Numbered from the stretch's first letter, positions 1 through 64,000 are shown. The stretch: 64,000 nt of DNA from an uncultured Gemmatimonadaceae bacterium (GCA_963740355.1 CAVUDW010000002.1:928001-992000); one strand, 5' to 3'. Made by a program: numbers and translations. Notes: generated by a model from the sequence alone, not told the origin.

Positions 1-111
1 CGGCAGAGGAGGCGTATCAGGTGCATCCGGAACACGACAAGTTTCGCGCCGAGTGCGGCACGTTCTGGGACCGCGTCCGGATTTTCGACTCCGTCTGACA
101 GTGCGGTCGAA

Positions 112-2253
112 CTAGGCGAGCTGCGGAACGGTCGCACGCGTTTCGCCGCGAGCCTTCGCGACGGATGCGGCCAGCTGCCGTGAATCGCTGGCGTCGGCAA
201 TGGCTTCGATCCGACCCGCGTGTACTGCGTCGAGGAAGGCGCGGACGATACGCGGGTCGAAGTGCGCGCCGGATCCCATCTGGATGATGGCGCACGCTTC
301 CGCAGTCGTCATGCCGGCACGATACGGGCGATCACTGGCCAACGCATCAAAGACGTCGGCCACTGCCAACACCCGCGCGAGGTACGGGATCTGGTCACCG
401 TAGAGTTGATCGGGATACCCCGTGCCGTCCATCCGCTCATGGTGTGATCGCACGATCGGCAGCGCGTCGGCGAAGGCCGGAATGGGGGAGAGAATCTCAC
501 AGCCCACGATGGGGTGTCGCCGCATCACGGCCCATTCGTCGTCGGTCAGCTTGCCCGCCTTGTCGAGCACCGCTGGTGGTACCGCAATCTTGCCGATGTC
601 GTGCAGCAGTCCGCCACGCTCCAAGGTGTCGAGCTGCTGGGCTGACAGCCCGAGTTCGCGCGCGATCTCAATGGCGATGTGCGTCACACGCTCGGAGTGA
701 CCGGCCGTCCAGGGCGAATTCGCATCGATGGCGCGCGCGAACGCCAGCACGGTGCCGGCGGAGAGCGCATCCAGTCGGGTCAACAATTGGACGTTGCTGA
801 GCGCAAGGGCGACGCGATCCGCGATGCGGCGTGCTTCGGCCAACGCGATCTCATTGGCGGGTTGCACACGCAGCCGGATCGCGATCACACCAAGCAGGGC
901 GCCGTCATGCACCAGTGGCAAGACCAGTGACGGGCTGAGGCTGTAGGTGACGTCGACGCGCGGCATGTAGCTGCGTTGTGCAGCACCTGCCTCGAGCGAC
1001 AGCTGCCGTGGATGCGCGAGCAACTCGGTGCGATCGGTGTCGCTGAGCTGCTTGGTGGTCGTGCGACGTTCGCCGCTGATCGTGTGCCGAGAGGTCGCGT
1101 CGAGTGCGGTGGGATCGTCGGGCCGGACGATCGCCACGGTGACCGTGATGCAGTCGAGTGACGCGGCAATGCAGGCGAGGGTCTCGTCAACCACTGCGCT
1201 GCTGTTGTGTGTACCGAGTGCCGATTGATCGACGGCATCGAGATTGTGCATCAGGGTGATCTGCCGATGAAGCGTCGACGCCATGCCGTTGAACGAACGC
1301 GCCACCTCCGAGTATTCGTCGTCACCCTCGACGATCACTGGCGTGCCAAAGTCGCCCGACTGCAGCCGTCGAGTGCCATCCTTGAGTTGCGCCAGGGGCT
1401 CGGTCGTGCGACGGATCTGTGCATGGCTGACGGCAAAGATCAGGACGACCACCGCGGCGATCAGCAGGAGAAATGTGTTACGAAATGTGGCGGCGGCGGC
1501 AAACGATACACTCTGTGGCTGCAGGACAACCGTGCGCCACTCTGCCGATCCGTACTCGTGTCGGAGGTAGATGTCCCTGGCAGAGACGAAGAATCCTGGC
1601 GTCGTGAGTGTGTCAGCATCGCTGCCTCCGCCTCGCGCTCGGTGTTGCGCCACATCGAGCGCGGTCCGATCAAGCTGCGTGGAGCAGGTGATCCGCGCGA
1701 GCGTCGGCATGGCGAAGACGCAGAAGAGCGCATCTTCACCTTCGATCGCCTCATCGGATTCACCGAAGAGCGCGTCGCGGCGCACGCGGCCCCAGACGAT
1801 CGCGCGAGACGCGCCCGCCCATGGCAGGAGGGCTCGGCCCATCACGATGCGCGCCTCATCGTGCGTAGTGGGCGACGCGGTGAGCAGGAGCAGCGATCGC
1901 CCATCGCCGAGCTGTCGCACTTCCTCAGTCGTGAGCGGGCGCGAAAGTACGCCGAGTGACGCGGGGGCGCCGAGCGTCGCATCCAACCGGATGACGGAAT
2001 CGAACGGTGCTGCCGGCGCGCTGTCGACGAGGGCCGATTGGAGCTTGAAAGAAGCAGCCGTGAGATACGAGAGCGTCCCGATTCCGAGGGACTTGCTCAG
2101 TCGGCCGACGCGCTCCTCGGCCTGGTCGCGCAGTTCCGCACGAACCGTTGCGAATGAGATAGCGGCGATGACGGCGACCGGCGCCAGGGCCGTCAACATG
2201 TTGACGGCCAGAAACCGCCGGCCCACCCGTGTCGTGAGGAACCCCAGCGTCAC
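112..2253 (-). CDS. Membrane-anchored HAMP-GAF-HD-GYP cyclic-dinucleotide phosphodiesterase
   Basis: Two TM segments flank a periplasmic region. HAMP (PLAQLKDGTRRLQSGDFG...DEYSEVARSFNGM), then a GAF-like segment, then intact HD-GYP motifs LHDIGK, HHERMDGTGYP and DALASDRPYR. Confidence 0.9.
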   Translation of the reverse strand: MTLGFLTTRVGRRFLAVNMLTALAPVAVIAAISFATVRAELRDQAEERVGRLSKSLGIGTLSYLTAASFKLQSALVDSAPAAPFDSVIRLDATLGAPASLGVLSRPLTTEEVRQLGDGRSLLLLTASPTTHDEARIVMGRALLPWAGASRAIVWGRVRRDALFGESDEAIEGEDALFCVFAMPTLARITCSTQLDRTALDVAQHRARGGGSDADTLTTPGFFVSARDIYLRHEYGSAEWRTVVLQPQSVSFAAAATFRNTFLLLIAAVVVLIFAVSHAQIRRTTEPLAQLKDGTRRLQSGDFGTPVIVEGDDEYSEVARSFNGMASTLHRQITLMHNLDAVDQSALGTHNSSAVVDETLACIAASLDCITVTVAIVRPDDPTALDATSRHTISGERRTTTKQLSDTDRTELLAHPRQLSLEAGAAQRSYMPRVDVTYSLSPSLVLPLVHDGALLGVIAIRLRVQPANEIALAEARRIADRVALALSNVQLLTRLDALSAGTVLAFARAIDANSPWTAGHSERVTHIAIEIARELGLSAQQLDTLERGGLLHDIGKIAVPPAVLDKAGKLTDDEWAVMRRHPIVGCEILSPIPAFADALPIVRSHHERMDGTGYPDQLYGDQIPYLARVLAVADVFDALASDRPYRAGMTTAEACAIIQMGSGAHFDPRIVRAFLDAVHAGRIEAIADASDSRQLAASVAKARGETRATVPQLA

Positions 2254-2259
2254 GAGAGA

Positions 2260-2727
2260 TCAGTAGCCGGAGGCAATGCCGACGTACTTCCCATCGTTTG
2301 CGACGATGATGTCGTCTCGCGACGGACCGGACGTCAGCGGCAAGTTGCTCGCCCCATCCGGCCCTTTCGAGTAGAGGTCGAACATGCTGTTCAGCGGATG
2401 CAGGCTGCGATCCTTGCGCGCCCCCGGCGGGTCGCCGCCGCCCGAGAGATCGAAGCGCAGGTATTCGTAAGGGTTGCCCCACGGGTCCTTGAGGTCGCCG
2501 CGCCCGATGTCCGCCAGGGACGCAGGAAGCGGATCCATCATGGTCAACTGCAGGTTGATGGCCTGCAACTGCATGATCGCCGAGCTGATCTTCACCTTCT
2601 GGATGTGTTGCTTGTATTTCACCGTCGCGACGGTGGCAAGAATGCCAATCACCACGACGGTGGCGAGAAGTTCGATGATCGTGAATGCCGGGCGTTCGCA
2701 TCGGCGGGTTGCTGCAGCGTCGGGCAT
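2260..2727 (-). CDS. Prepilin-type N-terminal cleavage/methylation protein (GspG-like pseudopilin)
   Basis: Class III signal RPA|FTIIELLATVVVIGILATVA with E5. GspG-like DPWGNPYEY and FDLYSKGPDG motifs. Start is ATG 2727 or 2736. Confidence 0.85.
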   Translation of the reverse strand: MPDAAATRRCERPAFTIIELLATVVVIGILATVATVKYKQHIQKVKISSAIMQLQAINLQLTMMDPLPASLADIGRGDLKDPWGNPYEYLRFDLSGGGDPPGARKDRSLHPLNSMFDLYSKGPDGASNLPLTSGPSRDDIIVANDGKYVGIASGY

Positions 2728-2934
2728 GATCCTCAATGATTGGCGGCCAGCGACCGTATGGCCGGCTCCGGACTCGGGTATGAGATGTCTATGTCCTTAG
2801 TATCGGAACGATGACGATCCCACCCAACCGTGACGACCATGCCTGATTCGCGGCACGTCATCTGTTTCATTTGTTTGCAGCCCGGTCCACCCGACTCTCC
2901 TGCCCGAACTGCATGACCGACCGTCCGGCCGCGC

Positions 2935-3369
2935 ATGGCTGAAATCACGCACGACCTCCCGATTGCAGCGTCTGCGGGCGCCGTCTACGCCGCAGTGACC
3001 TCCCCTTCATGCCTTGACGCCTGGTGGACGCTGCACTGTGAAGGGATCCCCGTAGAGGGTACGCCCTACTTGTTGTACTTCGGAGAGGGGTACGACTGGC
3101 GCGCTCGGGTCGTCCGCGCCGATACGGATCGAGAGTTTGCGCTCGAGATCACGGTTGCCAGCGGGGACTGGGTCGGAACCACTGTGAGCTTTCGGCTCGA
3201 ACCGGGCGAAGGTGGCATGACCTGGCTCCGGTTCCGGCATTCGGGCTGGGCCGACGCCTCCGATCACTTTCGGATCACATCATACTGCTGGGCACTGTAC
3301 CTCCGTCTGCTGCGCCGCTGGGTCGAGCGGGCCGAGGTCGTGCCCTACGAGCATCGGCTCGACGCCTGA
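2935..3369 (+). CDS. SRPBCC/AHSA1-like domain protein
   Basis: 144 aa with AHSA1-like pattern (VYAAVT...LDAWW, WVGTTVSFRL, LRFRHSGW, WALYLRLLRRWVE). Confidence 0.8.
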   Translation: MAEITHDLPIAASAGAVYAAVTSPSCLDAWWTLHCEGIPVEGTPYLLYFGEGYDWRARVVRADTDREFALEITVASGDWVGTTVSFRLEPGEGGMTWLRFRHSGWADASDHFRITSYCWALYLRLLRRWVERAEVVPYEHRLDA

Positions 3370-3605
3370 GGCAGCCGCCGCGCCTGGGCGCGCGACGGCC
3401 CGTGCGAGCGATGGCCGCGACCGGCCTCGCGTCTGGATGAGTCTGGTAGTCCATTGCCCCCCGTTTCGCGCCATCCGGGAGACTGAGACAGGCTGAACAT
3501 TAGAACCGTTTGCTCTTGGGATAGGGAAATCGTCATACTCCGCCAAGTGGATCGAATGTCGATCGACCGCGGCTTTGTGCACTTCCGGACCAAACCGACA
3601 CGACC

Positions 3606-10232
<6,627 letters not shown>

Positions 10233-10415
10233 CGAACGAGGCCATTCACCAGGCGAGCTCGAGAAGTCCGCTCGCTGCGTAGGGAACAGATGTTGTGACG
10301 CCGGCATCAGCCGCGCGTCCCATCTGCGAAGGATCTGCGAGCACCGGCGTTTGCGAGAGTTGTCAGCTCGCGACCCGGTGCTCGCTAGTTGTGGGACCTG
10401 CGTCGTCGCGCGACG

Positions 10416-10733
10416 CTAATTCCTGCCGAGTCGGAAGCGCAGTTGCTTCACGGGCGCGCGACCCGGCACGGCGTTCAGGCGTTCGAGCAGCGTGGGGGCC
10501 AGCAGGCTCAGTTCATTCATCCACGCCGCAGTCGTCACGCGCACCCACAACACACCATCCGCGGTGACCGACAGCGGTTCGGTGACGGCCGCGATCTGCG
10601 CTCCGACGGCAGCGGACCAGTCGTCCATCGCGCCGACCTGTGCCACGCGTTCCGTCATGCCCTTTTGCGCCAGCACCTGGGCCATGACATCGGCGATGCT
10701 CACGGGCTGGCCCTTCTTCTTTGGCCCGGTCAT
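10416..10733 (-). CDS. dciA: DUF721/DciA family helicase-loader accessory protein
   Basis: 105 aa from ATG 10733, overlapping the recF stop (ATGA). Pattern WSAAVGAQIAAVT...GVLWVRVTTAAWMNEL is typical of DUF721. Confidence 0.8.
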   Translation of the reverse strand: MTGPKKKGQPVSIADVMAQVLAQKGMTERVAQVGAMDDWSAAVGAQIAAVTEPLSVTADGVLWVRVTTAAWMNELSLLAPTLLERLNAVPGRAPVKQLRFRLGRN

Positions 10734-11914
10734 GCGTCCGGGGTGAGCGTGCCATGCAAGACACGCACGGTCTGAAGCCCTGTCAGCGCGCGTGGAATGT
10801 CCTCGACACGCGGGACGGCCAGCACCACCTGTCCCAATCCGCGACTGCCGAGCAATCCGAGAATCCGTGCGCTGCGATCGGCGTCCAGTTCCGCGAAGGG
10901 GTCGTCGAGCAACAGCAGCGGCGCGGTGCCGAGGGATGCCTGCAGCGTTCGCGCCTCGAGCATGCGCAGCGCAATCGCGGCGCTGCGCTGCTGTCCGTTG
11001 CTGCCGAAGTTGCGCAGGTCGCGTCCATCGAGCAGCAGCTGCAACTCGTCGCGATGCGGGCCGGTGTGCGTCGTGCCGCGTCGCACGTCGTGGGCACGTT
11101 GTGTCGCGAGGGTCGTACGGAGCCATTCGCGCAGTTCCGCCACGTCGGTTCGTGCGCCACCGCCGCGCTTGAGCGTAAGCGAGACGCTGGTGCGCTCACC
11201 GATGGCATCCAGCACCTCGGCGTAGGCGGGGGCGGCATCGAGTGTCCAGGCATGTCGGCGGGCGAGCATGCTGGCACCGGCATCGGCGAGTGCGGGCTCG
11301 AATGCTTCGACCGCGTCCATCTGTTCGGCGTCCCGCGTCTGTCCATTCATGCTGCGCAAGGCTGCATTCCGCTGCGCGAGCGCATGCCGGTACAGCTGCA
11401 GTGCCAACAGGTACGAGCGGTCGGCGAGTGCCAGCATCACATCGAGGAAGCGGCGTCGCTCGGCGGGAGCCCCGCGAACCAGTGCCGCGTCCGCCGGTGA
11501 GAACAACACCGCCGGCGCGGCACCGATGGCATCACTGAGCCGCGTGACTTCAACGCCATCGATCGAGACCTTCTTCTTCTGTGTGTTGGCGTCGAATCCA
11601 GCAGACACACTGAGGGCGCCGCGCGGCGAGTTCTCGAGCGTGGCCGCGACGTGGAAGCCACCGTCACCGAATCGTACCAGATCCTTGTCGCGTGCACCGC
11701 GCGCGCTGCGGAACAACTCGAGGTAGTAGATCGCCTCGAGCAGGTTCGTCTTGCCATGGCCGTTGTCACCGAGCAACGCCACACCGTCGGGCGGCAGCGT
11801 CAACGTGGCACGGTCGTAGTTGCGAAAGCTGGTGAGCGTGAGCTGCACCACGCGCACCGCCGGCACCACCACTGTGCCAGCGGTCGGTGCTTCCGCAACC
11901 ACGGTCGTGCTCAC
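10730..11914 (-). CDS. recF: DNA replication/repair protein RecF
   Basis: FRNY, Walker A GDNGHGKTNLLEAI, GPHRDEL, SNGQQRS, LLLLDDPFAELD. Confidence 0.95.
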   Translation of the reverse strand: MSTTVVAEAPTAGTVVVPAVRVVQLTLTSFRNYDRATLTLPPDGVALLGDNGHGKTNLLEAIYYLELFRSARGARDKDLVRFGDGGFHVAATLENSPRGALSVSAGFDANTQKKKVSIDGVEVTRLSDAIGAAPAVLFSPADAALVRGAPAERRRFLDVMLALADRSYLLALQLYRHALAQRNAALRSMNGQTRDAEQMDAVEAFEPALADAGASMLARRHAWTLDAAPAYAEVLDAIGERTSVSLTLKRGGGARTDVAELREWLRTTLATQRAHDVRRGTTHTGPHRDELQLLLDGRDLRNFGSNGQQRSAAIALRMLEARTLQASLGTAPLLLLDDPFAELDADRSARILGLLGSRGLGQVVLAVPRVEDIPRALTGLQTVRVLHGTLTPDA

Positions 11915-11938
11915 GTCACCCCACTCGCGTCAGGCTGG

Positions 11939-12718
11939 TCACGCGCCAGTGAACGATGCTGGTCGCTTCTCGAGGAAGGCCTGCATGCCTTCCTTCATGT
12001 CGGTCGTTGACGACAGGGTGCCGAAGTGTGCCGCCTCGTACGCGAGCGCGTCGCCGAGCGACATGTCCTGACCGCGCACGACGGCGTCGATGCAAGCCCG
12101 CACGGCCAGTGGCCCGTTGGCGAGCATCTGCGTCAACATCGCGGTCGTGGTTGCGATCAGCTGATCGTTTGGCACGACCTTGTTCGCGAGCCCGATCCGC
12201 ACGGCTTCGTTGGCGTCGATCACCTCGGCGGTCATCAGCAGTTGCAACGCGCGACCCGTGCCTACCAGGCGCGGGAGACGCTGCGTGCCGCCATAGCCGG
12301 GCAGGATACCGAGCTTCACTTCAGGCTGTCCGAACTTCGCCGACTCCGCCGCAATCCGAAGATGACAGCACATCGCGAGTTCACAGCCGCCGCCGAGAGC
12401 GAAGCCATTCACCGCGGCGATGGTCGGCTTCGGGCTGCGCTCGAAGCGGCCGAAGATCTCCTGGCCGCGGCGGGCGCGGGCGACGGCACTCATGGGCGTC
12501 TGGCCGGCGAGCTCGCTGATGTCGGCGCCGGCGATGAAGGCACGGCCGGCGCCGGTGAGGATGATGCCCCCCACCGCGTCATCGGCGATGGCCTGGTCGA
12601 TGGCGACCCCCAGCTCACCGATCAGGGCGGCACTGAGGGCGTTGAGCTTGTCGGGGCGGTTGACGGTGATCGTCGCGATCCGGTCGGCCACCGAATACAG
12701 CAGGAAGTTGAAGGACAT
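11939..12718 (-). CDS. Enoyl-CoA hydratase/crotonase family protein
   Basis: NRPDKLNAL, FIAGADI, ALGGGCEL, FGQPEVKLGILPGYGGTQRL. Confidence 0.93.
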   Translation of the reverse strand: MSFNFLLYSVADRIATITVNRPDKLNALSAALIGELGVAIDQAIADDAVGGIILTGAGRAFIAGADISELAGQTPMSAVARARRGQEIFGRFERSPKPTIAAVNGFALGGGCELAMCCHLRIAAESAKFGQPEVKLGILPGYGGTQRLPRLVGTGRALQLLMTAEVIDANEAVRIGLANKVVPNDQLIATTTAMLTQMLANGPLAVRACIDAVVRGQDMSLGDALAYEAAHFGTLSSTTDMKEGMQAFLEKRPASFTGA

Positions 12719-12958
12719 GCGAGGCAGGGTCTGCAGGTGGGGCGGTACGCGGTGAAGGGGACGGCCGCGAGCGGCTTCGGGCGAAAGATACCGCCACTCG
12801 CATCCCTTCTCGGGCTGGTCGTCCCGCGCCGGGGCGAGACGGTCCCGGTGAGTGTCTTCGACACACTGGCCGAGACGTGCACCGTCCCCGATACTGGTAA
12901 TATCTCAGCAGGGGCCGAGGAGCGGGTTTTCCCGGCCACCAATCAGGAGAGAAGGTTT

Positions 12959-13699
12959 ATGCCCTTTCGACATGCTGCGCGGCACCTCTCAGTCCGCAGC
13001 CGGATGGCCCACCGTCGCATCCGGCAGGTTCTCGAGCGCACGACCGCACCGAAACTGCTTGGCCCGGCGACGCTCTGGTTCGGCTCATTCAGCCTTGTCT
13101 CGCACGCGGTGGTGACATGGGGAGTGATCGCGTTTGCGCCAGCGCCGCTGCCGGATGCGATGAACGATCCGCTGGTCGCGTCGCGGTTTCTCTATCCGCT
13201 GATGCAGCAGCAGCCGCGCCCATCACAAGAACATGTCAGCTACGTAGGCATGCTGGGGCGCCACACGCAAAGTGCTCCAGCGATGGCCAAGGGCGGGGTG
13301 ATACCCGGACCGTCACCGGAGATCGAGCTGGCTGTTGCTCCCGCGCCGCCGCCACCGCCGCCAGTCGAATCGGAGGCGTCGGAGGCCTTCAGCGAGTTGG
13401 AAGTCGACGTGACGGCCGAGCGCGACCCGGAGAGCGAAGGGCCCACCTACCCCGACTCGCTGCTCGAGAAGAAGATCGAGGGCGAAGCGCGGGTGCGATT
13501 CGTGATCGATTCGACCGGGCACGCTGACGAGACATCATTCGCGGTGCTGGAGACGAATCAGAGCGCCTTCGCCGAAGCGGTCCGGATGGCGCTGCCGCGG
13601 ATGAAGTTCAAGCCGGCCTCGATCGGGAAGAAGCCGGTCTCGCAGCGTGTCGAGCAGACGTTCCTGTTCCGCATCACAAGGACTCCACTCATTCCCTGA
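12959..13699 (+). CDS. tonB: Energy transducer TonB
   Basis: ATG after AGGAG. N-terminal hydrophobic SH-containing helix, Pro-rich linker, C-terminal TonB domain (PTYPDSL...IEGEARVRFVIDSTG...FKPA). Confidence 0.8.
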   Translation: MPFRHAARHLSVRSRMAHRRIRQVLERTTAPKLLGPATLWFGSFSLVSHAVVTWGVIAFAPAPLPDAMNDPLVASRFLYPLMQQQPRPSQEHVSYVGMLGRHTQSAPAMAKGGVIPGPSPEIELAVAPAPPPPPPVESEASEAFSELEVDVTAERDPESEGPTYPDSLLEKKIEGEARVRFVIDSTGHADETSFAVLETNQSAFAEAVRMALPRMKFKPASIGKKPVSQRVEQTFLFRITRTPLIP

Positions 13700-13751
13700 A
13701 GCGCGGCCCTGCCTCGCGCGGGTTTGCGGCTAAGTTCCGGCGTCGACTGCC

Positions 13752-15683
13752 GTGCCCGGGTTCGGGCGCGTGCCCTCTCCGCTGCACTTCAGTCCCCGAG
13801 CCGTGCTTCGTCTCTCGCCGATCGTTTCCGTCATCACTGTTGGTGCGTTCGCGGCGACGCTGGCCGCACCGGATTTTGCCGCTGCGCAGTCGGCACGACG
13901 CGCTGGCCCGTCGGGCCGCTCCGCAGCGCCGGCCACCGTCTGGCCCGACGAGGGCCCGCGCACCTGGGCGCCGCGACCGACATCGTCGGCCATCACGGCC
14001 AACGACCTGCGCACGCGACTCTATCAGTTTGCCGATGACTCGATGCAAGGCCGCCGTATCGGCGAGATCGGCAACCAGAAAGGCACCGACTACATCGCGC
14101 GCGAGTTCAAGCGCCTCGGCTTGAAGCCTGCCGGCGATAGCGGGACGTATTTCCAGGTGCTGCCGTTCGGGGCGCAGGCGTTCGATCCCGCCGCATCACG
14201 CTTGAGTGTCCGCAGTGCAGCGCTACAGCCCAAGCGTGACTGGGTGCCGATGACGCCCTCCATGCCGGCGAAGATCGCCGCGCAGGCGACCCTGGAAAAC
14301 GTGCCGACCGTGTTCGCCGGACGGTGGGGCGACACCAGCGTGGTGCTGGATGCTGCCGCATTGCGTGGCAAGGTGGCGGTGTTCCGCGCCGCACCGACGC
14401 AGCCGGCGGCACCCGGCGCGTCGGGTGCGCCAGCGTCCTTCCTCAGTTGCGATGCACGTCCCGACATGTTCGGCGCGGCGGCCGTGATCGCCGCCGAGGC
14501 GTCGGGACGAGCGCCCGCACGTCGCGCGGTCGGCGGTGGCGGCGTGCGTGACACGCGCGCGCAGGATGCGGGCGCAGCGGGAATCCTGATCATCGGGTTG
14601 GACGGCATGTCGCCAGCGGCGGTGGCAGCGGCATTCGCTCCGCGTGTGGGCATGCAGCAGCCGATGCAGAAGGTCGGTGTCGGCGTGGCCACGATCAGTG
14701 CCGCAGTCGCGTCGCAGCTGTTCAGCGGCAACCTCGAGCAACTCCAGGTCGGCGCGACCGGCGCACCGGTGTCGGCCAGCTGGTCGTATGAGTTCAAGCC
14801 GTCCGCGGCACTGGCTCGCAACGTCATCGCGGTCCTGCCGGGCTCCGATCCTGTGCTGGCATCTGAGTACGTGCTGGTCGGCGCACACAATGACCACGTC
14901 GGAACGAGTCCGGTGGCGCTCGACCACGATTCGCTGCGCGCCGTCAACACCGTCACGCGACCGCAGGGCGCGAACGACGCGCCGTGTGCGCCCACCGCCG
15001 CGCAGCAGCAGAAGATCGACTCGATGATCGCCGCCGCGCGCCGCGTGCGACCGGCACGCCGCGACTCGATCTTCAACGGCGCCGATGACGATGGCTCTGG
15101 CACGGTCGTGCTGCTCGAAATTGCGGAGCAGTTCGCGGCAGAGAAGCCGAAGCGCTCGATCATCTTCGTGTCGCATCAGGGCGAGGAAGGTGGTCTGCTT
15201 GGTTCCAGCTGGTTCGTGGATCACCCGACGGTGCCGCTGGCGCAGGTCGTCGCCGCGCACAACATGGACATGCTGGGCAAGGGGCGCGTGGACCAGGTGA
15301 AGTTCGGTGGCCCGGCCTCGGTGCAGATGCTCGGCGCCCGCCGACTCTCGCGCGAGTTCGGCGACATCATCGACTCGGTCAATGCCACCCGAGCGGAAGT
15401 GATGGCAATCGACAAGTCATGGGACGTGACAGCGAACCCGCTCAATCGCTTCTGCCGCAGCGACCAGGTGAACTACGTCCGCAAGGACATTCCCGTCACC
15501 TACTTCTCGCTCGGCTACGCGCAGGACTATCACCAGCTCACCGACGAGCCGCAGTACATCGAGTACGAGCACTCGGCGCGACTCGGCCGCTTCATTCACG
15601 ACGTGATGATGGCGATCGCAACGCGTGCCGACCGACCGAAGATTGTCGGTGCCGATCCGTCGTATCCGCAGTGCTTCCGCTGA
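13752..15683 (+). CDS. M28 family metallopeptidase with PA-like insert (secreted)
   Basis: Signal peptide, GAHNDH, NGADDDGSG, GEEGGLLGS, NMDM, DYHQLTD. The real start is probably somewhat downstream. Confidence 0.9.
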   Translation: MPGFGRVPSPLHFSPRAVLRLSPIVSVITVGAFAATLAAPDFAAAQSARRAGPSGRSAAPATVWPDEGPRTWAPRPTSSAITANDLRTRLYQFADDSMQGRRIGEIGNQKGTDYIAREFKRLGLKPAGDSGTYFQVLPFGAQAFDPAASRLSVRSAALQPKRDWVPMTPSMPAKIAAQATLENVPTVFAGRWGDTSVVLDAAALRGKVAVFRAAPTQPAAPGASGAPASFLSCDARPDMFGAAAVIAAEASGRAPARRAVGGGGVRDTRAQDAGAAGILIIGLDGMSPAAVAAAFAPRVGMQQPMQKVGVGVATISAAVASQLFSGNLEQLQVGATGAPVSASWSYEFKPSAALARNVIAVLPGSDPVLASEYVLVGAHNDHVGTSPVALDHDSLRAVNTVTRPQGANDAPCAPTAAQQQKIDSMIAAARRVRPARRDSIFNGADDDGSGTVVLLEIAEQFAAEKPKRSIIFVSHQGEEGGLLGSSWFVDHPTVPLAQVVAAHNMDMLGKGRVDQVKFGGPASVQMLGARRLSREFGDIIDSVNATRAEVMAIDKSWDVTANPLNRFCRSDQVNYVRKDIPVTYFSLGYAQDYHQLTDEPQYIEYEHSARLGRFIHDVMMAIATRADRPKIVGADPSYPQCFR

Positions 15684-15713
15684 GCGGCTTACCAACCGAC
15701 GCCACCCCTGCAC

Positions 15714-16751
15714 GTGTCGAACACACCGCCGCTGGCCGCCGTTCAGTTCGCGGCTGACACATCGGAGTTGCGCATCATCGACCAGACGCGCCTGCCCGGC
15801 GCGCTGGTCGAGCTGGCGCTGACGGAATTGCCGGAGATGGTGGAAGCGATTCAATCGCTTCGGGTGCGCGGGGCGCCGGCAATCGGTGTGGCGGGCGCGG
15901 TTGGCCTGGCCGTGCTGGCGGAGCGCGCGGCGCTCGAAAATCCCGCCACGTTCGATGCCGAGATCACGATCGCAGCGGCGGCATTGCGCTCCGCACGACC
16001 CACTGCCGTGAATCTCGCGTGGGCCGTGGATCGTGTGCTGGCGGCAGGGCAGGTGGGTGGTGCGTCACCGGCGATTCGCGCCACGGCGATGCGTGCCGAA
16101 GCCACTGCCATCCTCGAAGAAGACATCGCGATGTGCGCGCGAATCGGGGAGAATGGTGCGACGCTGCTTCGGTCCGGCATGACGGTGCTCACACACTGCA
16201 ACGCGGGTGCGCTGGCCACGGCCGGTATCGGCACCGCACTGGCGCCGATCTATACGATGCTGGCACGCGGGCAGGAGATTCGTGTCTTCGCCGATGAAAC
16301 GCGTCCGTTGCTGCAAGGCGCGCGTCTGACGGCCTGGGAACTCGATCGTGCCGGCGTCCCAGTGACGCTGGTCACCGACAACATGGCCGCGAGTGTGATG
16401 CGCAGCGGCCAGATCGATGCCGTGCTGGTGGGCGCGGATCGCATCGCGGCCAACGGTGACGTCGCCAACAAGATCGGGACCTATGGCGTGGCGGTGTTGG
16501 CGCGGCATCACGGCATTCCGTTCTACGTGCTGGCACCGTCGTCCACGCTCGATCCGCTGACTCCGGACGGCGACTCGATGCACATCGAGATGCGCGACGG
16601 TGACGAGGTGCGATCGATGGGCGGTGTCTTCACGGCGCCCGGTGGTGTCGTCGTGCACAACCCCGCCTTCGATGTGACACCGGCGGCGCTGGTGACGGCG
16701 ATCGTGACTGATACAGGCGTCTTTCTTCCACCATTCCACTTCACACTCTGA
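15714..16751 (+). CDS. mtnA: S-methyl-5-thioribose-1-phosphate isomerase
   Basis: VRGAPAIG, RPTAVNL, LTHCNAGALAT, DETRP, GADRIAANGDVANKIGTY, NPAFDVTP. Confidence 0.95.
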   Translation: MSNTPPLAAVQFAADTSELRIIDQTRLPGALVELALTELPEMVEAIQSLRVRGAPAIGVAGAVGLAVLAERAALENPATFDAEITIAAAALRSARPTAVNLAWAVDRVLAAGQVGGASPAIRATAMRAEATAILEEDIAMCARIGENGATLLRSGMTVLTHCNAGALATAGIGTALAPIYTMLARGQEIRVFADETRPLLQGARLTAWELDRAGVPVTLVTDNMAASVMRSGQIDAVLVGADRIAANGDVANKIGTYGVAVLARHHGIPFYVLAPSSTLDPLTPDGDSMHIEMRDGDEVRSMGGVFTAPGGVVVHNPAFDVTPAALVTAIVTDTGVFLPPFHFTL

Positions 16752-18238
16752 TGCGCTCCGTTCTCGCGCTCGACCAGGGCACCACCGGATCGACAGCACT
16801 CGTGATCTCGGCCGACGGCCGTGTGCTCGGTCGCGGCTATCGTGAGTTCGCGCAGCATTTCCCGCAGCCGGGCTGGGTGGAACACGAACCCGCCGACTTG
16901 CTGCGCGCCACGCTCGATGCCGCGCGCGAGGCCCTCGCCGCGGCATCGGTGACGCCGGAATGCATAGGTATCACCAATCAGCGGGAGACGGTGGTGGTGT
17001 GGGACAAGGCGACCGGTGTGCCCGTGCATCGCGCAATCGTCTGGCAGGACCGTCGCACGGCCGATCGCTGTGTTGCACTGGCTGGCTCGAAGGACTTCAT
17101 CGCGCAACGCACCGGGCTGGTGCTGGACGCGTATTTCAGCGCCACCAAGATCGAATGGCTGCTGCGAAGCAACGGTGGCCTGATGAAGCGCGCGATCAAT
17201 GGCGAACTGCTGGCGGGCACGGTGGACAGCTGGCTCATCTGGCAGCTGACCGATGGCGCGGTGCACGCCACCGATCCCACCAATGCCAGCCGCACGATGT
17301 TGTACGACATCGACAAACACGCGTGGAGTGACGAACTCTGCGAGTTGTTCGGCGTACCGAAGCAGATGCTGCCCGAGGTGCGCACGTCGCGCGGCGACTT
17401 CGGTGTGGCCAGCGCTCGCCATCTTGGCGTGGCACTGCCGATCACCGGTGTGGCCGGCGATCAGCAATCGGCGTTGTTCGGGCAAGGATGCGTGGCGCCT
17501 GGTGAGGCCAAGAACACCTACGGCACCGGCGCGTTCATGCTGATGAACACAGGCACCAAGCGCCCCAGCCGTGGCGACGGACTGCTGACCACGATCGCCT
17601 GTGATGCCGATGGCGGTCCGTGCTACGCACTCGAGGCCGCGATCTTCATCGCCGGTGCGGCTGTGCAGTGGATTCGGGATGGACTGGGCCTGATCTCGAC
17701 GGCGGCCGAGACCGAGGCCATGGCCAGCGGCCTCTCCTCGAACGACGGCGTCTACTTCGTGCCTGCGCTGACCGGGCTGGGGGCGCCGCATTGGGAAGCT
17801 GAGGCGCGTGGCACGCTGCTTGGGCTGACGCGCGGGACCACCCGTGCGCACATCGTCCGGGCCGCACTGGAGGCGATGGCGTTCGGGACTGCCGACGTGA
17901 TGCAATCGATGCAGACCCGCAGCGGGGTCGTGCTCGACGCCCTCCGGGTCGACGGCGGGGCGGCCAACAACGGCTGGCTGATGCAGTTTCAGGCGGATGT
18001 GCTAGGGGTCCCAGTCGAGAAGCCGGCGATGGTGGAGACCACCGCGCTTGGCGCCGCGGGGCTGGCGGGCCTGCATACGGGCGTCTGGACCTCGGCGACC
18101 GAGTTCCGGGCGGCGCAGCGCGTGTCGGTGGTGACACCCGGTGCCGGCGCGGCCGATGCACGGACCGCCTACATCGGGTGGCACCGCGCCGTGCGCGCCG
18201 CGCTGGGCTGGGCGCGTGACGAGGCACGCGCCCAGTGA
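16751..18238 (+). CDS. glpK: Glycerol kinase
   Basis: DQGTTGS, ITNQRET, WQDRRT, YFSATK, TNASRT, GDQQSALFGQ, KNTYGTG. Translationally coupled to mtnA (TGATG). Confidence 0.93.
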   Translation: MRSVLALDQGTTGSTALVISADGRVLGRGYREFAQHFPQPGWVEHEPADLLRATLDAAREALAAASVTPECIGITNQRETVVVWDKATGVPVHRAIVWQDRRTADRCVALAGSKDFIAQRTGLVLDAYFSATKIEWLLRSNGGLMKRAINGELLAGTVDSWLIWQLTDGAVHATDPTNASRTMLYDIDKHAWSDELCELFGVPKQMLPEVRTSRGDFGVASARHLGVALPITGVAGDQQSALFGQGCVAPGEAKNTYGTGAFMLMNTGTKRPSRGDGLLTTIACDADGGPCYALEAAIFIAGAAVQWIRDGLGLISTAAETEAMASGLSSNDGVYFVPALTGLGAPHWEAEARGTLLGLTRGTTRAHIVRAALEAMAFGTADVMQSMQTRSGVVLDALRVDGGAANNGWLMQFQADVLGVPVEKPAMVETTALGAAGLAGLHTGVWTSATEFRAAQRVSVVTPGAGAADARTAYIGWHRAVRAALGWARDEARAQ

Positions 18239-18244
18239 CGATCG

Positions 18245-18604
18245 CTACGGCCTGACGTTGAAGCGGGCCTGATACACCGTCGTGTCGCTCGGACCGAATA
18301 CGACGCGACGGTTATCGCTTTGCTGGAACTCGAACTCGCCGTTCACCGTGAACTTCACTTCGGTCTGCAGGTAGCCGGTGTGGTACGTCACCGCCACGCG
18401 GAAGAGCGAATCCTTCATGACCTGCGTCATCGCGAGGTCCTGACTCCACTGCAGCGGCTTGTCGCCGCCGCGCACACCAACCGTGCGCACGTTCGGGATG
18501 CCGCTGACATCGATCATGTAGACGACGGTCTTGTCGTAGGCGGGCTGCACGCACGCGGTGAGCATGGAGAGCGCGGCGACAGGAACAAGGCAGCGGCGCA
18601 TCAC
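18245..18604 (-). CDS. Small lipoprotein with beta-sandwich (CBM20/48-like) domain
   Basis: Lipobox LTAC. VGVRGGDKPLQW...EVKFTVNGEFE...NRRV resembles CBM20-like folds. Overlaps the DoxX stop. Confidence 0.6.
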   Translation of the reverse strand: MMRRCLVPVAALSMLTACVQPAYDKTVVYMIDVSGIPNVRTVGVRGGDKPLQWSQDLAMTQVMKDSLFRVAVTYHTGYLQTEVKFTVNGEFEFQQSDNRRVVFGPSDTTVYQARFNVRP

Positions 18605-19086
18605 CGGGCCCTCGAGGTCAGGAGGGCGTCAACGCTGAAGCGGCCCGCGCCAAGCACCAGTGAGTAAAGGCCGACCCACAGGAAACCGGTGGCCGGGAGC
18701 ATGCTCCACATGCCGTTATTCCACTGCTGCCCGAAGACGGCCACCAGCATGGTGCCGGCGATCAGCAGTCCGGTGATCCGGGTCTGGAAGCCGAGCATCA
18801 AGAGAATTCCGCCAATCCCTTCGCTGGCAGCACCGATCCACGCGAACGTCCCTGGCATCAGCGCGAACGGGCCGCCAAAGGCGCTGACGTCGTTCGGAAA
18901 CCAGTACGCGACCTCGAAAAGTCGAAGGTTGTTTTCCGGCGGAGACCAGGGGAGTCCGAACTTGGGAGCCCCGAATTCCTTGGTCAGCAGGTACCCGCAG
19001 ATCAGTCTCGGGATGAGGATCAGGATGTCGGCGGTCCAGTGCGGGAGCGGGGCGGGGCGGGTCAGGCGGGTCAGCCAGCGGGTCAC
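18601..19086 (-). CDS. DoxX family membrane protein
   Basis: RLICG...E(G)IGGILLMLGFQTR...LGAGRFSVDA DoxX pattern. Start placed at GTG 19086. Confidence 0.8.
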   Translation of the reverse strand: MTRWLTRLTRPAPLPHWTADILILIPRLICGYLLTKEFGAPKFGLPWSPPENNLRLFEVAYWFPNDVSAFGGPFALMPGTFAWIGAASEGIGGILLMLGFQTRITGLLIAGTMLVAVFGQQWNNGMWSMLPATGFLWVGLYSLVLGAGRFSVDALLTSRAR

Positions 19087-19321
19087 GTTCGGGGGGGTAG
19101 GGGCGGAGGCAGCTTGCCGACCTCTGGTCGAAGAGGCGATGAACGCATGAGTGTGCTGGTTGGTTCGGGCGTGCCCTTCGATTGGATGCACCGCTGGCGG
19201 CCCTGCGGTCGCTATCCGCGAGGGGAACGGCGCGTCCTGCGGCAACGGCGCCAACGTGTAACCGGCGTCCGCGCCGTTCGAGCGTCTCGCCGGAGGGGAG
19301 AACAGGGGTATATTCCCCGTA

Positions 19322-19582
19322 TTGGTCGGAACCCCGATCTACCGGCTCAGGTACACGGACGTCATTGGAGAACTGGTCATTTCGACACCCGAACAGGCTG
19401 GCGACCGGAGGGCGAATCTCGTCCTTCGTGCGCTCATCGACGAGATGCTGGAGCGGGTTCGCGGGTTGAACGCCAGCCCGTCCACGATGACCACCGATGA
19501 ACGGGCGCGCGCCGAAGCGGAGCTCGAATCCATCATGGCACGAGTACGCCGGTATGCGGCGTTGCGTGACCAGCAGCAGTAA
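19322..19582 (+). CDS. Small helical hypothetical protein
   Basis: Coding-like amphipathic helical ORF filling the gap before ccmE. Start uncertain. Confidence 0.55.
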   Translation: MVGTPIYRLRYTDVIGELVISTPEQAGDRRANLVLRALIDEMLERVRGLNASPSTMTTDERARAEAELESIMARVRRYAALRDQQQ

Positions 19583-19654
19583 CGCCGGAACCTCACAGGG
19601 GCGAACACGCGCGACCCGCGCGACCAACCCCACTTCAGCACCTCGGTTGGCCTC

Positions 19655-20134
19655 ATGAATACGCGCTCGAAGTTTATGCTTGGCGGCTTGGTGATTCTCG
19701 GCACGGCCAGTTTCCTGGCCGCCAAGAGCACCGCCGCCACCGCGCAGTTCTACCTCACGCCGCATGAGTTGGCGGAGCGACTGAAGAAGGACGACTCGTT
19801 CCGCGAAAACGGAATGAAGGTCGGCGGTCGCGTGGTGCCGGGTACGATCGTCCGCGCGCCGGGCAACAAGGAAGTCCGCTTCGTCATGCGTGACACCATG
19901 CCCAACAGCGACGCCCGCTTCACCGTGGTCTACAAGGGCATCATTCCCGACACCTTCACCGATAGCGTGGATGTGGTGGTGGAAGGGAAGCTGGATGCCG
20001 GCAACACCTTCCAGGCCACCACGCTGCTGGCCAAGTGTGCGTCGCGGTATGAGAACGCGCCTGGCAAGCCTGGCGCCGCCGGCGAACATCCGGCTGGTGT
20101 TCCCAAGGGCCCGAGCGCGGCACCGCAGACGTGA
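19655..20134 (+). CDS. ccmE: Cytochrome c maturation heme chaperone CcmE (Cys variant)
   Basis: N-terminal TM, GGRVVPGTI, YKGIIPDTF, VVVEG, LLAKCASRY (CxxxY). Confidence 0.9.
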   Translation: MNTRSKFMLGGLVILGTASFLAAKSTAATAQFYLTPHELAERLKKDDSFRENGMKVGGRVVPGTIVRAPGNKEVRFVMRDTMPNSDARFTVVYKGIIPDTFTDSVDVVVEGKLDAGNTFQATTLLAKCASRYENAPGKPGAAGEHPAGVPKGPSAAPQT

Positions 20135-22170
20135 TTCTTCTCGGAGAGTTGTCGCTCTGGGTGGCGTTGTTGATGGCCATCTGGATGACGACGGTGAGCT
20201 ATGCGGGTGGAGGCACCCGCCGCAGTGAGTTGGTGATGAGCGGACAGCGCGCGACCTACGCAACGCTCTTCTTCGTCGTGATGGCCAGCATCGGCCTCTG
20301 GACCGCGCTGTTCACGCACGACTTCTCGCTCAAGTTCGTCGCCAGCTACACCAGTGCGAACCTGCCCAAGGTCTACCTGTTCAGCGCCTTCTGGGCCGGA
20401 CAATCGGGCTCGATGCTGTTCTGGGCCCTGATCCTCGCAAGTTTCAGTGCGATCGCAGTCTTCTCGAATCGTGCGAAGAATCGTGAGCTGATGCCGTGGG
20501 TGACGGGCACGCTGGGCGTGATCCTGATCTTCTTCATCGGCACCATCATCTTCGCCGCCAATCCCTACGAACGGCTGGATTGGGTGCCGCCTGATGGCCG
20601 CGGCATGAATCCGCAGTTGCAGAATCCCGGGATGGCCATTCACCCGCCGATGCTCTATCTCGGCTGGGTCGGAACCGCGATTCCGTTCGCCTTCGCGATC
20701 GGTGCGCTCGTCACCCGTCGCCTCGACACCGACTGGCTGGCGGCGATTCGTCGCTGGAGCCTGATCAGCTGGTTCTTCCTCACCATCGGGCTGGTGCTCG
20801 GCATGTGGTGGGCGTACGTGGAACTGGGCTGGGGCGGTTACTGGGCGTGGGATCCGGTCGAGAATGCACCGCTCACGTCATGGCTCTGCCAGACGGCATT
20901 CCTGCACTCGATCATGATCCAGGAAAAGCGCGGCATGCTGCGCAAGTGGAACGTCACGCTGGTGGTGGCGGCCTTCCTGCTCAGTATCCTCGGCACTTTC
21001 CTCACGCGCAGTGGTGTGATCGAGAGTGTGCACAGCTTTGCCCAAAGCCCGATCGGCAACTACTTCTCGACGTTCCTGATCCTGATCTTCGTGGTGACGA
21101 CCATCCTCGTGATGACGCGCCTCAAGGACATGGAAGCGAAGGCACAGCTCGAGAGCATGGTCAGTCGCGAGGCGGCGTTCCTCTACAACAATCTCGTCCT
21201 CGTCGGCATTGCGTTCAGTGTGCTCTGGGGCACGCTTTTCCCGATCATCAGCGAGGCGGTACGCGGCACGAAGATCACCGTCGGCCCACCGTTCTTCAAT
21301 TCGGTGAATGTGCCGCTCGGTCTCGGCCTGCTGGCGCTCACGGGCATCGGGCCACTGATCGCCTGGCGTCGCGCGAGCATCGAGAACGTACGTCGCCAGT
21401 TCTTCTTCCCGGTGATCGCCGGGTTGGTGACGGGTGGCGTGTTGATGGCGCTTGGGATGCGCTCGTTCTACCCGATCGTGGCTTACATCCTGGTCGGATT
21501 CGTGGTCGGCACGATCTCGCAGGAGTTCTTCAAGGGCACGCGCGCGCGGATGCGCATGTACGCCGAGAATGTCGTGCTGGCGTCGTTGCGCCTGATCGGC
21601 AACAATCGCCGACGCTACGGCGGCTACATCGTGCACCTCGGTGTGGCGATGATCTTCGCGGCGTTTGCCGGCTTCGCATTCAAGAAGGAATTCGACATTT
21701 CGCTGAAGTCGGGCGAGGTGTTCAAGGCCACCGATCCATTCGGCCACAACTGGACGTTCACCAGCCAGGGCGTGAGTGAGTTCAAGCGCCTCAATCGCTA
21801 CGTCACGGCCGTTGGCCTTGCAGTGACCCGCGATGGCAAGCCGATGCCGCTGCTGAGCAGCGAGAAGCGTCAGCACGTGGACAGCAACGACCAGCCGACG
21901 TTCGAGCCGAGCACTGAGGTCGGCTTGTACGAGACCGCGATGCAGGACACGTATCTCGTCTTCAGCGGCATGATCGGGCCGGACCAGGCAGAGATGCGCC
22001 TGAGCTTCAACCCGCTCGTCTGGTGGGTCTGGTACGGCGGCATGGTGATGGCCATCGGTGGCCTGATCGTGATGTGGCCACAGGCCGAGAAGAAGCGCCA
22101 GGGCGGCTACGTGACGGTGTTGACGCCCGGGGCAGAGACGCTCGCTCCGGCGGGCGTGGGAGCGCCGTGA
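20131..22170 (+). CDS. ccmF: Cytochrome c heme lyase CcmF
   Basis: GMNPQLQ, IHPPMLYLG, WAYVELGWGGYWAWDPVEN, RSGVIESVHSFA. Confidence 0.96.
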   Translation: MILLGELSLWVALLMAIWMTTVSYAGGGTRRSELVMSGQRATYATLFFVVMASIGLWTALFTHDFSLKFVASYTSANLPKVYLFSAFWAGQSGSMLFWALILASFSAIAVFSNRAKNRELMPWVTGTLGVILIFFIGTIIFAANPYERLDWVPPDGRGMNPQLQNPGMAIHPPMLYLGWVGTAIPFAFAIGALVTRRLDTDWLAAIRRWSLISWFFLTIGLVLGMWWAYVELGWGGYWAWDPVENAPLTSWLCQTAFLHSIMIQEKRGMLRKWNVTLVVAAFLLSILGTFLTRSGVIESVHSFAQSPIGNYFSTFLILIFVVTTILVMTRLKDMEAKAQLESMVSREAAFLYNNLVLVGIAFSVLWGTLFPIISEAVRGTKITVGPPFFNSVNVPLGLGLLALTGIGPLIAWRRASIENVRRQFFFPVIAGLVTGGVLMALGMRSFYPIVAYILVGFVVGTISQEFFKGTRARMRMYAENVVLASLRLIGNNRRRYGGYIVHLGVAMIFAAFAGFAFKKEFDISLKSGEVFKATDPFGHNWTFTSQGVSEFKRLNRYVTAVGLAVTRDGKPMPLLSSEKRQHVDSNDQPTFEPSTEVGLYETAMQDTYLVFSGMIGPDQAEMRLSFNPLVWWVWYGGMVMAIGGLIVMWPQAEKKRQGGYVTVLTPGAETLAPAGVGAP

Positions 22171-22802
22171 TGTCCGATCGTGCTACGCGCAGGGATTTCC
22201 TGCGCGCCGGTGGTGCGCTGGCTGCGAGTGTCATGCTCGCTCCGCGGCTCCGCGCGCAGGAGCAGCAGGCGGGACAAGCACAGGGTGCCGCGAACATCGA
22301 GATGCCGACCACGGCGTACAAGCCGGTGTCGTTGCCGAAGAAAGTCGGTGCCAAGCCTCTCGTGGCCCAGCTGCAGCGGGATGAGCTGGAACGTGGCCTC
22401 AAGTGTGCCTGTCCCTGCAAGCTGGATGTGTTCACCTGTCGCACCACCGACTTCCAGTGTGGCATCAGCCCAGCCATGCATTCGGATGTGGTGCGGTTGA
22501 TCGAAGGTGGGTACAGCGCTGACGAGATCGTGGCCGCGTTCACCACGGTGTACGGCGAACGGGTGTTGATGGCGCCAGTCAAGGAAGGCTTCAACATCGC
22601 GGGCTATGTGGTGCCGTTCATCACGCTCGGCATCGGCGCAACGATGCTGGTCGCGCTGCTGCGCCGCTGGAAGCGCGAGACGGACGCTGCTACTCCAGCC
22701 GTGGCCTCGAAGTCGGTACTCCCCATCGACGGCGGCGCGCCCGCCGCGACCGATGAAGAATTGCGGCGCCTTGAAGCCGCGGTGCGCGGCACGACTCGAT
22801 GA
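22170..22802 (+). CDS. ccmH: CcmH-like protein with twin-arginine signal peptide
   Basis: ATG 22170 overlaps the ccmF stop. TRRDFL motif, LKCACPC...C...C cluster, GYSADEIV...YGERVLMAP CcmH signature, C-terminal TM. Confidence 0.8.
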   Translation: MSDRATRRDFLRAGGALAASVMLAPRLRAQEQQAGQAQGAANIEMPTTAYKPVSLPKKVGAKPLVAQLQRDELERGLKCACPCKLDVFTCRTTDFQCGISPAMHSDVVRLIEGGYSADEIVAAFTTVYGERVLMAPVKEGFNIAGYVVPFITLGIGATMLVALLRRWKRETDAATPAVASKSVLPIDGGAPAATDEELRRLEAAVRGTTR

Positions 22803-23344
22803 ACGAATTGCTTTCCAGCAGCAGCGCCCCGTTCATCGTCGGCATTGCGCTGGCCCTGATCGCACTCGCGATCGTGCTGGCGCCGATGTTCAGCGATGAA
22901 CCTCCGGCGGAAATTCGCGCGGAGCACCGCACCACGCCGAAGCTCGAGATCGATGACGAACCGGTGCCGGGCTCCGCGATTGAAGCCCTGCGCGAAATCG
23001 AGTTCGATCGCGCGACAGGCAAGTTGTCGGATGACGATTACGACGGCATGAAGGCGAAGTACACCGTGCAGGCGCTGGTCGAACTGCGCGAGCAGGACGC
23101 GGCCTCGGAGCGCGGCGGTACTGCGGTTGGTGTGGCCCCGGCGGATGTCGCTGAGCGCTTGGTGAAGAAGTACCGGCCAGGGTCGACCATCTGCCACACG
23201 CACGGCCTGCGGCCCGAATCGGACGCGTTGTTCTGTTCAGAGTGTGGCGCATTCCTGCCTGGGAAGTGCGAGCAGTGCGGCACCGCGGTAACTGCGGCTG
23301 GCGCCCATTTCTGCACCGGCTGCGGGCACGTGCTGGCTGCGTAG
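22799..23344 (+). CDS. Ccm-associated membrane protein with double zinc ribbon (CcmI-like N-terminus)
   Basis: TM, ALREIEFDRATGKLSDDDY, then CHTH/CSEC/CEQC/CTGC motifs. Confidence 0.75.
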   Translation: MNELLSSSSAPFIVGIALALIALAIVLAPMFSDEPPAEIRAEHRTTPKLEIDDEPVPGSAIEALREIEFDRATGKLSDDDYDGMKAKYTVQALVELREQDAASERGGTAVGVAPADVAERLVKKYRPGSTICHTHGLRPESDALFCSECGAFLPGKCEQCGTAVTAAGAHFCTGCGHVLAA

Positions 23345-23361
23345 TTTCGGCCGCGCGGCCT

Positions 23362-24588
23362 TCAAGCGCGCAACGCAGCCGATTCGGCCTCGGGCAGTTG
23401 CACCGTCAGCCAGAGCAGTGCGGCCACGAACGCCACCGCTGCCCAGAACGTCAGTGTGCCGTTCCATCCCCACGCCGCTGACATCCGTGGCACCAGCCAG
23501 ATCGACAGCACACCACCGAGGTTGCCCATCAGGTTGAGCAACCCGGCTGATGCGCCAGGATTGGCGGCGCCGATCACCGTCGCCGTGGTAAAGAACGGCG
23601 CCTCGGCGCCATTTAGGCAGGCTGAAGAGAGGCTGAGGGCCGCGATCGCCAGGAATGCACTCGGCACCGCCGCGCCGGTGAGCGCGAAGACGGTTGACCC
23701 GAGCAGGCAGGCCATCGCCACGCGTCGACGTGCGACGGTGCCACCAACGCGTCGCCCAAGGCGGTCAGCCATCGCGCCGATGATCGGTGCGCAGACGAAA
23801 CCGGCAATGCTCGGCAGGCTTGCCCACACACCGCTCGCCAGTACGGTGAATCCACGTCCCTCCGTGAGGTAGCGGAAGAACCAGAACACGAACACGAAAT
23901 ACACGGCCGAGTGCAGCAGGTAGGCGAGCGAGAGCCGCCGCAGGTTCGATTCGCGCATCAGCAGCGCGGTGCTGCGCAGTTGTGCGGCGAAGGACGAAAC
24001 CGCGACGCCCGCTGCGGGTTTGGTCGGGCGCGGCATCAATGCCAGGCACGTGACTGCGGCGGTCGCACCAAGGATCCCACTCAGCACGAAGACCGCGCGC
24101 CACCCGAACTGCTCCATCACCGGCGCCATCATCAGCGGTGCGACGGCTGCGCCGAGCGACGCCGATGAGATGTAGAACGCGTTTGCGCGCACGCGGCTTT
24201 CACTTGCGACGTATTGGCTGACGGCCATCGCGGCGACAGGGAAGACCGCTGCTTGCGAAATGCCCAGCAAGATCCGTGTGGCGACGAGTATTGCGGACGC
24301 ACCCGACAACGGCATCAGGCCGGTGGTCAGTGACGCAATGCTGCAGCCGAGCAGTGCCAGCGCGAGGGTCGTGCGTGCACCGAAGCGTTCACCGAAAAGC
24401 CCGGCCGGTACCTGCAGCAGCGCGTAGCTGAGCTGAAACCCCCAGGCCGTGATGACGCCCATGTCGGCCATGGTGAGCCCGAGCGCGGGCGCCATGCGCT
24501 CCTGCGCCACTGCGACATCGGCTCGGACCAGGTACGCGACGCCGGACGCGAGACAAAGCAGGGCGACCACACGCCAGTTGTTCTTCAC
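23362..24588 (-). CDS. MFS transporter
   Basis: About 12 hydrophobic segments, motif A (GLFGERFGAR; GAMADRLGRR), FGWRAVF. Confidence 0.9.
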   Translation of the reverse strand: MKNNWRVVALLCLASGVAYLVRADVAVAQERMAPALGLTMADMGVITAWGFQLSYALLQVPAGLFGERFGARTTLALALLGCSIASLTTGLMPLSGASAILVATRILLGISQAAVFPVAAMAVSQYVASESRVRANAFYISSASLGAAVAPLMMAPVMEQFGWRAVFVLSGILGATAAVTCLALMPRPTKPAAGVAVSSFAAQLRSTALLMRESNLRRLSLAYLLHSAVYFVFVFWFFRYLTEGRGFTVLASGVWASLPSIAGFVCAPIIGAMADRLGRRVGGTVARRRVAMACLLGSTVFALTGAAVPSAFLAIAALSLSSACLNGAEAPFFTTATVIGAANPGASAGLLNLMGNLGGVLSIWLVPRMSAAWGWNGTLTFWAAVAFVAALLWLTVQLPEAESAALRA

Positions 24589-24680
24589 GCAGTGTTGTGC
24601 CGTGGGATGGATGGCGGAGCCCGCTGGCGTGCCCGGGAAGAGTGCCGCGTGGGGCTGCGCAACGCCAGTAGCTTTCGTTC

Positions 24681-25205
24681 ATGACACTTCCTGCCGGCAC
24701 TTCAGAGCATCGCGACGCGGCCGCGCGCCGCGCACCAGTGCGCGTTGCCGTCGTCGTGGTCTCCGACAAGCGCACGCTCGCGACCGACGAATCGGGGCCG
24801 CTGGCGCGTCGGTTGCTGACCGAGGCGGGCCACGACGTGACTGATTTTGCGTTGCTGCCGAACGACGAAGGAAACACGCGTGCACATGTCGCACGCCTGC
24901 TCGCGCGTGAGGATGTCGATGCGGTGATCCTTTGCGGTGGTACGGGTCTGGGCGCGAAGGATCGTACGGTCGAAGCGGTGCGCCCGCTGATCGAGAAGGA
25001 ATTGCCCGGCTTTGGCGAGCTATTCCGAATGCTCTCGTACCAGCACCAGATCGGTACCTCGTCCATCCTCACGCGCGCGCTGGCGGGCGGCGTGAGTGGC
25101 AAGCTGATTGTCTCGCTTCCGGGATCGAAGGCGGCCGTCGACCTCGCGCTGAACATGGTGCTGCTGCCGGAGCTGCAGCACCTGATGCACGAGCTGCGAC
25201 GCTGA
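24681..25205 (+). CDS. moaB: Molybdenum cofactor biosynthesis protein MoaB/MogA
   Basis: VSDKR...DESG, GGTGLGAKDRT, LPGFGELFR, SLPGS. Confidence 0.9.
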   Translation: MTLPAGTSEHRDAAARRAPVRVAVVVVSDKRTLATDESGPLARRLLTEAGHDVTDFALLPNDEGNTRAHVARLLAREDVDAVILCGGTGLGAKDRTVEAVRPLIEKELPGFGELFRMLSYQHQIGTSSILTRALAGGVSGKLIVSLPGSKAAVDLALNMVLLPELQHLMHELRR

Positions 25206-25228
25206 ACGTCGCGATGCAGTAGCACACA

Positions 25229-25264
25229 CCCGAGTGCGCACGGCCAGCATCGTGCGCACTCGGG
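25229..25264. terminator. Hairpin between convergent genes (likely bidirectional terminator)
   Basis: Perfect 14-bp inverted repeat CCCGAGTGCGCACG / CGTGCGCACTCGGG. Confidence 0.65.
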
Positions 25265-25273
25265 CAAGCGTCG

Positions 25274-27607
25274 CTAGATGCCCACGTTCACTCGCAGTTG
25301 CACACTGCGCGGCCGCCCAACCGACGCACCGCTGAAGAACGCACCCTTCAGCAGGTAGCGCGAATCGAACAGGTTGTCCACGAACAACTCTGGCCGCAGT
25401 GTCACGCCACCGCTGGTGAAGCTGTAGCCGGTGCTGAGGCCAGCGACGAAGTTCGGCTTCACCTTGATGCCCTTGTTGAACGCGAACAAGCCGGTGCCGA
25501 ACGAACAGCCGCAATCCGCCGGGTCGACGCCATTGGTCAGGCCGCTGCCGTAGGTGCCGGTGACGCTCGCAAAGAAGGCGCCCTTCGAGTAGACGGTGTT
25601 GCCGCTGATCGAGACGCGCTGGTCGTGATCGAGGTCGAATTTTCCGTCCGGTGAATCCGTCGGGAAGAAGCCGCCGGTGATGGTGCCGAATCCGTAGGCG
25701 TGATTGATCGCGAGATTGACGTTCGCCGTGAGTGGGCCCTTGGGCCGGATTTCCACCACAGCCTCGAGACCGGTGATGCGCACCTGCTCGATGTTCACCG
25801 CCGTCACGATTGCGGAGCCGGGCACGGTGTTGTCGTCGATGCCAGGAGAGCTCTCCTTGTAGTAGCCGGAAAGCTTGGTCACGACGCCGATCGGGAAGCG
25901 GTGGATGAAGCCCATCTCGTAGAAGTGATCACGCTCGGGCAGCGTCGGCAATGCGGTCACACCAGCCTGCGCCACGCTGGTGATGGCACGGAGGTCTTCC
26001 ACGTTGGTCGGCACGAACAGGCGACCGTAGAAGAGGTAAAGGGTGTTGGCTGCATCGAAGAACAGGTTCAGTCGCACGCGCGGGCTGACCTGCGACTGCG
26101 TCCCTGCGAACGGCGCCGTATGGGCATCGTACCGAATGCCCGTGCGCAGCTCCACATGTTCGTTCGGCGCCAGCGCTGTTTGCGCGTACACGCCTACGTC
26201 GCTGCCAGACAGGTTCGAGTTGGACGCCGGCCCGAACTGGCCCTGCGCATTCGAGGTCAGGAAGTCTTCCTGGCCGGTGGTGAACTGCGTCAACAGGCCG
26301 GTCCGGAATTCGACTTTCTCGCTGGTGCGCTTGGTGAAATCGATCTTCGCGCCGACCGACGTGAAGTTCCGATTCTCGCTCAGGTTGTAGCGATTCGTGT
26401 CGGGAAAGAAGACGAACTGCGGATCGTTGGTGAGCCCTGGGGCGTATTTCAGGCTGCCGTAGCGATAGAACGCCCCGGCGAAGAACTCACCGCCGTGGTG
26501 TGACTTGCCGTCCGCATCCGTGGTTGGCTCGAAGTGGTGCCGCCAGCCGAGGTTGAGGAAGGTGTTGACGTCCGTCTGGCGATCATCCGCGCTGTTGCCG
26601 CCGGCAGAATCGAATGGCACCTGGAACTTCGTTCGTGTCCAGTTGCCCTCGAGATTCACCACGTCCGTGCCCGACGGGTTCCACTGCACCTTGCCGAAGC
26701 CGAACAGGTCCTCGCCATGATTGTGGAAGTTGTACGGACGAAAGGTCACCGTATCGAAGGCCACGGGCTCGCGCCGCATGTCGCTCACCTGCCGCGAGAG
26801 CGCACCGAAGAAGCCGACGGTCCCCTTGTTCGCGCTCGCATTCAGCGACTGACCGCTGGTGTTGAAGCTGCCGCCGAATCCTGATGCATTGAGATGAAAG
26901 TCGCCGACCGGGATCTTGGTCGTGACTTCGATCACGGCGGCGTTCTTGTTGCCGAACTCCGCGTCCCAGCCACCGGTCTTGAAGTTGATCGAGTTCACGA
27001 TCGCGGGGTCGAACAGCTCGTTGAGACTGCCCGACACGCCACTTGGCACCGGCACTCCATCGAGGAAGTACGTGTACTCCGCATGTTGCCCGCGGATGTG
27101 CACTTCACCGGTCGGCGCCCGCACGGCGCCGGCCACCGATTGCTGGATCAGCTGTGACGAGGTTGTCGTGGGCGACGAGTGTGATCGATTCTGGTCGAAT
27201 GATTGCTCGCCGGTGCGCGTGTCGACGGCAATCGGTGCTCCTGCCGTCACCGAAACGCCGGTCAGCTCGAGTGCGACTGCCGCCAATCGCACTCGCAATT
27301 CGATGTCCCTGTCAGCCACGGGAATCGACCGCTCGAACGGGCGGAAGCCGAGCACGCGTACACGCACGGTGTACGTACCCGTCGGCAGGTGATGCGCACG
27401 AAAGTGTCCGAAGGCGTCGGTCAGCGTGCTGATCACGACGCGATCGCCACTCTGCACCGTGACCTGCGCCGACGCGATCGGTGCGCCACGCAAGCTGTCG
27501 GTGACGGTTCCAAACACGTCGCCGCTGACGACGGCAGACGCCGTGCTACTGGCCACGGCCAGCGCCAGCGCCACCGATGCCGCGCGGCAGATCGTGAAGA
27601 TTTTCAT
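25274..27607 (-). CDS. TonB-dependent receptor with N-terminal carboxypeptidase-regulatory-like domain
   Basis: Signal peptide from ATG 27607, GTVTDS...TDAFGHF domain, plug (HIRG...YFLDGVP...TGGWDAEFG), C-terminal NLFDSRY...GRPRSVQLRVNVGI. Confidence 0.9.
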   Translation of the reverse strand: MKIFTICRAASVALALAVASSTASAVVSGDVFGTVTDSLRGAPIASAQVTVQSGDRVVISTLTDAFGHFRAHHLPTGTYTVRVRVLGFRPFERSIPVADRDIELRVRLAAVALELTGVSVTAGAPIAVDTRTGEQSFDQNRSHSSPTTTSSQLIQQSVAGAVRAPTGEVHIRGQHAEYTYFLDGVPVPSGVSGSLNELFDPAIVNSINFKTGGWDAEFGNKNAAVIEVTTKIPVGDFHLNASGFGGSFNTSGQSLNASANKGTVGFFGALSRQVSDMRREPVAFDTVTFRPYNFHNHGEDLFGFGKVQWNPSGTDVVNLEGNWTRTKFQVPFDSAGGNSADDRQTDVNTFLNLGWRHHFEPTTDADGKSHHGGEFFAGAFYRYGSLKYAPGLTNDPQFVFFPDTNRYNLSENRNFTSVGAKIDFTKRTSEKVEFRTGLLTQFTTGQEDFLTSNAQGQFGPASNSNLSGSDVGVYAQTALAPNEHVELRTGIRYDAHTAPFAGTQSQVSPRVRLNLFFDAANTLYLFYGRLFVPTNVEDLRAITSVAQAGVTALPTLPERDHFYEMGFIHRFPIGVVTKLSGYYKESSPGIDDNTVPGSAIVTAVNIEQVRITGLEAVVEIRPKGPLTANVNLAINHAYGFGTITGGFFPTDSPDGKFDLDHDQRVSISGNTVYSKGAFFASVTGTYGSGLTNGVDPADCGCSFGTGLFAFNKGIKVKPNFVAGLSTGYSFTSGGVTLRPELFVDNLFDSRYLLKGAFFSGASVGRPRSVQLRVNVGI

Positions 27608-27641
27608 GATGGGTGTGGTTACGACGCAGCCACGGCTCGGC

Positions 27642-27664
27642 GTCCCGCATGCTGGATGCGGGAC
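27642..27664. promoter_or_regulatory. RNA hairpin in the leader between the uORF and the TBDR
   Basis: Perfect 9-bp stem GTCCCGCAT / ATGCGGGAC with a 5-nt loop, ~35 nt upstream of the TBDR start. Confidence 0.55.
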
Positions 27665-27734
27665 ATGGCGCGGGTGCTGCGAACTGGACGTCGATGCGTT
27701 ACGAGCAAAAGTGCGCGCAACGTCGTGCAACGAC

Positions 27735-28079
27735 TCAGCTCAGCGGTGGCCCGCGGGGTCGGGCGGTGACACTGACGATAGCACGAGATGCGCGTTCGAC
27801 GCTCGACGGCGTGATCGTGCCTGCCGCACGGAGCACATCCGCCGGCGCCGGTACATCGATTGTCGGCACACAGTGCGCTGCGAACTCGCACAGCGCACAC
27901 ATGTCGGGATGCACTGGAATGCAGTGCTCTTCCGAATGCGATTCAACGTGGACCGGCGTGCGAGCCTGCAGGTCCTGTGCGCGCCATGCATCCGCGACCG
28001 ACGCAATGCCTGGCATCGCCATCTGCAACATGGCGAAGAACAGGACGAGGCTGCGGTAGAGCCGGGAACGCGGTGCCAC
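27735..28079 (-). CDS. Leader peptide with signal/TM segment, His-rich CxxC and C-terminal RGPP (DUF2946/CruR/CutF-like)
   Basis: GTG 28079 start, hydrophobic LVLFFAMLQMAMPGIA, HVESHSEEHCIPVHPDMCALC, ends RPRGPPLS-stop, 127 nt upstream of the TBDR. Confidence 0.75.
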   Translation of the reverse strand: MAPRSRLYRSLVLFFAMLQMAMPGIASVADAWRAQDLQARTPVHVESHSEEHCIPVHPDMCALCEFAAHCVPTIDVPAPADVLRAAGTITPSSVERASRAIVSVTARPRGPPLS

Positions 28080-28264
28080 GGAAATCAGGAAGTGGTCTGC
28101 GAGGAACGCGTCGGAACAGCCGGGCTTGGAGCGCGACGAGAGCGAGGCCGCGGGCGATACTGCCCGTCTCCATGCTAACGCGGGCCACAAGGAACCCGTT
28201 GGCCGGCGCCGCTCGTCATACCGGCCTGCCTTGCCTCCGACCGTCCCCCCTGAATGCCGCCCCG

Positions 28265-29972
28265 CTAGCCGTCCAGAGCCGCCACCCGCTTCTCGGCCTT
28301 GAGCAGCCAGAAGATCGTCAGGAAGCTGCACAGCCCAAGTCCAAACACCGCCCCGCGCAGGAACCGCCACCAGTTCAGTGGTTCGTGATACGCGATGCTC
28401 CGGGCATACCAGTACATCGCCGGCGCCATGGCCAGCGCCACCACCATCGTCAACATGCCCGCTGAGAGCAGGAAGAGGATGCCCTGCCAGGTGACGGTCT
28501 GGTTCACCGCCGTCTCGGCATCGAAGCGAGGGTCGATCGAGCCGATGTAGAGCGCCAGCGCTGCCTGCGCGAACATCAGCGATGCCACCGCCATCATCGA
28601 GAGCGCCGTCACGATCGGTGCCGTGCGCAACAGCAGCGAGGTGAGCCCAACGATGCCCACCGCCACCAGCGCCAGCGGCCCGGTGGCAGCCCAGTACTTG
28701 GCGAAGATGATGTCGCGGATGCGCACCGGTGCCGCACGCAGCAGCCACCACATCGTGCCCTCAGCCGCAATCGTCGGCAGCACCAGGCGCGACGTCACCG
28801 CGGCCAGCACCATGCCCGCCAGGCCAACGTTCACGACCGGCAGGATGCTCGTCACTAGCTGCGGCATCGCCCCACCACCCGTCGGCAACACGCTCACACC
28901 CACGACGTAGACCAGCACCAGCGGGATCAACAGCACGAACTGCGACCAGAGCGCGGCGTCGCGTCCCAGTAGGCGCATTTCCTTCAGCAGCAGCTCGCGA
29001 CGCGCGGGCGTCAAGCCGGCCAGCATCAGGTGGAAGGGCTTGGTGATGATCGACGGCGGATGATCGCTGCGGCCCGCGGATCGCACGGCGGAGATGCCCC
29101 GCGCGTAGAGCAGGCGGAAGCTGCCGTATGCGGTGCCCAGGGCGACTGTCGCCAGCAGCCAGAGCCACGCCAGGGGGGCCGGGTCCCAGAAGCCATCGAG
29201 CCAGTTCTTCAACACACGCGCGGCCCACTCGGTCGGCAGCCAGGGTGCCAGCGGCACGTCGAGCATCTTCACCACTTCGCCGATCGCTTTCGTGCCAAGC
29301 TGCGTCAAATGCGCAGGTTCTATCGCGCCGCATCACGTAGATCGCGCCGACACAGAGCCCAAGGCCGATGATGCGGAAGGCCAGCTGTGCACGGGTTGGC
29401 GGCACGAACGCGACCAGCAGGTACACGGCAATGCAGCCGAGCGACGTTGCGGTGAGCCAGAGCGGAAGCCAGGCCGCAAACGCCACCAGTGGCCAGAGAA
29501 TGCCTCCGCCAAAGGCGAAGCCGTACCCAGCCAGCAGCGGCACCACCAGCAGCATCGCAATCGCGCCGCCTTCCACCACGACCTGGAGAAATCGCGAGAT
29601 GAAGAAAGTCGATTGTGGAATCGGGGCCGCGGCGAGCAACTCGAGGTCGCGCGACAAGAAGAACGCCGGCAGCGCCGTCACGATGCAGCTGAGCACCAGC
29701 ACCGATCCAATGCTGAGCAACGACATCGCCAGCACGCGACCGGCAATCGCGGTGCCGATGGAGTCCACGCTCATCAGGTAGTTCAGCACCAGCAGTACGA
29801 TCACGGTGCCGCCTGCCCAAGTCACGCCAAGCGCCGTCAGGATGCCGAGCGGGCCCACTGCGCCTTGCACCTGCCGCTGTCGCCAGAGCGGCTTGAGCAG
29901 GGTGCTGAGTGAGACGGAGTGGAAAGACGAGGGCGGCACCGCGGCTTCCGGTGCGGCAAGAAACTCAGACAC
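28265..29972 (-). CDS. Putative ABC exporter permease (frameshifted near 29328)
   Basis: Two abutting hydrophobic frames (28761..29972 and 28265..29308) join by removing one base (MRAIEPAHLTQ). FFLSRDLELLAAAPI and AEGTMWWLLRAAPV repeats. Confidence 0.8.
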
Positions 29973-30723
29973 TCAGCACCTCGGCCACATCGCGCGAGGC
30001 CGGTTCACCGGTCAGATGCAGGAAGAGCTGTTCCAGCGGCGCATCGGGCATGCGCAGCCAGGTGCGCAGCTCAGGCACCGTGCCGGACGCCACCAGCTTG
30101 CCACGCTTCATGATCCCGATGCGATCGCAGGTCCCTTCAACCGTTTCCAACGTGTGCGTGGACATCAGCACCGAGTTGCCGCGCGCAGCATAGGCGCGCA
30201 GCATGTCCTTCAGCACGCGAGCGCCTCGCGGATCGAGGCCCACCAACGGTTCGTCCACCATCAGGACTTTCGGTCGATGCAGCACCGCCGCTGACAGCAG
30301 CAGTTTCTGGCGCATGCCGTGGCTGTATTGCTCCACCAGCTCGTGCTGCCATGAGGTGAGCTCGAAGAGTTCAAGCAACTCGGCCGCGCGTGCCTCGACC
30401 GCCTTCCACTGCAGCCCGTAGAGTGAGGCCGAGAAGCGCAGGAATTCGGTGCCGGTGAGCTTGTCGTAGACGTAGGGACGGTCGGGCACGAAGGCGAGGT
30501 GCCGCTTGGCATCGACCGAGTGTGTGCGCATGTCGATACCGGCCACGCGGACCAGTCCCTTGTCGGCACGGAGGATCCCAGCCAGCATCTTCAGCGTGGT
30601 GGTCTTTCCGGCGCCGTTGGCTCCCAGAAATCCGAAGACCTCGCCCGCCTGCACGGTTAGGTCGAGCCCCTCGACGGCGGTGAAGTCGCCATATCGCTTC
30701 GTGACGCCCTGCAATTCGATCAT
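29965..30723 (-). CDS. ABC transporter ATP-binding protein
   Basis: GANGAGKTT, YSHGMRQK, VDEP, STH. Start ATG 30723. Confidence 0.93.
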   Translation of the reverse strand: MIELQGVTKRYGDFTAVEGLDLTVQAGEVFGFLGANGAGKTTTLKMLAGILRADKGLVRVAGIDMRTHSVDAKRHLAFVPDRPYVYDKLTGTEFLRFSASLYGLQWKAVEARAAELLELFELTSWQHELVEQYSHGMRQKLLLSAAVLHRPKVLMVDEPLVGLDPRGARVLKDMLRAYAARGNSVLMSTHTLETVEGTCDRIGIMKRGKLVASGTVPELRTWLRMPDAPLEQLFLHLTGEPASRDVAEVLSV

Positions 30724-30986
30724 TCGACGGACTCGGATGAGATGGGTGGAACCCGCCGATCGAGCCGGATTCCGACGCGTGTCTTCAGACTGTTCAGTCG
30801 ACCCTGCGGTCACTTCATCGACGAGCCGACCGGCGGGCGGTTCTGTCCCTGCATCCGTTTGCGCGTCGACCCCGGACTCGGGTGAAAATGTCGTCCAGTT
30901 GTCGCTCGCACTGCGCTTGGACCGCCAGTCCGCGCTCCCGGCTGACCGGCTGGGTTGAATGCGCCGCCCGGACCGGCGACCTTCCC

Positions 30987-33948
<2,962 letters not shown>

Positions 33949-34109
33949 GGAGCAACGGCATGCCGGGTGACGGTCACAGCCGTCGCCCGGTGAGAGTTGT
34001 GTGTTGGCGGAAGCGTCGACAAGAGCGTAGAGTCTCTCGTTGTCGCATTGGCTGAAGAAAGCGCGCTTACAGAGACACTGCTCTCAGTTTGACGTCTTCC
34101 CGCCTGCAC

Positions 34110-36467
34110 ATGCATTCACTCCCGCGTATTGCGCTTCCGCTGGCCGGCCTGGTCTTGGCCGGTTTTGGCACCAGTGTCGTGTGGCCGACGGCACAACAGA
34201 CTCGTGCGCTGCGACACAGCGACGTGCGCCAACTCGAATCACCGGCGGCCGCACGCCCAATCGCCTGCGCTGAGCCGAAGCCGATCGTCTACATCCCCGC
34301 TAGCGCGGACCCTGCACTTCGCGACACGCTCAAGGCGGCACTCGGGCGACCGAACACACGCGTAATTCTAGGCGCGGATGTGGACATGAATTTCAGCGGG
34401 CTCGATTCCACCTTCTTTCCGATCAACATCGCCGAGTGCGTGACATTCACGAGCCTCGGCAACGCGTCCGATACGCCAGGTGGCGGTCCGGTGGTGGGTG
34501 GCGGCAGTGGTGGCAACGCGGGCGGCGGAGGCGGCGGCGGTGGTGGCAACGCGGGCGGCGGAGGCGGCGGCGGTGGTGGTGGTCGGCCCGGCGGTGGCGG
34601 AGGGGGAGGCCCGATTCGGCCGCGGCTCAGTGATGCAGCGATCGGCGCGACACTCAGCCGCAACGTGCTGCCGGCTACCGTGCTGCCGGACGGTCCAGAA
34701 GCACGCACTCCGCAGTCGCTCGGCCCGGTGCTGCGCTTCGGCCCCACGCGCAAAGGGGTGAAGACCTTCTTCGAGCTTCGCACCTTCCCCGATGAAGGCG
34801 AATCGCGCGGCAATCGTGCTGATCATGTGCGTATCTCGGGCTTCCGGATTTACGGACCGAGCTTCGGCCAGCAATCCAGCAGCGAAGTCGGCATCCGCAT
34901 CATGCGCAGCGTCGACATCGAGATCGCGAACATGGAGATCGCTGGGTGGGCTGAGCAGGGGGTGAAGATCGACGATACCGATGAGGGTCCGGATCAGCCG
35001 GTGGGCGCAAACGGGCCCGGCAACCGTATCCGGCAGCCCGACGACATCCGCATTCACGACAGCTACATCCATCACAACCAGCACCCGAACATCGATGGGC
35101 ACGCCGGCGGCTACGGCGTCGCGGTCGGCGTTGGAGCGTGGATGCGTGTCACGCACAACGTCTTCGATGACAACCGGCACAGCATCGAAGCCAGTGGCAA
35201 CGCCGGTGGCTACATCGCCGAGTACAACCTGCAGCTGAAGGGCGGCGGCTATCACGGCGAGTGGTACAACAAATGGACGCATGTCTTCGACGTACATGGC
35301 ACCGGCAGTGACGGCATCGGCGGTGCGGCCGGTCGCGACTTCCTGTATGTCGGCAACGCCTTCCAGTATCACAAGGACAACGCGATCAAGATCCGCGGCA
35401 AGCCCGCCGTGAGCGTGATGATCCGAGACAACGTCTTCCCGCACGATGCCGTCGAGAAATGGCCCGGTGATGGCGCCGTGTACCGGAAGACCGAGACCAA
35501 CACACACATCGGCACGGGGAACCAATCGAAGGTCGATACCTTCGGTGAATACGGCACCTGTGATTTCGATGGGGATGCTGTCGATGACCTGTTCCTCGCC
35601 ACCGGTCGCACCTGGTGGATGTCGAGTTACGGCGAGTTTCCGTGGAGTTGGCTCGCCGATCGGACCGAGCGCCTGCGCGATGTGCGGTTGGGCTACTTCG
35701 ATGGCGACAATCGCTGCGATGTGCTGACGCGGGACGCGAGCGGTGCGTGGGTCATCTCGAGTGGCGGGCGTGGGGGGTGGGCGCCGCTCGGGAACTTCGG
35801 ATTTCCCCTGTCTGAGGTTGTTTTTGGGCAATTCGATCCCAATGTTCGTGATGCGCGGCCCGGCAGCACCCGTCGTACTACCGGCGCGTTCCGCCGGGAT
35901 GCGAGCGGCCAGTGGTTCGTGACGCCGCTCTCGCGCGTCGACTGGCAGCCGGTGCAAAGCTCCGGACTGCCGTTGTCCGCACTGCAGTTCGGCGACTTCA
36001 CCGGCGACGGCGTGACCGACGTGCTGGCCGTCGTCGGCGGGCGCTGGAGCATGTCTGAATCCGCGCGGGCGCCGTGGCGGCGCATCAACACGACGCTCGG
36101 CGATGGCGTGCGTCCGTTGCTGGTGGCGAACATGGATGCCGACGACAACATCGACGACCTGCTCAAGGTCGATCGCTCGGTGCTTCCGGTGCTCGTCAAC
36201 AACACGGTGCGCTCATATCGTGTGCGCATCAAGATCCTGCGCTCGCGCAACGGCACGGGACCGTGGGTCACCTGGCAGGAGCGGTCGTGGAACGTGGCCG
36301 TCGATCCGACGCTGGTGGTGCCGGTGTGGGCGTTCGCAGCGCGCTTCGGCGCGGCGCCGGGTGGTGGTACGATGATCATCAACCCGACGCGGAACGGCGA
36401 GTTCTTCAGCGCGGCGGAAGTGGCGCGCGGTGCGAATCCGAACTGGACGGCGGGCATGGCGTACTGA
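34110..36467 (+). CDS. Secreted protein: Gly-rich linker, parallel beta-helix region, FG-GAP/VCBS-like repeats
   Basis: Signal peptide, beta-helix-like repeats (IHDSYIHHN, HNVFDDNRHSI), and DFDGDAVDDL, YFDGDNRCDV, DFTGDGVTDV, NMDADDNIDDL Ca-binding-type repeats. Confidence 0.8.
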   Translation: MHSLPRIALPLAGLVLAGFGTSVVWPTAQQTRALRHSDVRQLESPAAARPIACAEPKPIVYIPASADPALRDTLKAALGRPNTRVILGADVDMNFSGLDSTFFPINIAECVTFTSLGNASDTPGGGPVVGGGSGGNAGGGGGGGGGNAGGGGGGGGGGRPGGGGGGGPIRPRLSDAAIGATLSRNVLPATVLPDGPEARTPQSLGPVLRFGPTRKGVKTFFELRTFPDEGESRGNRADHVRISGFRIYGPSFGQQSSSEVGIRIMRSVDIEIANMEIAGWAEQGVKIDDTDEGPDQPVGANGPGNRIRQPDDIRIHDSYIHHNQHPNIDGHAGGYGVAVGVGAWMRVTHNVFDDNRHSIEASGNAGGYIAEYNLQLKGGGYHGEWYNKWTHVFDVHGTGSDGIGGAAGRDFLYVGNAFQYHKDNAIKIRGKPAVSVMIRDNVFPHDAVEKWPGDGAVYRKTETNTHIGTGNQSKVDTFGEYGTCDFDGDAVDDLFLATGRTWWMSSYGEFPWSWLADRTERLRDVRLGYFDGDNRCDVLTRDASGAWVISSGGRGGWAPLGNFGFPLSEVVFGQFDPNVRDARPGSTRRTTGAFRRDASGQWFVTPLSRVDWQPVQSSGLPLSALQFGDFTGDGVTDVLAVVGGRWSMSESARAPWRRINTTLGDGVRPLLVANMDADDNIDDLLKVDRSVLPVLVNNTVRSYRVRIKILRSRNGTGPWVTWQERSWNVAVDPTLVVPVWAFAARFGAAPGGGTMIINPTRNGEFFSAAEVARGANPNWTAGMAY
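34509..34574 (+). repeat. Exact 33-nt tandem duplication encoding GGNAGGGGGGG x2
   Basis: GGTGGCAACGCGGGCGGCGGAGGCGGCGGCGGT occurs twice in tandem. Confidence 0.85.
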
Positions 36468-36494
36468 ACGCGCTGGAGCACACACCGTCATGAC

Positions 36495-36531
36495 GAACGG
36501 GCCGCGACCATGATCTGGTCGCGGCCCGTTC
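36495..36531. terminator. Hairpin between convergent genes
   Basis: Perfect 16-bp inverted repeat GAACGGGCCGCGACCA / TGGTCGCGGCCCGTTC. Confidence 0.7.
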
Positions 36532-36567
36532 CTTGTCAGCCCTGCAATGCTGCGAAGTCGAAGTCTG

Positions 36568-37572
36568 CTACTTCGTCTTGTCCAGCATCGGTGCGAGCAG
36601 CTGCTCGAGGCGCACACCTTCCGCTTCGCCCTGGAAGTTGAGCACCATGCGGTGACGCAGCACTGGCAGCGCCATGTCGCGCAGGTCATCCAGATCCGGC
36701 ACTGCGCGGCCAGCCAACGCGGCACGTGCCTTGGCGCCCAGCACCAGGTACTGCGAGGCACGCGGCCCCGCGCCCCAGCGCACGTACTTGTTCACTTCCG
36801 GTGATGCTTCGTCGCTGCCCGGTCGCGTACCGCGCGCAAGGCGCACCGCGTGCTGGATCAGTGTCGGTGGTGCGGGCAGGCGCCGCACCAACTGCTGCAT
36901 CTGGACCAGCTCTGCGGCGCCGAGGACGGCGCGTACCGGACCCTGTGCTCCACCAGTGGTGGCGAGCACGATGCGCTCCTCTTCGTCACGCGTCGGATAG
37001 CCGATCCGCAACTCGACCATGAAGCGGTCGAGCTGTGCTTCAGGCAGCGGATACGTGCCTTCCTGCTCGATCGGGTTCTGCGTCGCGAGCACGAAATACG
37101 GGCGCGGCAACGGGTGCGTCTGACCGGACACCGTCACTTCACGTTCCTGCATTGCCTGCAGCAAGGCTGCCTGCGTCTTCGGTGGGGCGCGGTTGATTTC
37201 GTCCGCCAGCACGATGTTCGCGAACACCGGTCCCTGCACGAACGTGAAGACACGACGACCGGTCGGATCGTCCTGCAGCAGTTCGGTGCCGGTGATGTCA
37301 CTCGGCATCAGGTCAGGCGTGAACTGGATGCGGTTGAAGCTCAGGTCCAATGCCTGTGCGACCGTCTGCACCAGCAGCGTCTTGGCGAGGCCCGGCACAC
37401 CGACCAGCAAGGCGTGTCCACCGGCGAGCATGGTGGCAACAAGATTTTCGACGATTGCTTCCTGGCCGACGATGCGCTGGGCGATCTGTCCGATCAATGC
37501 CTTGCGAGCGGCGCCGAGCCGTTCGAGCAGCGCGATGTCGTCGTGCGATGCAGCCTGTTGTGGTGCGGTCAT
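36568..37572 (-). CDS. MoxR family AAA+ ATPase
   Basis: GVPGLAKT, RIQFTPDLMPSDITG, LADEINRAPPKTQAALL, ATQNPIEQEGTYPLPEAQLDRF. Confidence 0.95.
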   Translation of the reverse strand: MTAPQQAASHDDIALLERLGAARKALIGQIAQRIVGQEAIVENLVATMLAGGHALLVGVPGLAKTLLVQTVAQALDLSFNRIQFTPDLMPSDITGTELLQDDPTGRRVFTFVQGPVFANIVLADEINRAPPKTQAALLQAMQEREVTVSGQTHPLPRPYFVLATQNPIEQEGTYPLPEAQLDRFMVELRIGYPTRDEEERIVLATTGGAQGPVRAVLGAAELVQMQQLVRRLPAPPTLIQHAVRLARGTRPGSDEASPEVNKYVRWGAGPRASQYLVLGAKARAALAGRAVPDLDDLRDMALPVLRHRMVLNFQGEAEGVRLEQLLAPMLDKTK

Positions 37573-37597
37573 TGCCTTCGGGTGACGCGCGAAGAAT

Positions 37598-37630
37598 GAA
37601 AGAACGACGGCGACAGCATCGCCGTCGCTC
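37598..37630 (-). terminator. Intrinsic terminator-like hairpin after the BsuPI gene
   Basis: Minus strand CGACGGCGA-loop-TCGCCGTCG followed by TTCTTTC. Confidence 0.5.
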
Positions 37631-37633
37631 GCG

Positions 37634-38170
37634 TCACGGAAGAGTAAATACTACCTGCGTCGTCGCCGGATGGTTCTCACTGCGGAATCGCGCGACGGCC
37701 GTAAAAGTGCCACGGGGCAGCGTCTCCTGCCACGTGGCTTCGTAGTCACGCGATTCATGCTGCTCGAGCAGATGTGTCCGCATCGGCTGCGTGAACAAGC
37801 GGCCGTCGCTCCACGTCCAGACGTCACGTCCACGAGCGTCACGCACAATGAAATCGACTTCCTGCCCATCCGCGAACCGGAGTTCGTGACGCTTGTCGCT
37901 CGCATTGCTGGCCACGAGCTCGAACGTCACGTTCTCTACGCCCGGGGTCACCCGAAGGTTGAGCGTGATCGGGACGCCCGCGGATGCGCGCTGCGCCATC
38001 GCCTCCCCTCGCGCCGGGAGCGACAGGGCCTGCTTCTGTCCGTCCACACCGGCGAAAGTGAGCACCTGGCCTGAAGCACCCGTCCGCGTCAGCGGGGACG
38101 AGTGGTCAGAACAGGCGGCGCAGCCAACTGCTGCGACGGCGAGCGCGCCAAGCGCGCGAAAGCGGGGCAT
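37634..38170 (-). CDS. Lipoprotein with BsuPI-like (intracellular proteinase inhibitor) domain
   Basis: Lipobox CAAC, then ELRFADGQEVDFIVRDARGRDVWTWSDGRLFTQ, typical of the BsuPI family. Confidence 0.75.
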   Translation of the reverse strand: MPRFRALGALAVAAVGCAACSDHSSPLTRTGASGQVLTFAGVDGQKQALSLPARGEAMAQRASAGVPITLNLRVTPGVENVTFELVASNASDKRHELRFADGQEVDFIVRDARGRDVWTWSDGRLFTQPMRTHLLEQHESRDYEATWQETLPRGTFTAVARFRSENHPATTQVVFTLP

Positions 38171-38372
38171 CCGGGGAACCTCTTAAAATGGTCGAGTCAG
38201 GTATTGTATCAGCAGACTAACGGACCTGTCCGTCTACAGTCAACACGACCAGACGGACGTTTGGTCACAGGTAAGTGTCGGTAGATTCGTGAGTTAAGGC
38301 AAGCAGGCCGTACCGTGGTGATCAGCTGTGCAAGAGCCACGCCAGCCACGCTCGAGTCCGCCAGAAAATCGC

Positions 38373-38401
38373 TTGCGAAAAATTTCACAAGCGGCTAGCC
38401 T
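38373..38401 (+). promoter_or_regulatory. sigma70-like atp promoter overlapped by a Rex-like operator
   Basis: TTGCGAA-AAAT-TTCACAA (38373-38390) is one mismatch from TTGTGAA-N4-TTCACAA. TTGCGA-17 nt-TAGCCT gives the -35/-10. Confidence 0.65.
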
Positions 38402-38410
38402 TCCCCCCGA

Positions 38411-38641
38411 ATGACAGGCACACCAGGTGGCAGCGGACTCCGGATGGCCGGGGGTGGATTCCAGCTCGCGGCCGCGCTGATCGGTGGGTTGTACGGTGGA
38501 CAGTGGCTCGACCGGCGCTTCGGAACCGCGCCGGTTTTCCTGTATGTCGGCGTCGCAGTTGGCGCCATTGGCGGTATGACGGCGCTCGTCCGGCAACTCA
38601 ACCGGATCACGCGCGACGAGGAGGAGGCACGCAAGCGATGA
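38411..38641 (+). CDS. atpZ: AtpZ/AtpI family small membrane protein
   Basis: GLYGGQWLDRRFGTAP motif, first gene of the atp operon. Confidence 0.8.
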   Translation: MTGTPGGSGLRMAGGGFQLAAALIGGLYGGQWLDRRFGTAPVFLYVGVAVGAIGGMTALVRQLNRITRDEEEARKR

Positions 38642-38988
38642 TCCGCGCAGTGGGGCTCTATCTCGTTGTGTCCGTGTTGGTTACGGCTGCGGCCGGCTGG
38701 GTGTTGTTGCTGATTTATCCGGGGGCCGACGCCCAGCGGGCCATCATCACCAGCGCGCTGCTCGGCCTTGCCATCCAGATGATCGCCTTCATTCTGCTCC
38801 AGCTGTTCAAGGGCAAGAACGTCTTCGCAGGGTGGGGTCTCGGTGCGCTGCTTCGATTCGGGGGACTCGGCATCTATGCCATGTTCGCCACCAAGGCGCT
38901 GGGACTCGACATGAACACTGCGCTCGTCAGCCTGGCCTGCTTTCTCTTCCTCTCGATGCTGATCGAACCACTGCTGGTCAACGTATGA
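38638..38988 (+). CDS. atpI: AtpI-like 4-TM protein
   Basis: Four hydrophobic helices between atpZ and atpB, with ATGA overlaps at both ends. Confidence 0.7.
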   Translation: MIRAVGLYLVVSVLVTAAAGWVLLLIYPGADAQRAIITSALLGLAIQMIAFILLQLFKGKNVFAGWGLGALLRFGGLGIYAMFATKALGLDMNTALVSLACFLFLSMLIEPLLVNV

Positions 38989-39908
38989 AGACCCGACTGC
39001 TTCGCCTCCTGACCGTCGTTTCCGCACTGATGCTGCTGGCGCTCCCCGCGCGCGCACAGGCCGGCGACGTCGACATCATCACGCCGCACATCACCGACGC
39101 CCACGAGATCGAAATCCCGTGGCCGACGTGGCCGGAAATGCACAAGGTCGTGCACCTGCCGCGCTGGGAGCCGTTCATGCTCCCCGGCACCAGCATCGTG
39201 GTGGACATGTCGCCCACCAAGCATGTGGTGTGGATGCTGATTTCCGCGCTGACGGTGTGCTGCCTGTTGATCTTCGCCGCCAATGCACAGGGGCGACAGA
39301 CGCGCACTGCCGGCCACGCGAAAGGCTTCGCCGGTGGCATCGAGGCGATGGTGCTCTACATCCGCAATGAAGTCATCATCCCGAACGTCGGACATCACGG
39401 CAACGGCTTCGTGCCGTTCCTCCTGACGCTGTTCTTCTTCATCCTGTTCTGCAACCTCTGGGGCATCTTCCCCTGGGGCAGCACCGCGACCGGCAACATC
39501 GCCGTCACCGCCACGCTGGCCCTGCTGACGTTCTTCGTCGTCGAAGGGGCGGGCATGAAGGCGCAGGGCGTCGGATATCTCGGCACGATTTTCTACTGGA
39601 ACAAGGACCTCAACATCGTCCTGCGCGTGTTGTTGTTCCTGATTCTTTCGCCGATCGAATTCATCGGCAAGCTGACCAAGCCGTTCGCACTGACGATCCG
39701 CCTCTTCGCCAACATGACGGCGGGACACATCGTGGTGCTGGCCTTGATTGGCATGATCTTCAGCTTCAAGAGCATTGCCAGCGGCGCGCCATTCCTGATG
39801 GCGGTCGCGATCAACATGCTCGAGTTGTTCGTGGCGTTCCTGCAGGCGTTCATCTTCACGCTGCTGAGCAGCGTGTTCATCGGGCAGATCCGCGAGGCGC
39901 ACCACTAG
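38985..39908 (+). CDS. atpB: ATP synthase F0 subunit a
   Basis: KPFALTIRLFANMTAGH, ELFVAFLQAFIF. Confidence 0.96.
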   Translation: MKTRLLRLLTVVSALMLLALPARAQAGDVDIITPHITDAHEIEIPWPTWPEMHKVVHLPRWEPFMLPGTSIVVDMSPTKHVVWMLISALTVCCLLIFAANAQGRQTRTAGHAKGFAGGIEAMVLYIRNEVIIPNVGHHGNGFVPFLLTLFFFILFCNLWGIFPWGSTATGNIAVTATLALLTFFVVEGAGMKAQGVGYLGTIFYWNKDLNIVLRVLLFLILSPIEFIGKLTKPFALTIRLFANMTAGHIVVLALIGMIFSFKSIASGAPFLMAVAINMLELFVAFLQAFIFTLLSSVFIGQIREAHH

Positions 39909-39989
39909 TCGTTGTTCCACGACGCCGGTGTGCTCGCGTGCACTGGTGTCGCAATCGTAGCCGGTCGAATGACTGGTGAACCCCGTTGA

Positions 39990-40358
<369 letters not shown>

Positions 40359-40449
40359 GCACGAAATAAGTACGAGATCCTGCCTGTCGGGGACGGCGAC
40401 CGCCGTTCCCGACCGGTGTGGGTACCAAACCTCTCTGCGTCATCCTTCC

Positions 40450-41040
40450 ATGCGCCGCACTCTCGTCACCCTGTCGCTGTCCCTCGCCTCCGCGTCCGCC
40501 CTGCTTGCGCAGGAAGAACACGCCGCGGCTGAGAGCACGAACCTGCTCGATCCGAAGGTCGGTCTGATGTTCTGGACCCTCATCATCTTCGTGTTCCTGC
40601 TGGTCGTCTTGTCGAAGTACGCCTACAAGCCGCTGCTGGCAGCGGTCGAGGCGCGTGAAGCTGCCCTCGAGAAGGCACTCGGCGATGCGAAGCGTGATCG
40701 CGACGAGGCCGCCAAGCTGCTCGCCGAGCAGCAGAAGGCGCTGGCCGAAGCACGTGCGGAGATGCAGAAGGCGCTCAATGACGGTCGCGCCGCTGCTGAA
40801 ACGCTGCGCTCGGAGATGCTGGAGAAGGTGAAGGCAGAAGGCGCCGACATGCTGGATCGCACCCGCCGCGAGATGCAGGCCGAGAAGGAGAAGGCCGTTG
40901 CCGACCTCCGTCGCGAAGCCATCGATCTTGCGATCTCTGGCGCGAGCAAGGTGATCGGCCGCAACCTCGACAGCGCCACCGACCGCTCGCTCGTCGAGTC
41001 GTTCCTCGCAGGGCTCGAAGCTCCGAAGGGCTCGCGCTGA
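40450..41040 (+). CDS. atpF: ATP synthase F0 subunit b
   Basis: FWTLIIF...KYAYKPLL...R followed by a long coiled coil. Confidence 0.95.
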   Translation: MRRTLVTLSLSLASASALLAQEEHAAAESTNLLDPKVGLMFWTLIIFVFLLVVLSKYAYKPLLAAVEAREAALEKALGDAKRDRDEAAKLLAEQQKALAEARAEMQKALNDGRAAAETLRSEMLEKVKAEGADMLDRTRREMQAEKEKAVADLRREAIDLAISGASKVIGRNLDSATDRSLVESFLAGLEAPKGSR

Positions 41041-41585
41041 TGCGCGACACCACGATCGCCCGCAACTACGCCGAGGCACTGGTCACGCTGGCACAACGTG
41101 CCGGTGATCTCGATGGCTGGGGTCGAATGATCGATGACGTCGCGCAGCTGGTCAGCAACGATCAACGCGTGCGCCGCTTTCTCGAGTCGCCGAGAGTGCC
41201 TGTCAACGCCAAGAAGGAAATCCTCCGCAAGGCGTTCCAGGACCGCATGCCGCGCCTGATGGTGCGCTACCTCGAGGCGCTGGTCCAGAACCGCCGCCAG
41301 CTCCTCATTCCGACCATCGCGTCCGAATACGCGACGCTGGTGGATGAGAGCCTCGGGCGCGTGCGGGCCGAGGTCACCCTGGCCCGCGAGCCGCAGCCCG
41401 GCGAAGTCGAGGCGATTGCCGCCTCCCTCTCGAAGACCCTCGGCCGGACGGCGGTCGCCCACGTGCGGGTGAACCCCGATATCGTCGGTGGGGTGATCGT
41501 CCGGGTGGGCGATTATGTGAAGGATGGCTCAGTCCGTCGTCGTTTGGGTGTATTGAAGTCGAAACTGGTGCAACAGGCGCGCTGA
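41040..41585 (+). CDS. atpH: ATP synthase F1 subunit delta
   Basis: IARNYAEAL, NPDIVGGVIVRVGD..KDGSV. Confidence 0.95.
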   Translation: MRDTTIARNYAEALVTLAQRAGDLDGWGRMIDDVAQLVSNDQRVRRFLESPRVPVNAKKEILRKAFQDRMPRLMVRYLEALVQNRRQLLIPTIASEYATLVDESLGRVRAEVTLAREPQPGEVEAIAASLSKTLGRTAVAHVRVNPDIVGGVIVRVGDYVKDGSVRRRLGVLKSKLVQQAR

Positions 41586-41607
41586 CGGGTAGACTCCGCA
41601 GCGACGC

Positions 41608-41639
41608 GCGGCGTCGATCCCTCGGTGGGGCGACGCCGC
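41608..41639 (+). terminator. Hairpin after atpH
   Basis: GCGGCGTCG...CGACGCCGC inverted repeat with no clear U-tract. Confidence 0.45.
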
Positions 41640-41674
41640 GGAGGACCACCGTTCCGCCTCTCCCCGGATCGTCG

Positions 41675-43591
41675 ATGCGAATTGCCCGTACTGCGTTTGT
41701 GTTCGCTGCTGCACTACTGCTGCCTGCGTTGCTCGCGGCGCAAACGAAATTTGGTTCGTCGCCGGCATCCGGCGACACGCTCGGTTACTGGCAGCAGCGC
41801 GCCAACTACGACATTACCGCCCGGCTCGACGAGTCGAGGCAGACGATCGTCGCTACCGGCACCCTGAAGTACACGAACAACTCGCCGGACGTCATCACCG
41901 AGATGTACGTGCACCAGTACCTCAACGCGTTCCGGCCATACTCCAAGTGGAGCGATGCCGACGAGCGTGAGGGCCGCACGCGATTCCAGCTCCTGGAAGA
42001 CCCGGCCTACGGCTTCGAGCGCTTCACCTCGCGCCCGGTGGTGGATGGCACGCCGGTGACGGTCAACTATCCCGGCTCTCCGGATAGCACGGTCGCACAC
42101 TTCACGCTGCCACGACCCCTGCGGCCCGGCCAGACGATCTCGGTCTCGTTTGCCTGGGAAGCCCGTCCCAGCACCACGTTGCGCCGACAGGGGCGCAAAG
42201 GGCGCCACTACGACCTGGCCCAGTGGTATCCGAAAGTGGCGGTCTACGACAAGGGCGGGTGGCAGCAGAACGCACTGGTGCCGGCAGGAGAGCTCTACGG
42301 CGAGTTCGGTGATTTCCGCGTCGCCCTGATTCTCCCCGAGGACCAGGTGGTCGGTGCGACCGGTGTCCCCGTGGCGGGGGACCCTGGATGGGAACGCGCC
42401 AAGCGCGGTACGGCGCCGATCCTGCTGCAACGCAACGCCTATGGGCCTGCGGGCGCCAGCTCACTGGTGCCGATCGCGCCGCCCTCGATGCGTACGGTCG
42501 TCTTCGAGGCGAAGAACGTGCACCACTTCGCGTGGACCATCGATCCCGAATACCGGTACGAAGGCGGCGTGTACGTGCGCCCCCTGCCGCGGCCGCAGAC
42601 CGAGTATCGCATCTGGGACACCGTCGGTGTGCACGTCCTGTATCGGCCCACCGGCGACTCCACCTGGGGCGGCGGCAAGGTCGTGCAGCGCACCATCGAT
42701 GCGATGAAGTGGCTGGAGTCGGTGTACGGCCCCTACGCCTGGCCGCAGATCAGCGCCGTCCATCGCCTCGATGGCAGTGGCACGGAGTTCCCGATGATGA
42801 TGCACAACGGGAGCGCCGAGAATGACCTGATCCTGCACGAGTCGGGGCACATGTTCACCTACGGCATTCTCGCCAACAACGAGTGGCGGTCGGCGTGGAT
42901 GGACGAAGGGCTGACGAGTTACCAGACCTCGTGGGCGCTCGGTGACACGCCGCAGGAACGTGCCGGCAAGAAACTGGCGGAGGATCCCCGCTGGATGGCA
43001 CCCGCACTGACCGCCGCGCAGCTCCAGCGTCGCGAACGATTCATCTCCACCGCCGAGCAACTGAGCACGAACTCCGAAGTGTTCCGTTCTTTCGGTGTGT
43101 ACAACGCGATGGTGTACGATCGGGCTGAACAGATGTACGGATCCCTTCGTGATGTGATGGGGGACTTCTACTTCCGGCGGCTCTGGAAGGAGTATTACAG
43201 CCGGTGGGCGCTGAAGCATGTGGACCGGGTCGCGATGCAGAAGGCCGCGGAACGGATCATGGGCGGCCCGATGGGGTGGTTCTTCGACCAGTGGCTGGAG
43301 ACGGTGGGCGAAGTGCAGTACTCGCTGAAGGAGGTCACCTCGACGCAGCGGAAGCCCAACGAATGGGTGACGACGGCCCGGCTGGTTCGTATTGGGGCAT
43401 ACCGTCATCCGATGCCGGTGGGCGTTCGCACGGCCACTGGCTGGGCCTATGGCCGGGGCGATCCGCTCAAGGATGATCAGCGCGTGAGCATCACGACCAC
43501 CGAAAAGCCAGACCTAGTACGGCTCGACCCGATGGGCCTGACTGATGACGTACGGGCGAGCAGCCAGCAATGGCCGCCGCCATCTCCCTGA
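41675..43591 (+). CDS. M1 family metallopeptidase (secreted)
   Basis: Signal peptide, YWQQRANY, QWYPK, HESGH...WMDEGLTSY (HExxH+E). Confidence 0.9.
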   Translation: MRIARTAFVFAAALLLPALLAAQTKFGSSPASGDTLGYWQQRANYDITARLDESRQTIVATGTLKYTNNSPDVITEMYVHQYLNAFRPYSKWSDADEREGRTRFQLLEDPAYGFERFTSRPVVDGTPVTVNYPGSPDSTVAHFTLPRPLRPGQTISVSFAWEARPSTTLRRQGRKGRHYDLAQWYPKVAVYDKGGWQQNALVPAGELYGEFGDFRVALILPEDQVVGATGVPVAGDPGWERAKRGTAPILLQRNAYGPAGASSLVPIAPPSMRTVVFEAKNVHHFAWTIDPEYRYEGGVYVRPLPRPQTEYRIWDTVGVHVLYRPTGDSTWGGGKVVQRTIDAMKWLESVYGPYAWPQISAVHRLDGSGTEFPMMMHNGSAENDLILHESGHMFTYGILANNEWRSAWMDEGLTSYQTSWALGDTPQERAGKKLAEDPRWMAPALTAAQLQRRERFISTAEQLSTNSEVFRSFGVYNAMVYDRAEQMYGSLRDVMGDFYFRRLWKEYYSRWALKHVDRVAMQKAAERIMGGPMGWFFDQWLETVGEVQYSLKEVTSTQRKPNEWVTTARLVRIGAYRHPMPVGVRTATGWAYGRGDPLKDDQRVSITTTEKPDLVRLDPMGLTDDVRASSQQWPPPSP

Positions 43592-43608
43592 CCTGAACCG
43601 AACTGCAC

Positions 43609-43980
43609 ATGAGTGGACCAGCCGACATCCGCACCGTCCCCAAGCCGTGGGGCCATGAAACGATCTGGGCACTGACCGACCGCTACTGCGGCAAGATCCT
43701 GCACATCAAGGCCGGCGAAGCACTCAGCGTGCAGTACCACAACGTCAAGGACGAAACCGTCCACCTGCTGAGCGGCCACCTGCTATATCGCGTCCAGATC
43801 GACGGGGTGCTGACGGATGTGCACCTGAAGCAGGGCGAGAGCTACCGGATCACGCCGGGCACGATCCACCAGATGGAAGCGGTGACCGACTGCGATGTGC
43901 TCGAGGTATCGACGCCCGATCTTGATGATGTGGTCAGGTTGTCGGACAAGTACGGACGCGAAGGCACAAGCGCCGCGTAG
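43609..43980 (+). CDS. Cupin domain protein (mannose-6-phosphate isomerase C-terminal-like)
   Basis: KPWGHE, LSVQYHNVKDE, PGTIH, EVSTP. Confidence 0.85.
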   Translation: MSGPADIRTVPKPWGHETIWALTDRYCGKILHIKAGEALSVQYHNVKDETVHLLSGHLLYRVQIDGVLTDVHLKQGESYRITPGTIHQMEAVTDCDVLEVSTPDLDDVVRLSDKYGREGTSAA

Positions 43981-44070
43981 TACCACCGATTTTCTTTGGG
44001 TCAGCGCGTCGGTCACCCCCGGCGCGCTGATTGAGCATCTGGCTGTCCACTCCACAGTACCACGAGGCCC

Positions 44071-45057
44071 ATGAAGGTCATCATTCCGTTGGCTGGCAAG
44101 GGGACGCGCCTGCGTCCGCACACCCACCTCGTGCCGAAGCCGATGCTGAAAGTCGCGGGTCGCCCCGTGATGAGTTATGTGATGGATGACGTGATGAAGC
44201 TCGGCAACATCGAGCAGGTGGTCTACATCACGGGTCACCTGAAGGAAAAAGTCGAGACCTACGCGCGCACCACGTACCCGGTGCCCAGCGTGTTCGTCGA
44301 GCAGGCAGTGCAGGACGGGACGGCCGGCGCCGTGAAGATCGCGCTGCCGTACGTCGATGGCCCGGTGATGATCATTTTCGTCGACACGATCTTCGACACC
44401 GACCTGTCGATCGTCAACACCTCCGATGACGACGGCATCATCTGGGTGAAGGAAGTCGAGGATTACCAGCGCTTCGGCGTGGTGGTCACCGACGCCGAAG
44501 GCCACATGACGAAGATCGTCGAGAAGCCGAGCACGCCGATTTCGAAGCGTGCCAACATCGGCCTCTATTACATCCGCAACTGGAAGCTGCTGGCCGAAGG
44601 CATCGACTACGTGCTGACGCAGCCGGCCAACAAGGGCGAGTACTATCTCACCGATGCGTTCCAGTACATGATCGACCACGGCGCCAAGATCAAGGTCGTG
44701 GATGTCGAAGGGTGGTACGATGCCGGCAAGCTCGACACGCTGCTGGAGACGAATCGTGCGATGCTCGAGAAGCGCAACCTCGCGCGGGTGCCGGACGGGT
44801 TCTCAGGTGCGACGATCATCCCGCCGGTCTACATCGAGGACGGTGCGACGGCCAGCAACGCGACCATCGGACCGAATGTCTCGATCGGCAAGGGCACGAC
44901 GATCGTCGGCTCCACCATTCGTGACACGGTGATGGGTGAGAACTGCAGCATCAACAACTCGGCCATCCACGACAGCATGCTGGGTGATGCCGTGATGCTG
45001 ACGGGGATCAACGGCAGCATGACGCTGGGTGACAACGCGGAATTGTCAGCGGACTAG
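44071..45057 (+). CDS. Sugar-phosphate nucleotidyltransferase
   Basis: PLAGKGTRLRPHT...PKP, IVEKP, GEYYLTDA, C-terminal left-handed beta-helix. Confidence 0.92.
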   Translation: MKVIIPLAGKGTRLRPHTHLVPKPMLKVAGRPVMSYVMDDVMKLGNIEQVVYITGHLKEKVETYARTTYPVPSVFVEQAVQDGTAGAVKIALPYVDGPVMIIFVDTIFDTDLSIVNTSDDDGIIWVKEVEDYQRFGVVVTDAEGHMTKIVEKPSTPISKRANIGLYYIRNWKLLAEGIDYVLTQPANKGEYYLTDAFQYMIDHGAKIKVVDVEGWYDAGKLDTLLETNRAMLEKRNLARVPDGFSGATIIPPVYIEDGATASNATIGPNVSIGKGTTIVGSTIRDTVMGENCSINNSAIHDSMLGDAVMLTGINGSMTLGDNAELSAD

Positions 45058-45066
45058 TCGACGCGG

Positions 45067-46287
45067 CTAGTCCCGAAGCCCTGCCGCCGCGGTCACGATC
45101 CGCAACGCACGCTGCAGGCCTCGCACCCCGTTGGTGTCGTCGTACCACTCCTCGGGCGTATGCGTGCCGCCCCCGCTGCCGCCGGCTCCGATGGCGATGG
45201 CGGGGATGCCCAATGCAATGGGCACACTGGCGTCGGTGCTACCGATCGCGAGGCGGGGCACGCCGCCGCCGGCTCGCGTGGCCTGCTGCGCCAGCCGCAC
45301 CAATGGTGCGTCCTCAGCCAGTGATCCGCATGGCCTGTCGCCCAGCACGTCGATGCGGCTCACCAATGCCGGCGTGTTCGCGCTGCGACGGTTGTTCTCG
45401 CTCCGTTCGATGCGCACAACCGTCTCGCGAACCACCCGCTCGAGATCCGCGAGCACGGTCGAACTGAGGCTGCGCAGGTCAATTTCCAGCCAGCCGTCCT
45501 GCGGCACACTGTTGATGCTCTCTCCGCCGCCGATCCGGGCAACGGTCAGTGCGGTGCGCGGCTCGCGAGGCAGTAATACGGCATTCAGCGCCACGGCCGC
45601 GGCCGCGGCGGCGTGGACCGGGTTGACGATGCCGAAATCCGCCCAGCTGTGCCCACCTGGACCGCTGTACGTGATCCGCCACCGCTTGCTGCCGAGCGCG
45701 CCATTCACGATGCGATCGTCGCCAGCGCCATCGATCGCGATCACCGCCTGCGGCGTCGGCGATACGTCGGCCATCAACTGCTTCATTCCGCGCAGGTCAC
45801 CCACCCCTTCTTCGCCGACGGTGCAGGCGAGGATGATCTCGTGCGGTGTCTCGACGCTGGCGGTGAGCAGTGCGTGACCGATCGCGAGCAGCGCTGCCAG
45901 CCCGCGACCGTTGTCGCCGATGCCGGGGCCGAGCAGTCGTGAACCGTCGCGTGTGACGACGGGCGCGGGGTCTGCGAACACGGTATCAAGGTGTGCGCAA
46001 CACCAAACGCCGCCCGTCAAAGGGTGATCGCCATCCGACCGCGGCCGACGGGCAATCAGGTTGCCGACACGGTCAACGCGTACGTCCGTCCAGCCGATTT
46101 CCACAAACCGTGCTGCCATCCAGGCGGCGCGCGCCGACTCGTGGCCGGTTGGCGCCGCTACGCGTGTGACGGCGCACTGCCACTCCAGTGTCTGCGCATT
46201 GGACTCGTCGAGCACTGCCAGCGCCGTGGAGCGTGCTGTGGTCACGCCACGGAGGCGGTCGAGCGTCGGACCAAGTCGAAGAGGCAT
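45067..46287 (-). CDS. M20/M25/M40 family metallohydrolase
   Basis: AHLDTVF, GPGIGDN, VGEEGVGDL, GHSW, STDA, HTPEEW. Start placed at ATG 46287. Confidence 0.9.
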   Translation of the reverse strand: MPLRLGPTLDRLRGVTTARSTALAVLDESNAQTLEWQCAVTRVAAPTGHESARAAWMAARFVEIGWTDVRVDRVGNLIARRPRSDGDHPLTGGVWCCAHLDTVFADPAPVVTRDGSRLLGPGIGDNGRGLAALLAIGHALLTASVETPHEIILACTVGEEGVGDLRGMKQLMADVSPTPQAVIAIDGAGDDRIVNGALGSKRWRITYSGPGGHSWADFGIVNPVHAAAAAAVALNAVLLPREPRTALTVARIGGGESINSVPQDGWLEIDLRSLSSTVLADLERVVRETVVRIERSENNRRSANTPALVSRIDVLGDRPCGSLAEDAPLVRLAQQATRAGGGVPRLAIGSTDASVPIALGIPAIAIGAGGSGGGTHTPEEWYDDTNGVRGLQRALRIVTAAAGLRD

Positions 46288-46481
46288 GTGGCAAGGAAGC
46301 ATCACCAGCGCGGTCGAAGCAAGCCATGAAGCCAGCGCTCGCTGACGGCAGGACGACGGCAGCGCCGATGTCGACGTCAGTGCTGCTCGACGCGTCCGCA
46401 GCGACAGCCAAAGCCCGTCGGATCTCGATGACCACGCAGCGGTCGCGCTTGTGGCGGTCACGTGCATAGATTGTCTGGTAT

Positions 46482-47735
46482 ATGACACCGCCAGACGACT
46501 CACCGTCTGCCCTGTACGACTGGAACGCGTCGCCCATTCGGCGACGCGCGATCGACGTCGCCGACTGCACACTCAGCGACGGGCCGCAGAGTCCCTCTGT
46601 GCTCGACCCGGTACCCGCCGACAAGCGACGCCTGCTGCTGCTCATGAGTGAGCTTGGCATTCGATCGGCCGCGCTGGGACATCCGGGCCTTGGACCACGC
46701 CAGTTCGCCGACGCGCTCGATCTGGCGCGTGAGCTGATGCGTGCGCAGTGGCCAATCGATGCGTCGTGCATCGCTGCGTCCACGATCAAGGATGTGGCCA
46801 GCGTGCTCGATGTGCGCGAGCGCTCCGGGCTCGATGTCGAAGTGGCGATCGCGCTGCCAGTGTCGCCGATCCGCCTCGAGGCAGAAGGGTTCACGATCGA
46901 TCGGCTGCAGGAGCATGCCGAAAACGCGATCGCGTTCGCCGTGCGTGCTGGCGCGCGTGTCGTCGGCGTGCTCGAAGATGCATCGCGCACCCCGCCGGAA
47001 ACGCTCGCCTTGTTGATCCGGCATCTACTGGCGCTCGGCGTGACGGCCATTCGCATCTGCGACAGCGTCGGTCATGCCACTCCCGATGGCACTCGCACGC
47101 TGTTGCGCTTCGCTGCGGAACAGGTGAAGGCGCGCCATGGCCGCGGGATCCGTCTCGACTGGTTCGGACAACAGGATCGTGGCCTGGCGCTGCCGAATGC
47201 ATTGGCCGCGATCGAGGCTGGAGCCGACCGCGTGCTGGCGAGTGCCCTCGGCCTGGGTGAGCGCAGTGGCACCGTGCCGATGGAACTGCTGCTGACCAAC
47301 CTGCGTCTACTCGGTCGCTGGCCGCACACCTTGGGTTCACTGGCCGAGTATTGCGACTCCGCGGCGGCCGCGTTCGGCGTCGCGATTCCGAAGGCGCACC
47401 CGGTGGTGGGAGCAGACGCCTTCCGCACTGGCGATGGCGCGCACGCCACGGCCCTCGTGAAGGCGCTGCGTGCCGGAGACAGGGCATTGGCCGACAATGT
47501 GTGTTCCGGCGTGCCAGCGAGCCTCACAGGGGCCGAGCAGCGGATCGAAGTGAGTCCGGTGTCGGGACTCTCGAATGTGCGGTGGTGGCTCGCGCAACAC
47601 GGCTACGATGCATCGGACCTGGTGCTGATGCGCGAGCTGCTGCTGTCGGTGAAGCAGACGCAGCGCGTGGCGAGCGACGACGAACTGCGCACCATGGCTG
47701 ACGCGCTGCTTTCTGCGCGAGCCGTGCGCACCTGA
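46482..47735 (+). CDS. LeuA/HMGL-like DRE-TIM protein with degenerate active site
   Basis: Overall IPMS-like (DCTLSDG, EDASR, ICDSVG, GLGERSG, PVVGADAF, SGLSNV), but the catalytic motifs are altered. Confidence 0.8.
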   Translation: MTPPDDSPSALYDWNASPIRRRAIDVADCTLSDGPQSPSVLDPVPADKRRLLLLMSELGIRSAALGHPGLGPRQFADALDLARELMRAQWPIDASCIAASTIKDVASVLDVRERSGLDVEVAIALPVSPIRLEAEGFTIDRLQEHAENAIAFAVRAGARVVGVLEDASRTPPETLALLIRHLLALGVTAIRICDSVGHATPDGTRTLLRFAAEQVKARHGRGIRLDWFGQQDRGLALPNALAAIEAGADRVLASALGLGERSGTVPMELLLTNLRLLGRWPHTLGSLAEYCDSAAAAFGVAIPKAHPVVGADAFRTGDGAHATALVKALRAGDRALADNVCSGVPASLTGAEQRIEVSPVSGLSNVRWWLAQHGYDASDLVLMRELLLSVKQTQRVASDDELRTMADALLSARAVRT

Positions 47736-47743
47736 TCACTCCT

Positions 47744-48968
47744 GTGGCTGACGCGCCGCCGGCGCAACGTCTGCCACCGTTGGTCTGGGCGTTGGCGCTG
47801 GTGAGTTTCTTCACCGACGCCGCCAGCGAGATGATCTACCCGCTGTTGCCAGTCTTCCTGACCACCGTGCTCGGCGCGTCGCCAGCGATGCTCGGCATGA
47901 TCGAGGGGGCCGCTGAGAGCACGGCGTCGCTCATCAAGCTCTCGAGTGGCTGGTGGAGCGACCGGGTGGGCCGATACACGCCGCTGGTGCTGCTTGGCTA
48001 CGGACTGGCGACGATCACGCGTCCGTTCATCGGCATCGCGCAGAGTGTTTGGCAGGTGGTGACGCTACGCCTCATCGATCGCACCGGAAAAGGCATACGG
48101 GGCGCGCCGCGGGATGCGCTCCTGGCGGCCAGTGTGCCGGCAACGACTCGAGGACGTGCGTTCGGCTTCCATCGGGCGGCGGATCATCTGGGCGCGGTCG
48201 TTGGGCCGGTGCTGGCGTGGGTACTGTTGCAGCAGCTGCACCTGAACCTCCGCACGGTATTCCTGCTCAGCATCGTGCCTGGCGTGCTGGCGCTGCTGAC
48301 CATCGTGATCGCGGTTCGCGACCCGAAGCCGGCGGTTGTGCCGCACGTCAGCACGAGTGACATGCCGAGCGCGGACGCGAGCGTCGCTACCGCACCGTCA
48401 TCGAGCGCGCCGATGCCTCGCCGATTCTGGGCCGTGCTCGGCGTGATCGTACTCTTCACACTTGGCAATTCGAGCGATGCGTTCCTGCTCCTGCGTGCGC
48501 AGCAGTTGGGAGTGCCGGTGGCGCTGCTGCCCCTGCTGTGGGCTGTGCATCACGTCGTGAAGTCAGCGTCGAGCATGCCGGGCGGCGCGCTCAGTGATCG
48601 CTTCGGCCGCCGTGTGGTGCTGCTCAGCGGCTGGGCGTGGTACGCGATCGTGTATGCCGGCTTTCGCGCTCGCCAGCACTGCGCTGCATGCCTGGCTGCT
48701 GTTCCTGGCGTATGGCCTCTACTTCGGGCTCGTCGAAGGCACGGAAAAGGCCCTCATCGCCGACCTCGCGCCGGACGGTCGTCGCGGCACGGCTTTCGGG
48801 TGGTACAACGCATCGATCGGGATCGCGGCGTTACCTGCGTCAGTGCTGCTGGGTGCGATCTGGAGTGCGCGTGGCCCGACCGCCGCATTCGGGACGGGTG
48901 CGGCACTGGCGGCGATCGCCATGTCGTGCGCGATGGTCGCGCTTCCTCGGCCGGCGCGTCTCGCCTGA
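47744..48968 (+). CDS. MFS transporter (frameshift near 48663)
   Basis: DAASEMIYPLLP, DRTGKGIRGAPRDA, GNSSDAFLLLRA. The C-terminal TMs continue in the 48594..48968 frame. Confidence 0.88.
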
Positions 48969-48970
48969 AA

Positions 48971-49008
48971 ACGACGATGGGCACCGCGTGTCGGGTGCCC
49001 ATTGTCGT
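48971..49008. terminator. Hairpin between convergent genes
   Basis: 15-bp stem ACGACGATGGGCACC / GGTGCCCATTGTCGT (one G-U pair). Confidence 0.65.
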
Positions 49009-49044
49009 GTGCCGTTGGCGAAGCGTGCGAACGAACCCGCGCGC

Positions 49045-49548
49045 TCAGGGCTGGATGATGCCGCCACCAGGACCGTCGCCAGAACTACTCGCTGCGCCAA
49101 CGCCCGCTGCGGCGATCGCGGCCAGCGCCACTGCGCCAAGCACCATCAGCACCGTGCGCTTCTTCGAGAAGGTGCGAACCTTCACGTCCTCGATGTAGGC
49201 GCGCGGCAGGGGCGTGGTGGTGCCGCTGGACTCGAATTTCTGGCGGCCCGTCGTGTACATGTTCTCGACCGAGAGCACCAGCGTGTCGGGTGTCGACCGC
49301 GACACCGTGCCATCCAGCTCCGTCACACCCTGACCGAGTGATGACGACAATGCCACTGTGCCGGCCAACGACAGCTTAACCGTCACCGGTGTGGGGGCGG
49401 GCAGCGCGACATTGGTGGTCGGCACGTACGCGTAACAGCCCGTCATCGAACAGGTCGAGACGAACCACAGGGATACCGCGATCAAACGCCGGGCCGCGAT
49501 GTTCCGCGGCCCGGCGTTGATGGAGCGGTGAGGCTCCGCAATGATCAC
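49045..49548 (-). CDS. Hypothetical lipoprotein downstream of susD
   Basis: Lipobox MTGC, beta-rich core, C-terminal hydrophobic helix. Overlaps the susD stop. Confidence 0.65.
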   Translation of the reverse strand: MIIAEPHRSINAGPRNIAARRLIAVSLWFVSTCSMTGCYAYVPTTNVALPAPTPVTVKLSLAGTVALSSSLGQGVTELDGTVSRSTPDTLVLSVENMYTTGRQKFESSGTTTPLPRAYIEDVKVRTFSKKRTVLMVLGAVALAAIAAAGVGAASSSGDGPGGGIIQP

Positions 49549-50930
49549 GGCTTACACGCCGCTGGCCTGTCTTGCGCCGGCTGCGGGGCGAGCTTGTTCT
49601 GCGTTGCTTCGTCGAAGCTGATCGGGAAGAAGCAGGGGCGCTTGGTGGCACCGTTCTGCGACAACCAGCGATCAGCATTCTGCTGGAAGCGGTAGTGATC
49701 GTGCAAGCGACGACCCTGCATGAAGAGTCCGACACGACGCTCATGGATCAGCATGTCCTGCGCTGCAGGGGTGCCACTCCATGCCGGCTTGCCGTTGATG
49801 GCGCGCGCGGCATTGATGTTCGTCGTGAAGCCCGCCGTGTTGCCAGCGGCGAGAGCCGCCTCGGCGAGGATCAGGTACATCTCACGTGCGGACGTCAGCG
49901 TGTAGCCAAGGAACTGGCCACTGGACTGACGGCAGCAGGCGTCGATGGCTGCGGCCAACGTGGCATCGGGAGTTCCAGTGACCGGATCGGTCAGCTTGAT
50001 CCCGGCGATGCCCGCCGTCACAACCGTCTGCGTGCCGTTCACGTACGGCGCACCGGCACGAAGTTCGAGACGCTGGTTGATCTCGAAGCCGGTGTTGAAA
50101 TAGCCGCCGTTGTTCTGCGCGGTCGACGTCAACTTGTACGTGTAGGACGCAGAGCCCATCGCTGCCAGCGCGGCAGTGGCGTCGGCAGTCACGCCGGCGT
50201 CATTGACGAGTGGAGCTGCCGGGTATCCGCGCGGTGCGCGCAACTTCGCCCAGATCACCTTGCTGTACCGCGCCCGTGTCCGCAGCCCGAGTGCCTGCTT
50301 CTGGAGCTCAGCGTTGTTGATCGTGGTGGCCAGTGCACTGGCCTTGGTGAAGTACGCGATGGCGGAGTCGAGGGTGATCTGCATGTTCGCAGGTCCAACC
50401 GAGGCGGTCGCAACCGTGCGATCCGACCCGATGATGAAGTCCTCGTAGTTCTCGCCGATGAACAGGTACGCCGTGCCGGCAAAGATGTAGGCACGGACGA
50501 GGTCCGATCGCGACGGCAGTGTTGCACCGAAGGCCTCGAGCTTGGCCACCGAGTAGTCACCCTGCCAGCGTGCGGCAGCGATATACGGGAAGGTGCCGTT
50601 CGAATACTCGTTGACCGGATCGCCGATGTCGCCACCGTCGAGCAGGTTCCAGTACTCGCGCGAGCCGGCCCACTGGAGTTCATCCGAGGCAGCGCCGGAG
50701 ATACCAACCAGCCCATTGACGGCCAGCTGGAGTGACCCGCCGAGACCGTTCACCAACGACGCAGCGGCGGTGGGATCGCTGAGCGCTTCCTCCGTCACGG
50801 CGTTGGTATTCGACACGTTGGTGTCGAACAGGCCACAACCGGCCAGCATCGTGCTGGCGCCCAGAAGCAGGGCGCCGGCTCGCAGCTGTCGGGTGCGGAA
50901 CGTCAGGAACTGCTTGAATCGAGTCTGCAT
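49545..50930 (-). CDS. RagB/SusD family lipoprotein
   Basis: Lipobox LAGC, EMYLILAEAAL, ERRVGLFMQGRRLHDHYRF, FPISFDE. Confidence 0.88.
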   Translation of the reverse strand: MQTRFKQFLTFRTRQLRAGALLLGASTMLAGCGLFDTNVSNTNAVTEEALSDPTAAASLVNGLGGSLQLAVNGLVGISGAASDELQWAGSREYWNLLDGGDIGDPVNEYSNGTFPYIAAARWQGDYSVAKLEAFGATLPSRSDLVRAYIFAGTAYLFIGENYEDFIIGSDRTVATASVGPANMQITLDSAIAYFTKASALATTINNAELQKQALGLRTRARYSKVIWAKLRAPRGYPAAPLVNDAGVTADATAALAAMGSASYTYKLTSTAQNNGGYFNTGFEINQRLELRAGAPYVNGTQTVVTAGIAGIKLTDPVTGTPDATLAAAIDACCRQSSGQFLGYTLTSAREMYLILAEAALAAGNTAGFTTNINAARAINGKPAWSGTPAAQDMLIHERRVGLFMQGRRLHDHYRFQQNADRWLSQNGATKRPCFFPISFDEATQNKLAPQPAQDRPAACKP

Positions 50931-50948
50931 GATTCTGTCCGCCCCCCG

Positions 50949-53900
50949 TTAGAAGCCGAAGTTGACTGAGAAGGAAAAGCGACGCGGAACCGGCACACCG
51001 AACGCTTCCGTGCTGGCGAGGAAGTTCTGGTCGAGGGTCGATGCCGTACGGTCGATGGCATTGACCTCCGGATCCACGCCCGGATAGTTCGTGAAGAGGA
51101 GCAGGTTACGGCCGGCGGCCGTGATGCTCATCGTGCGCGCGCCAAGCTTGCCGGCGAGCGTCGGGCTGAAGTCATACGTCAGCGCCAGTTCGCGCCAGCG
51201 CATGAACGTGCCATCCTGGCCCTGGTTCAGGCCCGGCTCGAGCAGGCGACGGTACTTCGTCACGTACTCCTGCGCGGCGGCGAGACGCTGTTCCGGCGTC
51301 GAGGCCGGGTTCAGGATCGTCGAGTGGATGTTCGAGAACTCGATGCGGTTCGAGCCGATCGACGGGTGCTGCGACAAGCGGAAGCCGTCGGTCAGGTTCT
51401 GCACCTTGTAGCCGGTGCGGTACTCGAACAGCGTCTGCACGCGCCAGTTCTTCTTGAAGCGATACGTACCGCCGATGGCTCCAGTCCAATCCGGGAACAC
51501 ATCGCCGTTGCGCTGCTCGAAGAGGATGCCGGTGCCCTGATAGTCCGCCAGCAGCGGCTGCAGGGTGCTCTGCACGCCAGAGTTCAGCAGGTCGCGCGGC
51601 GTGGCGAAGTAGGCGAGGAGTTCTGCCTGCGTCGCAGCGGTGCCACGGCCGTTGTAGTTGATCGGTGCTTCCGTTGCCGGGTTGTAGCAGGCGATCGGCT
51701 TGCCAGCCTTGTTCGTGCCCGGTCCACCCGACGGGCAGGCCGTGGCGAGCAGCGGCTCATAGATCGAGCCGAGCGGATCGCCTTCCTTGAGGAAGCCGCG
51801 ATAGCGGAAGTAACCGACCTTGATCGGCGGTGCGCCGCCGAGGCTGGTCAACGTCTGCTTCAGGTACGCCGCGTTCGCGAACAACTCGAGGGAGCTGGTG
51901 GCGGTGCGGATCGGGAACACGCGCAGGTTGAGCTCGAGACCGCTGCCATCGATCTGGCCGATGTTGACGAGCTGTGAGTTGCGGAAACCACCCGAGCCCG
52001 GGAACTGACGGGAGACGAGTGCATCCTTCACCTTGCGATTCCAGTAGGTGAATTCGAGGGCCAGCTTGTTATCGAACAAGCCCGCTTCGAAACCACCTTC
52101 GAGTTCGGTCGAGATTTCCGGCTTCAGGTCTTCGCTGCCGAGGTTCTGCGGGGCGAGACCGGCGCCGGCTTCCGACGTCAGCGGCTGGAACGTGGTGAAC
52201 TTGTCGAACGCGCCCGGCTGGCGACCAGACTGGCCGAGGGCGGCGCGGAAGCGCAACGTCGACAGCGTGGTCGAGCTCCACGACTTGCGATCGGACGGCA
52301 CGACGGAGAGCGAGACCTTCGGATAGAACACACCCGGTGAGCTTTCACCGAAGGCGCTCGAGAAGTCATAACGACCACCCACGGTACCGAAGATCCAGTC
52401 GCGGAAGCCGAGCTGCGTCTGGCCGAAGTAGCCACCGTTGATCGTCGTCTGCAGGAATTCGCCGTTCGTGATCGCGGTACCACCGGCACCGACGACTTCA
52501 ATGCCCGGGCCCGGGAACGCCTGCGAGTTGGCGCTGGTGGTCTTCTGGTTGGTATTGAAGACCTGCAAGCCACCCACCGTCGACGTCGTCCAGCTCGACC
52601 CGATCGGCTTGTTGTACGCAACCTTGGCATCGAGCGTCCCGACGCGCGTGTTGTCGTTGAACACGCTACGGGCGCCGGTCACGGTCTGCGACGTGAAGTT
52701 GTCCACGTTGTAGCCGAAACGCGAGAAGCCGATGTCGCGACCAGCCGAGTAGTCGTAACCGACCGTGGCGCTGTAGGTCAGGTTCGGCGTCTGGTTGTAC
52801 GACATGTCGAGCGAGCCGAGATAACGGGACACGTTGGACTCGTTGATCTGGCCCATCGCCTCACGCACCGTCATGAACGCCTGGTTGCCGAACAGGTTGC
52901 CGGCACCGGAGCACACGCCGGGGCTGACCAACGTCGAGGCGTTGCAGTTCGCCAGTTCCGGGCGGGCCATGAAGGCCAGCGAGTTGACGCCGTAGATGTT
53001 GTTGTTCGTCTCGGGCGTCTTGTTCGCGATGTTGTAGTAATTGTTGTTGAACCGCATCCGGAAGTTCTTGAACGGCGTCAGCGTGAGGTTCGCCGACGTC
53101 TGGATGCGCTTGATCTGGTCCGTGGCGACACCGAGCTGCTTGCCACCGAACGGGCCATCTTCTGCGAAGTAGCGACCGCTGGCGAAGTACGTGACTGCGC
53201 CACCACCACCTGTCACGTTGCCGCCGAGGGCCGTGCCCATGCCGGTTTCAGTCAGGTTGTCCTGGAACACCTTCGTCGTGAACGGCACGAACGGGGTGAT
53301 CGTGCGGCCGTAGAACAGCGAGAGCGAATCGGCCTGGCTCTGACGACGGGCGAAGCCGGAGTTCGGCGCGACTCGGTCAGGGAAGGTGATGGCGTCCTGC
53401 TGTGCGCTGAAGGCCCAGCGCGGGGCGCCCTGTGAACCGACCTTGGTGAAGATCTGGATCACGCCGTTGGAGGCTTCGGTGCCGTAGAGCGTGGCAGCCG
53501 CAGCGCCCTTGAGGACTTCGACGCGCTCGATCGTGTTCGGATCGATGTCGTCCAGTCGGGTCATGGCACCACCACCACCGCCGCCACCGCTGGCGCCGTT
53601 GTTCATGCGGACGCCGTCGATGAAGATGATCGGCTCGTTCGACTGCGAGAGCGAGGAGTTGCCGCGGATGCGGATCTGCGCGCCCTGACCGCTCAAGCCA
53701 CCACCGACGACGCCGACGAGGCCCGGCTCGCGTGCGGTGAGGAGGTTCGAGATGTCGTTGATCGGGGCATTGGCCGGCGGCGCAATGACGGCGACCGTGT
53801 TGCCGAGACGCTTCGTCTCGGTCTTCTGGCCGGAGCCAGTGACAACGACCTGGTTGAGCTGAATCGCCGAGGTGGAGAGGGCGAAGTCAGCACGGGCGGT

Positions 53901-54221
53901 CTGCCCGGCAGTGAGCGTGATCGACTTCGACGCCGGCGTGTAGCCGAGCGCTCGGACACGGACGAGGACCGTTCTCGAACCACCAGTCACCGGCACACCG
54001 ACGATGCGGTAGGTGCCCTGTGCGTTGGTCAGTCCGCCAAGCCGGGTGTCCTGAATGAACACGGACACGGCTTCCAGACCCCGTGTCGATGCTCCGTCAG
54101 ACACTTTTCCTTCGATGATTGCTGTCGCGTTCTGCGCCTGCACGGTCGGAGCGGCCAGAGCCAGTCCTCCCGCCAAACCAGTTGCCGACAGCACACGTCC
54201 AACCCACGCGATACGTCGCAT
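50949..54221 (-). CDS. SusC/RagA family TonB-dependent receptor
   Basis: IRIRGNSSL, PIIFIDG, IERVEVLKGAAAATLYG..ASNGVIQIFTK, YPGVDPE, C-terminal F. Confidence 0.95.
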   Translation of the reverse strand: MRRIAWVGRVLSATGLAGGLALAAPTVQAQNATAIIEGKVSDGASTRGLEAVSVFIQDTRLGGLTNAQGTYRIVGVPVTGGSRTVLVRVRALGYTPASKSITLTAGQTARADFALSTSAIQLNQVVVTGSGQKTETKRLGNTVAVIAPPANAPINDISNLLTAREPGLVGVVGGGLSGQGAQIRIRGNSSLSQSNEPIIFIDGVRMNNGASGGGGGGGAMTRLDDIDPNTIERVEVLKGAAAATLYGTEASNGVIQIFTKVGSQGAPRWAFSAQQDAITFPDRVAPNSGFARRQSQADSLSLFYGRTITPFVPFTTKVFQDNLTETGMGTALGGNVTGGGGAVTYFASGRYFAEDGPFGGKQLGVATDQIKRIQTSANLTLTPFKNFRMRFNNNYYNIANKTPETNNNIYGVNSLAFMARPELANCNASTLVSPGVCSGAGNLFGNQAFMTVREAMGQINESNVSRYLGSLDMSYNQTPNLTYSATVGYDYSAGRDIGFSRFGYNVDNFTSQTVTGARSVFNDNTRVGTLDAKVAYNKPIGSSWTTSTVGGLQVFNTNQKTTSANSQAFPGPGIEVVGAGGTAITNGEFLQTTINGGYFGQTQLGFRDWIFGTVGGRYDFSSAFGESSPGVFYPKVSLSVVPSDRKSWSSTTLSTLRFRAALGQSGRQPGAFDKFTTFQPLTSEAGAGLAPQNLGSEDLKPEISTELEGGFEAGLFDNKLALEFTYWNRKVKDALVSRQFPGSGGFRNSQLVNIGQIDGSGLELNLRVFPIRTATSSLELFANAAYLKQTLTSLGGAPPIKVGYFRYRGFLKEGDPLGSIYEPLLATACPSGGPGTNKAGKPIACYNPATEAPINYNGRGTAATQAELLAYFATPRDLLNSGVQSTLQPLLADYQGTGILFEQRNGDVFPDWTGAIGGTYRFKKNWRVQTLFEYRTGYKVQNLTDGFRLSQHPSIGSNRIEFSNIHSTILNPASTPEQRLAAAQEYVTKYRRLLEPGLNQGQDGTFMRWRELALTYDFSPTLAGKLGARTMSITAAGRNLLLFTNYPGVDPEVNAIDRTASTLDQNFLASTEAFGVPVPRRFSFSVNFGF

Positions 54222-54525
54222 TCGGGCCTCCGCTTACGCCTGCTGGGTGGGTCACGCCTATGCCAGGCCTGCGTCGGCCTGTGTGAACCTGAGGTTCTAC
54301 TGATGTTTTTACGCGTCTGGGAAACTTTTCGCAACTCGTCGGGTAAGCCCCGACGCGACAATCCGCCCTGCGCGGTCCGGGTCGTTACGCGCGACCGCGA
54401 TTTTCCCTTACAGGGGCTGGGAATCGGCGCAAAATGTTAATGGCGGCGTCATGAATGCGCGCCGTCGGCAGGACGCCGATTTCAGGCGACGCGGGTAACC
54501 GTCGCCCCATTCCCCGACAGCGGGC

Positions 54526-54705
54526 TCAGCAGCAGCGCGAGCCGGGCCGGCTGTACCGCGCCTCGAGCCGATTTTGAGCGAACTCTGCCGGAGTCATCAG
54601 CGCGCAGCCTGGGTGACGTGCCGCCATGTGCCGGACATAGCGCTCGTAATCCGGCACGCCGATCACGGTGCGCAGGATGCGAATCCATTCTCGAACCCGT
54701 TGCAT
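54526..54705 (-). CDS. YbdD/YjiX (DUF466) family protein
   Basis: 59 aa: [12 protein letters not shown]...HP...RCC. Start overlaps the corrected cstA stop. Confidence 0.88.
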
Positions 54706-56772
54706 CAGTCGGCCGCGAACAGGGTGACCGACTGCGCCGCCACTTCGCTGCTCGCCAGCGGCGCCTTGCCTCCCACGACCCGGACCCAGGTTCGGACCGA
54801 TTCGAACACAATCACGATCACCGAGATCAAGAAGAATGCCGCCACGGCCGCATCCAGACGGTCGTTGAATACCATCCGTGGCATCGCGGCCAACGATGGC
54901 ACCCCAGGCGGCAAGCGTGCCGGCGGCGTGCAGCGCGCTGAATTTCGTCGCATGGGCGAGGAACCCGATCCGCGGATCGGCGCTGAACAGCTTCTGCCAG
55001 CCTGCCGTCATCACCACGATCAGCAACCACGACAGCGGCAGGATGGTGGTCCAGGCATACCGCGCCTTCCCCATGCGGATGATCACGGTCGTGCCTACGC
55101 ACAGGGCGACCGCGGCGAGCAACTGGTTCGCCATCCCGAACAACGGCCAGAGCGAGTTGATGCCACCGAGCGGGTCGGTCACGCCCTGATAGAGAAAATA
55201 GCCCCACAACGCGACGAAAATCGCACTCGCCATCCAGACCGCTGGCTGCCAGGTGACGTCGCGGAATCTGGGCCACACCTGCCCGCCCAGGTCCTGCAAC
55301 ATGAACCGGCCGACTCGGGTGCCGGCATCGAGCGTGGTGAGGATGAAGAGTGCCTCGAACATGATCGCGAAATGATACCAGAGCGCCATGCCGCCTCCGC
55401 CCAGCGCGCGGTCGAAGAGGTGCGCCATGCCCACGGCCAGTGACGGCGCCCCGCCGGTGCGACTGAGCAGCGTGCTCTCGCCGACACTCTTGGCCAGTGC
55501 ATCCATCTCACCGGGCTGGAGCACGAAGCCCCATTGCTGCACCGCCAGCGCCGCGCTTTCGGCCGTCGTGCCAAGGGCCGCGACGGGGGCATTGATGGCG
55601 AAGTACACGCCGGGAGTCAGCACACAGGCCGCGATCAAGGCCATGATCGCCACCAGCGATTCCGTCAGCATCGCCCCGTACCCGACCAGCTTCGCATCCG
55701 GCTCGCTCGACAGCAGCTTCGGCGTGGTGCCGCTGGCGATCAGGGAGTGAAAACCACTGATCGCGCCGCAGGCAATCGTGATGAACACGAATGGAAACAC
55801 CTTGCCACTGAAGACCGGACCGGTGCCGTCGATGAACTGCGTCACCGCAGGCATCGACAACGGTGGCAGCACCAGCAGGATGCCCACGGCCAGCGCCACC
55901 ACCACGCCGATCTTCACGAACGCGCTCAGGTAATCGCGCGGCGCCAGCAGCAGCCAGACGGGCAGTACGCTGGCGGCAAACCCATAGGCCATGATCAGGA
56001 GCGCGATCGCCGGACCGCTGAGTGTGAACATCGGTGCCAGCGCAGGATTGGCCGCCACCCACTGCCCGGCCCACAGCGCACCGGCCAGCATCACCAGCCC
56101 GATCGCACTCGCCTCGAGCACCTTGTCGGGCCGCAGATACCGCAGATACAGCCCCATGAACATCGCGATCGGAATCGTGAGGCTGATGGTGACGGTGCCC
56201 CACGGACTCGACTTGAGCGCATTCACCACCACCAGCGCCAGCACCGAGATCAGCACCACCATGATGCCCAGCACGGCGACCAACGCCGTGATCCCGGCCA
56301 CCGGCCCGATTTCATCCTTCGCCATCTGGCCGAGGGATCGTCCATCACGCCGCACCGAGGCGCAGAGGATCACGAAATCCTGCACGGCGCCGCCAAGTAC
56401 CACACCGATGACGATCCAGAGCGCGCCCGGCAGGTATCCGAACTGCGCCGCCAGTGTGGGGCCCACCAACGGTCCGGGGCCTGCAATCGCCGCGAAGTGA
56501 TGTCCGAACACCACCCACTTGTTGGTCGGCACGAAATCGTGGCCATCCGACTTCCGCACCGCTGGTGTGGCGCGGTCGGCATCGAGGGCGAAGATCTTCG
56601 TCGCGATGAACCGCGCATAGAAGCGGTAGCCGACGAGGTAGGTACAGATCGCCGCCGTCAGCAGCCAGGCCGCGTTGATGCTTTCGCCGCGGGAGAGGGC
56701 GATGCGACCAAGCGCACCGGCACCGATGGCCGCAATCAGACCCCAGAGGACAACAGTTCGGGCAGTGCGCAT
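54705..56772 (-). CDS. cstA: Carbon starvation protein A peptide/pyruvate transporter (frameshift near 54913)
   Basis: [43 protein letters not shown]. The C-terminal FNDRLDA is in the adjacent frame. Confidence 0.95.
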
Positions 56773-56944
56773 GGGACGGGAAGCAGGGAGCCAACACGTT
56801 CGAAGCGCCGTGACGGTACCCGGCGGTCACACATCCCGGCAAGGCGTGCGATACAAGCCGCCGCCGAACTGCCTGTGAATCATGATCCTGAACCTGCGCC
56901 GCCGAGCCGACTATCTTCCGGCCATGTCTCTGCGCCCCCACGCC

Positions 56945-57673
56945 ATGCGCCATCTCGCCGCCCTGCTGCCTGCCTGTGCTCTTCTTTGCGCAGCCTGTGG
57001 TGGATCGCCCAAGCCAACCTCGGCTCCGACGCCCGAGCCGGCCACGGCCGCGATGCGCGATACGACGCGCGCCACCGAGCCGACGCAGCCGACATCGTCG
57101 GCGCCGCGGCCGCCGCTGCCGCCGCCGGTCTTCGGTGAATACGCCTCGCGCATGGTGGTGGTGTTTCCGCTGCAGAAGTATGCGGTTGGCGACTCCGGCT
57201 GGATCGCGGCATCGAGCACCAATGGCCGTCCGCGGGCGGCGCAGCTGGATTCCGCGCTGACCGCCGTGTTGCGGGATCGCGGGCTGGAAACCACCTGGTC
57301 GCTGACGCCGAACACGTCGAGGGTCGCGCAGCGCGAGGTGATGAATCGCACCGACCCGCGTGCGCTCTCGACCGCCGGCCTGGCGCCAAGCCGCCGTCGC
57401 AACGATGTCGACCTGCGCGAGCCGCTCTCCTCGCAGCTGCGCGCCATCATCGCCATGGTCCCTGAATCACGCCTCGTCCTCCTGCCGCTGGAGACGCGAG
57501 TGCTGACCACCGCCAACGGGATGAAGCAGGCGACGCTGCGCATCGCGTTCCTCGACGGCCGGATGGCGACGGTGCTGTCGTTTCCCGACGTGATCGGTGC
57601 GCCCGCCGCCGACGAAAAGGGGGCGCTGCTGGCCGTCGCCACCAAGTTCGCCGATCTGGTGATCGTGCCCTAG
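56945..57673 (+). CDS. Hypothetical lipoprotein
   Basis: Lipobox CAAC, Pro/Thr-rich linker, globular C-terminal region. Start uncertain (56882-56945). Confidence 0.7.
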   Translation: MRHLAALLPACALLCAACGGSPKPTSAPTPEPATAAMRDTTRATEPTQPTSSAPRPPLPPPVFGEYASRMVVVFPLQKYAVGDSGWIAASSTNGRPRAAQLDSALTAVLRDRGLETTWSLTPNTSRVAQREVMNRTDPRALSTAGLAPSRRRNDVDLREPLSSQLRAIIAMVPESRLVLLPLETRVLTTANGMKQATLRIAFLDGRMATVLSFPDVIGAPAADEKGALLAVATKFADLVIVP

Positions 57674-57740
57674 TCGCCGATCGCTGCCGACACTCGCTGC
57701 ACATTCCTCTCGTTTTCCCACCGCTTCCGTCCTGCACACT

Positions 57741-58754
57741 ATGTCCACCACAGTCACACTCATTCCCGGCGATGGCATCGGGCCCGACATCACGGAAGCC
57801 ACCATCCGCGTGCTCGAAGCGGTCGGGGCTGACCTGGTCTGGGATCGACAGATGGCCGGCGCCTCGGCGGCGGCGCGGTACAACGATCCGATTCCGGAAG
57901 CGACGCTGGATTCGATCAAGCGGAATCGCGTGGCGCTCAAGGGACCGCTCGAGACCCCCGTCGGTGAAGGCTACCGGTCGGTGAACGTGGCGATGCGAAA
58001 GACCTTCGACCTGTACGCCAATGTGCGCCCCGCGCATGTGATCCTGCACGGCGGACGATTCGAGAAGGTCGACATCGTGATCATCCGCGAGAACCTCGAA
58101 GGCCTGTACTACGGCGCCGAGCACTACATCCGGATCGGCGATGACCCGAAGGCCGCCGCGGAAAGTGTCGCGCTCATCACGCGATACGGGTCTGACCGCG
58201 CGATCCGGTATGCGTTCGAGTATGCCGTGAAGCATGGCCGCAAGAAGGTCACGCTGGTGCACAAGGCGAACATCCTCAAGTACACGCAAGGCCTCTTCCT
58301 CGATGTCGGTCGCGAGATCGCGAAGGAATACGCGGGGCGCGTGCAGTTCGAGGATCGCATCATCGACGCGATGGCGATGCAGCTGGTGCTGAAGCCAGAG
58401 AACTTCGATGTGATCGTGACCACCAACCTGTTCGGGGACATCCTCTCCGACCTGGTGTCGGGACTGGTGGGAGGCCTTGGCCTCGCGCCGGGGGCGAACA
58501 TCGGGCCGACGGCGGCGATCTTCGAGGCGGTGCATGGCACGGCGCCGGACATCGCAGGCAAGGGCGTGGCGAATCCGGGGGCGCTGATTCTCGCGGCCTG
58601 CCTGATGCTCGACCATCTCGGCGACACGGAACGGGCCGAGCGGATTCGCACGGCACTGCACGCCGTGATCGACGAACGGGTGTGGCTGACGCGTGATCTC
58701 GGCGGCACGGCGTCGACGCAGCAGTTTGCGGACGCCATCATCGCGAAGCTTTGA
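57741..58754 (+). CDS. icd: Isocitrate/isopropylmalate dehydrogenase family protein (NAD-IDH type)
   Basis: GDGIGP, LKGPLETPVGEGYRSVN, VHKANI, NLFGDILSD, FEAVHGTAPDIAG. Confidence 0.88.
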   Translation: MSTTVTLIPGDGIGPDITEATIRVLEAVGADLVWDRQMAGASAAARYNDPIPEATLDSIKRNRVALKGPLETPVGEGYRSVNVAMRKTFDLYANVRPAHVILHGGRFEKVDIVIIRENLEGLYYGAEHYIRIGDDPKAAAESVALITRYGSDRAIRYAFEYAVKHGRKKVTLVHKANILKYTQGLFLDVGREIAKEYAGRVQFEDRIIDAMAMQLVLKPENFDVIVTTNLFGDILSDLVSGLVGGLGLAPGANIGPTAAIFEAVHGTAPDIAGKGVANPGALILAACLMLDHLGDTERAERIRTALHAVIDERVWLTRDLGGTASTQQFADAIIAKL

Positions 58755-59596
58755 CGGAGGAAGGAGGCAAGCGCGTGACCCGAATCCTGCACGTCTCCGA
58801 CCTGCATTTCGGTCGACCCGCGGTCCCGCTGCAGATCGACGCCATCGAGGCCCTGATCCAGGACGAACAGTTCGATGTGGTCGCGATCAGCGGGGATGTG
58901 AGTCAGCGGGCGCGGGCGGGGGAGTTCCAGCGCGCGCAGGTCTTCCTGCGCGACGCGAGGAAGGTCAGTGAGACGATCGTGGTGCCCGGCAACCACGACG
59001 TGGCCTGGTGGAACGCACCGATGGGTATTGGTGACGTATCGGCACTATATGCCGACTACCGCGCCTTCATCGACGCCGAGACCGAGCCGGTGCTGGATGT
59101 GCCGGGGGCGCGCTTCGTCGGCCTCAACACCAGCCACGGCATCACGCGTCGCACGTTGACCTGGAACATGCGCGACCTGAGCGTGATCGGGGACGTGACC
59201 CGCTCGCAGCTGGATCGGATGCGCGAGCGCCTCGACGCGGTGCCGGCCGAGACGGCGCGGGTGGTGGTGATGCATCACAACCCGGTGCGTGGGGAACTGA
59301 GCCAGCGCCACGGCCTCAAGCACACCAAGAAGGTGCTGGGCGCCTTTGCCGAGATGGGCGTCGACCTCGTGCTCTGCGGTCATGACCATCAGGAGGCGAT
59401 TCATTTCGTGGAGCACACGAAGAAGGGCACCGTGATCTCGACCGCCGGCACGGTCAGCAGTCGTTCGCGTGGTGGTCGGTTGTCGAGTGTGAACTGCATC
59501 GACATCACGCCCGAGGAGATTCATATCGTGACGTGGATCTGGGAGCCGACGGCGCGCCGGTTCGGCCCAGGCCCGGTGAAGGTGTTCGCGCGGTGA
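58751..59596 (+). CDS. Calcineurin-like metallophosphoesterase
   Basis: SDLHFG, SGD, PGNHD, MHHNP, CGHDH. Confidence 0.9.
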   Translation: MTEEGGKRVTRILHVSDLHFGRPAVPLQIDAIEALIQDEQFDVVAISGDVSQRARAGEFQRAQVFLRDARKVSETIVVPGNHDVAWWNAPMGIGDVSALYADYRAFIDAETEPVLDVPGARFVGLNTSHGITRRTLTWNMRDLSVIGDVTRSQLDRMRERLDAVPAETARVVVMHHNPVRGELSQRHGLKHTKKVLGAFAEMGVDLVLCGHDHQEAIHFVEHTKKGTVISTAGTVSSRSRGGRLSSVNCIDITPEEIHIVTWIWEPTARRFGPGPVKVFAR

Positions 59597-60456
59597 TTGC
59601 GTGGCTGACGCGCAAGTTTTCGCGCGATCCGGGGCAGCTGGGGTTGTTCGAGGTGGTGTCGGCGACGCCGGAATTGGTGCGGCATGTGGCACCGATGCGA
59701 GTGCCGGATGCAGCGCCGGCGTCGCGACCGTTGCCGGCAGAACCGGGCATGTCGAACTCGCTCGCTTCATCACGTGCGACAGCACATGCACCCGCGCCCG
59801 CGGTGCCAGTCGTTCCGGCACCCGTCGCGATCGATCCGGACGCCTTCCTCGCCACATTGCGGGCACACGGCCTGCGTGGCGTGGACCGCGTGGTGTTCAC
59901 GCGCAATCGCCGCACGATGGTGAGCCTGCTGCGCGGCGTCCTGCGTGTCCATGAAGGCTTCGTGTCGGCACCGGCAAGCGTGCATCAGGCGATCGCCATC
60001 TTCGCGACCTCGCGCAATCGTGCGAAACGTTCGGCCGCCCGCGATGTGATCGTGGAGTGGCCGGTGCCGATCCGTGCTGCCGCGCGACGTCCCGCGGCGC
60101 AGCACGCCGACGATGCGCCGATGGCCGCGCGCCTGACGATGCTGCATGCGCAACTGAATCTCGAACACTTCGACGGAGCGCTCGATGCGCTCGAGATCCA
60201 GGTCTCGCGCCGCCTCGCGCGCCGACTTGGTCACTACACGCCGCGCTCCCACAACGGTGGCATCGGTGAGATCGTGATGTCGCGCCGCCACGTTCGCCGC
60301 GATGGCTGGCCCGAGGCGATCCACACCCTGCTGCACGAGATGGTGCACCAGTGGCAGGACGAAACCGGCCGTCCCGTCGACCACGGCGCCGGCTTCCGCG
60401 CCAAGTGCCGCGCTGTCGGCATCGAACCCGCCGCGACCCGCATGATTCCGCGCTGA
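59593..60456 (+). CDS. SprT-like zinc metalloprotease
   Basis: TLLHEMVHQW...HGAGFRAKC. GTG start overlaps the previous stop. Confidence 0.85.
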   Translation: MIAWLTRKFSRDPGQLGLFEVVSATPELVRHVAPMRVPDAAPASRPLPAEPGMSNSLASSRATAHAPAPAVPVVPAPVAIDPDAFLATLRAHGLRGVDRVVFTRNRRTMVSLLRGVLRVHEGFVSAPASVHQAIAIFATSRNRAKRSAARDVIVEWPVPIRAAARRPAAQHADDAPMAARLTMLHAQLNLEHFDGALDALEIQVSRRLARRLGHYTPRSHNGGIGEIVMSRRHVRRDGWPEAIHTLLHEMVHQWQDETGRPVDHGAGFRAKCRAVGIEPAATRMIPR

Positions 60457-60570
60457 GTTCTCGTCAGAGGCAGGCAGCGGTGTGTGAGAGGACAAGAGAC
60501 GGCCGAGCGGGCACGTCGCAGGCTTGTAGTTGCGACCATCGCTGTTGCTCAGAGAAAACAACATGTGAGC

Positions 60571-60851
60571 GGGAGGCCACGGAGCTCACGGAGTGCGTCG
60601 TATTCGAGGCGTCCCTCTTTGCGGGCTTCGTTCTCTTGCTGTTCTCAAAAACAGCAGCCGAGAAACGCGCTGCACGATCGGCTGCACCCCACGCACTCCG
60701 TGAGCTCCGTGGCCTCCCCCCCCAATGCAGTTGCAGTTGTCGTTGCAGTTGCAGTTGCAGTTCAATCTCGAAAACAGTGAAACGCGCTGCACGATCGGCT
60801 GCACCCCACGCACTCCGTGAGCTCCGTGGCCTCCCCCTCAATGCAGTTGCA
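60571..60851. repeat. REP-like intergenic mosaic of inverted and direct repeats
   Basis: 28-bp unit at 60571-60598 is the exact reverse complement of 60691-60718 and 60808-60835. ~73-bp direct repeats at 60662-60735 and 60779-60851. (GTTGCA)n tract at ~60727-60762. Confidence 0.9.
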
Positions 60852-61027
60852 CTTGACGATCTCGCACAAGCACGTAAGCCTCGGCTGTAGTCTCCCCTTT
60901 CGATCTTACCAAAAAAGCGTGGACGCTCGTCGGGATTACCCTGACACCGAGCTCTCACGATGCGCCAGGAAATGGGATGACTTATTGTGATGGAATTCTG
61001 TGGTGAATCCGAAAACTCTTGCCCTCG

Positions 61028-62389
61028 ATGACCATGCGACGCTTCTCGGGTTCGATGCTGGCAGCTGCACTCTCGGCTGGTGCTCTGGTCTCATCACTCA
61101 CGGCGCAACGGCCGGTGAACACGACGGCGTTGCGCGAGGAGATCGAGCGGCGGACGGCGCTGGTGAATGCGAAGGTGGTGAGCTGGCGGCGCGACATTCA
61201 TGAACACCCAGAGCTGTCTGGTGAAGAGGTGCGCACGTCGGCGCTGGTCGCGGCTCACCTTCGCGCGCTGGGCATGGAGGTCACGACCGAGGTCGGCGGC
61301 CACGGCGTGATCGGAATCCTCCGCGGTGGCAAGCCGGGGCCGGTCGTCGCGTTGCGCGCGGACATGGATGCGCTGCCGGTGGCAGAGCAGGTCGACCTGC
61401 CTTTTCGCTCGGTGGTGAAGAGCAGCTACCGTGGACAGGCCGTTGGTGTGATGCATGCCTGCGGACATGACAATCATGTCGCGATCCTGATGGGCGCCGC
61501 CGAAGTGCTGGCTGGCATGAAGGCGACGTTGCCTGGCACCGTGAAGTTCATCTTCCAGCCGGCGGAAGAAGGCGCGCCGAATGGCGAAGGTGGTGCGGCG
61601 CCGATGATCCGTGCTGGTGCCCTCGAGAATCCGCATGTGGACGCGATCTTCGGGTTGCATGTCTTCCCCGGTCCCCTCGGCTCGGTGGGCTATCGTGTCG
61701 GTCCGCTGCTCGCGGCGGCCAATTCATTTTCGCTCACCGTGCGCGGCCGACAGACGCATGGCGCCGCGCCATGGGCAGGTGTCGATCCGATTGTCGTCGG
61801 CTCGCAGATCGTGATGGGCCTCCAGACCATCATCAGCCGCCAGACCGACATCACGGCGGTGCCGGCCATCGTCACCGTCGGCGCCATCAACGGGGGAATC
61901 CGCAGCAACATCATTCCCGACAGCGTGGTGATGGTGGGCACGATCCGCACCTTCGATCCGACGCAGCGCAGCGACATCTTCGCGCGCATGAAGCGGACGG
62001 CGGAGCAGATCGCGCTCAGCAGTGGCGCGACGGCATCGGTGGTCGTGGATAGCGGCTACCCGGTGACGGTCAATGACACCGCCCTGACGAACCAGATGTT
62101 GCCCACGCTCCGCTGGGCCGCCGGACCGGCGGGGGCTTCGATCCGGCCGCTGGTGACCGGCGCCGAGGACTTTTCCTACTTCCAGGAGAAGGTGCCGGGG
62201 CTGTTCGTGATGCTTGGCGTGACGCCCAAGGACAAGGATCCGCGGACCGTGGCGGCCAACCACTCGCCTTATTTCTTTGCGGATGAGGCTGCCCTCCCGA
62301 CCGGCGTCAGGACGATGGCCTCGCTGGCGGTGGACTTCCTCGCCGCGGGCAAGGTGGCACCCGGGGCGGCGGGAACCGCGGGTCGGTAG
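61028..62389 (+). CDS. M20D amidohydrolase with signal peptide
   Basis: RRDIHEHPEL, LRADMDALP, MHACGHD, FQPAEEG, GAEDFS, NHSP. Confidence 0.93.
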   Translation: MTMRRFSGSMLAAALSAGALVSSLTAQRPVNTTALREEIERRTALVNAKVVSWRRDIHEHPELSGEEVRTSALVAAHLRALGMEVTTEVGGHGVIGILRGGKPGPVVALRADMDALPVAEQVDLPFRSVVKSSYRGQAVGVMHACGHDNHVAILMGAAEVLAGMKATLPGTVKFIFQPAEEGAPNGEGGAAPMIRAGALENPHVDAIFGLHVFPGPLGSVGYRVGPLLAAANSFSLTVRGRQTHGAAPWAGVDPIVVGSQIVMGLQTIISRQTDITAVPAIVTVGAINGGIRSNIIPDSVVMVGTIRTFDPTQRSDIFARMKRTAEQIALSSGATASVVVDSGYPVTVNDTALTNQMLPTLRWAAGPAGASIRPLVTGAEDFSYFQEKVPGLFVMLGVTPKDKDPRTVAANHSPYFFADEAALPTGVRTMASLAVDFLAAGKVAPGAAGTAGR

Positions 62390-62582
62390 CCCCCCGCCTC
62401 ATTCAATCGTCCATGGGAGGCTGGCCCGGCTGCGTTTCCGCACTCTGCCGGGCCAGTTAGCGTTATCACTCTGGAATGTCCGCGGGATTCCCTCCGGAAT
62501 TCTCACCGGATACCCACCTCGATCCTTCAGGGCGCGCCCATCCGGCGGCGCCCGCCCGACCTTCCCTGGCGGAGACTGTGCC

Positions 62583-63818
62583 ATGGCCGTTCATATCGAT
62601 TCCGAAACTTCGCTGCTCCCATCAGGCCACCTGATGCCGCGCGAGGATGATCTTTTCAACATCGACGCCGCACTGACGGAGGAGGAGCGCGCGATTCGCG
62701 ACTCGGTGCGTCGCTTCGTCGATGAGCGCATCATCCCGATCATCGGTGATTGCTACGTCCAGGGCCGCTTTCCGAAGGAACTGATTCCGGAGATGGCCGA
62801 ACTCGGCATGTTCGGCGCGAACCTCCCCGAGGAATACGGCTGCGCGGGCCTGAGCAGCGTCGCCTACGGGTTGATCATGCAGGAACTCGAGCGCGGCGAC
62901 AGCGGCATCCGCAGCTTCGCCAGCGTGCAGGGGGCGCTGGTCATGTACCCGATCTTCGCATTCGGCAGCGAAGCGCAGAAGCGCCAATACCTGCCGAAGA
63001 TGGCGAAGGGTGAAATCATCGGCTGCTTCGGCCTCACCGAGCCCGATGCCGGGTCCAACCCCGGTGGCATGATCACCCGCGCCCGCCAGCAGGGTGACGG
63101 ATCGTGGATCATCAATGGCGCCAAGATGTGGATCACCAACGGTTCACAGGCGCATGTGTCAATCATCTGGGCAAAGACCGCCGATGGCGACGACACCGGC
63201 AAGTCGGTGCGTGGCTTCATCGTGCCGACCAACACGCCCGGGTTCACGGCCAAGGACCAGAAGGGCAAGCTCTCGCTCCGGGCGAGCGACACCAGTGAAC
63301 TGGTGCTGGTCGACGTGCACGTTCCCGCCGATGCGATGCTTCCCGAAGTGCAGGGGCTGCGTGGCCCGCTCAGCTGCCTGACCCAGGCCCGATACGGCAT
63401 TTCGTGGGGTGCCGTCGGCGCCGCGATGGCCTGTTATGAAGAGGCGCTCTCCTATTCGAAGACGCGCATCATGTTCGACAAGCCGATTGGTGCGTTCCAG
63501 ATCCAGCAGGTACGCCTGGCCGACATGATCACGGAGATCATCAAGGGGCAGCTGCTCTCCTTGCACCTCGGCCGCATGAAGGACCTCGGAACGTTCAACT
63601 CGAACCAGGTGTCGGTGGCGAAGCGCAACAACGTCAACATGGCGACCGACATTGCGCGTGAAGCCCGTCGCCTGCTTGGCGGCAATGGCATCCTGGCCGA
63701 GTATCACAGCATGCGGCACATGGCCAACCTCGAGAGCGTGTACACGTACGAGGGGACGCACGACGTGCACTCGCTGATCATCGGCAACGCGATCACGGGA
63801 TTGCAGGCGTTCAAGTAG
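62583..63818 (+). CDS. gcdH: Acyl-CoA dehydrogenase (glutaryl-CoA dehydrogenase-like)
   Basis: ELERGDSGIRS, GCFGLTEPDAGSNP, KMWITNG, ARYGISWG, YTYEGT. Confidence 0.88.
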   Translation: MAVHIDSETSLLPSGHLMPREDDLFNIDAALTEEERAIRDSVRRFVDERIIPIIGDCYVQGRFPKELIPEMAELGMFGANLPEEYGCAGLSSVAYGLIMQELERGDSGIRSFASVQGALVMYPIFAFGSEAQKRQYLPKMAKGEIIGCFGLTEPDAGSNPGGMITRARQQGDGSWIINGAKMWITNGSQAHVSIIWAKTADGDDTGKSVRGFIVPTNTPGFTAKDQKGKLSLRASDTSELVLVDVHVPADAMLPEVQGLRGPLSCLTQARYGISWGAVGAAMACYEEALSYSKTRIMFDKPIGAFQIQQVRLADMITEIIKGQLLSLHLGRMKDLGTFNSNQVSVAKRNNVNMATDIAREARRLLGGNGILAEYHSMRHMANLESVYTYEGTHDVHSLIIGNAITGLQAFK

Positions 63819-63842
63819 GGACGACGAAGTCTGTGGCAGGGC

Positions 63843-63881
63843 CCGATCCGCGTCGCGAGGGAACTCCGTGACGCGGATCGG
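63843..63881 (+). terminator. Hairpin after the acyl-CoA dehydrogenase gene
   Basis: 15-bp stem CCGATCCGCGTCGCG / CGTGACGCGGATCGG followed by TTAGCTTT. Confidence 0.6.
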
Positions 63882-63890
63882 TTAGCTTTG

Positions 63891-63906
63891 TGGCACGGGG
63901 TCTGCA
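63891..63906 (+). promoter_or_regulatory. sigma54 (-24/-12) promoter candidate
   Basis: TGGCACGGGGTCTGCA versus consensus TGGCACG-N4-TTGCW, with correct GG/GC spacing. Confidence 0.55.
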
Positions 63907-63946
63907 CGCATCGTCAGCAGCTGACGCGTGACCGCCCGCACCACTC

Positions 63947-63983
63947 CGGAGCGACCGCTGGCTCAGCGGCGCTCCGTTTTTTT
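63947..63983 (+). terminator. Rho-independent terminator
   Basis: CGGAGCG(A)CCGCTG-GCT-CAGCGGCGCTCCG followed by T7. Confidence 0.8.
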
Positions 63984-64000
63984 ATCCGGACTTTCGTCGT

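Follow-up and report, generated by a model that had tools for sequence, protein, structure and literature searches.

The window analysed here, a stretch of 64,000 nucleotides from an uncultured Gemmatimonadaceae bacterium of soil type, carries on its minus strand a short, unannotated leader gene followed by the gene of a TonB-dependent receptor. In the ORF list the leader peptide makes up the last 114 codons of a 338-aa ORF (27735..28751, minus strand). The part of this ORF upstream of the GTG codon at 28079 is, judged from the alignments, spurious and an artefact of the high G+C content, since the homologues align to the last ~114 residues only and the open frames of the relatives are much shorter. 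The features of the locus were the following, with the basis of each given in brackets.

27735..28079, minus strand: leader gene (uORF), 114 codons plus TGA, GTG start (translation and homologues)
27990..28079, minus strand: putative N-terminal export signal or membrane anchor, leader residues 1-30 (heuristics and AF2)
27888..27950, minus strand: putative metal-sensor core, H44-x-E46-x6-C53-x3-H57-x3-C61-x2-C64 (conservation)
27756..27887, minus strand: 44-residue spacer of the leader peptide, fixed in length and variable in sequence (alignment)
27744..27755, minus strand: putative RGPP arrest motif, R109-G-P-P112 (motif conservation)
27735..27743, minus strand: two-residue tail L-S and the TGA stop codon (sequence)
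28172..28181, minus strand: conserved block GCGTTAGCAT, ~95 nt 5' of the GTG (mafft alignment of upstream regions)
27608..27734, minus strand: spacer between the leader and the receptor gene, 127 nt (stop and ATG positions)
27687..27736, minus strand: stem-loop 1, with the leader stop codon in its base (MFE fold, RNAalifold)
27642..27664, minus strand: perfect 9-bp hairpin within a larger domain, 27625..27681 (MFE fold)
27586..27832, minus strand: C>G region of the transcript, comprising the spacer and the final ~90 nt of the leader (78-nt windows)
25274..27607, minus strand: TonB-dependent receptor gene, 777 aa (domains and orthologue names)

The leader peptide begins with MAPRSRLYRSLVLFFAMLQMAMPGIASVADAW, the GTG start codon being read as M, and ends with ARPRGPPLS, the RGPP lying two residues from the TGA stop codon at 27737-27735. 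Its His/Cys cluster reads HVESHSEEHCIPVHPDMCALCEFAAHC; the CxxC within it is C61-A-L-C64, and the spacing from C64 to R109 is 44 residues. At the N-terminus R4, R6 and R9 are followed by a hydrophobic core and then by an A-D-A site. The Kyte-Doolittle maximum was 1.97 at residues 11-25, and 119 of the 132 relatives passed the same heuristic. In the AF2 model a helix was found at residues 6-37 with pLDDT above 90, besides two further short helices, and the rest was mostly unstructured; with a mean pLDDT of 77 and a pTM of 0.49 the model gave no informative fold. The export signal is putative, judged by these heuristics and the AF2 helix.

An earlier note on this DNA had described a 114-aa peptide buried in a spurious 338-aa ORF, with a hydrophobic export signal at its N-terminus, a His/Cys cluster with a CxxC and a terminal RPRGPPLS before the stop codon, and had placed it ahead of a spacer and a TonB-dependent receptor gene. 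The ORF list, the translation and the extent of the homologue alignments agree with the first point, and the cluster, the CxxC and the terminal motif could all be read from the translation. The hydrophobic N-terminus was likewise found both in the Kyte-Doolittle plot and as the AF2 helix, the export function being a prediction. The gene order was as described, the receptor gene lying 127 nt downstream.

The block GCGTTAGCAT upstream of the GTG was identical in three loci of the same genus (L001, L002 and L004) and carried one change in a fourth (L003); it is possibly a -10-like promoter element. A consensus scan of 27400..28500 gave no sigma-70 promoter, and no operator palindrome was detected 5' of the leader, this block being the one feature returned. 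A C-rich, G-poor stretch was observed at 28028..28170 (minus strand), where C minus G rises to +22%, above the 99th percentile of the window; it takes in the presumed 5' leader together with the initial codons of the uORF.

Further upstream lies a permease gene of the ABC_tran_2 family (PF16949; 28265..29972, minus strand) that does not run in a single frame. Profile positions 12-186 are matched in 28761..29972 and positions 198-497 in 28265..29308; the two frames overlap, and the change from one to the other falls near 29310-29320, which suggests a pseudogene, a frameshift or an error of assembly. A link between the leader and this ABC-2-type transporter was rejected, as the two are adjacent in the closest loci, L001-L003, only.

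The receptor gene and its linkage to the leader

The receptor gene starts with the ATG at 27607-27605 and encodes a signal peptide and an N-terminal CarboxypepD_reg domain (E 6.9e-16). The plug and barrel matches were weak in both Pfam and NCBIfam; the orthologues go by the name of TonB-dependent receptor, and PF00593 and PF07715 were found in relatives with 60-67% identity. A comparison with the PDB sequences gave no match at E <= 0.001. No third, bp2921-like gene is present 3' of the receptor gene, the next ORF being located on the other strand.

Across 118 orthologues of the receptor 12 His residues were near-invariant (H72, H143, H170, H175, H238, H295, H297, H357, H496, H569, H636 and H661), as was the pair C699-x-C701. 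Together these residues may form a direct metal-ion site.

A TonB-type receptor was found directly 3' of the leader in 38 of the 44 related loci, 37 of them by tblastn within 700 nt downstream and one (L035) by Pfam; the set of 44 includes L027, apparently identical to L002, and three loci with less than 300 nt of downstream DNA. In three loci (L007, L011 and L018) the leader precedes not a TonB receptor but a secreted protein of ~435-465 aa without a Pfam family. Within the genus of the window both the leader and the receptor were present in the genomes G001 and G017. Neither was found in G005, G014 and G016, which are 94-100% complete, when the leader was searched with the single peptide and the receptor at E <= 1e-20, and G005 and G016 gave no leader match to the A1 profile either.

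Conservation and family membership of the leader

A full HMMER scan returned 227 cluster representatives of the leader family at E <= 0.001 (best E 8.6e-42), most of them 112-117 aa long. The motifs were counted in the 151 listed representatives of up to 200 aa. CxxC was present in 149 of these, and the C-terminal motif was RAPP in 129, RGPP in 15 and RHPP in one, with none of the three in the remaining 6. The distance from CxxC to RxPP was 43-45 residues in 138/143 representatives, the mode of 44 being the value of the window, and in 117/145 the arrest motif was followed by 2-3 residues. RGPP and RAPP interchange among close relatives, and the same-genus loci L003 and L004 have RAPP.

In the alignment of 133 sequences C61 was invariant, and Q19, D30, H44, E46, C53, H57, C64, R109, P111 and P112 were conserved at >=90%. 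The strict pattern H-x-E-x6-C-x3-H-x3-C-x2-C occurred in 127/151 representatives, so that the sensor core consists of two His, one Glu and three Cys. Between C64 and R109 the same alignment contained no conserved column. This 44-residue segment is thus kept in length and not in sequence, which points to a molecular ruler rather than to a folded domain. The His richness of the peptide, stressed in the earlier note, holds for H44 and H57 and does not extend to H48, H52 and H69, which are not among the positions conserved at >=90% in the 133 sequences. The leader peptide is real and conserved, far beyond chance.

Variants of the second CxxC cysteine were seen in a few members. It is replaced by His (CAFH, CALH or CVLH) in L008, L051, L053, L059 and P0028, and L014 has CAIS, neither Cys nor His at this position; all six retain R(A/G)PP. 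The pattern C..H was seen in four of the 151 representatives.

The family profile matched 190 of the 401 genomes sampled across the phylum at E <= 1e-4, in 74 of 147 genera; the count takes in the unpublished genome G026. A search with the window peptide alone matched 19 of 61 related genomes, or 15 after the removal of 4 spurious hits: L015, L016, L017 and L019 were rejected as leaders, being located inside long unrelated ORFs or containing stops. The records of the related loci and of the receptor orthologues name Gemmatimonadaceae, Gemmatimonadales and Gemmatimonas, a smaller leader alignment gave three named Gemmatimonadales records, and the nearest ESM Atlas clusters of the leader belong to Gemmatimonadota.

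The family is conserved as protein between members with as little as ~30% identity. That Cys, His, Arg and Pro should stay invariant and keep their distances over such a span, with a freely varying spacer, would hardly be expected if the leader ORF were untranslated and the region acted as an RNA element, or were no more than an extended 5' leader in front of the receptor gene. In favour of an untranslated ORF one may cite the many spurious ORFs of a GC-rich genome, the GTG, which has no Shine-Dalgarno sequence 5' of it, and the choice of an internal ATG (98 aa) as the start in two of the three nearest database homologues, by which the hydrophobic N-terminus is lost. At the start position GTG is shared by L001-L004, the four loci of the same genus, and L028 has ATG. 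The region 27400..28400 gave no Rfam match at E <= 1, which also speaks against an RNA element, and we consider an untranslated ORF to be scarcely credible.

The same conservation can be read in a different way, namely that the peptide is a stable, exported or anchored metal-binding partner of the receptor (a chaperone, or a factor for ligand delivery) and that the RGPP is incidental. The conserved Cys/His/Glu cluster, the putative export signal and the tight linkage to a receptor with 12 near-invariant His and a conserved C-x-C would suit such a partner. However, R(A/G)PP stands within 2-4 residues of the C-terminus in 132/151 representatives, and in many bacterial phyla no four-residue sequence is avoided more than RGPP (PMC12992588). 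Neither the ruler-like segment nor the AF2 model, mostly unstructured past the N-terminal helix, is what a stable partner would lead one to expect, and CruR and CutF were undetectable as stable proteins (PMC9426467, PMC9973294). A stable partner is therefore quite improbable.

The earlier note had compared the peptide with CruR of Bordetella and had proposed a search against DUF2946 (PF11162). The window peptide itself reached 13.7 bits (E 0.11) over profile positions 5-117 of 117, below the gathering score of 23.7. Of its relatives, 59/133 matched PF11162 at E <= 0.01, and 6 of the 51 scanned singly exceeded the gathering score, with 24.1-29.2 bits and end to end; PF11162 was also found on 11-13% of the members of the nearest ESM Atlas clusters. 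Since the window peptide lies below the cut-off and relatives lie above it, the homology to DUF2946 is transitive and not direct, and the link holds through the relatives. With its predicted export, its Cys/His cluster, its terminal RGPP and its place just before a receptor gene, the window leader is probably a distant member of the CruR/DUF2946 family and no novel type of switch.

CruR (Bp2923) of Bordetella pertussis is the prototype of Pfam DUF2946, a family defined by CXXC and RAPP; in CruR the RAPP stands three residues from the end and 45 residues separate it from the CXXC (PMC9426467). According to Roy et al. (PMC9426467) the DUF2946 genes usually come first, before genes of TonB transporters or PepSY proteins. 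The window has the corresponding features: CxxC, a RAPP-like C-terminus, a spacing of ~45 residues, a predicted export signal and a position as the first gene before a TonB receptor. RGPP was counted as RAPP-like because it has been shown to arrest; in the study of Fujiwara et al. it supports arrest in several contexts, and its arrest is the most stable among those of the RAPP-like sequences compared (PMC12992588).

The window leader is thus, like CruR, a small protein with a predicted export signal, a CxxC and an arrest motif 2-3 residues from the C-terminus, with 44 residues between CxxC and motif as against 45 in CruR (PMC9426467), and it comes first in a unit whose following gene is a TonB-dependent transporter, the spacer being 127 nt as against 162 bp. 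It differs from CruR in having RGPP instead of RAPP, in its length (114 aa versus 145), in the lack of a bp2921-like third gene and in its host, a member of Gemmatimonadota. A further difference concerns the sensor: the legend of the DUF2946 logo names CXXC, RAPP and one semi-conserved Cys (PMC9426467), whereas H44, E46, C53 and H57 are near-invariant here. The DUF2946 hosts given in PMC9426467 are Proteobacteria and a few Planctomycetes, Firmicutes and Deinococcus, and the string 'Gemmatimonad' does not occur in its text and its three searchable supplement files.

The spacer RNA and the start of the receptor gene

The spacer is 127 nt long in the same-genus loci L002-L004 as well, and contains 48 C versus 34 G. 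Its MFE was -49.1 kcal/mol (z = -1.98), and 5/200 shuffles folded equally well, so the fold is modestly unusual and marginally better than that of the shuffles. The string GCTGAGTCG, which runs across the leader stop codon and forms the base of stem-loop 1, was invariant in five related loci, and the inner stem of this stem-loop showed compensatory changes (RNAalifold, 5 loci). The 9-bp hairpin has the sequence GUCCCGCAU/CCAGC/AUGCGGGAC. A hairpin of different sequence recurs at its place (27642..27664) in L002-L004, and for this hairpin the consensus of the five loci contained 3 supported pairs only. No U-tract follows the hairpin, and no intrinsic terminator was detected in 27400..28500.

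In 78-nt windows of 27586..27832 C minus G was +8 to +15%, the 95th percentile of the whole window being 14.1; the bias over the 3' part of the leader and the spacer is modest, and is exceeded by that of a patch in the 5' leader. The genome encodes Rho (564.6 bits versus a cut-off of 509). A C>G bubble and a rut site have been described in the 3' part of cruR (PMC9426467), and in both systems the C>G region starts from the 3' part of the leader.

The tail of the leader and the receptor start were compared in 33 of the 44 loci, those with a choosable receptor start. In the sister family f2 (17 loci: L005, L008, L012, L013, L031, L033, L036, L039, L042, L044, L046, L047, L049, L051, L053, L054 and L059) the leader tail is typically ..CTC TCC TAG/TGA (PPxLS) and pairs with the Shine-Dalgarno sequence of the receptor, (A/C)AGGAGAG. 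Among the windows of the spacer the last three codons and the stop paired best with the Shine-Dalgarno region in 17/17 loci, and with shuffled tails the observed pairing energy was reached at p <= 0.05 in 15/17, counts that overstate independence since the loci are related. Where the f2 stop is TGA, CA stands directly before GGAG in 6/7 loci and is complementary to UG, the first two bases of the stop codon. With its footprint, a ribosome stalled at Pro-Pro would lie over exactly the pairing bases. Under a modelled stall the receptor start became more accessible, with a rise from 0.27 to 0.50 in L013, from 0.32 to 0.51 in L028 and from 0.38 to 0.46 in L042. In the genus g3 it is the R-G-P codons that pair with bases just 5' of the ATG.

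The situation was different in the genus of the window, where the receptor start has no Shine-Dalgarno sequence. In the window the pairing of tail and start amounted to -3.9 kcal/mol only, and 87 of the 93 other spacer windows paired at least as well. The unpaired probability of the receptor start was 0.62 in the free RNA and 0.61 under a modelled stall. Since the accessibility of the start was unchanged, no switch is visible in the RNA of this genus. The consensus of five sequences, and this alone, contained a long-range helix that joins the stall codons to positions -41..-20, with little covariation. The length of 127 nt and the perfect 9-bp hairpin given for the spacer in the earlier note could be recovered; this hairpin does not mask the receptor start.

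These results bear on whether the same leader acts through translation, as CutF and SecM do. In such a scheme the stall would melt an RNA structure that hides the receptor start, and metal might prolong the stall. The pairing of tail and Shine-Dalgarno in all f2 loci, the opening of the receptor start by the modelled stall in L013 and L028 and the pairing of the R-G-P codons in g3 are in line with it, as is the precedent of CutF of Rhodobacter capsulatus, in which a stem-loop shields the cutO Shine-Dalgarno sequence and metal prolongs the stall (PMC9973294). However, the pairing of tail and start is absent in the window and its genus, the start of the window is already ~60% unpaired and stays so under the modelled stall, no Shine-Dalgarno sequence is there to be masked, and the helix to -41..-20 shows little covariation and is confined to the five-sequence consensus. 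For the window a translational output is thus unlikely.

Proposed action of the leader and comparison with known arrest peptides

The 114-aa ORF is probably a cis-acting leader of the CruR/DUF2946 type which controls the downstream TonB-dependent receptor gene. The gene, its conservation, its motifs, their spacing and its linkage to the receptor are established by the present data, and from the analogy to CruR we infer the stalling, the metal sensing, its polarity and the Rho step. In CruR the RAPP arrest blocks Rho, and copper sensed via the CXXC relieves the arrest (PMC9426467); toeprinting placed the stall at Pro-Pro, with the two codons in the P and A sites (PMC12992588).

In the proposed model the leader would be translated from the GTG at 28079, and its N-terminal signal or anchor would carry the nascent chain to the membrane. 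Arrest of the ribosome would occur at R109-G-P-P112, when the codons of both prolines occupy the P and A sites. During the arrest the cluster of H44, E46, C53, H57, C61 and C64 would be 45-65 residues away from the peptidyl-transferase centre, just outside the exit tunnel, where it could bind metal, and metal binding would alter the duration of the arrest. The arrested ribosome would occupy the last codons and the stop, at the base of stem-loop 1 and over a C-rich stretch. The arrest would maintain expression of the receptor gene, most likely through a block of Rho like that in CruR, and plentiful metal would release the arrest and shut down the uptake receptor. At this locus a Rho-blocking read-out of the CruR type may be favoured over an unmasking of the start site, since no start masking was found in the genus of the window, a C>G region is present and Rho is encoded. 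The sensor core and the receptor residues would be compatible with Cu, Zn, Co or Ni.

The leader resembles CutF in several respects (PMC9973294; bioRxiv 10.1101/2025.02.05.636593). Both are leaders exported by a Sec-type signal (predicted here) that act in cis (presumably, in the present case) on the next gene, and in both a Cys motif lies ~45 residues from a C-terminal stall motif, which is Pro-rich in CutF. CutF has CxxxC and a PPP-type motif instead of CxxC and RGPP. Its target is a multicopper oxidase for detoxification which copper switches on, whereas the target in the window is an uptake receptor, and its polarity, with metal prolonging the stall, is opposite to that of our model. A spacer structure shielding the Shine-Dalgarno sequence, as in CutF, was found in f2 (17/17 loci) and not in the window. 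With ApdA, ApdP and the peptides of the 2025 GTDB-wide survey (PMC12992588) the leader shares R-(A/G)-P-P near the C-terminus of a small, here predicted, secretory protein and a downstream gene on the same strand; unlike the window leader, ApdA and ApdP lack a metal motif and serve to monitor protein export (PMC10951233, PMC12992588).

RAPP/RGPP leaders before TonB receptors have already been published (2022, 2025), and in the 2025 survey the gene classes enriched downstream include the TonB-dependent receptors (PMC12992588). The novelty estimate of the earlier note was too high. The text and the searchable part of the supplement of PMC12992588 do not name Gemmatimonadota, which is not proof of absence. 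In the searchable part of its RAPP list four sensor strings of the Gemmatimonadota clade gave no match, and three tail or N-terminal strings of the family gave none or unrelated proteins. By its sequence the leader described here belongs to a divergent branch of a known family, one that extends across the phylum and is for the most part unannotated.

In other respects the earlier note fared well. The conservation of CxxC and RGPP that it had proposed to look for upstream of receptor orthologues was found, as R(A/G)PP at fixed spacing across the phylum, and the host proved to be outside the Proteobacteria, as the records naming Gemmatimonadaceae and Gemmatimonadales indicate. The interpretation as a metal-responsive leader is supported, as far as sequence analysis reaches, by the link to DUF2946 and the conserved motifs. 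The CruR-type leader can thus be placed in Gemmatimonadota, where it is common, about half of the sampled genomes being matched, and where it is mostly unannotated or called from a wrong start. In the annotation of the window the 114-aa leader gene should replace the 338-aa ORF.

It is conceivable, although we hold it to be doubtful, that the Gemmatimonadota clade is a distinct sensor subtype of the CruR family for a non-copper metal, with at least two output designs. If so, the extended H-x-E-x6-C-x3-H-x3-C-x2-C site would bind for instance zinc, cobalt or nickel, and the sensor would tune a His-rich receptor. In one design the last codons of the leader and its stop would mask the Shine-Dalgarno sequence of the receptor. 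The other, that of the genus of the window, would be devoid of a Shine-Dalgarno sequence and have the stop codon embedded in a stem, for which a different read-out, e.g. Rho or mRNA decay, would be needed. The occurrence of masking and non-masking versions in one phylum offers a natural comparison of how a stalled ribosome is converted into gene control, and the six-residue sensor core together with the fixed 44-residue ruler provides a clean set of residues for mutation.

On five contigs (G387:C2, G264:C22, G059:C184, G197:C131 and G383:C144) two leader matches were observed ~3.6 kb apart, which suggests tandem leader-receptor modules.
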